A DNA stretch of 51,262 nucleotides from an uncultured Desulfovibrio sp. (GTDB lineage: Bacteria; Desulfobacterota; Desulfovibrionia; Desulfovibrionales; Desulfovibrionaceae), in the NCBI GenBank assembly GCA_964635595.1, contig CAZWOT010000001.1, forward strand, positions 1-51,262, in the 5' to 3' direction. This document shows, piece by piece, positions 1 to 51,262 of this stretch. Each line of letters opens with the position of its first letter. Within the stretch, counting starts at the first letter, position 1. A program made the translations under genes and the position numbers. The notes below the pieces were generated by a model. The model was not told the DNA's origin, did not search any database, and saw only the letters and a list, made by a program, of their open reading frames with translations.

Positions 1-454
1 GCTTCAATAGGGCCAATACAGGGATTTACAGCCAAATTTGGCCCTAAAGACGGGGGGGATTTTTGCCCCATTGCAGCCAGGAGAGCATCGCAATGTCCGC
101 GAGCGCGGAGCGGCAAGGCGGCGACTGCTTCGCGGACAGGGCCCCGGGTTGCGTCCTGATGAAAAGGAAGAGGGCCGGCACTGCCGAAACGCGCTCCCTG
201 GGCCGGGCGTCCGGTTGCGGACGCCGCAGCGTTCCTGGAGTCGTTTCGAGAGGCCGGCCCACCACGGAGGAGGACAGAGGCTCCCTCGGGCTTGGGCGAA
301 AGCAGCCTTTTGACGGGCTTTTTCACCGGCAGGAAGGACGTGGTCGCCGGGAGGGAACACGGGCCTTCGCCCCGAGAGGGAGGGATGTTTCGAGGACCCT
401 GGTCCCGCTCATGGCCGCATCGCGGCCATGGCAAGGGATTTGGGCAGGGCTGGG

Positions 455-1768
455 CTAGTATTGGGGATGCTTGTAGACCGTGAAGTCCCATTCCTTGCCT
501 GGGTTGAACTTGGTCAGGCGCCAGTCGCAGGCGCGGGCATGGCCTTCCATGCCCTCTACCCTGGACAGACGCGAGGCATACTCGCTGATGAGCGTGCAGA
601 CCTCGGCGGAGGTGGGTTCCTGGTAGGTCAGGACCTTCAGGTACTTGTGGACGTTCAGGCCGCCGGTGAAGTGCGCGGCCTTTTTCGTGGGCAGGATGTG
701 GTTGGGGCCGGAGCACTTGTCGCCATGGGTGACCGTGCTGAACTCGCCCACGAACAGGGAGCCGTAGGAGGTCAGGTTGGCAAGCCACCACGGCAGATCC
801 TCGCACTGCACTTCGAGGTGCTCGGGGGCGTACTGGTCGCTGACCTTGACCATTTCCTCCCGGTTCTCGCACAGGATGACCTCGCCGTATTCCTCCCAGG
901 ATTTTGCCGGGGTCGCGGGATCGGGCATGTCGGCGATGAGCTTCGGCATGATCTCGAGCACCTTTTCGCCCAGTTCGCGGGAATCGGTGATGAGCCACAC
1001 GGGGGAGTTGATGCCGTGCTCGCCCTGGGAGAGCAGATCGATGGCGACGGTCATGGGATCGGCCGTCTTGTCGGCCAGAACCAGGATTTCCGAGGGACCG
1101 GCAAAGAGGTCGATGCCGCACACGCCGGTGCTGGCGAGGATGGCTTTTGCCTCGGCGACAAAGGCGTTGCCGGGACCGGCGATGAGGTTGGTCGGCTTGC
1201 CGGTGAAGAGCCCGTAGGCCATGGTTGCAACGGCCTGGATGCCGCCCATTTCGAGGATGACGTCGGCACCGGCCAGGTCCATGGCGTAGCAGACGGAAGC
1301 GTCGATGCTGTTGCCGCGCGGCGGGGTGGCGGCGATGATGAAGGGCACGCCTGCGACCTTGGCCGTGGCAATGCTCATGAGCGCCGAACACGTGTGGGCG
1401 AAGCGGCCACCGGGGATGTAGCAGCCCACAGCGTCCATGGGCACGATCTTCTGGCCGCAGCGCACCCCCGCGGGCGTGATCATCTCGAAGTCGTGGATGC
1501 TTTCGCGCTGGGCCTTGGCAAACGCCGTAATCTGGTCATAGGCGAACTTGATGTCGTCCTTTGCCTGCTGGGGCACGGAAGCGATGAGCTCGGCCTTCTT
1601 CTCGGGGCTCAGGATGAAGTCCTGTTCCCAGTGGTCGAACTTTTGGGCCATGGCGCGCACGGCGTCCTCGCCATTGGCGCGGATGTCGGCAAGCACGGCC
1701 TCGACGGTCTTGCGGGCTTCGCTGCTGTTCTGCTCGGCAGAATTGGTGGCCTTTTTCAAGTATTCCAT
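455..1768 (-). CDS. hpsN: Histidinol-dehydrogenase-family protein, likely (R)-DHPS 3-dehydrogenase
   Basis: 437 aa HisD fold (GCYIPGGRFAH, AGPGNAFVAEAK, AGPSEI, YAPEHLEV, GDKCSGPNHILPT, EGMEGHARA). The GGR(F/Y)xH and EGMEGH variants plus the suyAB/SDR/Zn-ADH context favour HpsN over HisD. Confidence 0.85.
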   Translation of the reverse strand: MEYLKKATNSAEQNSSEARKTVEAVLADIRANGEDAVRAMAQKFDHWEQDFILSPEKKAELIASVPQQAKDDIKFAYDQITAFAKAQRESIHDFEMITPAGVRCGQKIVPMDAVGCYIPGGRFAHTCSALMSIATAKVAGVPFIIAATPPRGNSIDASVCYAMDLAGADVILEMGGIQAVATMAYGLFTGKPTNLIAGPGNAFVAEAKAILASTGVCGIDLFAGPSEILVLADKTADPMTVAIDLLSQGEHGINSPVWLITDSRELGEKVLEIMPKLIADMPDPATPAKSWEEYGEVILCENREEMVKVSDQYAPEHLEVQCEDLPWWLANLTSYGSLFVGEFSTVTHGDKCSGPNHILPTKKAAHFTGGLNVHKYLKVLTYQEPTSAEVCTLISEYASRLSRVEGMEGHARACDWRLTKFNPGKEWDFTVYKHPQY

Positions 1769-1777
1769 GTGAAAGCT

Positions 1778-1862
1778 CCTGTGGAATCTCCGGTGGCATC
1801 TCCCCTTGCATCTTCCGTGAAATCTCCCGAGGATGTTCCCGGGGACTCTCCCGAAAGACTCT
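1778..1862. repeat. Imperfect 12-bp tandem repeat (7 units) directly upstream of the hpsN start
   Basis: cctgtggaatct ccggtggcatct ccccttgcatct tccgtgaaatct cccgaggatgtt cccggggactct cccgaaagactct. Confidence 0.7.
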
Positions 1863-1955
1863 GGGCGCGTCGGGAGGGTTTGGCGAATGACCTGATGAAC
1901 AGTCTGCAGTCGTCTGCAGGGATTTGATTGCGTTGGGGCAGTCTTGCTTGTGCGG

Positions 1956-2732
1956 CTACCACCACTTGATGCTTTCCGTCACATAGTCGCGGATCTTGAC
2001 GAATTCCGGGTCGTCGAACTGGCGCGGACGGGGAAGATCCACGATGACCTCTTCCTTGATGGTCGAAGGCTTGGGCGAGAGGATGAGGATGCGTTCCGCC
2101 AGATAGACGGCTTCCTCGATATTGTGCGTGATGAAGGCGACCGTTGCTCCGAGCTCCTTCCAGATGCGCATGAGCTCGTCTTCAAGGTAGTAGCGCAGCT
2201 TGACGTCCAGTTGCCCGTAGGGCTCGTCCATGAGCAGCAGGTCGGGGTTGATGGCGAAGTTGCGGGCGATGACCACGCGCTGTTCCATGCTGGCCGAGAG
2301 TTGCTGGGGATAGTAGGTGCGGTACTTGCGCAGGCCCACGATATCGAGCATGCGCTCGACGCGGTTCTCTATCTCGTCCGGGGCAATGCGCTTGATCTGG
2401 AGCCCGAAGCGGATGTTGTCCTCCACCGTGAGCCACGGGATGGCCGACACTTCCTGGAAGACGAAGGCAATGTTGTGGACTTTCGGATCGGCGGGCTGGC
2501 CGTCGACCAGAATGGAGCCCTCGGTTATGGGGATGAAGCGGGAAAGGCAGTTGAGAAAGGTCGTCTTTCCGCAGCCTGTCGGGCCCACGATGCAGAGCAT
2601 CTCGCCCTTGTATATGTCGAAGCTTATGTCATCCAGAACGAGAAGATCGCCGTAGCACTTGGTCAGTTTCTTCACCGAAACCTTGACTGTCCGTCCCTTC
2701 TCGTACTGTTCCTTGTCTATGATGCGCATCAT
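1956..2732 (-). CDS. NitT/TauT-family ABC transporter ATP-binding protein
   Basis: Walker A GPTGCGKTT, degenerate signature LSASMEQRV, Walker B LLLMDEPY, H-loop ITHN. ATG at 2732 has a GGAGG RBS. Confidence 0.9.
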   Translation of the reverse strand: MMRIIDKEQYEKGRTVKVSVKKLTKCYGDLLVLDDISFDIYKGEMLCIVGPTGCGKTTFLNCLSRFIPITEGSILVDGQPADPKVHNIAFVFQEVSAIPWLTVEDNIRFGLQIKRIAPDEIENRVERMLDIVGLRKYRTYYPQQLSASMEQRVVIARNFAINPDLLLMDEPYGQLDVKLRYYLEDELMRIWKELGATVAFITHNIEEAVYLAERILILSPKPSTIKEEVIVDLPRPRQFDDPEFVKIRDYVTESIKWW

Positions 2733-3020
2733 GTCCTCCAAAGTCGCCCGGCTTTCGCAGGCGGCATGTCGTCGATTCATGTTCCCGAAGGCAGGATGTT
2801 CGTTGGGGCGCGATGCAGTTCACGCGAGGATGATCGGCCTGTGCCGGGCATGGCCTGCATGAAACCCGCTGCAGGCAGGTTTCCCGTTGGCAGGGCATGC
2901 AGGTTCTTGCAGAACCCGGGGGTGCGTTCGATGTTCCCCTTTGTTCGGCCACCGTGTCTTGTGCAGGGCCTCTTCCCGATGTCCGCTTCGAGAACCTGTC
3001 CCCTGTTCCTGTTCCGGGTT

Positions 3021-3791
3021 CTAGAGAACCAGATCCGTGTCCTCGGAGACATGCTTGCGCAGCGCCAGGAATTCCGGGTCCGTGTAGTTGCGCGGCGTGG
3101 GGATGTCGACAGGGTATTCCGTCTTCACCCTGCCCGGCAGCGCGGACATGACGACGACGCGATCCCCGAGGTAGATGGCTTCCTCGATGTTGTTGGTGAC
3201 AAACAGGACAGTGCGCTTTTCCTTTTCCCAGATGGTTCTCAGCTCCTGCTCCATGGCGTAGCGCGTCTGCGCGTCAAGGGCCCCGAAGGGCTCGTCCATG
3301 AGCAGGATGTCCGGGTCGTTGGCATAGGCGCGGGCGATGCCGACACGCTGCTTCATGCCGCCGGAAAGCTGTTCCGGGTAGGCCTTCTCGAAGCCCTTGA
3401 GGCCCACGAGCTCTATGAAATGATGCGCTATGGCAAGCCGCTCCTTCTCGGGGACGCCGCGCACGGCAAGCCCGAAGGCGACGTTGTGCTCCACGGTCTT
3501 CCAGGGAAAGAGCGCGTATCTCTGAAAGACCATGCCGCGGTCCGATCCGGGGCCTTCAACCGGTTTCCCGTCTATGCGGGTTTCGCCTGCCGTGGGCTCT
3601 ATGAGGCCGGCGATGCAGTTCAGAAGCACCGTCTTGCCGCTCTGGCCCGGGCCGAGGATGACCAGGAACTCGTTCTCGTAGACCTTGAGGGAAACGCGAT
3701 CCAGCACGTGAAGGAGCTGGGACTGCCCGGGAACGAAGAAGGTCTTGGAGATGTTGTCGCACTCGATCTTGACTTTTCTCGTCTCGCTCAT
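3021..3791 (-). CDS. NitT/TauT-family ABC transporter ATP-binding protein
   Basis: GPGQSGKT, LSGGMKQRV, LLMDEPFGALD. H-loop position reads VTNN. ATG at 3791 overlaps the upstream permease stop (ATGA). Confidence 0.9.
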   Translation of the reverse strand: MSETRKVKIECDNISKTFFVPGQSQLLHVLDRVSLKVYENEFLVILGPGQSGKTVLLNCIAGLIEPTAGETRIDGKPVEGPGSDRGMVFQRYALFPWKTVEHNVAFGLAVRGVPEKERLAIAHHFIELVGLKGFEKAYPEQLSGGMKQRVGIARAYANDPDILLMDEPFGALDAQTRYAMEQELRTIWEKEKRTVLFVTNNIEEAIYLGDRVVVMSALPGRVKTEYPVDIPTPRNYTDPEFLALRKHVSEDTDLVL

Positions 3792-4564
3792 ACCAGTTCC
3801 CTCCTCCACGGGCACAGGGCCTTCTCGAGCCAGCGCAGGGACGACGCGAGGAAGGAGCCGATGATGGCAATGAGAATCATGCCGACGAGGATCATGGGCG
3901 GCTTGTTCAGATCCATGCCCTGGATGATGATGAAGCCGACGCCTTCGCGTGCGCCCACCATTTCGGCGGCCAGCACGCACATCCAGGCCATGGACAGGGC
4001 GTTCTGCACGCCGGCGAAGATGGACGGCATGCAGGCCGGAACGGCCACGTTGAAGAACTGCTGGTTGCGCGTGGCGCCAAAGGATTTGGCAGCGTCGATG
4101 AGAAGCGGGTCCACGTAGCGCATGCCGGTGTAGGAGTTGAGGATCATGATGACGAAGGCGCCGACGAAGCAGATGAAGATCTTGGAGCCCTCGGCAATGC
4201 CGAGCCACAGGATGGCGATCGGGATCCACGCGATGGGCGGGATGGGACGCAGGACTTCGAATATGGGCATCACGATCTTCTCGCACACCCTGTTCCAGCC
4301 CATGTACAGGCCAAGAGGGAGGCCGAGCACGATGGCAAGCCCGAAGGCGATGAGCACGCGCCTCAAGCTGTAGCCCACGTGGCCGTAGATGCTGGTGCTG
4401 CCAACCTTGGTGCCGGAGAGGCGGATGAATTCGTTCCAGACCTCCAGGGGCGATGGCAGAAACTCGTTGCTGACCTTGAGCGACACGAGGCCCCAGAGCA
4501 CGACGAAGGCACAGATTGAAGCTGCCGGAGCGAGGAAGCGCATGATTTTGCTGGAAACTGTCAT
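3788..4564 (-). CDS. NitT/TauT (SsuC/TauC-like) ABC permease
   Basis: LRPIPPIAWIP, EAA-type loop DAAKSFGA, VLAAEM, multiple hydrophobic helices. Confidence 0.9.
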   Translation of the reverse strand: MTVSSKIMRFLAPAASICAFVVLWGLVSLKVSNEFLPSPLEVWNEFIRLSGTKVGSTSIYGHVGYSLRRVLIAFGLAIVLGLPLGLYMGWNRVCEKIVMPIFEVLRPIPPIAWIPIAILWLGIAEGSKIFICFVGAFVIMILNSYTGMRYVDPLLIDAAKSFGATRNQQFFNVAVPACMPSIFAGVQNALSMAWMCVLAAEMVGAREGVGFIIIQGMDLNKPPMILVGMILIAIIGSFLASSLRWLEKALCPWRRELV

Positions 4565-5409
4565 GTGAGTCTCCTCGACGAAGCGAAGCGGGCTTCAATC
4601 TTGGTCAGAATCCAGGACATGAGCGCGCCAAGAAAACCGATGGTCAGCATGCCCACGATGATGACGTCGGGGCGGGCAATGCGCCTGCCAAGCTGGATCA
4701 TGTAGCCGAGGCCGGTGGAGGCCGCCAGAAGTTCGGCCGCCACGAGCGTGGTCCAGGCTGCGTTGAGGGCCAGCTTCATGCCGGTGAAAATCATGGGAAT
4801 GGCCGAGGGGATGCCTATCTTGCGGAAGGTCTCGAAGTTCGAGGCCCCGTAGATTTCGGCCACGCGGATGAGGACGGGGTTGGTCAGCCGCACTCCGGTG
4901 TAGGAGTTGATGACACAGGGCACGAAGGCGGCAAGGAAGATGATGAAGCCCTTGGCGGGCACGCCGATGCCAAGCCACAGGATGGCGATCGGAATCCACG
5001 CGATGGGCGGGATCGGGCGGACCGCGTCGAAGATTGGGCGGACGAGCAGGTTGACCTTGGGATACCAGCCCATGAAGAGGCCCAGGGGCACGCCGATGAT
5101 GATGGCGACAACGAAGCCCGTGAGGGCAAGGCCCAGGCTGGCGATGGCATGCTGTTGCAGGAGGGCGCCGTCGGGATTGGGCTCGGTCAGCTTCTCGAAG
5201 AAGAGGGTGACGACCTCGGAAGGCGGAACCAGCTGGTAGGGGCCCACCAGTTCGAGGCGGCAGATGGCTTCCCAGAAGATCAGGAAGACGACGAAGCTGA
5301 CGATGGAAATCCAGTTTTCACGGGCGGCCTTGGCGAAATAGTTTTGCTTCTCGATTTCGAGACTCAGTTTCTCTCCTGCGGGATATGTTGTTTCGCTGGT
5401 ATGCTGCAT
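4561..5409 (-). CDS. NitT/TauT (SsuC/TauC-like) ABC permease
   Basis: VRPIPPIAWIP, AEIYGAS, LVAAELL...GLGY. Start MQHTSE at 5409 with a GGAG RBS. Confidence 0.9.
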   Translation of the reverse strand: MQHTSETTYPAGEKLSLEIEKQNYFAKAARENWISIVSFVVFLIFWEAICRLELVGPYQLVPPSEVVTLFFEKLTEPNPDGALLQQHAIASLGLALTGFVVAIIIGVPLGLFMGWYPKVNLLVRPIFDAVRPIPPIAWIPIAILWLGIGVPAKGFIIFLAAFVPCVINSYTGVRLTNPVLIRVAEIYGASNFETFRKIGIPSAIPMIFTGMKLALNAAWTTLVAAELLAASTGLGYMIQLGRRIARPDVIIVGMLTIGFLGALMSWILTKIEARFASSRRLT

Positions 5410-5515
5410 ACGATCTCCGTTGTTCGGGGCGAACCGGCCCCTTGAGTCCCGGGAGACTGCCCCGGGATGAACCGGGGCCGGCCCGAACGCGAGTTTTAGG
5501 AAAAGGTGCCAGGGA

Positions 5516-6586
5516 TTACTTGGCGGCAGCACGAAGTTCGGCCAGCTTTCTCATGAACGAGGAGTCGATGTTGAAGTTGGCCTCGACGTAGCGGTCGTAC
5601 TCCTTCTTCTTGATGCGGCCCTGGGAGAGCATGAAGTCGGCCACGCCCTTCAGCCAGGCGGGGAGCTTCTGGGGATCTTCCATGGCGTCGATCTGTTCGG
5701 CGACGTTGAAGAGATAGCGGTACTTGAACTCCTTGACGACCTGCTCCTCGGTCAGCTCCATGCCGCAGAATTCGTTGAAGAAGCGCAGGAGCGGGGCGAC
5801 GCTTTCCTCGGGATGTTCCTTCATCATCTCGACGCCGCGCATGTAGTAGTCGAGCCACTGCACGACGAGATCGGGATGCTTTTCGGCAAATTCCTTGCGC
5901 ACGCCGATGCCGCCGATGACCTTCACCTTCGCGGCAGCGCCGGAGGAAACCTTCACCCAGCCCTTGGACTCGGCCATGTAGCTCAGGGGAGCCCAAAGCT
6001 GGAGGATGTCGCCCTCGCCGGCGTTGAAGGCCGTGAAGGCCTGTCCCTGCTCCATGTGGACGATGTTCACGTCGCTGTCCTTGAGGCCCAGGGCGTGCAG
6101 GGTGGCGGTCAGGGCGTAGTGGCCGGTGGAGACGGTCGTGGTCAGGATCTGCTTGCCCCTCCAGTCGTCGGCCGTGCCGTAGATGTCGGGATAGTCGGGA
6201 TTGGCGCCCTTCGTCTTCAGAAGGGGAGAGTCGGGACGCACCCACAGGTCGTTGGTCTCGGACTCGTCGTTGGAGAGCCCGATGAGCTTGTAGCCATAGC
6301 GCATGCTGGCCATCATCGTGGGCACGGTGCCCATGGTGCCGCAGTCCCACTCGTCCGCGGCCAGGGCCTCGGTCTGGGGAGCGCCGGACATGAAGAGCAT
6401 GTAGGTGCTGATAAAAGGCGCATCCTTGAGCCAGCCGTAGTTTTCGGCGTACCAGATCGGCATGCCGTGCATGCAGTTCTGGCCGCTGGTGCGGATTTCG
6501 GGCTTGTCCGCGGCAAGCGTCGCATTCGGAAGGGCAATCAGGGCGCACAAGCACGCACAGATGAGGGAAGTGATCAGCTTTTTCAT
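5516..6586 (-). CDS. ABC substrate-binding protein, SsuA/TauA/NMT1-like
   Basis: Sec signal peptide MKKLITSLICACLCALIALPNATLA, FMSGAPQTEAL, STGHYAL, AFNAGEGD...WAP, FAEKHPDLV. GGAGGA RBS. Confidence 0.85.
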   Translation of the reverse strand: MKKLITSLICACLCALIALPNATLAADKPEIRTSGQNCMHGMPIWYAENYGWLKDAPFISTYMLFMSGAPQTEALAADEWDCGTMGTVPTMMASMRYGYKLIGLSNDESETNDLWVRPDSPLLKTKGANPDYPDIYGTADDWRGKQILTTTVSTGHYALTATLHALGLKDSDVNIVHMEQGQAFTAFNAGEGDILQLWAPLSYMAESKGWVKVSSGAAAKVKVIGGIGVRKEFAEKHPDLVVQWLDYYMRGVEMMKEHPEESVAPLLRFFNEFCGMELTEEQVVKEFKYRYLFNVAEQIDAMEDPQKLPAWLKGVADFMLSQGRIKKKEYDRYVEANFNIDSSFMRKLAELRAAAK

Positions 6587-6750
6587 GTGCTCCTCCGGGC
6601 AGAAATGTGTTTTCTCTTTCGAGTGCTGGGGTATGCTTCTTGATTGTTCCGGTTTTTTCTGGCCGAGCCGGGAGAATTTTCGAGGCCTGGACCGCCCGAA
6701 GGCAAAAATGCCCCATGGCCAGGCCCCTACTGCAAGGCCTTCTCCCGGGC

Positions 6751-7752
6751 CTACGGCTCGAGGACTATCTTGGCGGCCTCGGTCTTTTGCTGGGCCAGGA
6801 GCTGGAAGGCCTCGGCGCCGTCGGCGAGAGGCATGTACTTGACCCAGGAAAGATCGCCGAACACGTTTTCGTGCAGGGCCTTCACCGTGGCCTGCATGTC
6901 CGCGTAGGAATAGGTGTAGGTGCCGAGAACGACAAGTTCGGCGAGGGTGATCTTGCGCATGTCCACTTCGGTGCCCCAGTCCTGGAGGCCCATGTGCATG
7001 AGCACGCCGGCAGGACGCAGGGCGTGGATGGCCATGTCTCTCGTCACCTTGCGGCCCACGGCGTCCACCACGTAGCCGTAGGCGGACTCTGCCGGCGGCT
7101 CGGCTGCGGGATCGAAGGCCCGCGCACGGGTGTGCGCGGCGCAGGAGGCGCGACGCAGCGGGTTGGTCTCGGCGATGTCGATGGAGCGGACCCCGTAGGA
7201 CTCGAGAAGCAGGACCATGAGAAGGCCTATGGCTCCTCCGCCGATGACAAGAACCTTCTGTTCCTGCAGCGGGCGGATCATTTTCGGCATGGAGATGTTG
7301 AGCGCGTGCAGCACCGTGGCTGCCGGCTCGGTGATGACGGCGGCCCTGTGCGGCATGTCCTCGGGCAGGGGAATCACCGAGGCTGCCGGAATGGACATGT
7401 ACTCGGCATAGGCGCCGGGGCGGCTCATGCCGACCATGCCGCGGTTTTCGCAGAGGTTGTCGTGGGCGTTGCGGCAGTAGTCGCAATATCCACAGGTGAT
7501 GAGCGGATCGGCCGTCACCTTCTGTCCAGGCTTGAACAGGGGCGAGTCGCTCTTGAAGATTTCCCCGGAAAGCTCGTGTCCCATGACAAGACCCGGCTTG
7601 CGGCGGGGATCATGGCCGTGGTAGGCGTGCATGTCCGAACCGCAGATGCCGGACGCATGGATCTTGATCACGACTTCCCCGGGATTGAGTTCCGGATCCG
7701 CGTAATCCTGAAGCTGAACTTCGTCGGGCTTTGTGTAGATCAGTGCTTTCAT
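6751..7752 (-). CDS. hpsP: Zn-dependent MDR alcohol dehydrogenase, likely DHPS 2-dehydrogenase
   Basis: GICGSDMHAYHGHDPRR, GHE, structural Zn CGYCDYC...NLC, GGGAIG. Context with hpsN, an SDR and suyAB. Confidence 0.75.
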   Translation of the reverse strand: MKALIYTKPDEVQLQDYADPELNPGEVVIKIHASGICGSDMHAYHGHDPRRKPGLVMGHELSGEIFKSDSPLFKPGQKVTADPLITCGYCDYCRNAHDNLCENRGMVGMSRPGAYAEYMSIPAASVIPLPEDMPHRAAVITEPAATVLHALNISMPKMIRPLQEQKVLVIGGGAIGLLMVLLLESYGVRSIDIAETNPLRRASCAAHTRARAFDPAAEPPAESAYGYVVDAVGRKVTRDMAIHALRPAGVLMHMGLQDWGTEVDMRKITLAELVVLGTYTYSYADMQATVKALHENVFGDLSWVKYMPLADGAEAFQLLAQQKTEAAKIVLEP

Positions 7753-8261
7753 TGGCTGATGTCTCCTCGGGGCATGCGGCAAAATCCCGTTCCCTTTCCT
7801 GCCCGTTTTCGGTCGGAGTGCGGCCACTTTTGCATTTCCTGCCTGCTCTCTCTTCCGAACGATGAACCGTGCGTTCCGGGCTTCGTGTGTTCCTGTCAAA
7901 ATCCTGCACTTGCGGCAGTGCTGTCGGCATGGAACTTTCAGGGCCTTGTGAGATTCGGATTCTGATTCGGAACAGGTTCTGCTCTCAAAGACAAGGAAAG
8001 CAGGCAGGAAAATTCCCTGTTGCAGGCATCTCTTGTGCCCTGCCTTTGCCTGGGCGGGCGCAGGAGCCGCAGGGGGCAGTGCGTGGCCATGGCCGCCAAA
8101 GGCTTGTCGATGCATGGGACGGCTCTTCGGTGCCGCCCGGCACCGGGCCATCTGTCATGCAGGAAGGGGACGGCACGCAGACGTTTGTGGGCAGATTCCG
8201 GCTGCTCGTGGTCTTTTTGCGCGTGCCGTCCCCCTTGTCGGCGAGATGAGTGCGGTTGTTG

Positions 8262-9038
8262 TCAACAGGCGGTAAAGCCGCCGTCCACCATGATGGTCTG
8301 TCCCGTAATGTATGCGGATGCCTCGCTGGCAAGGAACACGGCGCAGCCGTAGAGATCCTCGAGCTCGCCGTTGCGGCCAATGCAGGTCTGGTCGGCGTTG
8401 TGCTTGAGGAGAACCGGATTGGCGTACACGGGCTTTGTGAGCTCGGTCGGGAAGAAACCGGGGCCTATGGCGTTGCAGTTGACGCCCTTCGAGGACCATG
8501 CCTGGGCAATGGCGCGGGTCAGCTGCACGATGCCGCCCTTGCCGGCGCCGTAGGGAGCGCTGTTGGCAAAGGCGCGGAAGGACTGCAGGGAGCCGATGTT
8601 GATGATGCGGCCCCAGCCGTTTTCCGCCATGGCAGGCGCGAGTGCCTGGGTCAGGAAGAAGGGGGCGGTGAGGTGCAGGGCAATCTGCGTGCCCCAGGTC
8701 TCGGGAGTGATGTCCATGAAGGGCTGGCGCAGGTTGACGCCAGCGGCGTTGACGAGGATGTCGATCCTGCCGAACTTCTCGAGAGCGGTCTTGCCGCACC
8801 ACGTCGCGTTTTCGGCAGAAGCGAGGTCGCAGGGCAGGCTGTCGGCAACAATGCCGTCCTTTTCCATGTCCGCATTGGCCCTTTGCAGGGCATCCTCGCG
8901 GCGCGCGACGAGAATGACGCGGGCTCCCGCGAGTCCCAGCGCCCGACCGATGGCTTCGCCAATGCCGGAATTTCCGCCGGTCACGAGGGCCGTTTTGCCC
9001 GTCAGGTCGAAGAGAGACGCGATTTTCATCTCTGTCAC
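8262..9038 (-). CDS. hpsO: Short-chain dehydrogenase/reductase, likely DHPS 2-dehydrogenase
   Basis: [17 protein letters not shown] catalytic motif, [14 protein letters not shown]. Alternative ATG start at 9029. Confidence 0.7.
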
Positions 9039-9047
9039 CGTGTTGGC

Positions 9048-10208
9048 CTAGGCGCTCTCGTAGAGCTTGGTCATGACGAACTCGTCGTGTCTCAGGCTCT
9101 CGGCGGCCGTCAGACGCCCGTTGCAGGTGCGGATCATCATGTCGAGCAGCTTGTCGCCCGCGGCGTCGAGGTCGTACTCGCGCTGCAAGAGACCCGTCAC
9201 GTCCACGTCGATGTGCTCGCTCATGGTGCGGAAGGTGCGCGGGTTGCCGGTCAGCTTGATCACGGGCAGGACGGGATTGCCGATGACGTTGCCCTGGCCG
9301 GTGGGGAAGAAATGGACCACGTAGCCGGCGGCGCAGGCGAGGGTCACCATCTCGGCCGCTGCCGAGGAGGAGTCCATGAACCACAGCCCGGGGCCGGTGG
9401 GGCTTTCGGCCTTGTCGAGGCAGCCGACCACCGGGGCCTTCCTGCCGATCTTCTGGATGTTGCCGAGGGCCTTTTCCTCGATCGTGGTCAGGCCGCCCTC
9501 GATGTTGCCCTTGGTGGGCTGGGAGTCGCACAGGTCGTTGGTCTTGTGGTCGTCCACCACCTTGGCGTAGCGGTCGAAGAAGAACTTGAACCTGGCGCGC
9601 ACCTCGTCGTTGGCGCAGCGCGCGGCCACGAGGTGTTCGCCGCCGGTCAGCTCGGTGGTCTCGCCGAAGAGCGTGGTGGCCCCGGCTTCCCAGAGCTTGT
9701 CGAAGGCATTGCCCACGGTCGGGTTGGCGGCGATGCCGGAGGTCGTGTCGGACTCGCCGCACTTGCAGGAGACCCAGAGATCCTTCACGTCGCACTCGAC
9801 GCGCTGGTAGTCCGTCACCATCTGGACGAACTCCTTGGCCTTGCGGGACGCCGCGGCGATGGTGTTGATGTCGCCGTTCTTCTCGATGGAGAAGCCCGCC
9901 ACGGGCTTGCCGGTTTTGGCGATGCCGTCCACGATGCGCTGCGTCCACTGGGGCTCGATGCCGATGACGATGCAGGCGGCCACGTTGGGGTTGCAGCCCA
10001 CGCCTATGAGGGTCCGGAAGTGCAGTTCCAGATCTTCGCCGAACTGGAGGCGCCCGTAGTGGTGGGGCAGGGCCATGGTGCCCTTGATGTTGTTGGCCAC
10101 GGCCGTGCAGGCGGCGTTGGAAAGATCGTCGAGAGGCAGGATGATGACGTGGTTGCGGATGCCCACGCGGCCGTTTTCGCGCTTGTATCCCCAGAATTTC
10201 CTGTTCAT
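9048..10208 (-). CDS. suyB: (R)-sulfolactate sulfo-lyase beta subunit (UxaA family)
   Basis: [55 protein letters not shown]. Preceded by a separate SAF-domain gene. Confidence 0.9.
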
Positions 10209-10210
10209 GT

Positions 10211-10495
10211 CTACCACCTCTTGGTCTTCAGGTTGTGCACGTGGACATGCATGCCCTTCTTGATGGGCTGGACGACCTTGCCGATGTCCGTTCCGTACTT
10301 GATGATGGTGTCGCCCACCTCGAAGTCCTTCAACGCGACCTTGTGCCCGATGGGGATGTCGTCAAGGACGTTGAACTTGACCAGCTCGTCTTCCTGCATG
10401 ATCCAACCGGTGCACTCATTGCCCTTTTTCAGGTCCTCGACGACAACGACACCGACGCCGTCGCCCTGTTCGTGCACGACAAAATCAATGCCCAT
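10211..10495 (-). CDS. suyA: (R)-sulfolactate sulfo-lyase alpha subunit (SAF domain)
   Basis: 94 aa, [10 protein letters not shown]...IIKYG...[21 protein letters not shown]. Confidence 0.9.
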
Positions 10496-10848
10496 ATGAA
10501 CTCCTTGGCTTCTAGCTCCCGCTTTCGTCGGCGTTGCGCATCCCCGACAGGGGCATGGAACGGTCGAAAGCGCTCGTGGTTGGAGGGTGTGGCGGATACG
10601 GTATCCGCACTGCCTGGCAACCGGGTGCTGCAAACGGGGTGGCTGTACGGCGCACGCGCCAGATTTTCCGGAAGAGGCGGCCTTTCGTGCGCTGCCAGGG
10701 GCGGGGGAACTACCTGATCAGGTTGGAACGGATTCCTGCCCCTTGTTTTCCCTGGAGTCTTGCCGGGGAAACTTGTCGACTTTGGGGGTGTCCGGTATTC
10801 TTCGCCCACATTGTTGCCGGACTGGCGGGAACCCGTCTGCAGAAATAA

Positions 10849-10865
10849 TGCAAATTATGTGCCGA
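10849..10865 (-). promoter_or_regulatory. Sigma-54 (-24/-12) promoter facing suyA
   Basis: Minus strand TCGGCAC-ATAAT-TTGCA matches TGGCAC-N5-TTGCW with exact spacing, next to a divergent sigma-54 activator gene. Confidence 0.8.
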
Positions 10866-10998
10866 ATTTCATTTGCGCGGCCGAAGCTTCCTGGACTTCA
10901 TTTGTAACATCAAAGAATCGGTGAAATTTTTGCCCCTGAATCTGCAGCGCGACAGGAATGTCAGGGGTGGTTCCGGTCACATGCATGAAGACGATGTG

Positions 10999-11014
10999 TG
11001 CCCATATTTGGGCA
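10999..11014. promoter_or_regulatory. Palindrome, candidate upstream activator sequence
   Basis: TGCCCA-TATT-TGGGCA, ~135-150 bp upstream of the -24 element and just before the activator's own RBS. Confidence 0.5.
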
Positions 11015-11034
11015 AAAAGTGGAGGATTTTGGGC

Positions 11035-12717
11035 ATGGCGAACATCAACTTCGGCTGGGACCTCAACGATCCGCAGTACGTGCTCGCGGTCATTCGCCGC
11101 CTTGCGAGTCAGGTGAAGGGGCGGTGCGACCGGAGCACGCTCTTTTCGTGCATCGGCACGGAGCTGAAGGGCTCGATCCATTACGACAGGCTCTGCATCA
11201 ACCTCTACGACGCGGACCGCGAGTTTCTGACCGCGCTTTCCGAACCGGACGGCACGGCGTCGGAAATGTTCTCGAACACCCGTATAGCCCAGGACACCGT
11301 CGCCTGGCAGGTCATCCAGTCGCGCAAGCCGGTGCTCATCCCGGACCTCTCGCGCATGAAGTCCATGGGCGCCTCGTCCCTTGCCTCGGCGGGCCTCGTG
11401 TCCACTGTGGCCGTGCCGCTGCTCCTGAACGACAAGGTGGTGGCAACGCTCCATGCTTCCTTCAGCTATGCCCCGGAAAACCTTGTCCAGATCCAGGTCT
11501 TTCTCACGGCTCTTGGCCCCGTGCTTGCAATGATGCTCTTCGTCGTGCTGACCGAGGAGCAGGAAATCCGCAACAAGGCCATGCACAGGAGCGGCATGCA
11601 CGCGACAAGCGACTACGCCAGGCTTGGACGCCAGGAGCCCGACGGGAGGCTTCTCGACACGGCCGACATGGGCCAGGTCATGAAGCTCGCGAGAAAGGCC
11701 GCCAGGCTGCGCATACCCGTGCTCATCTGCGGGGAGACAGGCACGGGCAAGAGCATGATGGCCCGCTGGCTCCACCGCAACGGCGACCGGCAGGATGCGC
11801 CCTTCATCAAGGTCAACTGCCCGTCGCTGCCCCCGACCCTCTTCGAGAGCGAGATGTTCGGCTACGCCAAGGGCGCCTTCACCGGGGCCGTGACCAACCG
11901 CATAGGACGCATAGAGATGGCCTCGAACGGCACCCTCTTTCTGGACGAGATTGGCGAGCTCACGCCCGACATGCAGAGCAAGCTTTTGCAGGTCCTGGAG
12001 GAAAACTGCTTCGAGCGGGTCGGCGACGCCACGTCCATCGGCGTGGACATCCGCATCATATCCGCCACCAATATAGCCGTGCGCGAGGCCATTGCCTCGG
12101 GAAGACTGCGCCGCGATCTCTTCTACCGCCTCTCGCCGATCATTCTGAATCTTCCGCCCCTGCGCCAGAGAAGGCGAGACATCCCTCATCTGATCTCCTA
12201 TTTTCTCGAGGACACGGCAAGACAGTGGGAAATGAAGGCGCCGCATGTGCCGGCCGCCATGATGGCAAAGCTTTGCGAGTACTCCTGGCCCGGCAACCTG
12301 CGCGAGCTGCGCAACGCGGTAAGCCGCCTTCTCCTCCTGTCGCTGGACGGCAGGATGGCAGACGTCTCCCTTTCCGACGTCCTGAACGACTGGGACATCG
12401 ACACGCCGGGCAGAAGCGGCGAGCCGAACCCCGACGCCATGGCTGGAGGTCAGGAGCTGCGCGGCATGATCACCGCCGGGAGCGGCACCGGGAGCACGAC
12501 CACGCCGGATGCGGGGCAGGGAGCGCCGCGGCTCTCTCTGGCCGAGGAGGCTCCCCTGCCAACGCTCGAGGAAAACGAGCGCGAGCACATCCTGCGCGCC
12601 CTGAAACAGGCCGGAGGACGGCTTGGCGGAGCCAGGGGCGCGGCTGCCCTGCTCGGCATACCGCGCACGACACTGCAGCACAGGATGCGCAAGCTGGGCA
12701 TCGGCCAGGAGGCATAG
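11035..12717 (+). CDS. Sigma-54-dependent enhancer-binding protein (GAF + AAA+ + Fis HTH, FhlA-like)
   Basis: GETGTGKS, ESEMFGYAKGAFTGA, TLFLDEIGE, WPGNLREL, C-terminal HTH AAALLGIPRTTLQHRMRKLGI. GGAGG RBS before ATG 11035. Confidence 0.92.
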   Translation: MANINFGWDLNDPQYVLAVIRRLASQVKGRCDRSTLFSCIGTELKGSIHYDRLCINLYDADREFLTALSEPDGTASEMFSNTRIAQDTVAWQVIQSRKPVLIPDLSRMKSMGASSLASAGLVSTVAVPLLLNDKVVATLHASFSYAPENLVQIQVFLTALGPVLAMMLFVVLTEEQEIRNKAMHRSGMHATSDYARLGRQEPDGRLLDTADMGQVMKLARKAARLRIPVLICGETGTGKSMMARWLHRNGDRQDAPFIKVNCPSLPPTLFESEMFGYAKGAFTGAVTNRIGRIEMASNGTLFLDEIGELTPDMQSKLLQVLEENCFERVGDATSIGVDIRIISATNIAVREAIASGRLRRDLFYRLSPIILNLPPLRQRRRDIPHLISYFLEDTARQWEMKAPHVPAAMMAKLCEYSWPGNLRELRNAVSRLLLLSLDGRMADVSLSDVLNDWDIDTPGRSGEPNPDAMAGGQELRGMITAGSGTGSTTTPDAGQGAPRLSLAEEAPLPTLEENEREHILRALKQAGGRLGGARGAAALLGIPRTTLQHRMRKLGIGQEA

Positions 12718-13233
12718 TCGGGCATGCCCGTCGGCATGCGTCATCCCGCCATGCCGGACAAACAGCCGAAAGCACGGCCGTAGGGGCAAGTTTGGCATGG
12801 CCGCAGGTTTTTCCCGTTTTCGGGCGGAATTTGCGGTCATGCCCTTTCCCGGCTGTCGTTCACGCAGGCATTGGGCATGCTGAAGCGACGAGTTTTGCCC
12901 CTTTGCCCAAGGAGGGGAAAGAGCCATGGCAGTCAGGGGGGGGCAACATCGACGTTTTCAGGGGGTGCAGATATGGAACCTTGGATTTGGCCAATTTGAT
13001 CTCCTTCAACTTCTTGTCATTGCCTCCTTTTCTTGGCGATGTCGTAAGTTCTTCCTACGAGCTCATCGACTTCGGACTCCCATAGGCCACTTTCATCCTA
13101 AATTTTCACGAAAAGGACACACGAGGTAGTGAGATTCGCCGTCAGAGAGGGAATTTTTTTGGGGGGCCAAATTTTCGCTTTTTGCTTTGACGCCCAAACA
13201 AACTACCCTCCTTTGTCACTGCCAATCAAGGCT

Positions 13234-13261
13234 GGGAGTGTAAGTTTCTGTGTGTAAATTG
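13234..13261. mobile_element. Solitary IS256-family-like terminal inverted repeat (IS remnant)
   Basis: GGGAGTGTAAGTTTCTGTGTGTAAATTG resembles the G(G/A)GAGTGT(A/C)A...TGTGTAAA ends of IS256-family elements as recalled. Lies in a lower-GC intergenic stretch with no transposase ORF. Confidence 0.45.
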
Positions 13262-13503
13262 AGGCTGGAGGCAGGATTCTCTCCTCCCCTCGGGGACGGG
13301 GAAACAGTCATACAGAGAGCTTTGAATCACACTGACTCAACAGCAGAGACGATGCCAAGTCGCGTCGTTCGCCCTCTCCCTCCCTGGCACCCCCTGGGGG
13401 GCCCAAGGAGGGAGAGGGGCCCATCATCGAGTATATTCTGGGGGCTCTTGATCATTCGCTTGACAAGCGTCGAGAGTCGGGTGCCGACAATTGAACGCCA
13501 GGC

Positions 13504-13548
13504 AAAGAAAGAGGCGGCAGCGGGGGACCATGTTCCCCCGTTGCCGCC
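13504..13548 (-). terminator. Intrinsic terminator after ybgF
   Basis: Stem GGCGGCAGCGGGGGA/TCCCCCGTTGCCGCC followed on the minus strand by TCTTTCTTT. Confidence 0.65.
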
Positions 13549-13579
13549 ATGTGCATTTTCGCCTGAATCGCGTGTTGCC

Positions 13580-14533
13580 TCATGAATTGGTCTTCAGGAA
13601 GGTTTTGGCCCTCGCGGCCTCTGCGCTTTGCGGGTACTTCTTGATGAGTTCGTTCATGCGGGCGCGGGCGGCCTTGTTCTGCTTGAGCTTGCTGAAGCAG
13701 ATGCCCTGCTTCAGGTACGCGCCAGGGGCGCGGCTCGAGTCCGGGTACTGGTTGATGACCGTGTCGTAGGCAAGGGCCGCGTCCGCGAACTGGTTGGTCT
13801 GGAAGTAGCACTCGCCAAGGTAGTACTGGGCCTGGGCGGCCTTGGGGCCGGTGCCGTAGTTTTGCAGGTAGTCCGAGAAGGAGCGCTGGGCGTCGGCGTA
13901 GTTCTTCGAGTTGAAGGCGTTGACGCCGGCCTCGTAGAGGGCCTCGCTGATGTCCTGGTTGGCGGTCTGCTGCCTGGGCCTGGGCGTCTCCTGTCCCCAG
14001 GTGCCGGCGCTGGGCGTCGCGGCGGCCTGGGCGGCCGAGGCCTGAGTGGTGGAAGTGACCGCATCGCCGATGCCTCCGTAGGCGCCGGAGGAGCTTTGCG
14101 TGAGCGAGGGGCTCGTGGCGCCGAAGTTGGGGGTGATCACGGGGGAGGCGGCAGACACGTCTGCCTGGGGCTGGGCTGCGGGCGTGGGATTGGCCTGGGG
14201 CGTGATGGGATCGCCCAGATCGAACTTGAGCGCCATGGAGGTCTCTATCTGGCGCAGGGCCTCGTCATGACGGTTCAGCTTGTCCACGAGCACGGACGAG
14301 CCGCCAATGCGGCGCAGGTCCGCGAGCTGTCCGCGCAACTCCTGCACTTCCTCGCGCAGGCTCTGCACCTGGTTCCAGGCGTCGGCCTGGACCGGCTGCA
14401 TCTGCCTGATCTGCGCGTCGTGCTGCAGAAGCTGGGATTCCAGCTCGTCGTTGCGGGTGGCGCACCCGGCAAGGATGCCCGCCATGAGCGCGAGAATGAG
14501 CAAGTTTTTTTTGTTCACGCTTTTGTTCTCCAT
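13580..14533 (-). CDS. ybgF: Tol-Pal system TPR lipoprotein YbgF/CpoB
   Basis: Lipobox LAGC, N-terminal coiled coil, P/A/Q linker, C-terminal TPRs (AQYYLGECYF, ELIKKYPQSAEA). Confidence 0.85.
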   Translation of the reverse strand: MENKSVNKKNLLILALMAGILAGCATRNDELESQLLQHDAQIRQMQPVQADAWNQVQSLREEVQELRGQLADLRRIGGSSVLVDKLNRHDEALRQIETSMALKFDLGDPITPQANPTPAAQPQADVSAASPVITPNFGATSPSLTQSSSGAYGGIGDAVTSTTQASAAQAAATPSAGTWGQETPRPRQQTANQDISEALYEAGVNAFNSKNYADAQRSFSDYLQNYGTGPKAAQAQYYLGECYFQTNQFADAALAYDTVINQYPDSSRAPGAYLKQGICFSKLKQNKAARARMNELIKKYPQSAEAARAKTFLKTNS

Positions 14534-14606
14534 GTGGAGGTCTTTGAGTCCGAGTAGAAGAGCGAGAGATAGCGAGGTCGCGGCGAAGCTTTTCGGCCCG
14601 CAGGCG

Positions 14607-14870
14607 TCAGCTGCGGCCTGTGCCGGAATCGCCACCGTCCCTGGCGTCGCCTTGCGGCGCGTGTTTCACTATCCTTGCCCCGGCAAAGCGGCGCCCCATG
14701 ATGAGGTAGAGAAGGCCGCCCAGCACGGGCAGAAAGACGCAGAAAAGAAGCCAGATCGCCTTCTTGGGCAGATCGCCCGCAAAATCGTGGCTCCATATAT
14801 GCCACACGCCCCACAGGTTGGGCAATATGGGCACAATCGCCACCAGTACGTGCCACCATTCAAAGGTCAT
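14607..14870 (-). CDS. Small membrane protein, PLDc N-terminal domain
   Basis: Two TM helices, KAIWLLFCVFLPVLGGLLYLIMGR motif. Confidence 0.75.
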   Translation of the reverse strand: MTFEWWHVLVAIVPILPNLWGVWHIWSHDFAGDLPKKAIWLLFCVFLPVLGGLLYLIMGRRFAGARIVKHAPQGDARDGGDSGTGRS

Positions 14871-14923
14871 GAGGCTTGTCCGTCCTGTATCGTCGGTACC
14901 TTGTCAAAAGGGGATTTCGGGCA

Positions 14924-15433
14924 TCAGCCCCTGCCGCCCCTGGAGGGCTGCGCCTCGCGCTTGTCGTGGCCGAGGAGAATGGCCAGGGCGGCAAGGCCGG
15001 CGCCCACGCAGATGCCTATGTCCGCCACGTTGAAGGCGGGCCAGTGGGCGTCGCCCACGTAAAAGTCGAGAAAGTCCGTGACCGCCCGCTCGCGCACCCG
15101 GTCAATCAGGTTGCCCACGGCTCCGCCCATGACAAGGCCCAGGCCCCACCACAGGATGGGCGCATGACCGCTTTTCCTCACGAGCTGGATGATGACGGTG
15201 CAGGCAAGGAGGGTCGCGCCCAGAAAGAGCCAGACCTGCCAGTCGATGTCGGAGCGGTTCAGAAAGCCGAAGGCCGCTCCGCGGTTGCGGATGTTGACCA
15301 GGTTGAAGAGTCCCGGGACGACCTCGACGGAGGCGTCAAGCGGCAGGGTGCGGTTCACGAGCCACTTGCTTGCCTGGTCGAGGACAAGGACAAGCGGCGC
15401 TGCGAGACTGAGCACCCTCCAGCGTCGCTCCAT
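14924..15433 (-). CDS. lspA: Lipoprotein signal peptidase II
   Basis: DQASK, NRGAAFG, GAVGNLIDR, VTDFLD, WPAFNVAD. Follows ileS. Confidence 0.97.
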   Translation of the reverse strand: MERRWRVLSLAAPLVLVLDQASKWLVNRTLPLDASVEVVPGLFNLVNIRNRGAAFGFLNRSDIDWQVWLFLGATLLACTVIIQLVRKSGHAPILWWGLGLVMGGAVGNLIDRVRERAVTDFLDFYVGDAHWPAFNVADIGICVGAGLAALAILLGHDKREAQPSRGGRG

Positions 15434-15436
15434 GGC

Positions 15437-18262
15437 CTACTCCCCGTTGGCGCCAAGGGCGTCCATGACGCCGGCGCAGCGCGGGCAAAGGTCCGGATGG
15501 GAGGGCCGGGTGCCGATTTCGGTGGAGTACATCCAGCAGCGCGGGCACTTGTCGCCCTCGGCCTTTTCGACCTTGATGGCGATGTCGGCCATCTGCTCGT
15601 CCTTCGCGGCGTCGGCCGGAGCCTTCTCGATGTCCTCGACCGAGAGTTTCGAGACAAGGCAGTACTCGCGCATGTCGAGGCCCACGCGCTCGAGGCTCTC
15701 CCTGGCTTCCTTCGCGAGGTAGAGGGTCACGCTCGTGTCGAGGGAGTGGCCGATGCCGCCCTCGCGGCGCAAGGGCTCGATGGCCCTCGTCACGGCCCCG
15801 CGGATGTCCTGCAGGACCTTCCAGTCCTGGCGCGTTGTTTCCGGCAGGAGCCAGCCGGACACGTCCAGGGGCCGAAGGGCAAAGACGGTCTTCTCGGGGC
15901 CTTTCAGGGCTGCCGGGAAGTAGGAATAGATTTCCTCGGCCGTGAAGGAGAGGATGGGGGCAAGCTCGCGCACGAGGAGCTGCAGGATGTGCCAGAGCGC
16001 CGTCACCGCCGAGCGGTAGGGCACGCTGTCCCTGGCCGAGCAGTAGACGCGGTCTTTCAGAACGTCGATGCAGAGCACCGAGAGGTCGGTCACGCAGTAC
16101 TCGTGCAGGATGTGGTAGACCTTGTGGAAGTCGTAGGAGAGGTAGGCCTGCTCGACGTTCTGCCAGATCTGCGCGGCCGTGGAGACGCTGGCCCGATCGA
16201 GGGGCAGAAGCTCGTCCAGGGGCAGCAGGTCCTTCTCCGCAAGGCCGTCCACGCAGCCGAGGATGTAGCGGCAGGTGTTTCGGATGCGGCGGTAGGCATC
16301 CACGAGGCGGGCGATGATGTCCTCGGAGAGGCGCACGTCGTCGCGGTAGTCCACGCTCGAGGCCCACAGGCGCACCACGTCGGCGCCGTACTTCTCGATG
16401 ATTTCCTGCGGGGCAATGACGTTGCCCACGGACTTGGACATCTTGAAGCCCTTGCCGTCCACCACGTAGCCGTGGGTGAGCACGTTGCGGTAGGGCGCCC
16501 TGCCCTCGTTGCCCATGGAGACGAGCAGGGAGGAGTGGAACCAGCCCCTGTGCTGATCGGAGCCCTCGAGATAGAGGTCGGCCGGCCAGGACAGCTCGGG
16601 GCGCTCCTTGCAGACCGCGGCCCAGGTCGTGCCGGAGTCGAACCAGACATCGAGAATGTCGGTTTCCTTCTTCCAGCGCGTGCCGCCGCAGTGCGGGCAG
16701 GCAAGCCCCTCGGGCACGATTTCGGAGAGGTCGGCCTCGAACCACCAGTCGCAGCCCGTGGGGTGCTTGGCAAAGCGGGCGGAGATGTCCTTCATCCAGG
16801 CGGCGTCGTTCCAGGCCTCGCCGCAGTCCTCGCACAGAAGGGCCAGGATGGGCACGCCCCACTGACGCTGGCGCGAGATGCACCAGTCGGGGCGGGTGGC
16901 GATCATGTTGTGGATGCGCTCGCGCCCCCAGGAGGGAATCCAGGTCACGTCGTTGTCGATGGCGTCGAGAGCCTTCTTGCGCAGGTCGTTGGCCTCCATG
17001 CTGATGAACCACTGCGTGGTCGCCCGGTAGATGAGCGGGCTCTTGCAGCGCCAGCAATGGGGATAGCTGTGTTCGATGCGGCCGGAGCCGAGCAGGGCGC
17101 CTTTCTCTTTCAGCTTTTCGATGACGGGCACGTTGGCGTCGAAGACGTTGAGGCCCGCGAAGTGCTCGACGGAAGGCAAAAAGCAGGCCGAGTCGTCCAG
17201 GGGCGAGTAGATCTCGATCCCGTATTTGAGGCCCACCTCGTAGTCCTCCGGGCCGTGGCCGGGTGCCGTGTGCACGCAGCCCGTGCCGGCGTCCAGGGTG
17301 ACGTGGCCGCCCAGAACAAGCACCGAGTCGCGCTCGTAGATGGGGTGTCTGGCCTTCAGGTTCTCGAAGGCCCTGCCTTCGGCCTCGCCCACGATCGCGG
17401 GATTCTCCCAGCCGAACTCGCGGGAACATTTCTCGAGCAGATCCCTGGCCACCAGGTACTGGCAGCCGTCGGCCTCCACGAGGGCGTAGACAAAATCGGG
17501 GTTCAGGCACACGCCCATGTTGTCCGGAATGGTCCAGGGCGTGGTGGTCCAGATGACGACATGGGCGCGGGAGGGATCGGCTCCGGGGATGACCTTCGCG
17601 AGGCCCTCGTCGGCCAGGCGGAAGCGCACGTAGATGGAGTGCGAGGTCACGTCCCTGTACTCCACCTCGGCCTCGGCCAGGGCCGTGTGGCAGTGGCCGC
17701 ACCAGTAGATGGGCTTTTTCGCGCGAACAAGGCTCCCCTTTTCCACGAACTTGGCAAGCTCCATGCTCGTGGCCGACTCGAAGGCCGGGCGCATGCTCAA
17801 GTAGGGGTTTTCCCAGTCGCCGAAGACGCCGAGGCGTTTGAACTCCTTGCGCTGCACGTCGATCCACTTGGTCGCGTACTCGCGGCAGATCTTGCGCACC
17901 ACGTGGGCGGGCAGGGTCTTCTTCTTTTCCTTCAGCTCCTCTTCCACCTTGTGCTCGATGGGCAGGCCGTGGCAGTCCCAGCCGGGCACATAGGGGGCGC
18001 GATAGCCCAGCATGTTGCGCGACTTGACAATGATGTCCTTGAGAACCTTGTTGAGGGCGTGCCCCATGTGGATGTGGCCGTTGGCGTAGGGCGGGCCGTC
18101 GTGGAGGATGTACTCCCCGTTCGGGCAGGGAGCATCGAGCATGGCCCGGTTGGCGTCGATTTCCTGCCAGAAGGCAAGCATCTTCGGCTCCATCTGCACC
18201 AGGTTGGCCCGCATGGGGAACTTGGTGGAGGGCAGGTTCAGGGATTTCTTGTAGTCGCTCAT
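15437..18262 (-). CDS. ileS: Isoleucine--tRNA ligase (type 1)
   Basis: [38 protein letters not shown]-terminal CPRC...CPRC Zn site. Confidence 0.98.
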
Positions 18263-18499
18263 GAGTCGTGTTCTCGCGCGGGAAAAATTTGGGAACAGCG
18301 GGGCGCGAACATGGTTTCGGGCGCGGGCCCCTTTTTCGCGCCGCAAAAAATACGTATGGGGCCGATATAAGTCAAATGCCGGCACGAGGCCGGCATGACG
18401 GATGGTTCGGGGCCTTTGGGGCCCCTTGAAGAAGGGTCGCGGTTCTTTGGGACCGTCCACGCCCAGGGGCTGGATCGTGGGCGGGCCCTTTGGGGCGAG

Positions 18500-18748
18500 C
18501 TAGAGCTGGCCTGCCCTGTCGAGGGCGGCTGCGAACTCCCGTATGGCCTCGAGGTTGTCCCGAGCCTCCTTGGGGTCGAGCTTTCTCAGGGCAAAGCCCG
18601 CGTGCACGATGAGGTAGTCCCCCACTTCGGCGGGCTCTGGCAGGAGCATGCCCGAGGCCGTGAGCAGGGTGGGGCCGTTGCCCACGCGGACCTTGAGCAT
18701 GGTGTTTTCCAGTTTTTCCACGACCTGGGCCGGAATTGCCAGACACAT
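18500..18748 (-). CDS. hypC: [NiFe]-hydrogenase maturation chaperone
   Basis: MCLAIP N-terminus, VGDYLIVHAGFAL. Confidence 0.96.
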   Translation of the reverse strand: MCLAIPAQVVEKLENTMLKVRVGNGPTLLTASGMLLPEPAEVGDYLIVHAGFALRKLDPKEARDNLEAIREFAAALDRAGQL

Positions 18749-19074
18749 GGCGTGTCACTCCATGGTGGATGCCTGCTGTGCGTCTCCCGTTGTCCCTGAG
18801 GAGCCCTGGTCGTTCAAGGCGGACAGGAAGGAGACAGCTTTCGGGTGTCCCAAAAAAGAGAGAAAGCAGAGCGAAAAAGGGTGTTCCTCTTGCGCTCTGC
18901 GTGGATGTTCGTTCGGGAAAGGCCCGGGAGCCATTGAAAAAGCCCTGCAGGGCGTGTTCCCGGCAGCCCGAAGCAGTTCGGGAGCATCGTCCCTGAACGC
19001 CAGACTGTCAAACGTGTCGCCAAAGGCGGGACCTGAACAGCCTGGCCGGGGAAACGAGGTCGCCCCATAGGGGA

Positions 19075-19272
19075 CTACTCTTCGGTTTCCTGCTTCTTCC
19101 CGCAGCCAAGCTTCGACTTGACCGAGTTCATGATCTTCAGGATGTCCTCATCCTTGGTGGGATAGATGAGGGTGTTCCACAGGACCGCGAAGATGGGCAG
19201 AATCAGGATGATCGAGATGTAGGCCCAGTTCTTCGAATAGATGAAGTACTGATAGAAGGTATCGAATTCCAT
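19075..19272 (-). CDS. nhcD: Small membrane subunit of the Nhc complex (HmcD-like)
   Basis: 65 aa, one TM helix, last gene of the nhc operon, GGAGG RBS. Confidence 0.7.
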   Translation of the reverse strand: MEFDTFYQYFIYSKNWAYISIILILPIFAVLWNTLIYPTKDEDILKIMNSVKSKLGCGKKQETEE

Positions 19273-19287
19273 GGGAGCCTCCCGTCT

Positions 19288-20499
19288 CTAGTGATGTTCC
19301 TTGAAGTCGGGGTGCTCGTACAGGATCGGCATGTGGTAGCAGATGAACCTGTAGCAGGTGACGATCATGGTCACCACGAACACGGACACCATGATTTCCG
19401 GAAGGGCCGGGAAGTAGCGCTCGTCCGCGGGCAGCTTCCAGTTGAAGGCAATCATGGAGATGATGAAGCGGTTGAGCACGATGCCAAGCACGGCCAGGAC
19501 CGATGCGGCGCGGCAGAGCGGCACGTTGAGGTCGCGGGAGCCCTTGGCATAGAGCACGGCCGGAAGCAGGATGAAGACGAACATCTCGACCAGCCACAGC
19601 ACGCCGTAGCTCGTGAAGAGATAGTGCACGTTGGCGTGGACCAGCATGTCCACGAGGCGCATGATGAAGTAGGAGAACAGGATGACGGACGCGGCCTTGG
19701 AGAAGCTCAGGGTCACGTCGGCGGACTGGCTCAGGTGCTTCTTGTCCATGTAGTCGTGCATGCCCTTGTGGGCCAGCATGCCCTCGAAGACCACCATGGA
19801 GGCGCCGGCCACCATGGAGGACACGAAGAAGAACATGGGCAGGAAGGGCGAGTACCACAGCGGATGGAGCTTGCCGGGCGCGATCAGGAAGAGGGAACCG
19901 AGCGAGGACTGGTGCAGGGTGCTCAGGCACACGCCCATGATGGTCAGAAGAATGGTGAACTTCTCGATCCAGTGCCTGTAGGTGAGCAGGAAGCGGAACT
20001 TCTTGCCCAGCCACTCGGCCGGGGCCACGGAGAACTCGATGAAGAGCACGGTCACGTAGGTGGCCACGCACAGGCCGACCTCGAAGAGAACGGAGGTCGT
20101 GCCGGGGAAGAAGAACATGAAGGGCAGGCGCAGCGGATGGCCCAGGTCGTAGAGCAGGGCCACGACCACGAAGAGGTAGCCGAGGAAGGCCGTGAGCACG
20201 GCCGGCCTTGCCGCCGAATGGTACTGCTTCATGCCCATGACGTAGCAGGCCACGGTGGTGAAGTAGCCGCCGGCGGCAAGCGCCACGCCGCACAGAAGGT
20301 CGAAGCCGATCCAGATGCCCCAGGGGTAGTTGTCGTCCAGGTTGGAGACCGAGCCGATGCCCTGGGTAAAGCGCACGACGGTGACCGCGAGGCCCAGGGC
20401 AAGCAGAATGTAGGTGATGACGTTGCCGGGCGTGAGCCTCAGCAGGGGCCCCATGTTGAACAGCTTGTCCTTGGTGGGGATGACAATCTTGGTTTCCAT
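19288..20499 (-). CDS. nhcC: NrfD/HybB-family integral membrane subunit
   Basis: PWGIWIGFDLLCGVALAAGG, YDLGHPLR, SVLFEV, LSTLHQSSLG, KLHPLWYSP. Confidence 0.88.
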   Translation of the reverse strand: METKIVIPTKDKLFNMGPLLRLTPGNVITYILLALGLAVTVVRFTQGIGSVSNLDDNYPWGIWIGFDLLCGVALAAGGYFTTVACYVMGMKQYHSAARPAVLTAFLGYLFVVVALLYDLGHPLRLPFMFFFPGTTSVLFEVGLCVATYVTVLFIEFSVAPAEWLGKKFRFLLTYRHWIEKFTILLTIMGVCLSTLHQSSLGSLFLIAPGKLHPLWYSPFLPMFFFVSSMVAGASMVVFEGMLAHKGMHDYMDKKHLSQSADVTLSFSKAASVILFSYFIMRLVDMLVHANVHYLFTSYGVLWLVEMFVFILLPAVLYAKGSRDLNVPLCRAASVLAVLGIVLNRFIISMIAFNWKLPADERYFPALPEIMVSVFVVTMIVTCYRFICYHMPILYEHPDFKEHH

Positions 20500-21581
20500 T
20501 ACTTGCCCTCCACGTCGCAGGACCGCTCTTCCATGGCCTTTGTCATGGCGATACGGGCGTTCTCGGCCGCTTCCCTGCCCTGCTCGCGCTCGATGAGCTC
20601 GACCGCGCAGTCAACGGCCTTCTGGCGCTCTTCCGCGGCCATCTTCAGGGCGTTGGCCCGGTTGATGGCCTCGCGGCGCTTGCTCATGCCGTAGGCGCCG
20701 CCGAAGATGACCGGCCAGAAGGAGATGATCATTGGCACGGTGCCGAGGGCGCCGTAGGTGAGCTCGCCCATGGGCTGGGTGCCGTGATCTGTCTCGAGGC
20801 CAACCTTGGCCATGAGGGGACCCGCCTCGTGGGCGTTGTTGGTCGGGATCTGGGCGGCGCCCTTGGGCTTGGGCATGATGACCATCCAGGCCGTGCCGCC
20901 GGCGTCGTTCTCGCCGTAGACGTAGTCCACGTACTTGTCAGGGTTCTCGTCGATGCGCTTGTGGGCAAGCTTGATGAGGTCGGACCTGCGCCCGAAGGTC
21001 AGGGCGTCCATGGGGCACTCCTCGACGCAGCCGGGAAGCAGGCCCTCTTTCAGGCGTTCGGAGCAGAAGGTGCACTTCTTGATCAGCGGATCGAAGGCTT
21101 CCTGGTACTCGAAGGTCGGGATGTAGAAGGGGCAGGCCACCATGCAGTACCGGCAGCCCACGCACTGATCGCCGTTGTAGGTCACCGAGCCGTCAGGGTT
21201 CTTCGTGTAGCACTTGGTGAAGCACGAGGAGGCGCAGGCGGGATCGGAGCAGTGGAAGCACTGGATCTTGCGGAAGACAAACTCGTTGTCCCCGAGGTCA
21301 TAGCGGTTGACCACGGTCCACTCGCCGGGAGTGGTGCGGCGTTTCGTGAAGGTCGCGGTGTGGTCGTCGAAGGGGTGTCTCGGCTCGGGCAGGTTGTTCA
21401 CCTTGTTGCAGCCGTACTCGCAACGGCGGCAGCCGATGCAGCGGCTCACGTCATGCAACACGCCGTAGCCCTTGTCGTAGTAGGGGAAGGTGTGCAGGCC
21501 GGCCTCGGCCTTCTTGGCGCAGCCAACGGCCGACACCACGCCGGCGGTCCCCATGAGGGTCAAAAACTTTCTGCGGTTCAT
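20499..21581 (-). CDS. nhcB: Tat-exported 4x[4Fe-4S] protein (HybA/HmcB-like)
   Basis: Tat signal NRRKFL, CIGCRRC, CFHC..PAC, CVGCRYC..ACP, KCTFC, C-terminal TM helix. Confidence 0.9.
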   Translation of the reverse strand: MNRRKFLTLMGTAGVVSAVGCAKKAEAGLHTFPYYDKGYGVLHDVSRCIGCRRCEYGCNKVNNLPEPRHPFDDHTATFTKRRTTPGEWTVVNRYDLGDNEFVFRKIQCFHCSDPACASSCFTKCYTKNPDGSVTYNGDQCVGCRYCMVACPFYIPTFEYQEAFDPLIKKCTFCSERLKEGLLPGCVEECPMDALTFGRRSDLIKLAHKRIDENPDKYVDYVYGENDAGGTAWMVIMPKPKGAAQIPTNNAHEAGPLMAKVGLETDHGTQPMGELTYGALGTVPMIISFWPVIFGGAYGMSKRREAINRANALKMAAEERQKAVDCAVELIEREQGREAAENARIAMTKAMEERSCDVEGK

Positions 21582-21590
21582 ACGGCTCTC

Positions 21591-22568
21591 CTACTCGGCC
21601 GGGACTGCCTTGTGGCAGGCGACGCAGTTGGTTGCCTCGGGCCGGTACACGTTCATGGCCTTGTGGCAGCCGATGCAGTTCAAGTGATACGCGGCCTTGA
21701 GGGTCGGGCGACCCGGGTTCTCCGGATCGATGGTTTCCGTATGGCAGCTGCCGCACTTGGGCGGCGTCATGGAGAGCGGACTGTTGTGGTGGCAGGTGGC
21801 GCACATGACTTCGGGCTGATAGTGGAACGCGGCGGCCAGCTGGTCGTCCTTGATGCGGTCCACAAGGCTCGCCACGTGCCTGCGGTGCGCGAAGAGGTGC
21901 GGCTGGTACTCCTTGGCGAGGGTGTCGATGACGACCTTGGTGGGCGCGAAGTAGGCCGGGTACGTCGTCTTCACCTTCTCGGCGCGGGCGGTCACCACTT
22001 CGGCGGCGAGCTCGAGGTTCTCCTCGGCCGTCATGGAGCCGACGGTGCCCCTGGCAAGCTGATCTGGGGTCACGTCCGCGGCGTGGCAGACGTTGCACCA
22101 CATCTCGTCGCGCCTGGGCGTCACGAGCGTGGCGTGGCAGCCGGCGCACTCGTTCTTCTGGTAGCGCTCGGCGTGGCAGCTCACGCAGCTCACAGGGGTG
22201 TTGCCCTTCTCTCTCGGGGCAATGTTGGTGGCGTGCATGGAGCGTTCAAGGGTAATTCCGTTGCTGTCGGGGCTGCCGGAAAGGGTGTGGCAGTCCGAGC
22301 AGGACTGGGGATCGCCCGTGTGGTGACAGGTGGTGCAGTCCTCGACGGCCCGCTCGTGGATCAGGTGGTTGAACACGGCGGGTTTCATGCTGCCGACTGC
22401 GGCCTTGCCGTCACCGGTGACGGGGAACATGACCACGGCCGAGGGCGCGCCCGAATCTGTCTCTTCCAGTTCTGCTGCCCCGGCAGCGCCGGTACACCAG
22501 ACGAAGAGGCACAAGGTACACGCAACGGCCTTCAGGGTCTGCGTTAGCAGTGCCTTACCATTCCTCAT
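21591..22568 (-). CDS. nhcA: Nine-heme cytochrome c
   Basis: Signal peptide and exactly nine CxxCH motifs (CTTCH, CSDCH, CVSCH, CAGCH, CNVCH, CATCH, CGSCH, CIGCH, CVACH). Confidence 0.93.
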   Translation of the reverse strand: MRNGKALLTQTLKAVACTLCLFVWCTGAAGAAELEETDSGAPSAVVMFPVTGDGKAAVGSMKPAVFNHLIHERAVEDCTTCHHTGDPQSCSDCHTLSGSPDSNGITLERSMHATNIAPREKGNTPVSCVSCHAERYQKNECAGCHATLVTPRRDEMWCNVCHAADVTPDQLARGTVGSMTAEENLELAAEVVTARAEKVKTTYPAYFAPTKVVIDTLAKEYQPHLFAHRRHVASLVDRIKDDQLAAAFHYQPEVMCATCHHNSPLSMTPPKCGSCHTETIDPENPGRPTLKAAYHLNCIGCHKAMNVYRPEATNCVACHKAVPAE

Positions 22569-22661
22569 ATGAACATCCTTTGCATATGCGGTTTTTCCCG
22601 AAAGAGCCCGCCGAAGGGCGGGCCCCCGCCCCGTCAAGGGCGGTCGCATACTCCTCGTTTC

Positions 22662-22690
22662 ACATTAAACAATAATTCAGGAGGGGTCAA
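22662..22690 (-). promoter_or_regulatory. Candidate sigma-70 promoter of the nhc operon
   Basis: Minus strand TTGACC-N17-TAATGT in an AT-rich region ~95 bp upstream of nhcA. Confidence 0.55.
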
Positions 22691-22941
22691 TACGGGTTGA
22701 AAATACAAGCGAGTTTCTTTGAATATATAAAACTTCGCGATTGTTGACGAATTTTGCAAAGTTTCTCCCGTCGCCCCGTCGGCCGCACCCCGCGTGATAC
22801 GGGATTGTCGGGGCAATTCCGCGATTTGAGGCGGAAAGAGAAAAATTTCATTTTTGCCCGGCCCAAGGTTTGATGTTCGTATTTTGTTGGTATATCTCAT
22901 GCAGATGCCTCATGCACTTTGGCAAGGTTCCTTGTTCTTCT

Positions 22942-22961
22942 TTGAGGAAAATTTTCACAAA
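22942..22961. promoter_or_regulatory. Candidate Rex operator
   Basis: TTGAGGAAAATTTTCACAAA, 15/20 match to TTTGTGAAATATTTCACAAA with an intact right half-site. Confidence 0.35.
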
Positions 22962-23266
22962 ACTTGTTTCTCAGGACGGATCTCGCTTGCAGTTTCTTCT
23001 CTTTCATTGGAAAGTAAAAGGCAAATCTGCTTGTATGGGCGGCCGCTCCCGGCGACATTGCTTGTTTCGTGTCCTGCGAGGGCATGCCGCTTGCCAATGG
23101 AACGAAATGGGTTCATCAAAAGCGCGGGAATTGGACACGAAATTGCGGACTTCCTTGCAATCGGGGCACGCGACATGAAGAACAGCACGAAAAGACGCGG
23201 CAAGGCCGGGACAGCCGGGGCTGCCGCATGGGCAAGTTCGGACGCTGCAGCAGGTCCGGGGAGTGC

Positions 23267-24064
23267 ATGATGAACATTGATCCGGCCATGGCCGCCGTCT
23301 TCGAGCCCACACTGGCGCTTGTTCTCTTCTGTGCTGCGGCCGCCTTCGTGGCAGGCTTCATCGACAGCATCGCCGGCGGAGGCGGCCTCATAACCCTGCC
23401 TGCCCTCATGGTGGCAGGGGTTCCCACCTACAACGTGCTCGGCACCAACAAGTTCCAGGCGGCCCTCGGCACGGGCGTGGCGCTTGGGGTCTTTGCCCGC
23501 GGCCACTACGTGCTCTGGCGGATCGCGCTTGTCTCGCTCCCCTTCTGCCTTGTGGGGGCTGCGGCCGGCTCGAGGCTTGCGCTGGCCATCGACGAGGCGC
23601 TCCTCCACAAGATACTGGTCGCTCTCCTGCCGCTTGCCATGGTGGTGACCCTGCTGCCGAAAAAGGAGCGCAGGGCAGACGACGAGGCCCTGCACCACGT
23701 GGCCTTCAAGGTGCTCCTGCCGATCTTGAGCTTTGTGCTGGGGCTCTACGACGGCTTCTTCGGCCCAGGCACGGGCAGCTTCATCATCATGGCCTTCCAC
23801 TGGATATTGCGTCTCGGGCTTGTGGAGTCCTCGGCCACGGCCAAGGTTCTCAACCTTGCCTCCAACGTGGGGGCGCTTGTGGTCTTTCTTGTGGGAGGAC
23901 AGGTGCTGTGGGTTCTGGCCATTCCCATGGCCGCGGCCTCCATCACCGGCAACGCCCTGGGCAGCCGGCTTGCCATACGCCTCGGGGCAAAGGCAGTGCG
24001 GCGCTTTCTCGTGGTGAGCCTGGTGCTGTTGTTCGCAACGCTCGTCTACCGCACGTTCTTCTAG
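23267..24064 (+). CDS. TSUP (TauE/SafE, YfcA-like) membrane transporter
   Basis: AGFIDSIAGGGGLITLPAL, GTNK, GLYDGFFGPGTGSF. Confidence 0.9.
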   Translation: MMNIDPAMAAVFEPTLALVLFCAAAAFVAGFIDSIAGGGGLITLPALMVAGVPTYNVLGTNKFQAALGTGVALGVFARGHYVLWRIALVSLPFCLVGAAAGSRLALAIDEALLHKILVALLPLAMVVTLLPKKERRADDEALHHVAFKVLLPILSFVLGLYDGFFGPGTGSFIIMAFHWILRLGLVESSATAKVLNLASNVGALVVFLVGGQVLWVLAIPMAAASITGNALGSRLAIRLGAKAVRRFLVVSLVLLFATLVYRTFF

Positions 24065-24182
24065 CGTTTCCTTTTTTTTCCGGCACGCCTTTTCCCGGGA
24101 CGCCTCTTGCCAGCGCACGCTTGCCTGACGAAAACGTCCCTTGGGGCCGGACGCATTCTGCCGGCCCCGACATCGGGCCCGA

Positions 24183-24795
24183 TCAGGCGTGTTCCTGTTC
24201 CTTTGGCGCGTCCACGGAGAGGTACTCGCCCGTCCTTTCGTCGTATTCGAGCAGGGTGCAGGTGGCCAGATCGTAGAGCATGGCGCGGATCTTGAGCGTG
24301 CCTTCGGCCATGCCCTTCTGCACCCAGGGGTATCTGGCGAGATTGGCAAGGGACCAGACAGGGGTTTGGCGCTCGCAAAAGCGGACCTTTTCGGCCCGTT
24401 CCATATTGGGGTCGGCAAGCCTTTCGAGCACCGGGTTCGCAAGGCCTGTCCAGTCCGCCAGGGGGAGCTTTTCCGGGCCGTCCACAAGGGCGTTGATGCC
24501 GCCGCAGCCCGTGTGCCCTAGGACCACCAGATCGCGCACCTTCAAGACCTCCACGGCATACCAAGTCGCGGCGCGGATGCAGGCCGAGGCGGCCGAGCCA
24601 AAGTCGGGGACGAGCGAGGCTATGGCCCGGTGCACGAAGATGTCGCCGGGCCTGGCTGGTCTTGAGGGCCTCGAAGCGGTCGTGGTCCCCGCTCATCACC
24701 CAGTCGTCGAATCCGTCAACCCCACATAGAAATCACAAGAACCGGAAATTGTGCTTCAGGGTGTCGAAGGGCGTCGCGATGACGGGCCTTGGCAT
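24183..24795 (-). pseudogene. Beta-class carbonic anhydrase pseudogene
   Basis: C-terminal half has PGDIFVHR...YAVEVLKV..LVVLGHTGCGG...NLARYPWV. N-terminal part has an in-frame TGA (24733-24735) and a frameshift at ~24651 where the CxDxR segment is absent. Confidence 0.75.
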
Positions 24796-24902
24796 GGGTC
24801 CTGGTGCTCCCTGTGTAGCCGTGCCCGGAAAGAGGGCAGGCGCTGGTCTTGTGTGCGTGCGTGAGTGCTGCTTTGATAGAGCCGGAGGGGCGTGGGCATG
24901 CC

Positions 24903-25886
24903 CTATTGGATCTTCCTGCCGGCCCAAAAGGCTTCGTGGGCGGCAAGGGCGGCGGCAAGATCGTCCGCACCAATCCACGTTGCACAGGGCCTTCCGCGAA
25001 ACCAGGTGATCTGGCGCTTGGCGTAGGCCCGTGTGTTTTTGACCCAAAGCTCGCGGGCCTCTTCGAGGGACAGGCGTCCCAGGATGAACTGGCACATCTC
25101 CCGGCAGCCAATGCCGCTCCAGCCTGGCGCCTTCTCGTCGGGGCAGCGCTGCCAGGCGGCCCTGGCCTCCTCGATGCCGCCCAGGGCAATCATCTTGTCA
25201 ATGCGGGCGGCAAGCCTTGGCTCGAGAACGCCAAGCTTCGTGTCCACCACCAGAAGGGCTCCCTCGCACAAAGCCTGCGTGTGCCCCTCCCGCTGCCACA
25301 GGGTGAGGGGGCGCCCCGTGCCAAGGGCAACCTCGAGCCCGCGCACGATGCGCTGGCGGTCGTTTGGATGGAGGCGGGCCGCAAGCTCTGGGTCGAGGGT
25401 TTTCAGCTCCATGTGAAGGGCAGGGGAGCCCTCACTTTGCACCCGCTCCTCGAGGCGGTCGTGGAGGTCCTTCGGAATGTCCGGCACGTCGGCAATGCCG
25501 CGCAGGAGCCGCTCGAAATACATGCCCGTGCCGCCGACAAAGACGGGAAGGCGGCCCCGCTCCGCTATCTCGCGGGCCTTTGCGACTGCCTTCGAAAGCC
25601 ACTTCTGCACGTCGATGTGATCGGAAGTTGCCAGATAGCCGTAGAGGTGGTGGCAGGCTTGCGCAAGCTCCTCCCTGTCCGGTTGGGCCGTCAGGATGGG
25701 AAAGGCCGCGTAGACCTGGCGCGAGTCGGCATTGACGATCTCGCCGTCGAGCTCGTGCGCAAGCCGTATGGCAAGAGCCGTCTTGCCGGCGCCCGTGGGG
25801 CCGGCAAGGCAGAGAACCCGGAGCTTTTGGGCCGTCCTGTCCTTTTCGGCCGCGCGCTCCTTCTCCCGCGAGCCGCCCTCGCTCAA
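24903..25886 (-). CDS. miaA: tRNA dimethylallyltransferase
   Basis: GPTGAGKT, NADSRQVY, VGGTGMY, HPNDRQRIVR, TRAYAKRQITWF. Probable TTG start overlapping the coaD stop. Confidence 0.95.
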   Translation of the reverse strand: MSEGGSREKERAAEKDRTAQKLRVLCLAGPTGAGKTALAIRLAHELDGEIVNADSRQVYAAFPILTAQPDREELAQACHHLYGYLATSDHIDVQKWLSKAVAKAREIAERGRLPVFVGGTGMYFERLLRGIADVPDIPKDLHDRLEERVQSEGSPALHMELKTLDPELAARLHPNDRQRIVRGLEVALGTGRPLTLWQREGHTQALCEGALLVVDTKLGVLEPRLAARIDKMIALGGIEEARAAWQRCPDEKAPGWSGIGCREMCQFILGRLSLEEARELWVKNTRAYAKRQITWFRGRPCATWIGADDLAAALAAHEAFWAGRKIQ

Positions 25887-27115
25887 GACGACGACTCCGT
25901 GTCCGGCCTGGCCGTGCCGGCCGTGGGCCCCGAGCCGTTGTTTTTGGCATAGCCCTGCAGGGGCGCGCCAAGACAGGGGGTGCTCGGGTTCAGGGAGTTG
26001 CCGCGATAGAGCGAAACCATGACGTCGCGCACGTTGTCCGGCACAAGGCCGTCGATGGAGCCGCCGTGGCTCACCGCGGCCTTGATGATGGAGGAGCTCA
26101 CGTACAGCCAGCGGTAGTCGGTCATGAAGAAGACGGTCTGGATGTCGCGGCGCAGGCGCCGGTTCATGAGGGCCAGCTGGAACTCGTACTCGAAGTCGCC
26201 CGTGGCGCGCAGGCCGCGCAGGATGGCGCAGGCCCCGTGCTCGTGGGCAAAGTCCACGGTCAGGTTGTTGTAGGGCAGCACCGTCACCCTGTCCCGCTGC
26301 TCGTGCAGGGTTTCCTCGAGGAAGCGCACGCGCTCCTCCAGGCTGAAGAGCGGGTGCTTGCCCGCGTTTTCCGCCACCGCGACCACGATATGGTCGAAGA
26401 CCTTGAGGGCGCGGCGGATGATGCTCAAGTGCCCGTTGGTCACGGGATCGAAGGTGCCGGGGTAGATGGCCGTGCGGGAGATGCCGGGACGGGCCAGAAG
26501 CTCCTGGTCGGCTTTCGAGAGAACGGGGGCTGCCGGCTGCACGAGCCTGGCCTCGCCTTGAGCGGGCATGATCAGACTGTTGCCGGCAAAGCCGCCCAGG
26601 GGCGGGGCGAGGCAGGGGGTTCCGGGAACGCCCGCGCCGGAGCGGAAGGTTTCCGCCAGGCGTTCGGCCACGTTGTCCGGCACAAGGCCGTGGATGTTGC
26701 CGCCGTGGCTTGCGGCCCCCTTGATGATGGTGGAGCTGATGAAGAGCCACCGGTAGTCGGTGATGAGAAAGACCGTCTCCACGTGGCGGTTGAGGCGGCG
26801 GTTCATGAGGGCCAGCTGAAATTCCGACTCGAAGTCGGACACGGCCCGCATGCCGCGCAAAATGGCGTGGCAGCCGCGCTCGGCGGCATAGCCTATGGTG
26901 AGTCCCGTGAAGGGCACCACCTCCACGTTGTCGAGATCGGCAAGGGCTGCGCGCATGAGCTCCACCCGCTCCTCCTGGCTGTAGAGGGGCGGTTTGGGCG
27001 TGCGGTCGGCCACGGCCACGATGATGTGGTCGAAGATCTGGCTGCCGCGGCGGATGAGGCTCACGTGGCCGTTGGTGACGGGATCGAAGGTTCCGGGATA
27101 GAGGGCTGTGCGCAT
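25883..27115 (-). CDS. coaD: Phosphopantetheine adenylyltransferase with two tandem PPAT domains
   Basis: Two copies of YPGTFDPVTNGH...RG(M/L)R...DFE(S/Y)EFQLALMNRRL...SS in one ORF. Usual rsmD-coaD-miaA context. Confidence 0.92.
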   Translation of the reverse strand: MRTALYPGTFDPVTNGHVSLIRRGSQIFDHIIVAVADRTPKPPLYSQEERVELMRAALADLDNVEVVPFTGLTIGYAAERGCHAILRGMRAVSDFESEFQLALMNRRLNRHVETVFLITDYRWLFISSTIIKGAASHGGNIHGLVPDNVAERLAETFRSGAGVPGTPCLAPPLGGFAGNSLIMPAQGEARLVQPAAPVLSKADQELLARPGISRTAIYPGTFDPVTNGHLSIIRRALKVFDHIVVAVAENAGKHPLFSLEERVRFLEETLHEQRDRVTVLPYNNLTVDFAHEHGACAILRGLRATGDFEYEFQLALMNRRLRRDIQTVFFMTDYRWLYVSSSIIKAAVSHGGSIDGLVPDNVRDVMVSLYRGNSLNPSTPCLGAPLQGYAKNNGSGPTAGTARPDTESSS

Positions 27116-27277
27116 GACGGGCGGGACGGACCGATGTGGAAACGGAGGGAAAAGAACAGAAGCGAAAGAACAGGTGCGACTGGACAGTTGAGAAGAGACA
27201 GTTGGAAAGAGCCCGCCCATGAAGCGGACTTCGTGACCTTGGGCAGTTTCGGGTGCCTTTGGGGGCCGAGAGCCTTT

Positions 27278-27859
27278 TTACGCCTCCTCGCTGTCCCGCA
27301 TGCGGGCGAGCAGAAGCGTGGTCTGGCCGAAGTCGCGGGTGGTGACGGTCTCGAGCTCGTCCGGAAGGTCGATCTTCAGGCCTTCCTCCACCTCCACGGC
27401 GAGAAAGGCGCCCCTGGCGAGCCAGCCGCAGGCAACGAGGGCGTCGATGGAGCTCTGGGTGAAGTTTTTGCGGTAGGGCGGGTCCAGAAAGACGAGGTCG
27501 AAGGGTCCAGCCACGCTGCGATCGGCGCCCTTGACGCGGCGCAGAAGCATGGGGACGCTTTCTTCCACAAGCCTTGCCCTGCCGGCAAGTCCCAGGTTCT
27601 CGATGTTCGTTCGTATGCAGCGGCAGGCCCGATGATCGAGCTCCACCATGTAGGCCACCTGGGCCCCGCGGCTCAAGCTCTCGAAGGCCAGGGAGCCCGA
27701 GCCAGCGAAGAGATCGAGAACCCGCAGGCCCTCCCAGTCGAGGCGGTGGGAGAGGATGGAGAAGAGCGATTCGCGCACCTTGGCCATGGCGGGGCGGTAG
27801 CCCTCGCCCTCCACGGTGGAGAGCCTGCGCGAGCGCAAGGTTCCTGCAATAATGCGCAT
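27278..27859 (-). CDS. rsmD: 16S rRNA m2G966 methyltransferase
   Basis: MRIIAG, VRESLF, LDLFAGSG, FLDPPY. Confidence 0.95.
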   Translation of the reverse strand: MRIIAGTLRSRRLSTVEGEGYRPAMAKVRESLFSILSHRLDWEGLRVLDLFAGSGSLAFESLSRGAQVAYMVELDHRACRCIRTNIENLGLAGRARLVEESVPMLLRRVKGADRSVAGPFDLVFLDPPYRKNFTQSSIDALVACGWLARGAFLAVEVEEGLKIDLPDELETVTTRDFGQTTLLLARMRDSEEA

Positions 27860-27863
27860 GCCG

Positions 27864-29474
27864 CTATATCCTCGAGAGCAGGCGGGTCATGGCGTAGTCC
27901 ATCTTGGCGAGAGCCTCCTGCAGGGTGGTCTGGTATTCCCAGGGCTGCGAGTCGATGTCCTGGAGCTTGTCCTTGAAAAGGGCCCACTTGCGGTCGAGCT
28001 CGCCGGTGAGGAAGTCCCAGTTGACCTTGGGGTAGCCCTGGACGGTGTTGAGCTGGATGTCCTCCACCTCGCGTCCCTGCAGGGTCATTTCCTCGAGGTG
28101 CCCCGGGATCATGGACTCGAGGCCGTAGCGCTCCTTGATGAGGCCGGCAAGGATGTTCTGGGCCTTGAGCTCGCCGTGCACGAGCACCACCTGCGGCTTT
28201 GAAGGCGCAAGGGGCGCCAGCCACTCGAGCAGCTGGGACTGGCCCGCGTGGGCCGAGAAGGAGTTGATGAAGTAGAGCTTGGCCTTGATCTCCATGTCCT
28301 CGCCGAAGAGGGTGAGCTTCTTGGCTCCGTCCACGATGCTGCGGCCGGGGGTGCCCACGGCCTGGTAGCCCACGAAGACGATGCTTGCTCCCGGGCGCCA
28401 GATGTTGTGCTTCAGATGGTGCTTGATGCGCCCGGCGTTGCACATGCCCGAGGCCGAGATGACGATGGCGGGCTTGTCGTAGGTGTTGATGCTCTCCGAT
28501 TCCTGGCGCGAGAGCGTGTAGCGCAGGTTGGGAAGCTCGAAGGGGTCCTCTCCCTGGTTCAGGAGCGCCAGGGCGTCGTCGTCCAGAAGCTCCCTGTGGT
28601 GGCGGAAAACTTCGGTTGCGCGGATGGCGAGCGGCGAGTCCACGAACACGGCCATGTCCTCGGGGAGCTTGCCCTGCTTGTTGAGCTCGTGCAGGCAGTA
28701 GAGGATTTCCTGGGTGCGCTCCACGGCAAAGGCCGGGATGATGACCTTCTGGCCGCGGGCGTGGCTGTATTCGATGGCCTTGGCAAGCTCGTCGTTTGAG
28801 GTCTCGGCGCTCTTGTGGTCGCGGTCGCCGTAGGTGGACTCCATGAAGACGTAGTCCGCGGCCGGCGGCGTCTCGGGATCGCGCACGATGAGGGCCTGCG
28901 GGCGGCCGATGTCGCCCGAAAAGATGATGGATGTGGTCTTGCCGTCCTCCTCGACCTCGAGGCGGATGGAGGACGAGCCAAGAATGTGCCCTGCCTCGTA
29001 GAAGACGGCACGGATGCCCGGGGCGGGTCTCAGCTCCTCGCCAAGGGGCACGGTCTGCACGAGCTTGGCCGTGTTCTGGGCGTCTTCGGTGGTGTAGAGG
29101 GCCTCGGGCGGATTCTTGAGGCCGCGGCGCGCGTACTTCTTGGCCTCGAAGAGGGCCTCCATCTCCTGGATGTGGGCGCTGTCCTCGAGCATGAGGGAAA
29201 TGAGGTCCGCCGTGGCGGGGGTGCAGTAGATGTCGCCCTTGAAGCCCTGCTTCACCAGCATGGGCAAAAGCCCCGAGTGGTCGATGTGGGCGTGGGTGAG
29301 CAGCACGAAGTCGATGCGTTCGGCCTCGTAGACGGACGCGTCGCGGTTGCGGGCCTCCATGGCCTTGTTGCCCTGATGCATGCCGCAGTCCACGCAAAAA
29401 CGCCGGCCGCAGGCCTCGATTACGAAGCAGGAACCGGTCACGGTCTGGGCGGCGCCGAGAAATTGTACGCGCAT
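27864..29474 (-). CDS. MBL-fold beta-CASP ribonuclease-type protein
   Basis: GAAQTVTGS, THAHIDHSG, AGHILGS, MESTYGDR, ASGMC..GRI.HH, FSAHA. Confidence 0.92.
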   Translation of the reverse strand: MRVQFLGAAQTVTGSCFVIEACGRRFCVDCGMHQGNKAMEARNRDASVYEAERIDFVLLTHAHIDHSGLLPMLVKQGFKGDIYCTPATADLISLMLEDSAHIQEMEALFEAKKYARRGLKNPPEALYTTEDAQNTAKLVQTVPLGEELRPAPGIRAVFYEAGHILGSSSIRLEVEEDGKTTSIIFSGDIGRPQALIVRDPETPPAADYVFMESTYGDRDHKSAETSNDELAKAIEYSHARGQKVIIPAFAVERTQEILYCLHELNKQGKLPEDMAVFVDSPLAIRATEVFRHHRELLDDDALALLNQGEDPFELPNLRYTLSRQESESINTYDKPAIVISASGMCNAGRIKHHLKHNIWRPGASIVFVGYQAVGTPGRSIVDGAKKLTLFGEDMEIKAKLYFINSFSAHAGQSQLLEWLAPLAPSKPQVVLVHGELKAQNILAGLIKERYGLESMIPGHLEEMTLQGREVEDIQLNTVQGYPKVNWDFLTGELDRKWALFKDKLQDIDSQPWEYQTTLQEALAKMDYAMTRLLSRI

Positions 29475-29880
29475 GCGATTCTCCTGATATTGTGCCCCGG
29501 GGCGTGTTCCGGGACTTGCGGGGAGCGTCCTTGAAAACATCTGTGCCGTTGGGCCCCTTGTGGTCCTTGCGTAATGCAGGTTCAGATCGCGCGGAATCGG
29601 GCGCCTGGCACAGCTTCCAACCCTATCAGGCGTACGCGAAAAAGAGAAGGGGAGAAGCACGTCGCGGCTTGCCCCCAAGGCGGTCCTGCCGACCGATTTC
29701 ATGGGCATGCCACGGCTTGACGATGCGTGAAGGAATGGGCAAAAACGGGGAGTTCCAAATTCAACAACCGACGCGAGGGAAGCGGTCCCCAGGGAAACTT
29801 CTTCAAGGACAAGGAACGCGCGGAAAGAAGCGTCCGCGCAAATGCATGAACGCTCCCCTCGAAGCCCCACGGAGGAAGGC

Positions 29881-30546
29881 ATGCCCGAAGTCTCGCAGAA
29901 CATCATCGACGATCTCCATAACGTGACCACCGAGTCCTGGCGCACCCTGCGCATCATGGCCGAGACCGTCACCGCCCTCGACACCCTGAATGCGGTCTCC
30001 CACAACTGCATCTCCATCTTCGGCTCCGCCCGCGTGACCCCTGACCGCAAGGAGTACAAGGATACCGTGGAGGTGGCCAGGGGCCTTGCGAAGGCCGGCT
30101 TCGGCATCATCACCGGCGGCGGCCCCGGCATCATGGAAGCCGGCAACAAGGGCGCGGTGGAAGGCGGCGGGCCCTCCATCGGCCTGTCCATCGAGCTTCC
30201 CCACGAACAGGCCACCAACGAGTATGTGCGCATCCACTGCAAGTTCCGCTACTTCTTCGTGCGCAAGCTCATGTTCGTGAAGTACGCCAAGGCCTACGTG
30301 GCCATGCCCGGCGGCATGGGCACAGTGGACGAGCTCTCCGAGGCCTTCGTGCTGGCCCAGACCAAGCGCATCAAGCCCTTCCCCATCGTGCTCTACAACG
30401 CCTCCTTCTGGGGCGGCTTCGTGGACTGGCTCAAGTCGACCATGTGCGACGGCAAGTTCATCGACAAGGAGGAGATAGACCGCCTCCTCATCTTCTGCAA
30501 CACGCCGGACGAGGTGGTCTCGACGCTCACCCGCTACACCTTCTAG
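29881..30546 (+). CDS. LOG-family (TIGR00730) nucleotide phosphoribohydrolase
   Basis: SIFGSAR, TGGGPGIMEA, YFFVRKLMF, PGGMGTVDE. Confidence 0.92.
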   Translation: MPEVSQNIIDDLHNVTTESWRTLRIMAETVTALDTLNAVSHNCISIFGSARVTPDRKEYKDTVEVARGLAKAGFGIITGGGPGIMEAGNKGAVEGGGPSIGLSIELPHEQATNEYVRIHCKFRYFFVRKLMFVKYAKAYVAMPGGMGTVDELSEAFVLAQTKRIKPFPIVLYNASFWGGFVDWLKSTMCDGKFIDKEEIDRLLIFCNTPDEVVSTLTRYTF

Positions 30547-30550
30547 GCCC

Positions 30551-31075
30551 ATGAAGGGCACAATGCCGCTGCCGCACTTCGAGGCGGCTTCGCCCGCGGG
30601 CCCCGTGCCGACACCGCCCCGGGGGCACACCTGGGAGGGGCTCATGGACATGGCCCTGACCCTTGCCCGCGAGGCCGAACAGGACGGCGAGGTGCCCGTG
30701 GGGGCCCTTGTCGCTGCACGCGACGGCACCATCCTGGGAGAAGGGCGAAACGCCCCCTGCAGGGAGAACGACCCCACGGCCCACGCGGAAATGCGCGCCC
30801 TGCAGGCGGCGGGGAAAGCCCTTGGCAACTACCGCCTCGAGGACTGCGTGCTTGTGGTGACCCTCGAGCCCTGCGCCATGTGCGCCCAGGCCATGGTGCA
30901 CGCCAGGGTGGCGGGCTGCGTCTACGGCGCCGTGGACAGGCAGGCGGGAGCAGCGCTCTCGGCCCTCGACCTTTTCGACCTGCCCTTCCAGAACCACCGC
31001 GTCTGGCACATGGGCGGCGTGCGCGGCGAGGAATGCGCGAACCTTCTGCTCGACTTTTTCAAGAAGCGCCGCTGA
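30551..31075 (+). CDS. tadA: tRNA adenosine(34) deaminase
   Basis: GEVPVGA, DPTAHAE, TLEPCAMC, FFKKRR. Confidence 0.92.
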   Translation: MKGTMPLPHFEAASPAGPVPTPPRGHTWEGLMDMALTLAREAEQDGEVPVGALVAARDGTILGEGRNAPCRENDPTAHAEMRALQAAGKALGNYRLEDCVLVVTLEPCAMCAQAMVHARVAGCVYGAVDRQAGAALSALDLFDLPFQNHRVWHMGGVRGEECANLLLDFFKKRR

Positions 31076-31188
31076 CGGACGGCGTCTTCGTGAACCCGCA
31101 AGGTGGAAGAGGGCCTTGCCCCCAGCCTTTCCCGACAAATGTCTGCCCCCGGGCCGCCTGCATCCTGGCAGTCCGGGGGCTGTCTTAT

Positions 31189-32559
31189 TCAGGACACGAG
31201 CACCATGGCCACGTCCATGACGTTGGTGCGGGTGGGGCCGGTCCTGCAGAGGGTGCCGGTCTGTTCGAGCAGATGGTAGCTGCCGTTGGCCTGAAGGGCT
31301 GCGTGGGCGTCGATGCCGGCCTTTTCCCACGCTCTCGCGTCGCCCGCAAAGGCAAAGCCGCCGGCCGCGTCCGTGGGCCCGTCGGTGCCGTCCGTGCCGA
31401 GGAAGAGGCAGGCGATGTTCTCGGCGTCCTGAAGGGCCAGGCTTGCCGCAAGAGCCATTTCCTGGTTGCGGCCGCCAAGGCCCGAACCTTTGATCGTGAC
31501 CGTGGTCTCGCCCCCGGCAAGCAGGCACAAGGGCTTTCCTCCGCTTCCCCGCTCACGCTGGGCGGCAAGGGCCGCCTCCACGAGCTTTTTCGCCTCGTCG
31601 CGGGCCTCGCCCTCCATGCGGTCCGTGACAAGCCCGACCTCGTAGCCCAGCTCCTCGGCTTTCAGCCGTGCAGCGCGCAGGGCCTGGCGGTTGGTGGCCA
31701 CAAGGGCGTTTTTGACCCGCCCGAAGGCCGGATCGCCTGCCTTGGGCGTCTCCGGGGCCCTGCCTGCAAGGCCAAGCTCGAGCACATGGGCCACGGCCTT
31801 CGGCAGGCGGGGCAGGAGCGCGTATTTCTCGACGATTGCCTGGCAGTCGGCAAAGGTGCTCGAGTCCGGCACGGTGGGACCTGAGGCAATGACGTCGAGA
31901 TCGTCGCCCACCACGTCCGAGACGATGAGCCCGAGGCCCTCGGCCGGGAAGACGGCCCTTGCGAGCGAGCCGCCGGAAAGGCGCGAGAGGTGCTTTCGCA
32001 GGGTGTTTATCTCGTGGATGGTGGCCCCGCAGGAGAGCAGAAGGGAGGTCAGCTCCTGGAGCGAGGCGAGATCCATGCCCTCGCGCAGGGCCGGGGTGAG
32101 CGCCGAAGCCCCGCCCGTGAAGACGAGCAGGGCGAGATCGTCCCTTTGCAGAAGGGAGGCTTCGTCCACGAGCCTGTTCGCGGCAACAAGGCCGGCCTCG
32201 TCCGGGACCGGGTGGGCGGCCTCGAGCACGCGGACCTTCTTCAGCTCCCCTTCGGGCAGGCCGTGGTCGTACTTCACGATCACAAGGCCGTCGTCGACGC
32301 GGTTCTTCAGGAGATTCTCGAGGGCCAGGGCCATGGGGGCAGCACCCTTGCCGGCGCCATAGACGCAGACCTTGCGCCTGTTCGCGAGGTCCGTCGTCCA
32401 CACGGGCTCCTTTCCCTCGTCGTCCAGAAGGCAAAGCCTGGTGCCGTCCAGGGCAAGATGGCGCAGCACGGCCCCGTCCGGGGCCACGGCCGAAAGGGCC
32501 GCATCCATGAGCGCTTCAAGGTGGGTCTTCAGGCGCCCTTTTTCGGGGGAGTCGTTCAT
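31189..32559 (-). CDS. Class II (MOFRL) glycerate kinase
   Basis: GAGKGA, AAHPVPD, TGGASAL, SDVVGD...IASGPT, GGETTV, GGRNQE, GTDGTDGPT, TGPT.TNV.D. Confidence 0.92.
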   Translation of the reverse strand: MNDSPEKGRLKTHLEALMDAALSAVAPDGAVLRHLALDGTRLCLLDDEGKEPVWTTDLANRRKVCVYGAGKGAAPMALALENLLKNRVDDGLVIVKYDHGLPEGELKKVRVLEAAHPVPDEAGLVAANRLVDEASLLQRDDLALLVFTGGASALTPALREGMDLASLQELTSLLLSCGATIHEINTLRKHLSRLSGGSLARAVFPAEGLGLIVSDVVGDDLDVIASGPTVPDSSTFADCQAIVEKYALLPRLPKAVAHVLELGLAGRAPETPKAGDPAFGRVKNALVATNRQALRAARLKAEELGYEVGLVTDRMEGEARDEAKKLVEAALAAQRERGSGGKPLCLLAGGETTVTIKGSGLGGRNQEMALAASLALQDAENIACLFLGTDGTDGPTDAAGGFAFAGDARAWEKAGIDAHAALQANGSYHLLEQTGTLCRTGPTRTNVMDVAMVLVS

Positions 32560-32606
32560 GGGGGCACTCCTTCATGTGATGTCCGGCCATCATGGCCGTC
32601 TGGTGC

Positions 32607-32630
32607 AAAAAAGGGGCCCTCACGGCCCCC
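32607..32630 (-). terminator. Possible intrinsic terminator after hisB
   Basis: GGGGCC/GGCCCC stem followed by a T6 run on the minus strand. Confidence 0.5.
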
Positions 32631-32687
32631 TTGAAAAATGTCGCCTGGCGCGGGAAATCGGCCCGCGAGGGAGAAAGGGGAAAACGT

Positions 32688-33293
32688 CTAGTCGAGGCTT
32701 CCCTTGGTGGAGCGGATGATATGCCCTTCCCGCTTCACGGCCTGGGCCAGGGCAAGGCCTAGGCCCTTGGCGGCGCTCTCGAGCAGATGGTGCCCGTTTT
32801 TCCCGTAGAGGAAGGAGACGTGCAGGTTCATGCGCACGGCGGACGCGAAGGCCTTGTACCACTCGCGCCACACGTCCTTTTCCTCGCCGGCCATGACCGG
32901 GGGAAGGAGACGGTCGCGGCGCCAGACAAGATAGGGACGCCCGGAGATGTCGACAGTCACCTCTGCCAGGGCCTCGTCCATGGGCACGCGGCCAAAGCCC
33001 ACGCGGGCGATGCCGGCGCGATCTCCCAGGGCCTCCAGAAAGGCCTGGCCAAGAACGATGGCCGTGTCCTCCACGGTGTGGTGGGCGTCGATGTGCAGAT
33101 CGCCCTTGCAGCGAAGCTCGAGGTCCATGCCGGCCCAGAAGAAGGTGAGGGTCAGCATGTGGTCGAGCATGCCGAAGCCCGTCTCGACGTGTACCTTTCC
33201 GGAGCCGTCGAGGCAGAGGGAGACCTCGATGTCGGTTTCCTTGCTCTTGCGCGCGGCCTTCGCCTCGCGCGGGAACGAAATCTCGCTGCTCAT
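32688..33293 (-). CDS. hisB: Imidazoleglycerol-phosphate dehydratase
   Basis: [35 protein letters not shown]. Confidence 0.96.
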
Positions 33294-33306
33294 GCCTCTT
33301 CCCCCT

Positions 33307-35043
33307 TTAGGCATTTTCGCCCTTTTGGGGCGCGGTGCCAGCTGCCTTGGGATCGGCCCCGGATTCGGCCTTGTCCTGGACGCCGTCCTGCGGGCTCCCG
33401 CCCCTGGCATTGCCCTCGGCCGCCGGCTCCTCCGGGAAGGGCTGCGGTGCCGTGCCGTCGGATTCCTGCGGCGTTTCCTTGTAGGTGTAGCGCGAGGTCC
33501 TGCGCGGCCAGGACTGGGTCGTGTCGGGAACCTGGCCGGGATCGTTCAGGTAGACGTCGTCTTCGGGCACCGCGTCTTCGCCGGCAGGGGCCTTCGCACT
33601 GCCGTCCCTGGGACTGCCGTCGTGCTGGCCGCCGTCGCCGGCGGCGCTGGCCTCGGGCGCTGCCCCCTGGCCGTCTTTCGCCTGACCGGCGTTCTCCTGG
33701 CTGTCCGCGTTCTTCATGTCGGCTGCGGGTTCCCGTCTGTCCTCGGGGCCCCTGGGCATGGCGCCCTCGTAGGCAGAACTTCCGATGGGCGCGCGCCACT
33801 GGCCGTCCACGTATTCGGCGCCGGCACCGGGAATGGTGGTGTACTCGGGCACGTCCGGCAGATCGGACTTGTTCCGGTCGTCTTCGTCCTCTTCCTCGTC
33901 TTCGTCTTCCTCGTCTTCGTCCCAGTCTTCGTCGTCCTCCTCGTCGTCTTCGTCTTCGTCCTCATCCTCTTCCTTCGCCGGCTCCTCATTGGGCTTCTTG
34001 CCGAAGATGGCGGCCACGAGGATGCTCACCTCGTAGAGGATCAGCATGGGTGCGGCCATGAGGAGCTGGGAGACCACGTCCGGCGGGGTCAGGATGGCGG
34101 CCACGATGAAAATGACCAGGATGGCGTAGCGGCGCACGCCGCGCATGCCCTTTGCCGAGATGACGCCCATGCGGGAGAGGAAGAAGGCGAAGATGGGCAT
34201 CTCGAAGATGAGCCCGAAGGCCAGCAGCATCTTGAGCACGAACTCGAGATACTCGCTGATCTTCGGCATGGCCTGTATGTCTTCCGTCACGAACCCCATG
34301 AAGAAGTTGAAGGCGTAGGTGAAGACGACATGGTAGCAGAACAGGCCGCCGGCGATGAAAAACACGGCCGAGACGAGCGCGACCGGAAGAATGAAGTGCT
34401 TTTCCTCTTCGTAGAGGCCGGGCGAGATGAAGGCCCAGATCTGGTAGAAGACAAAGGGCGAGGCCACGAAAAGCCCCAGGAAGAAGGCGATGTACATGCG
34501 CGTGAAGAAGGCTTCGGGCAGCGTCGTGTACATGGCCGTGCCCCCTTTCGGGAGGGCGTCCAGCATGGGGCGGGTCAGAACGTCGAAGACGGGCTCGACA
34601 AAGGCCCAGCAGAGCAGAAAGCCCACGAAGACAAAGCCGAGCGAGTAGAGGATGCGCTGGCGAAGCTCGCGCAGATGGTCCATGAGGGACATGCGGCCGC
34701 CTTCGCCGTCGCCGGCTTCTTCCTCTTCCTCGTCGTCCTCTTCGTCGTCCCCGGGCTCGGCGGGCAGGGTGCCGTCGGATGCCGCCGGAGGCAGGGAGCC
34801 GCCGGAGCCGTCCGCAAGCGTGGCTGGCGCATTGGACGCATCCCCCTCTTCCACGAGCTGGACGAGCTCGATGATGGGCTCCTCCGTTTTCAGGACTTCC
34901 TTGTCGCCTTCGGCCGATTTTTCGGCCGACTGTTCTGCCGCGTTCTCGGGAGCGCTCGGGGGCACATCGGGCCTGGCCCCGTTTGCGGAGTCCTTCCCGA
35001 GATTGATCCGGTCTCCGGGCCTGGTCTCTTCGGGCGTGCTCAT
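33307..35043 (-). CDS. tatC: Twin-arginine translocase TatC with long acidic N- and C-terminal extensions
   Basis: Core [44 protein letters not shown]. 578 aa in total. Confidence 0.95.
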
Positions 35044-35663
35044 GCGCGGCCTCCCTGGCTCCCGGTTTCGGCACCGGTCACGGGCTCGCTTGCGGCAGTC
35101 TGGATTTTTGCGGGTTCGGCCGCCTCGCGGGCGGTTTTCTCGAGCGCCGCCTCAAGCGGCGATCCCTTGGGCGGGCGCACCATGTCGTCCGCTCCCGTGT
35201 CGTGGACGGGAGCGGTCTGTCCGCTTTCGCCAACGGCCGCATGTGTCTGTGCCTGTCCCTGTTCTTCGTCCCGGCTCTGCCCGCGGGCAAAGGGATTGCC
35301 CGGGTTCTCGGAGGTGGCTGCGACGGTCGTGGCGGCGGGGGCGCCATCGGAGCCTTGCGCCGCTGCGGTCGCCGGGGAATCGGCAGCCTCTGCCGGGCGC
35401 TTCTTCTTTTTCTTCTTGCCCTCGCGCTTTTCGCGCGCCGCCTTGGCGGCCTCGACCTTCTTGCGGATGGCGTCGCGGTTTTCCTGACGCTCCTCCTCGG
35501 CCACCTCGGCGTTCAGGGTGCGCTGGAAATCGGTGGATATGCGCCGAAATTCGCCCACGTACCTGCCCACGGTCCGGGAGACCTTCGTCAGGTTCCTGGG
35601 ACCCAGAACGAGCAGGGCCACCAGAATGATGACGAGAAATTCAGTGCTGCCTATGCCGAACAT
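35040..35663 (-). CDS. tatB: Twin-arginine translocase TatB
   Basis: MFGIGSTEFLVIILVALLVLGP followed by an amphipathic helix. Directly upstream of tatC. Confidence 0.9.
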   Translation of the reverse strand: MFGIGSTEFLVIILVALLVLGPRNLTKVSRTVGRYVGEFRRISTDFQRTLNAEVAEEERQENRDAIRKKVEAAKAAREKREGKKKKKKRPAEAADSPATAAAQGSDGAPAATTVAATSENPGNPFARGQSRDEEQGQAQTHAAVGESGQTAPVHDTGADDMVRPPKGSPLEAALEKTAREAAEPAKIQTAASEPVTGAETGSQGGRA

Positions 35664-36215
35664 CCCTGTACGCTCCCAAAAACCTCTTGTTCCAGCCTGC
35701 ACCCCGGGACCGGCAAAAAAAGGCCGGCAAACCGGAGCATGCGGGAGTTTTTGCGCGAAGGCGCCCAAAAGCAAGGCGCATTTCGCAACGTGGAAGACTA
35801 AACTATCCTTGAAAGGGGCGCAAGCAAGCGAAAAAGACGGCTTTGCTCTCCCGCAGGGCCGACTTGAAGGAGACAGGAAAACCGGATCTGCATCGAAATC
35901 TGCGTCGTCCGCTCCCTGTCCCGAAGGGCAAGTTATGCCGTATATGGAGCCATTTGGGCAGGATTGCGGACGTTTGCGCAAATCGTGTCCTCCCCTTGTC
36001 AGGGGGCCTGATGTGGGGCATACTTTGTCCAAATTGGAACAAGCCCCTTTCGGGGCGTTTCCTTGTTGCAACATCATCCTGACGACAAACCCGGTGGAAA
36101 AGGTTCCGGGGCCCAGGGATTTTTTCGCCGGACCGCGAGAAGGGTCCGGCGGACAGGCCTGGGCCCCTTGAAGCCTTCGGGTCGGCGCGAGATCAATGCG
36201 CGAGGATTTGCTCAT

Positions 36216-36833
36216 ATGGATATCAAGACCTGGTTTCTGATTGGCCTCGAGAACGGCTGGCTCACCCTGGAGAGCATCCCCCAGGAGCTGCGAAGCCCGG
36301 ACATGTACGTGGACGCGTTGCGGCGGGGCAAGCTCGCACTCGGGGACATCCCCTTCATCTACCGCACGCCCGAGCTCTGCCGCGAGGCAGTGGAGCTTCG
36401 CGGCTGGGATCTCGCGGACGTGCCCCTGCGCCTGCGCGATCGCGAAATGTGCCTTGCGGCCGTGCACTCGGACGGCATGGCCCTTGCCTGGGTGCCGGAG
36501 CCCATGTGCGATCGGGAGATCTGCATGGCCGCGGTCATGGACAACGGCCTCGCCCTGCGCGAGGTGCCGGTGCGGGTGAAGGACGAGGAGCTCTGCCGCA
36601 AGGCCGTGGAGAGCAACGGCGAGGCCCTGCAGTGGATACTCGAGGAAATGCGCTCGCCGGCCATATGCAGGGCCGCGGTGAAGAACAACCCCATGGCCCT
36701 TGCCTACGTGCCCGAGAACCTGAAGAGCAAGGAGCTCTGCCGCCAGGCCGTGGAGAGGGAGCCGGAGGCCCTTCGTTTCGTGCCCTGGGACATGCGCGGG
36801 GAGATCGGCAGGCTCGTCGGGAGCAAGGGCTAG
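36216..36833 (+). CDS. DUF4116-like helical repeat protein
   Basis: About seven ~24-aa repeats of the form D.E(M/I/L)C..AV..NG.AL..VP. Confidence 0.8.
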   Translation: MDIKTWFLIGLENGWLTLESIPQELRSPDMYVDALRRGKLALGDIPFIYRTPELCREAVELRGWDLADVPLRLRDREMCLAAVHSDGMALAWVPEPMCDREICMAAVMDNGLALREVPVRVKDEELCRKAVESNGEALQWILEEMRSPAICRAAVKNNPMALAYVPENLKSKELCRQAVEREPEALRFVPWDMRGEIGRLVGSKG

Positions 36834-37144
36834 GAATCAGGAAAAAAACGACTTTTCGCGGCCCGGCCTTGCGAGGCCGCGTCCGGCCTTTGCGCGCCTG
36901 TTGAAGCCGGGCAAGGCCCTGGCGCCATGGCAGGGGCAGGGTGTCGTCCTGTCCCGTGCCAATTTTTGCTTTTGCGATTTTTGGGCAAGAAATCGGGTTG
37001 TTGGAGCTTGTTGGCAGGGGACTGCGGGCGTATGGTGTCGGGACAACACCAAAAACGACACCACCATACGATTCCAGACGACACAGGCCAGGCCCCGCGA
37101 CAGCCCCCCTTGTCCAGGACCGGCACCAGGGGAGGAAAACGTCC

Positions 37145-37918
37145 ATGGACAACAAGACGGACAGGGTTGCAGCGGCGCATGCGGAAAAGGAGCGCTGGTT
37201 CGGGACCGAGAGTCACGAATTTGGCTGGACGGACCCGGATTTCGCCGAGATGCACGACAGGCTTCTGTACGGCGAGATATGCCCGAAGGGCACGCTCAGC
37301 GACAGGCTGAAGGTGCTCGTGTCCGTGGTCGCGTTCACGACAATCGCCGAGCTCGACGATCTTCCGCGCCTTGTGAGGGCCGGTCTGCACCTCGGGGTGA
37401 AGGCCGTGGAGATCCGCGAGGCCATCTACCAGTGCGCGCCCTACGCGGGCTTCGACAGGGCGAGATTGGCCCTCAAGGTCGCCAACTGGGTCTTCGAGGA
37501 CGCGAAGATTGTCCTGCCGCTCCCCAATGCCTCCACGGTGACGGAGGAGAGCCGTTTTGCCGACGGCCTCAAGGTCCAGAAGGAGATCTTCGGGGACGGG
37601 ATCGAGCGCATGCACGAGAGCGCGGCCGAGGGCCAGCGCGACATCATCGTCAACCATCTTTCCGCCTTCTGCTTCGGCGACATCTACACGAGAGGGGTGC
37701 TGGACCTGAAGGACCGCGAGCTTCTGACCTTCTGCATTTTGACCTGCCTTGGCGGATGCGAGCCGCAGGTGAAGGCCCATGTTCAGGGCAACGCCAACGT
37801 CGGCAATCCGAAGCAGCTCCTCGTGGACGCCCTTGCCCAGATGCTGCCGCGCATCGGCTTCCCCAGGACCCTCAACGCCCTTGTCTGCGTGAACCAGGTC
37901 CTGAAAGACCAGTCCTGA
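37145..37918 (+). CDS. Carboxymuconolactone-decarboxylase-family protein (two CMD domains)
   Basis: TDPDF, EIREAIYQCAPYAGF, FGDIYTRGVLDLKDRELLT, QVKAHVQGN, IGFPRTLNA. Confidence 0.88.
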   Translation: MDNKTDRVAAAHAEKERWFGTESHEFGWTDPDFAEMHDRLLYGEICPKGTLSDRLKVLVSVVAFTTIAELDDLPRLVRAGLHLGVKAVEIREAIYQCAPYAGFDRARLALKVANWVFEDAKIVLPLPNASTVTEESRFADGLKVQKEIFGDGIERMHESAAEGQRDIIVNHLSAFCFGDIYTRGVLDLKDRELLTFCILTCLGGCEPQVKAHVQGNANVGNPKQLLVDALAQMLPRIGFPRTLNALVCVNQVLKDQS

Positions 37919-37980
37919 AGGATCAGTCCTCAAGAGACCAGTCCTCAAGAGACCAGTCCTGAAGAGACCGGTCCTGAAAG
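37892..37980. repeat. ~15-bp tandem repeat (GACCAGTCCT(G/C)AAGA, 5-6 copies) spanning the CMD gene stop
   Basis: Units at 37907, 37921, 37936, 37951, 37966 plus a degenerate unit at 37892. Confidence 0.9.
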
Positions 37981-38178
37981 CCCGGGCCCGGGGGACCTGT
38001 CCTTCCCTTCGGCCTTCGCCCGAATCCTTTTCCCGAACCCTGGTGCGCGAAAGACGCGCGTTTTGACAGGGACCCTCCCTTGCGGCTGTGCCCGCTTCCG
38101 GTCGACCACGGCAAAAGCCCCAATGGCGGCCGTTTTCACCCACATGCCCCACTGCAAGAAAGCCACAGGATACCGCAC

Positions 38179-39006
38179 ATGAAAACAGTCAAGTTTCTGG
38201 CCCTTCTGCTTGCCCTCATCCTGGCCCTGCCCCTTGGCGCCGTCCAGGCTGCCGAGGGCGACCGCTATCACACGGCCATGAAGGAGCGCCAGCGTCTCTT
38301 CGGCAACAACTGCCCCATGGCGCCCACGGACCCCGAGTTCACCGAGATCCGCGACAAGCTTCTGCTTGGCCAGATCTGGAAAAACAGCCCCATCCCCGAG
38401 GAAAAGCGCGTCCTGATCGTGCTTGCCTCCCTGGCCGCCCTCGACAGCGGCATGGGCGTCGGCGCCTACACGGGCGTCGGCCTGCGCCTCAAGGTCGATC
38501 CCGTGAAGATGAAGGAAGCCATCTACCACGTGACGCCCTACATCGGCTATCCCAAGGCCGGCGACGCCATCATGATGATGAACAAGACCTTCGAGCAGAT
38601 GGGCGTGAAGCTTCCGCTCGAGAAGCAGGGCACCGTGACCGAGGAAGACCGCTTCCAGAAGGGCTTCGAGATCCAGACCCGCATGTTTGGCGACAGTATC
38701 GCCAAGATGCACGAGGACGCACCCAAGGGCCAGGAGAACCTTGTCGTCGACTACCTCTCCTCCTGGTGCTTCGGCGACACCTACACCCGCGGGGCCATCG
38801 ACCTGCAGACCCGCGAGCTTCTGACGCTCGTGGCCATCATTTCCCTTGGCGGCTGCGACAGCCAGGTGCGCAGCCATGTGCAGGGCAACCTCGCCATGGG
38901 CAACGACAAGGACACCCTCGTGGCCACGCTGGAAATCCTTCTGCCCTTCATAGGGTATCCGCGCACCCTGACCGCGCTCGGCATCGTCAACGAGGTGGCG
39001 AAGTAG
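38179..39006 (+). CDS. CMD-family paralogue with an N-terminal signal peptide
   Basis: MKTVKFLALLLALILALPLGAVQA signal, then TDPEF, PYIGYP, FGDTYTRG, HVQGN, IGYPRTL. Confidence 0.88.
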   Translation: MKTVKFLALLLALILALPLGAVQAAEGDRYHTAMKERQRLFGNNCPMAPTDPEFTEIRDKLLLGQIWKNSPIPEEKRVLIVLASLAALDSGMGVGAYTGVGLRLKVDPVKMKEAIYHVTPYIGYPKAGDAIMMMNKTFEQMGVKLPLEKQGTVTEEDRFQKGFEIQTRMFGDSIAKMHEDAPKGQENLVVDYLSSWCFGDTYTRGAIDLQTRELLTLVAIISLGGCDSQVRSHVQGNLAMGNDKDTLVATLEILLPFIGYPRTLTALGIVNEVAK

Positions 39007-39260
39007 GCAGGACTCCCGGACATCCGCCCCTTTTTGGGGAATCAAGGACTTTTCGAGAAGGGCCTTTCCCGCGGGAGAGGCCCTTCTTGATCGGGAGCGC
39101 GCTCGCGTGCTATCTGCCCGAAAAACGCCAATGTCCCGGTTTGCCCTTCGGGAAGAGTCCCGTCGCAGGGCCGCCGGCCTTCGTGCGAAGCCAGGCAGGC
39201 GAAACCGTGCGGGCGAAGCCCACGCGGACAAAGGCCAACAAGACTTCAAGGAGAAGCCCT

Positions 39261-39563
39261 TTGAGCGAAAGCATCGACGAACTCACGGTCAACTTCGAGG
39301 ATGACAACGGTCAGACAATCGTCCGGGAACTCGACAAGGTGGTGCTCTCCCGCGGCCTGTGGACAACCATCATGTTCCGCTTCCAGGAGTGGCGCCCCGA
39401 AAAGGACGACTTCGGGCCCGACAAGTACAGCGTTCGCCGCTACAAGAAGATCAACGGCGTCTATCGCGCCCAGTCCAAGTTCACCATCTCGAGCCCCGAT
39501 CAGGCGAGAAAGATAGTCGAGATCCTGAACGGCTGGCTGGCCGAGGCCGGCGAGCAGGCCTAG
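39261..39563 (+). CDS. Hypothetical protein (100 aa)
   Basis: AAGGAG RBS, TTG start, host-like codon usage (VRELDKVVLSRGLWTTIMFR...RYKK...QSKFTISS). Confidence 0.75.
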   Translation: MSESIDELTVNFEDDNGQTIVRELDKVVLSRGLWTTIMFRFQEWRPEKDDFGPDKYSVRRYKKINGVYRAQSKFTISSPDQARKIVEILNGWLAEAGEQA

Positions 39564-39632
39564 CGCCGGGCCCCGGAGGCCGCAAGGGGCGTCCGAAACA
39601 GATGTCTTCCCGAACGAAGGCCCCGGACAGAC

Positions 39633-39670
39633 AAAAAGCCCGGAAACCTTGTGCGGTTTCGCGGGCTCTT
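39633..39670. terminator. Probable bidirectional terminator between convergent genes
   Basis: AAAAAGCCCGGAAACC-TTGTGC-GGTTTCGCGGGCTCTT hairpin. Confidence 0.6.
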
Positions 39671-39706
39671 GGTGGTTGCGCTTTTTGGGGATTTTTGGAA
39701 ATGGGC

Positions 39707-39786
39707 CCTGGAAGACGCCGTGCCTGGAAGACGCCGTGCCTGGAAGACGCCGTGCCTGGAAGACGCCATGCCTAGAAGACGCCGTG
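39707..39786. repeat. 16-bp tandem repeat x5 (CCTGGAAGACGCCGTG) overlapping the mntP stop
   Basis: Units at 39707, 39723, 39739, 39755 (1 mismatch) and 39771 (contains the TAG). Confidence 0.95.
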
Positions 39787-40344
39787 CTCGTGGAGAATGA
39801 GGAGCGCAATGGCGAAGAGCGCACAGGAGCCGGCGTAGCCGCTCCAGTGGCGCACGGTTTCGATGCGGCCGATGCAGGATCCCACGATCATGCCGCCAAG
39901 GCTGATGAGGGCGCAGACAAGGCCTATCACCAGCGAGGGGATGATGATGGGGCGCGAGAGCAGGGCAAAGGAGAAGCCCACGGCGAGCGCGTCGATGCTG
40001 GTGGCTACGGCCAGGAGGATGATGGTCCATCCCTTTGTGGGGTCGGGGTGCTTGCCTTCGTCTTCGGCATCGCCTCTCCAGGTCTCGTACATGAGCTTGG
40101 CACCGACGAAGACAAGCAAAATACACGCTACCCAGTGGTCCCATTCTTCGATGAAACTTCGCACGCTCGTGCCCAGAAGCCACCCTGTCAGGGGCATGAT
40201 GGCCTGAAAGAGGCCAAAGGCAAAGGGCATGCGGAAGAATTGCCGCAGGGTGGGGCGTTTCAAGGCCACCCCCGTGGACACCGATACGGCAAGGGCGTCC
40301 ATGGAAAGGGCTATGGAGATGGCCACCAGTTCCAGAAAGGGCAT
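39772..40344 (-). CDS. mntP: Manganese efflux pump
   Basis: ALSMDALAVS, FQAIMP..GW, DHWVA, ATSIDALAVG. Confidence 0.95.
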   Translation of the reverse strand: MPFLELVAISIALSMDALAVSVSTGVALKRPTLRQFFRMPFAFGLFQAIMPLTGWLLGTSVRSFIEEWDHWVACILLVFVGAKLMYETWRGDAEDEGKHPDPTKGWTIILLAVATSIDALAVGFSFALLSRPIIIPSLVIGLVCALISLGGMIVGSCIGRIETVRHWSGYAGSCALFAIALLILHEHGVF

Positions 40345-40394
40345 GGGTAACTCCGTGGGAACGCGAAAGGGCGGGCAAGACCCGCCAGACAAGG

Positions 40395-40465
40395 CATGAC
40401 GGGGAGTACGGTCTGTGTCAAGCGACATTTGATCTGACCCGGTGATTAGACGAGAGACTTGACCC
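40395..40465 (+). promoter_or_regulatory. yybP-ykoY (Mn2+) riboswitch-like motif, antisense to mntP
   Basis: Plus strand reads GGGGAGTA...GTCAAGCGAC...CCGG...GAGACTTGACC, the ordered hallmarks of the family, ~50-120 bp upstream of mntP. Confidence 0.45.
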
Positions 40466-40622
40466 ACCCCTCTCCCGCGTCCCGCGGGGAAGCAACAATA
40501 GCGTTACAGCCGGGTGCTGACAAGTCCTTTGCGGCCATTTTTCCGGGGAAAAGCGGGGCATGTCGACCAATTTCGGCAAAAGAAAGCCTGTTTCAATGCC
40601 TTGGGAAAGACACCCCGACATG

Positions 40623-40808
40623 AAAAAAAGTGCCCCCTCGATGGGAGCACCTTTCCTGTACGTTGCAGCGCTTGTGGGCTGGAGCACCGCCGGGGCCTTT
40701 TGCCCGGCCTTGGGACCTTGCCTTTTCCGGAATCCGCTAGATGAACATGTCCGCCTCCAGTGTGTGATTTTGGGGTGGCTCCTTCGAGCCGGAGCTGATT
40801 GCCTTTGC
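40623..40808 (-). ncRNA. Candidate small RNA, copy 1
   Basis: Upstream GCAACCTTT-N13-CGTCT, internal hairpins, terminator GTGCTCCC-ATCGA-GGGGGCAC-T7. Confidence 0.55.
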
Positions 40809-40813
40809 CCATG

Positions 40814-40840
40814 AGACGTTTGGGAGGCCTGAAAGGTTGC
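40814..40840 (-). promoter_or_regulatory. ECF-sigma-type promoter, copy 1
   Basis: GCAAC-N17-CGTCT. The -35 and -10 motifs are kept between copies while spacer positions vary. Confidence 0.5.
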
Positions 40841-40946
40841 GGGGCATCGGAAATTTCCCGGAAAAGCAGGAGTCAAGCGGGACATGTCGCCCAGTTTCGG
40901 CAAAAGGAAGCCTGTTTCAAGGCCCCGGGAAAGAGGCCCAGACATG

Positions 40947-41129
40947 AAAAAGGGCCCCCTCGAGGGGAGCACCTTTCTGTACGTTGCAGCGCTTGTGGGC
41001 TGGAGCACCGCCGGGGCCTTTTGCCCGGCCTTGGGACCTTGCCTTTTCCGGAATCCGCTAGATGAACATGTCCGCCTCCAGTGTGTGATTTTGGGGTGGC
41101 TCCTTCGAGCCGGAGCTGATTTCCTTTGT
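40947..41129 (-). ncRNA. Candidate small RNA, copy 2
   Basis: Same core. Upstream GTAACCTTT-N13-CGTCT, weaker terminator GCTCCC-CTCGA-GGGGGC-CC-T5. Confidence 0.55.
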
Positions 41130-41134
41130 CCATG

Positions 41135-41161
41135 AGACGGTCGGGAGGCCGGAAAGGTTAC
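41135..41161 (-). promoter_or_regulatory. ECF-sigma-type promoter, copy 2
   Basis: GTAAC-N17-CGTCT. Confidence 0.5.
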
Positions 41162-41748
41162 GGGATTTCGGGAATCTTTTTCGACAACGTGCAAGAGGTG
41201 ACGATGCTGGCCTGTCGTCGCCCTGCTTCATCCGCTTCGCGCCCGACACGCGTGCAAGCCCTGGCCCTTGTGTCAATAAATTGGACAGTTTCGCATCACA
41301 CGGCGTTGCCTGTCGAAAAAGTATGCACCTTGGGGTCAGCCTGGCCCTTGCCCCAAACGCACAGACAAGAGTGCTGACCGTGATTTTCGCCCCTGCACAT
41401 GCTCCAGGAACGGGCATGGGGACGCTCGTCTTGCCGGCACGCGCAAGATTTGCGGAATCTTTCCGAAAAGAGGGGTGGACGCGGGTTTCGCGGGCTTGGC
41501 TCCATGGCCCCAGACCTGGCGACTTGCCCTGCACGCATCATGCATGCGCCTGCCTGGTCGAAGAACGCGTTCAAGTCCGTGGGATCAAGGACTTTCGGCA
41601 TGAAATATGCATGCTTCGCAAAGTGCGTACAAAGATTTTGACGGACCTGTCCCTCTTTGCTATCTGGCGAACTTCGCCAGCCCCATCAAGTTGGCACGGC
41701 CGCTTGAAAAAGCGCTTCTCGCGGCCTTCCCCCACACGAGGTTTGTTC

Positions 41749-42567
41749 ATGCGCTACTGGTACGTGTCCTCCCTGGCTCTCATGGCTTTTGTCCTGCAGG
41801 TGGTCCTGCTGGCCGAGGCCAGGGCAGCGGAGGATATCGCTCTTGCGAACACCCACACCCTGAACTCGAGCCGGCCGGCTGCCGGGACAGTTCCCGATGT
41901 TCAGGCCTCCCTGGCCGTCTCGACCGAAGAAGCCGCGAAACCTGACGCAGCCCCTGTCGCACAGGCGACCGAAGAATTGGCCGCAGATTCGGCCGCCGAT
42001 GCCGGCGCGGGGTCCGAGGCCCATGCTGCAGCCGACGACGCTGCGCCCAATGCCGAGTCTTCGGATGCCGCCACCGCGAACATGGACGTGGACGGCGCGA
42101 GCGTGGAGAACCCCTTCGCCCGCTTCGACATTCTCTCGCTCGTGGCCGGCAAATGGTCGCGCAAGGAGGCCGACGAGTCCGGGCAGACCTCGGCCGAGCC
42201 CGACTACAGCCGCTGGAGGTGCCTCTACCAGAGCATCGAGGAGCTGCCCGAGGGCCAGCGGCAGAAGGCAAGCGCCATCGTGACCGACTCCCTGCCCAAG
42301 CTCAACGAGATAGACACGAAGATTTCCGGCACGGTTGGCGAGCTGCAGGCGCTCACCTACAGCGACAACGCGGACCCGGAGGAGCTGCCGAGGCTCGGCC
42401 TCGATCTGCAGCGCCTGCGCGAGGAATTGCGGGCCACGCTGGCGGCCGTGAACATCCGCCTGCAAAAGGAGGCGGGCCTGCGCCTCTCCGAGCCCAGGGG
42501 CCGCGGCTGCGAGTCCATGCGCATCTACCCCGCAGGGGCCTTCAAGTCCGTGAACCTGCCCCAGTAG
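41749..42567 (+). CDS. Exported protein with a C-terminal ZraP/Spy/CpxP-like domain
   Basis: Signal peptide (..AEARA), A/D/E-rich linker, C-terminal LPEGQRQKA..I....ELQAL....ADPEEL..L..DLQRLREEL helical pattern. Confidence 0.65.
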   Translation: MRYWYVSSLALMAFVLQVVLLAEARAAEDIALANTHTLNSSRPAAGTVPDVQASLAVSTEEAAKPDAAPVAQATEELAADSAADAGAGSEAHAAADDAAPNAESSDAATANMDVDGASVENPFARFDILSLVAGKWSRKEADESGQTSAEPDYSRWRCLYQSIEELPEGQRQKASAIVTDSLPKLNEIDTKISGTVGELQALTYSDNADPEELPRLGLDLQRLREELRATLAAVNIRLQKEAGLRLSEPRGRGCESMRIYPAGAFKSVNLPQ

Positions 42568-42589
42568 CGCCCAAAACGAAATTTTCCCT

Positions 42590-42630
42590 AAAGCCCTGCG
42601 AAAGGCCAAAAGCGCCCGCAGGGCTTTTTT
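42590..42630 (+). terminator. Intrinsic terminator
   Basis: AAGCCCTGCG...CGCAGGGCTT followed by a T run. Confidence 0.6.
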
Positions 42631-42773
42631 CATGCCCCGTGCCCGGGGGTACAGGCTTCTCGAAGCCCGAAAACGAAAAATCCTCCCGGCGTGAACCAGG
42701 AGGACATCTCGCTGCCAGGCCCTGTCCCCGGGCGGGGACAGGACGGCAAAAATCGGGGAAAGTGCAGGCTGCC

Positions 42774-44159
42774 CTAGTTTTCGTAGAAGGCCATGTAGGT
42801 CTGGTAGGACGAGTAGATGTCCGGGACGCTGGCAAGCTCGAAGGGCGAGTGCATGCTCAAGAGCGCCGGGCCGCTGTCGATGACGTTCATGCCGAGGGAG
42901 GCCAGAAAGAGGGCCACCGTGCCGCCGCCGCCGTGATCCACGTAGCCCAGCTGGCTTGCCTGCCAGGGGATGCCGGCCTTGTTGAGCACGCCGCGCAGCC
43001 GGCCGAAGAACTCGGCGTGGGCCTCGCTCGCGCCGTACTTGCCGCCGTGGCCGCCGTACTTCTCGAAGCAGATGCCGTGGCCGAGCCTGGCCGCGTTGGT
43101 CTTCTCGTGGACATCCTGGTAGTCGGGGTCCATGGCCGCGGTCACGTCCGCGGAAAGGGCGTCCGAGGCGAGCAGCACGTGCCGCAGGCTCGTCTTCGGC
43201 TCGTGGGCTTCCACCACGTCGGCCAGGCAGTACTCGAGGAAGCGGGAGTTGGCGCCGGTGTCGCCGTCGGAGCCGATTTCCTCCCTGTCCCAGACAAGGA
43301 GCACGCAGTTCTGGTCGTCGTTCTTCTTGTCCAGGAAGGCGCGCAGGCTCGTGTACACGCAGATGTGGTCGTCCTGGCCATAGCCGCCCACAAGCGAGGC
43401 GTCGAGGCCCACGTAGGAGGCGCGTCCGGCGGGCACCACCTCGATTTCCGCGCTCACGAAGTCTTCTTCCCTCACGTCGTAGCGCTCGAGGAGCAGGTCG
43501 AGCAGGGCGGTCTTGACCGGGTTCTTGGGTTCCTTGCCCTTGGCGGCGTCCTTGGGCCTCGAGGCCAGGATGACGTTGAGCTTCTCGCCCTGGAAGGCCT
43601 CGCGCACGCTTTTTGTCACCTGCTTCTGGGCCAGGTGGGGCAGAAGGTCGTCAATGGTGAAGACCGGCTCGTTGGCCTCTTCGCCCAGGCGCACCTCGAC
43701 GAGCTTGCCGTCGTCCCTGGCTATGACCCCGTGCAGGGCCAGGGGCCTTGCCAGCCACTGGTACTTGCGGATGCCCCCGTAGTAGTGGGTCTTTGCCTGG
43801 GCAAAGCCCGCCTGCTCCACGAAGGGATGCTGCTTGAAGTCGAGCCTCGGGCAGTCGCCGTGGCTCGCGATGAGACGCACGCCCTCGCTCAAGGGGCGCG
43901 TGCCCTTCCTGAAGGCGAAAAGCGCCTTGCCGCGGTGGTTGGTGACATAGGCCCCGGAGGCCGGGTCGCTGGTGAAGCCGGCCCCTTTCAGGACGTTTTC
44001 GCACCAGGTCACGGTCTCGCGCTCGGTCTTGCAGGTGGAGAGAAAGTCCACGTAGTCGTCGCAAAAGGCCGTCATCTTTTTGCGGACGGCCTTGTCCTTG
44101 TAGACGCCCCAGCCGTTTTTGCTCGTGTAGGCGCCCTTGCTCGCGTTGTCGTCGGACAT
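42774..44159 (-). CDS. M18-family aminopeptidase
   Basis: CKTERE, SHGDCPRLD.K, THYYGGIRKYQW, YGQDD, DREEIGS, SADV, LSMHSPFE. Confidence 0.92.
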   Translation of the reverse strand: MSDDNASKGAYTSKNGWGVYKDKAVRKKMTAFCDDYVDFLSTCKTERETVTWCENVLKGAGFTSDPASGAYVTNHRGKALFAFRKGTRPLSEGVRLIASHGDCPRLDFKQHPFVEQAGFAQAKTHYYGGIRKYQWLARPLALHGVIARDDGKLVEVRLGEEANEPVFTIDDLLPHLAQKQVTKSVREAFQGEKLNVILASRPKDAAKGKEPKNPVKTALLDLLLERYDVREEDFVSAEIEVVPAGRASYVGLDASLVGGYGQDDHICVYTSLRAFLDKKNDDQNCVLLVWDREEIGSDGDTGANSRFLEYCLADVVEAHEPKTSLRHVLLASDALSADVTAAMDPDYQDVHEKTNAARLGHGICFEKYGGHGGKYGASEAHAEFFGRLRGVLNKAGIPWQASQLGYVDHGGGGTVALFLASLGMNVIDSGPALLSMHSPFELASVPDIYSSYQTYMAFYEN

Positions 44160-44194
44160 GTACGTCTTCCTTGATGAATGTCTGGTTGAAGGTT

Positions 44195-44244
44195 GTGTGT
44201 CTGTGTCTGCGTCTGTGTATGTGTTTGTGTCTGTGCTTGTGTCT
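44195..44244. repeat. Imperfect hexanucleotide repeat (GTGTCT)n
   Basis: About 8 units in the selA-aminopeptidase intergenic region. Confidence 0.85.
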
Positions 44245-44299
44245 GGCCTGAATGGAGAATTCGGGAACGGAGAGCCCCTCTCGGCCGCACGATGGGGGG

Positions 44300-45739
44300 C
44301 TAGCCCCCGATGGCTCCGAGAGCCCGGCCCACGAGCGGCGGGATGGCCTCAAGCTCCTCTTCGGGGAGCGTGCGCGCATCCAGGCAGAAGGCGTCGTCTT
44401 CCAGGCGGCCGAGGAGGATGGGGTCCTGGCGCAGCAGGGCCATCTTGAGCTCGGTGGCGCTGGCGCGCGTCGGGCGCATGGCCACGAGGACGGTGGGCAT
44501 CCCCTGCTCGGGGAAGGCACCCCCGCCGCAGCGCGAGGAGCTGTCCACGAGGTCGATTCGGCATCTGTCCCCAAGCCCGGCCTCGAGCAGGCCCAGGAGC
44601 TTTCGGGCCCGGACCGCGATCACGTCCTTCGTGAGCAGGATGCGGGCGAGGGTGGGCACGTTGGTCCTTGCCGTTTCCGGGTCGAGATAGAGGCGAAGGG
44701 TTGCCTCGAGGGCCGCGTAGACGAGCTTGTCGCAGCGCAGGGCGCGCATGATGGGGTTTTTGCGCAAGCGGGCCACAAGTTCCCGCCTGCCCAGGATGAC
44801 GCCTGCCTGGGGCCCGCCCAGCAGCTTGTCGCCGGAGAAGAGGACGAGATCGGAACCGGCCGAAAGGGCCTGCTGCACGGTGGGCTCGCCGGTGAGGCCG
44901 TATCCCGAGAAGTCGAAAAGGGAGCCCGAGCCAAGATCGTTGACCAGAATCAAGTTATGTTCGTGCGCGATATTGGCAAGATCCTCGGTCGAAACCTCCG
45001 CGTGGAAGCCGATGACGCGGAAGTTGGATGCGTGCACGCGCACGATGGCCGCGGTCTCGTCGTTGATGGCGCGCCGATAGTCCTCGGGGTGGGTGCGGTT
45101 GGTGGTGCCCACCTCGCGAAGGATCACGCCGGTGGAGGCCATGACGTCCGGGATGCGGAAGGAGCCGCCTATCTCGACCAGCTCCCCTCGGGAGATGACG
45201 ACCTCGCGCCCGCGAAAGAAGGTGTCCATGACAAGCAGGACGCCGGCGGCGTTGTTGTTGACCACAAGGGCGTCCTCGGCGCCGGTGAGCGTCCGGAAGA
45301 GGTCGGTGAGCAGCGCCGAGCGGCTGCCGCGCCCGCCGGTCTCCACGTCGAGCTCGAGGGTGGAGTTGTCCAGGGCCGCCTGCTCGATGGCCTTCACGGC
45401 CTCTTTCGCCAGTATGGAGCGACCGGTGTTGGTGTGCACGACGACACCCGTGCCGTTGTAGACCTTGCGCATGCGGGGCTTGAGGCGAACGGCGACATGG
45501 GCCGCCATTTCGGCCTTGCGGGCCTCGAGTGTCACCTCCTCTGCATCCCTGAAGCGCCCAAGGCGGATTTGCTGGCGAACATTTTCCCAGTAGTCCACCA
45601 CCGCGCTGCGCAGAAGCGGGTGGGGCACCTCGCTTGCCAGGGCAAGGTCGGCCAGATCATGGGCCTCCCCGGACTTCAGAAACTCGATGCACTTGTCCGT
45701 GGAGGGGATGGCGCGAAAGAAGGAGGCAAGGTCGGGCAT
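44300..45739 (-). CDS. selA: L-seryl-tRNA(Sec) selenium transferase
   Basis: NGTGVVVHTNTGRS, VNNNAA, SRGELVEIGGSFRIPDVM, EVGTTNRT, DLGSG, FSGDKLLGGPQAG. Confidence 0.97.
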   Translation of the reverse strand: MPDLASFFRAIPSTDKCIEFLKSGEAHDLADLALASEVPHPLLRSAVVDYWENVRQQIRLGRFRDAEEVTLEARKAEMAAHVAVRLKPRMRKVYNGTGVVVHTNTGRSILAKEAVKAIEQAALDNSTLELDVETGGRGSRSALLTDLFRTLTGAEDALVVNNNAAGVLLVMDTFFRGREVVISRGELVEIGGSFRIPDVMASTGVILREVGTTNRTHPEDYRRAINDETAAIVRVHASNFRVIGFHAEVSTEDLANIAHEHNLILVNDLGSGSLFDFSGYGLTGEPTVQQALSAGSDLVLFSGDKLLGGPQAGVILGRRELVARLRKNPIMRALRCDKLVYAALEATLRLYLDPETARTNVPTLARILLTKDVIAVRARKLLGLLEAGLGDRCRIDLVDSSSRCGGGAFPEQGMPTVLVAMRPTRASATELKMALLRQDPILLGRLEDDAFCLDARTLPEEELEAIPPLVGRALGAIGG

Positions 45740-45842
45740 GAGAAACTCCCGTGCGGGCAGTCGATAAATGACTGCAGGGTGGGCCTGGCGGCATTTGGGT
45801 GCATGGCCCCTATTGAAGGGCGGAAAATTTCGAAGGGCCGGA

Positions 45843-47126
45843 TCACTCCCCTGGTGTCGGGTGCCGCAGGGCCTCGGGCCAGAGCTCGTAGAACTCGCCA
45901 AGAAGGTAGAGGGAGCCGGTGACGAGCACGGGCGAAAGCGCTGGGTCAAGGCTCTCGAAGGCATCTTTCAGGGAGTATGCTGCCCGCGGGGACCCGACGC
46001 CAAGGCCTTGCAGGGCATCGATTATGCGGCCAGCATCCTCGGCCCGCTCGCCTCCAAGCTGCGGGACGACATAGGCGGCGTCCGGCAGAGTCCCGACGAG
46101 AGTTTCGAGAACCCTTGGCCAGTCCTTGTCCCTGAAGCAGGAAAAGACGACGGCTTTGGGGCGCGGCACCGTGCCGTCCCCGATGGCCTGCGCAAGAGTC
46201 GCCATGCCGTGGGGGTTGTGGGCCCCGTCGAGCAGGCAGGTGCTCCTTGCAGGGCGTTGGCCTGCTGTCCCGGGACAGGGTGCGGCGAGCTGCAGGCGGC
46301 CGGGGATGAAGGCGCTGGCCAGCCCCCTTTCGATCTTCTCCTCGTCCACGGCCAGGCCGGCATCCTTCGCAAAGCGTCCGAAGGCCGCTAGGGCCGTTGC
46401 CGCGTTGCTCAGCTGGTGGACGCCGGCAAGGCCCGGGGAAAATCGGGCCGGCAAGGAAGGCGCGGTCTCGAGCATCGCGCCAAAAGATCTTGCCCGCTCG
46501 CGAAGAACCTCCATGACCTCCGGGGCCTGGGCGGCGGTGACGGCCGGGATGGGGCCGCGGATGGCGTGGGCCTTTTCAAGAGCTATGTCGCGAAGCGTGG
46601 GCCCGAGCAGGGCCGTGTGATCGATGGACATGGGCGTGAAGACGGCCAGATCCGACTGCAAGGCGCTTGTGGCGTCGTATCTTGCTCCGAGACCTGCCTC
46701 GAACACGGCCGCGTCGACGGCCCGGTCCCTGAAGACGATGGCCGCAATGGCGGTCACGAGCTCGAAATAGGTGAGCTCCCCGCATAGGGCGAGGGTGCGG
46801 GAGGCGGGCTCGAGCCATTCCTCGAGGGGGACGTCCTTGCCGTCGATCTGGATGCGCTCTGCGGGCGAGACGAAGTGGGGCGAGGTGTAGAGGCCGACCT
46901 CAAGCCCGTGGGCCTCGAGGAGGCTTGCGAGAAAGGTCGCCGTGGAGCCCTTGCCGTTGGTACCCACCACCTGGATGACCCTGTAGGGCGGCCTCGCAAG
47001 GCCGAGTTCGCCCAGCACGCGATCCATGCGCGCAAGCGAGAGGTCCATGTGGAAGAAGTTGAGGCTGTCCAGATGGGCGAGAAGATCTTTTGTAGTGCGG
47101 AAACCGGGGGAGCTTGGCATGGGCAT
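45843..47126 (-). CDS. folC: Folylpolyglutamate synthase/dihydrofolate synthase
   Basis: GTNGKGST, YTSPH, LTYFE, EAGLGARYDAT, PGRLQ, LDGAHN, VTGSLYL. Start at 47126 or 47120. Confidence 0.95.
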   Translation of the reverse strand: MPMPSSPGFRTTKDLLAHLDSLNFFHMDLSLARMDRVLGELGLARPPYRVIQVVGTNGKGSTATFLASLLEAHGLEVGLYTSPHFVSPAERIQIDGKDVPLEEWLEPASRTLALCGELTYFELVTAIAAIVFRDRAVDAAVFEAGLGARYDATSALQSDLAVFTPMSIDHTALLGPTLRDIALEKAHAIRGPIPAVTAAQAPEVMEVLRERARSFGAMLETAPSLPARFSPGLAGVHQLSNAATALAAFGRFAKDAGLAVDEEKIERGLASAFIPGRLQLAAPCPGTAGQRPARSTCLLDGAHNPHGMATLAQAIGDGTVPRPKAVVFSCFRDKDWPRVLETLVGTLPDAAYVVPQLGGERAEDAGRIIDALQGLGVGSPRAAYSLKDAFESLDPALSPVLVTGSLYLLGEFYELWPEALRHPTPGE

Positions 47127-47455
47127 GAGGCGAGGAGCTGGTGTTTGAAGACGGCCTTGGTGCGGCATGGATGCGCGTGTTCGTGCCGCGGTTGCCCGGG
47201 GACTGAAGGCCGGTGGAAAACGGCCGTGGACAATGGCAGCGGCAAAGGGGAGCGGCAAAGGGGGCAATGGAACCGGTCCCGTTTGTAGCCCTTGCGTCCT
47301 TTCGAGACAACACCCTGGAAGAAGGCCTGAAAGAAGACCTGAAAGGGGCGCGACTGGCCTTCGGGGCGGTGACTGGAGGCCGGGGATCCGGCCGATCCCG
47401 CCTTGACAAGAAACGTCGCCTGCCTGTAGTGATGTTTGCCGGATCTGTCCCCAAT

Positions 47456-47532
47456 GCGCTCGTAGCTCAGTTGGACAGAGCAGGAGCCTTCTAAGCTCTT
47501 GGTCGGGGGTTCGACTCCCTCCGGGCGCGCCA
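47456..47532 (+). tRNA. tRNA-Arg (anticodon TCT)
   Basis: Cloverleaf: acceptor GCGCTCG/CGGGCGC, D arm, anticodon loop CTTCTAA, GGTTCGACTCC T arm, 3' CCA. TTGACA at 47403 upstream. Confidence 0.97.
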
Positions 47533-47605
47533 CAACTTTCTTGTCCCGGGGCATGAGGCATGGCCGTCTCCCCACGGGGAAAACCGCACTTGCCGGAGGT
47601 ACGCT

Positions 47606-47905
47606 ATGGCAAACGGAAAGAAGCTGACGCCCGCTCTGGGCATGGTTGAAACCTATGGCCTGGTGGGCGCCATCGAAGCTGCCGACGCCATGGTGAAGGC
47701 CGCCGATGTCACCCTCATCGATCGCGTGGGCGTGGACGCCGGCCTTGTGACTGCCGTCGTGCGCGGCGATGTGGCAGCCGTCAAGGCCGCCTGCGACGCC
47801 GGCGCCGCCGCCGCAAAGCGCGTGGGCCAGGTCGTGAGCGTGCACGTCATTCCCCGTCCGGACAACGACACCGAGATACTGATCCCTCATCGCGACGGTC
47901 TCTAG
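47606..47905 (+). CDS. Bacterial microcompartment hexameric shell protein (PduA/EutM-like)
   Basis: [26 protein letters not shown]...[11 protein letters not shown]...HVIPRP. GGAGG RBS. Confidence 0.95.
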
Positions 47906-47949
47906 GCCGACAAGGTCGACAAGCCGTCCGCGTCCGGCGGACCAACATT

Positions 47950-47980
47950 TCCCCGCGAGTGCCTTGCGGGGATTTTTTTT
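47950..47980 (+). terminator. Intrinsic terminator after the BMC gene
   Basis: TCCCCGCGAG-TGC-CTTGCGGGGA followed by T8. Confidence 0.8.
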
Positions 47981-48039
47981 GCTCTCCGAATCGGGGCCCT
48001 TGCCTGGGGGAACTCGCCCCGGGCCGGAACTTTTTTCGT

Positions 48040-48951
48040 TCAGGACTTCTTCGCTCCCTTCTCGAGCGTCAGAAGAAAGACCGCCAGCATGATGAAGGCG
48101 CAGCCGAACCAGCCCACGGCCCTGAAGTTCTCGCCAAAGAGGAGCCACACCCAGAAGGTGCCGAGCACTGGCTCGATGTTGCCGACAATGGCCGACTGCA
48201 CCTGGCTGATGCACTTGAGGCTCAGGCCGAGGGCGATGTAGGCCCCGAAATTGGTGAGGACGCTCATCAGGGCGAGCATCCCCCAGGCATAGCCGGATTT
48301 CCCGAGATCGAGCGGCAGGATGAGCGGGAAGAGCACGATGGCGCTGCCCAGGAAGGCGTAGGCGTAGAGCGTCTGGACCCGGAACTTCTGCACGTAGTGG
48401 AAGGTGAAGGGGAAGTAGGCCGCGTAGGCCACGGCCGAGAGGAGCCCTGCGAAAATGCCGACCCCGGAGAAGGTCGCGCTGGCGCTGCCCCCGGAAAAGC
48501 TCACCAGCACGACGCCCAGAAGGGCAATGGCAATGGCCGCAAGCTTCACCCTCGAGATGGCCTCGTGGTAGAGGGCGCGGGAGAGAATGGCCACCCAGGC
48601 GGGTGCGGTGTAGAGAAGCACGACCGCGGTGGCCCCGCCGCTTCGCTCGATGGAGACCTGGAAGGCCCCGAACATGAGCGCGCCGAAAAGGCCGCCCAAT
48701 ATGGTCATGTTGAGGCCCTCCCTGAAGGGCACCTTGAGGCAGCCCTTTGCAAGGGCGTAGAGGGCAAAGCACAGGCCCCCCAGGATGGAGCGCCAGAAGG
48801 CCGTTTCGAGGGGCGCCACGCCAATGGCGAAGAGCTCGCGGGAAAAGGGAGTTATGAGCGACCAGAGGGCCGCTGCGAGCGCAGCGTAGAAAAAGCCCAG
48901 GATGACGGTCTTCCGGGAGGCCTGGGCGATGTTCGTTGCTTGCGTGGGCAT
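48040..48951 (-). CDS. EamA/DMT-family transporter
   Basis: About 10 TM helices, AVVLLYTAPAWV..LS..L.HE, EPV..FGE. Confidence 0.9.
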   Translation of the reverse strand: MPTQATNIAQASRKTVILGFFYAALAAALWSLITPFSRELFAIGVAPLETAFWRSILGGLCFALYALAKGCLKVPFREGLNMTILGGLFGALMFGAFQVSIERSGGATAVVLLYTAPAWVAILSRALYHEAISRVKLAAIAIALLGVVLVSFSGGSASATFSGVGIFAGLLSAVAYAAYFPFTFHYVQKFRVQTLYAYAFLGSAIVLFPLILPLDLGKSGYAWGMLALMSVLTNFGAYIALGLSLKCISQVQSAIVGNIEPVLGTFWVWLLFGENFRAVGWFGCAFIMLAVFLLTLEKGAKKS

Positions 48952-48990
48952 GGGAGCAGAGGAAGAGACGCGAGACTCGAAGAACGGGGC

Positions 48991-49662
48991 TCAAAGGACG
49001 ATGTCCTGGCTTGCGAGGCGGAGGCCCGACACCAGGGGAAGAAGTCTGCCGGCAAGGGACATGGCCTCGTCCAGGGCCGGGGGCATGGAAAAGCAGTAGA
49101 GAACGAGCACGGCCGCCGTCGTCTCTTCGGTCACAAGGCAGCGCCTCGAGTCGCTCACGGGCGAGCCGAAGGGACCCTTGCCGTCGCAAAGGACGGGGAT
49201 GCCCCGCAGGGGCACGCTGCCCTTGCCGATGCCTTCATAGGTCTCGTCCCCGCCGCCCACGGCAAGGGACACGTCCGACTCGATGCGGGAGAGGTCGTAG
49301 CTTCCGCAGGGCAGGCCGGAGACGAGGGAGAGGACATTGTTGAAGTCCACGAGGGCGTTGATTTGCGGAAGCTCCTTTCCCTGGCGAAGCCTGCGCGCGA
49401 GGGCCTCGGAGGAGGCGCGATGGCGGCCGGGTTCAGCGCCAAGCGACTTCAATGCCGCCCTTGCCTCGGACACGTTTTTCCATTCCGAGGGAGGCAGGGC
49501 CTCGAGACGGGCCTTCGTCTCCTTCGCAAGACAGTTTGCGAAATGCTCGTGCAGGGCACTTGCGCTTGCGCCCCTGTCCATTTCGAGATGGAGCAGCCCA
49601 AGCGAGACGCTTGCTGCGCGCTCCTTGAGAGATGGATTGATGGAAAAACGGGGCAGGGACAT
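48991..49662 (-). CDS. Stand-alone B3/4 domain protein (PheRS-beta-related)
   Basis: R.SSEALARR, INALVD.NN.LSL, G.YDL, YEGIG, GPFGSPVSDS. Confidence 0.85.
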   Translation of the reverse strand: MSLPRFSINPSLKERAASVSLGLLHLEMDRGASASALHEHFANCLAKETKARLEALPPSEWKNVSEARAALKSLGAEPGRHRASSEALARRLRQGKELPQINALVDFNNVLSLVSGLPCGSYDLSRIESDVSLAVGGGDETYEGIGKGSVPLRGIPVLCDGKGPFGSPVSDSRRCLVTEETTAAVLVLYCFSMPPALDEAMSLAGRLLPLVSGLRLASQDIVL

Positions 49663-50484
49663 GGAAAACGCTCGTGACTGCAAGGGCCGGGTCAAGGCGA
49701 CGGCATGACTTGCAAATGCGTGCGGCCGTGCCTGCCTTGCCTTGATGATGGGGCTCTTTCGTTGACGGGCCCAAAGTATGCGAAAAGACGGCATCCGGGC
49801 AAGGGAGAAGGCCGAGGCTCATGCCGGAAAGAGACGTGAATTTCCCGTCTCTTCCTTGGCGAAGGCGTGACGCTTGTCACGGAAATCGACGTATGCGACG
49901 CTCGGCGTGAATGTTGCCACGGACAACGAATATGTCTGCTCTTTCCCGTAGACCAGATTCAAGTGCAACCCCTTGTGGCGGTGGGCATTTCCCGCTGGCT
50001 CAAGCATGCGCTGCACGCCCCCTCTTGCCTTCGCGGCTTCAGCTTTACAAGGCCAAGCCTACGGCGCTCCGCAGTTCCCCTGCTCCGCGGCCTCGTAAAG
50101 CTTTGCGCGCTTCGTCCTGGGGAGCTACAGCGCAAGCTTGAGCCTCTCTACGCGAAGAGAAAATTGATGGAAAGTGGCTCTGGGGCCCCCCTGCCACGAT
50201 TGCGCTTGATTCTGGAATTCGCGTTCATGATTCAGGAGGTTTATGAGGCATGCGCACAAAAGCCGACAAAAGAAAGCCTTGTGCTGCTCATGGTTTTCTT
50301 CAAGAGAACCAGCTTTTCAGGTAGCGGGCAAGCAACGTTGTTTCAAGGGAATGGCTCTTCACGTTGCGGGCAAAGAATACGCAAGAACAGAGCAATAGAC
50401 AAATGCAACTGGACAGAGCGGGCAACATCGTATACCGTTCGCATGCCAACAGGCCAGTTTTCGTTTTTTCAGGAGGAAAGTTTC

Positions 50485-50874
50485 GTGTCAAATACGGATA
50501 TCATGCAGCAGGCATTGGAAATTGCCCGCGCCCAGGCCAGCGTGCGCCCCATGACCGCGGCCGAGATCGGCAACTACGTGCGCGATCTCGCCCAGCAGCT
50601 CGAGGCGGCCATGTCTCCGGAGGAGGCTCCCCAGCTGCCTGCCGTGGAGCCCAGGCACTCCATAGGCGAGACCTATGTGACCTGCCTCGAGTGCGGCAAG
50701 AAGTTCAAGGTGATGGGCAGCCGCCACCTGAAGACCCACGGCCTCACCGCCAAGGAATACAAGGCCAAGTGGGGCATCAAGAAGGACGCCTCCCTCGCCG
50801 CCAAAAGCCTCGTGCGCATGCGCCGCAAGAAGATGCAGGACATGCGCCTGTGGGAGCGCAAGGGGACGAGGTAG
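50485..50874 (+). CDS. MucR/Ros-family zinc-finger regulator
   Basis: AGGAGG RBS and GTG start. CLECGKKFK...RHL..HGLT..EYK.KWG motif. Confidence 0.92.
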   Translation: MSNTDIMQQALEIARAQASVRPMTAAEIGNYVRDLAQQLEAAMSPEEAPQLPAVEPRHSIGETYVTCLECGKKFKVMGSRHLKTHGLTAKEYKAKWGIKKDASLAAKSLVRMRRKKMQDMRLWERKGTR

Positions 50875-51262
50875 TCTCCTCTCCTGCCGCCACCCCTTTG
50901 CCCGGGGAGGTCAATGCATTTTGGTCCTGCCCAGTTCCGGGTCTGGGGATTTTCTTCGAGAGGCCTTTTGCGCACTGTGCGAGCCCGGGCCGCGAATTGC
51001 CCGCGGCCGATGAAAGGCAGTTCGTACAGAGGCTTCAGGCAGACAGGGCACGGGCTTGAGGCGGACTTTGCGCGACGCTCCAATTGTTTGCCCCCGTTCA
51101 CCCGCGTGACGACATGCGAGGGATGAGCGGGGGCTCTTTTTTTGCGCCGGACCAATTTGTCCGGTCCCTCTTTCGTGAATTTTCCTAAAAACGGTACGCA
51201 CACGCTCAAAAAATCTAAAAATTCTCTCCCTTCTCTCTAGGGCAACAGCTTAAAATAATTAG

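What the first reader, a model, noticed from the sequence alone, without database searches (positions are those of the whole stretch)
40551..41177. Tandem pair of candidate ECF-sigma-dependent sRNA genes with an invariant 145-nt core
Seen: two 321-bp-period units whose central 145 nt are identical while the flanks have diverged substantially. On the minus strand each unit reads (G/T)AAC-N17-CGTCT, then a ~185-nt body, then a GC hairpin and a T run. The body has hairpins (GGCUC-GAAG-GAGCC, GCCGGGC-AAAAG-GCCCCGGC, long-range CUGGAG/CUCCAG) and five GGA motifs in the shared core. Known: AAC...CGTC is a typical ECF-sigma promoter signature, and multi-GGA multi-copy sRNAs are how CsrA/RsmA is sequestered in other bacteria. 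Inference: diverged flanks around an invariant core imply selection or gene conversion on a functional RNA. I do not recognise it as 6S, SRP, tmRNA, RNase P or a known riboswitch, so it may be an undescribed stress-responsive sRNA family.
Basis: partly seen in the sequence, partly recalled or inferred. Interest (0 to 1): 0.8.

Follow-up and report, generated by a model that had tools for sequence, protein, structure and literature searches.

The report
Borrowed sigma factor's new small RNAs
Three related non-coding units in this genome carry the same promoter motif as a peptide-export gene cluster whose sigma factor was likely acquired from unrelated bacteria, so they are likely small RNAs newly recruited into that system and are unlikely to be CsrA sponges.

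Summary
The tandem pair is real: a 145-nt identical core with about 20% diverged flanks. A third, more diverged copy lies on contig C324. It keeps the promoter (26/29), a hairpin, a 24-nt motif (23/24; GGAGG-N5-AUG-UUC-AUC-UAG) and a terminator, at 54% identity elsewhere. The only ECF sigma gene found in this 75%-complete genome sits in an NHLM peptide-export cluster on C2. A matrix built from the three unit promoters ranks that cluster's two promoter sites 4th and joint 5th among all non-coding positions. Homologous ECFs, mostly from Kiritimatiellia and Lentisphaeria, have a near-identical motif beside them (52 of 80 loci). Only 2 of 111 genus genomes carry this ECF, and only this one has the units. 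The CsrA idea fails: no csrA here or in the 9 closest relatives, and the GGA count is at chance level. There is no Rfam hit, no coding signal and no predicted target above shuffles. Best reading: lineage-specific ECF-driven small RNAs, probably derived from a peptide gene's promoter and leader, acting as leader mimics. Transcription and mechanism are untested, and decayed peptide genes remain a real rival.

The parts
40551..40854 (-). Duplicated unit 1 (promoter, RNA body, terminator, about 75 nt downstream)
40875..41175 (-). Duplicated unit 2
40814..40840 (-). Unit 1 predicted ECF promoter: -35 GCAACC (40835-40840), 16-nt spacer, -10 CGTCT (40814-40818)
   Evidence: motif shared with the C2 ECF cluster
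41135..41161 (-). Unit 2 predicted ECF promoter: -35 GTAACC (41156-41161), 16-nt spacer, -10 CGTCT (41135-41139)
40623..40807 (-). Predicted RNA 1, about 185 nt (start inferred from the -10 box, not measured)
   Evidence: inference
40947..41128 (-). Predicted RNA 2, about 182 nt (start inferred)
   Evidence: inference
40656..40800 (.). 145-nt identical core, copy in unit 1
40977..41121 (.). 145-nt identical core, copy in unit 2
40777..40790 (-). 5-bp hairpin GGCUC/GAGCC; stem identical and loop changed in copy 3 (unit 2: 41098-41111)
40736..40759 (-). 24-nt conserved motif: GGAGG, 5 nt, AUG-UUC-AUC-UAG (three-codon frame 40737-40748)
   Evidence: 23 of 24 identical in copy 3
41057..41080 (-). 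Same motif in unit 2 (three-codon frame 41058-41069)
40671..40683 (-). UCCA-N5-CAAG module, single here and repeated in copy 3
40623..40654 (-). Predicted intrinsic terminator, unit 1
   Evidence: -20.4 kcal/mol; not listed by the simple scan
40947..40976 (-). Predicted intrinsic terminator, unit 2
   Evidence: -17.6 kcal/mol
40495..40523 (-). Sigma-70-like promoter for mntP, downstream of the unit 1 terminator (context: the units are not the mntP leader)
39772..40344 (-). Flanking mntP (manganese efflux pump family), context only
41749..42567 (+). Flanking 272-aa protein without Pfam or NCBIfam hit, context only

Best explanation
The two tandem units and a third copy on contig C324 are likely small non-coding RNA genes, predicted to be transcribed by the ECF sigma factor of the NHLM peptide-export cluster on C2, and they likely act as mimics of the cluster's peptide-mRNA leader that would titrate an RNA-binding translational regulator. 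Shown: three copies; shared promoter boxes, hairpin, 24-nt motif and terminator; the same promoter motif at two sites in the ECF cluster and beside homologous ECFs; absence from the relatives searched. Inferred: the ECF and cluster came in horizontally from PVC-group bacteria; a copy of a promoter-plus-leader lost its peptide-coding part and was kept; one copy duplicated in tandem and was homogenised by gene conversion. Untested: transcription, and the decoy step. No binding protein is identified. I put 'ECF-driven RNA under selection' at about 0.7 and this specific decoy mechanism at about 0.35.
For: Copy 3 versus unit 2: promoter 26/29, hairpin 12/14, motif 23/24, remainder 59/109, with 33-nt and about 130-nt insertions. 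A matrix from the three unit promoters alone ranks C2:29258 4th and C2:38682 joint 5th among 723 kb of non-coding DNA on both strands. These sites precede a double-glycine-type precursor gene and the gene after the ECF. A TGTAACC-type promoter lies within -45..+130 of the ECF stop in 52 of 80 homologous loci versus 46 of 4000 random windows. The ECF is in 2 of 111 genus genomes. The units are in 1 of 111 and missing from 8 syntenic mntP regions. The hexamer ACAUGU of the motif also occurs in the precursor leader on C2 (just before its Shine-Dalgarno) and in the precursor leader of L130 (expected 0.04 and 0.06; noticed after the fact). Copy 3 repeats the UCCA..CAAG/CAAA module 5 times against 0.08 expected, while the window repeats the whole gene, as dosage selection would give. 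All candidate reading frames score -0.5 to -1.15 where 99% of real genes exceed 0.10.
Against: Conservation rests on two independent sequences in one genome. In six other genomes, 14 of 15 promoter sites lead to an ORF and the 15th runs off its contig; none looked like an ORF-less unit. The unit model finds nothing convincing in five genomes with the closest ECFs. No candidate binding protein: csrA and hfq were not found. Alignment of the units to the L130 leader is not significant once the promoter is removed (44-785 of 1000 shuffles score as well), and alignment to the C2 leader never was. The motif is not consistently single-stranded in predicted folds. Homologue promoters are one base shorter and end mostly in GTA. 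The genome is 75% complete, so another ECF could be missing.
Confidence: 0.35

Rival explanations
1. Decaying relics of orphan exported-peptide genes: promoter, ribosome-binding site, start codon and terminator survive from a former gene and may be transcribed, but have no RNA function.
For: The layout (ECF promoter, short leader, SD-ATG, 100-250 nt, terminator) is that of orphan precursor genes in relatives (L227, L229, L230). The L130 leader holds an SD-ATG five-codon frame resembling the start of its orphan precursor. The same SD-ATG words start real genes in viral contigs.
Against: No double-glycine leader motif in any frame of any copy; only three such motifs exist in the genome, all on C2. 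No similarity to the precursor genes. A relic would not keep both promoter boxes, 23/24 motif bases including the stop, and a terminator while the rest falls to 54% with large insertions.
Confidence: 0.2
2. ECF-driven base-pairing sRNAs, the repressing arm of the regulon, with the 24-nt motif or the UCCA modules as seeds against host mRNAs.
For: Short conserved block in a variable body with its own promoter and terminator, the usual anatomy (general knowledge). Copy 3 has 8 UCCA words, complementary to UGGA, against 1.4 expected. Tandem plus distal siblings are known for such sRNAs (PMC4211561, passages).
Against: Best pairing of the motif with 1920 start regions is -28.6 kcal/mol, inside the range of 20 shuffled seeds (-27.4 to -33.6). 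One perfect 11-nt complement and none of 12 nt in mRNA sense strands. hfq in 0 of 111 genus genomes. A quarter of the genome is missing, so a target could be unseen.
Confidence: 0.18
3. Translated minigene: ribosomes load on GGAGG-N5-AUG and make Met-Phe-Ile; loading protects the RNA or the tripeptide or peptidyl-tRNA is the signal.
For: Ideal SD spacing, start and stop kept in all three copies, and conservation falls right after the stop. UAG is the commonest stop in this genome (1026 of about 1900).
Against: Third codon positions are invariant too, pointing to nucleotide-level constraint. Such SD-ATG mini-frames also occur by chance (13 others in non-coding DNA).
Confidence: 0.14
4. CsrA/RsmA-sequestering RNAs.
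For: Five GGA in the core, multi-copy, own promoter and terminator; csrA is common in the genus (78 of 110).
Against: csrA not found in this genome or in the 9 closest relatives, four of them 95-99% complete. GGA count is near chance; only one ANGGA per core; copy 3 has three GGA in 350 nt and shares only one.
Confidence: 0.04
5. Assembly artefact (collapsed core) or small mobile repeat with no function.
For: 145 nt is near common read and k-mer lengths (general knowledge). The units are an insertion relative to relatives (984 versus 324, 327 and 416 nt between a conserved motif and mntP). Copy 3 lies about 250 nt from a transposase-like fragment (family label recalled).
Against: The junction between units is unique sequence. 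Copy 3 is on another contig and independently keeps the functional blocks. Only three copies; no inverted repeat bounding the units among the 25 longest listed. A collapse would affect only the identity of the core.
Confidence: 0.06

Closest known systems
Alternative-sigma-dependent sRNAs: sigma28-dependent sRNAs of E. coli (PMC10578931, listing and start of abstract) and sigmaE-dependent MicA/RybB/VrrA (recalled; VrrA abstract start)
   Same: Small RNA genes inside the regulon of an alternative sigma factor; here too the sigma is tied to an export apparatus (NHLM exporter on C2; type III secretion operon in L165).
   Different: No sequence relation; no Hfq in the genus; no target found; the sigma is a recent, patchy acquisition; the conserved block reads as a ribosome-binding site rather than its complement.
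Sibling sRNAs in tandem and distal copies: PrrF1/2, OmrA/B, AbcR1/2, csRNAs (PMC4211561, passages)
   Same: Two tandem copies plus a distal one, each with its own promoter and terminator, origin by duplication.
   Different: Confined to one genome among those searched; no Rfam family; function unproven.
Csr/Rsm sponge RNAs (CsrB, RsmY/Z; PMC4211561, passage on GGA motifs)
   Same: Proposed decoy logic, an SD-like GGA motif, and amplification of a short module in an unstructured body.
   Different: No csrA in the subclade; GGA not repeated or conserved; the repeated module is UCCA..CAAG.
NHLP/Nif11-type precursor genes of NHLM export cassettes (PMC2887384, passages; TIGR03794, TIGR03796)
   Same: Same promoter and the same promoter-leader-SD-ATG layout as orphan precursors in relatives.
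   Different: Stop at codon 4, no leader peptide motif in any frame. The paper's main text has no occurrence of 'sigma'.
ECF231 (PMC7826278, supplement passage)
   Same: Predicted -35 TGTAACCTT.
   Different: Described with a transmembrane zinc-binding anti-sigma, HEAT repeats and adhesins; the C2 ECF's neighbours differ. Group assignment not tested; the supplement was cut when stored.

Membership tests
Csr/Rsm sponge RNA | Host encodes CsrA/RsmA | tested here: not met
   Not found in own genome (75% complete) or the 9 closest relatives; found in 78 of 110 other genus genomes
Csr/Rsm sponge RNA | Many conserved ANGGA motifs in loops or single strands | tested here: not met
   5 GGA versus 2.9 expected; one ANGGA per core; one GGA shared by all three copies
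Csr/Rsm sponge RNA | Binds CsrA | not testable with these tools
   needs a gel shift
ECF-dependent sRNA | Promoter matching a cognate ECF present in the genome | tested here: met
   (sequence match; recognition not shown biochemically)
ECF-dependent sRNA | Intrinsic terminator and no protein-coding frame | tested here: met
   only a three-codon frame
ECF-dependent sRNA | Discrete transcript that depends on the sigma factor | not testable with these tools
   needs RNA data
Base-pairing sRNA (MicA/RybB kind) | Conserved seed with significant mRNA complementarity | tested here: inconclusive
   no better than shuffles; genome incomplete
Base-pairing sRNA (MicA/RybB kind) | Hfq chaperone | tested here: not met
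   0 of 111 genus genomes; ProQ and KhpA/B not tested
NHLP precursor gene | Double-glycine leader peptide in an open frame | tested here: not met
MITE | Many dispersed copies with terminal inverted repeats and target duplication | tested here: not met
   3 copies; no bounding inverted repeat among those listed; target duplication not resolvable because relatives' flanks do not align
Any Rfam family (6S, SRP, tmRNA, riboswitches) | Covariance-model match | tested here: not met
   nothing near a gathering score; the true tmRNA lies elsewhere

The most novel reading that the evidence does not exclude
A horizontally acquired, export-linked ECF sigma factor has spawned its own RNA regulators inside one host lineage: copies of a secreted-peptide gene's promoter and leader were truncated to three codons, planted in core intergenic sites and amplified, and now work as ribosome-binding-site decoys for a regulator that is neither CsrA nor Hfq. 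This would be a snapshot of sRNA birth from mRNA leaders and would point to an unknown RNA-binding protein.
Probability: 0.25. Interest if true: 0.75.

Novelty: new variant of a known kind. Interest (0 to 1): 0.48.

Why it matters
If expressed, this is an undescribed sRNA family with a named cognate sigma factor, a defined 24-nt motif and a clear origin, in a genus with no Hfq. It makes two open questions testable in one small system: how sRNAs arise, and how an imported regulon wires into a new host. The work also exposes an ECF family with a strong promoter consensus that sits beside type III secretion genes in one locus checked and NHLM exporters in others. Limits: one genome, no expression data, no partner.

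Tried and rejected
Rfam: whole window at gathering score gave one tRNA; E-value scans of the pair and of copy 3 gave only noise. Homologue searches: BLAST of 300 family genomes gave only 20-45-nt hits; motif, promoter and model searches of 110 other genus genomes gave 0, 0 and 6 weak hits that by eye lie mostly in coding DNA; the JGI metagenome pattern scan gave one chance hit in an unrelated coding sequence; viral contigs gave 6 hits that are starts of unrelated genes; plasmids and phages gave none. Sequencing runs: none was listed, and no RNA holder was listed; this is no evidence either way. Earlier findings: nothing. Coding: 6 candidate frames are not in the protein collection; two homologue searches were empty; synonymous share was at most 8 of 35 and not favoured in the frame ending at the shared TAG (3 of 18 against copy 3). 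Pyrrolysine read-through: no CUA-anticodon tRNA among 39 found. The top predicted target near C2:28051 is only the antisense of another gene's ribosome-binding site. A spacer-to-SD helix proposed by the alignment fold is broken in copy 3 and needs an upstream start; set aside. An exact GTAACN-N16-SGT scan of homologous loci showed no enrichment, because their spacing is one base shorter. A riboswitch or attenuator for mntP was rejected: mntP has its own promoter below the terminator and relatives lack the units. One paper on Desulfovibrio promoters could not be opened.

Full report
Observation. The pair lies between mntP and a 272-aa gene without family hit. The exact repeat is 145 nt at period 321. 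All 35 difference events in 320 aligned columns fall outside it, which 0 of 200,000 permutations reproduce. Each unit reads on the minus strand GYAACC, 16 nt, CGTCT, about 185 nt, terminator. The RNAs are not unusually structured (z -1.5 and +0.27) and match no Rfam family. The host is probably a Desulfovibrio (my inference from gene content and relatives); its assembly is 2.76 Mb and 75% complete.

A third copy. BLAST and a profile find exactly one more copy, on contig C324 upstream of a radical SAM gene. Against unit 2 it keeps the promoter (26/29), the first hairpin (12/14, both changes in the loop), a 24-nt motif (23/24) and a terminator of changed sequence (-19.6 kcal/mol). The rest is 59/109 identical, with insertions of 33 and about 130 nt. 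The motif reads as a ribosome-binding site with a three-codon frame: GGAGG, five bases, AUG UUC AUC UAG. The long insertion repeats a module that is single in the window copies (UCCA..CAAG/CAAA five times against 0.08 expected). This block pattern is what selection on a non-coding transcript would leave, but it rests on two independent sequences. It also shows that most of the 145-nt core is free to vary, so the identity within the pair is more likely gene conversion; an assembly collapse cannot be excluded.

Not protein coding. Six candidate frames are absent from the protein collection, two have no homologue, none shows a synonymous excess, and all score below the lowest 1% of real genes in a dicodon model trained on my own gene calls.

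The sigma factor. The genome has four sigma-70-region matches, by eye RpoH-like, FliA-like, a broken fragment and one ECF at C2:38124-38648. The ECF lies in an NHLM export cluster (TIGR03794 and TIGR03796 above cut-off) with two double-glycine-type precursors and a leader-like gene after the ECF. The unit promoter recurs upstream of the first precursor and directly after the ECF gene. A matrix built from the three unit promoters alone ranks these sites 4th and joint 5th among 723 kb of non-coding DNA on both strands. Independently, homologous ECFs (the best 80 of 492 loci) carry TGTAACCTTT and a GT-containing -10 box near their stop in 52 of 80 loci, against 46 of 4000 random windows. The pattern was fitted after viewing the data, kin are not independent, and the spacing is one base shorter than here. 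Record titles are mostly Kiritimatiellia and Lentisphaeria. Only 2 of 111 genus genomes have this ECF, five close relatives have three sigma-70 matches each and no ECF-sized one by my reading, and family hits elsewhere are at most 39% identical. Horizontal acquisition is inferred from this patchiness; no tree was built. In L165 the ECF closes a type III secretion operon, so the family appears tied to export, not to general stress.

Distribution of the units. They are not found in 110 other genus genomes, 300 family genomes, five genomes with the closest ECFs, or the metagenome, viral, plasmid and phage sets searched. Eight relatives keep the mntP synteny without the units. In the three where a shared upstream motif could be placed with confidence, it lies 324-416 nt from mntP against 984 here. 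In six other genomes, 14 of 15 promoter sites lead to an ORF, several of them orphan precursors, and one runs off its contig. ORF-less units are therefore not a general feature of this ECF family as far as sampled.

Mechanism. CsrA sponging fails: csrA is in 78 of 110 other genus genomes but not here or in the nine whose flanking protein is closest, and the GGA count is near chance. Base pairing has no support from prediction, and hfq is in 0 of 111. The motif looks like the thing regulated, not its complement. Its ACAUGU hexamer recurs next to the SD of the C2 precursor and in the L130 precursor leader (expected 0.04 and 0.06), and L130's leader starts with nearly the same ten bases as unit 2. 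These were seen after the fact, and overall alignment to either leader is not significant. I commit to a leader-mimic decoy (0.35), against functionless relics (0.20), base pairing (0.18), a translated minigene (0.14), artefact or repeat (0.06) and CsrA (0.04). That the units are ECF-driven RNAs under selection by some mechanism is about 0.7.

Literature. Nine searches returned no description of this RNA or of an ECF tied to NHLM cassettes; the library lacks most subscription papers. Seen: PMC2887384 (passages: NHLP precursors beside the transporter cassette in Victivallis; 'sigma' absent from the main text); PMC7826278 (main-text passages and a search of one truncated supplement, so the ECF group may be described in the unseen part); PMC4211561 (passages); PMC11124144 (passages: 37 ncRNAs in 18 Rfam families in a relative); PMC10578931 (listing and abstract start).

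Verdict. A real, lineage-specific, three-copy candidate sRNA family with an identified likely sigma factor: a new variant of a known kind. Interest 0.48, limited by one genome and no expression data.

Noticed in passing
G000:C2:38761-39057 (L099) and loci L130-L209: The gene after the ECF carries a motif like D-x-L-G-x-L-x3-A-F-x-L-P-x-P-P in 38 of 80 loci. It is C-terminal in Kiritimatiellia-type loci and N-terminal, followed by a leader-like LxDDDL..LAAAG stretch, in G000, L130, L232 and L234. No Pfam hit. Candidate soluble anti-sigma removed by export, FlgM-style (analogy recalled), paired with a type III system in L165 and an NHLM exporter in others.
   Followed up: partly
G000:C2:29495-38648 (L099): NHLM export cassette with two double-glycine-type precursors of 93 and 98 aa, a periplasmic binding protein and the ECF; no modifying enzyme was seen among my gene calls there.
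   Followed up: partly
L130:4400-12256: The related NHLM/ECF cluster is followed by ORFs that look like VgrG and type VI sheath genes (labels by eye, not scanned).
   Followed up: no
genus-wide: csrA is missing from the whole sampled subclade around this genome (0 of 10) though a FliA-like sigma remains; hfq is in 0 of 111 genus genomes.
   Followed up: partly
window 40400-40460 (-): The mntP leader resembles a reverse-complemented yybP-ykoY manganese riboswitch (resemblance recalled); no Rfam match even at E up to 10.
   Followed up: partly
window 36079-36107 (-): GGAACC-N17-CGTCA upstream of a tatB-like gene; not among the top sites of the unit matrix.
   Followed up: partly
window 39707-39786: 16-nt tandem repeat overlapping the 3' end of mntP; such micro-repeats are common in this genome's intergenic DNA.
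   Followed up: no
window 41270-41330: A motif GTGCATAYTTTTT with a downstream GTGGATAA-like word is shared with relatives' mntP upstream regions; possible regulator site.
   Followed up: no
G000:C24:17785-18093: Truncated sigma-70 region-2 frame, apparently a broken primary-type sigma copy.
   Followed up: no
L028:1877-2227 (C324): AT-richer transposase-like fragment at the contig end, about 250 nt upstream of copy 3 (IS630-like label recalled).
   Followed up: no
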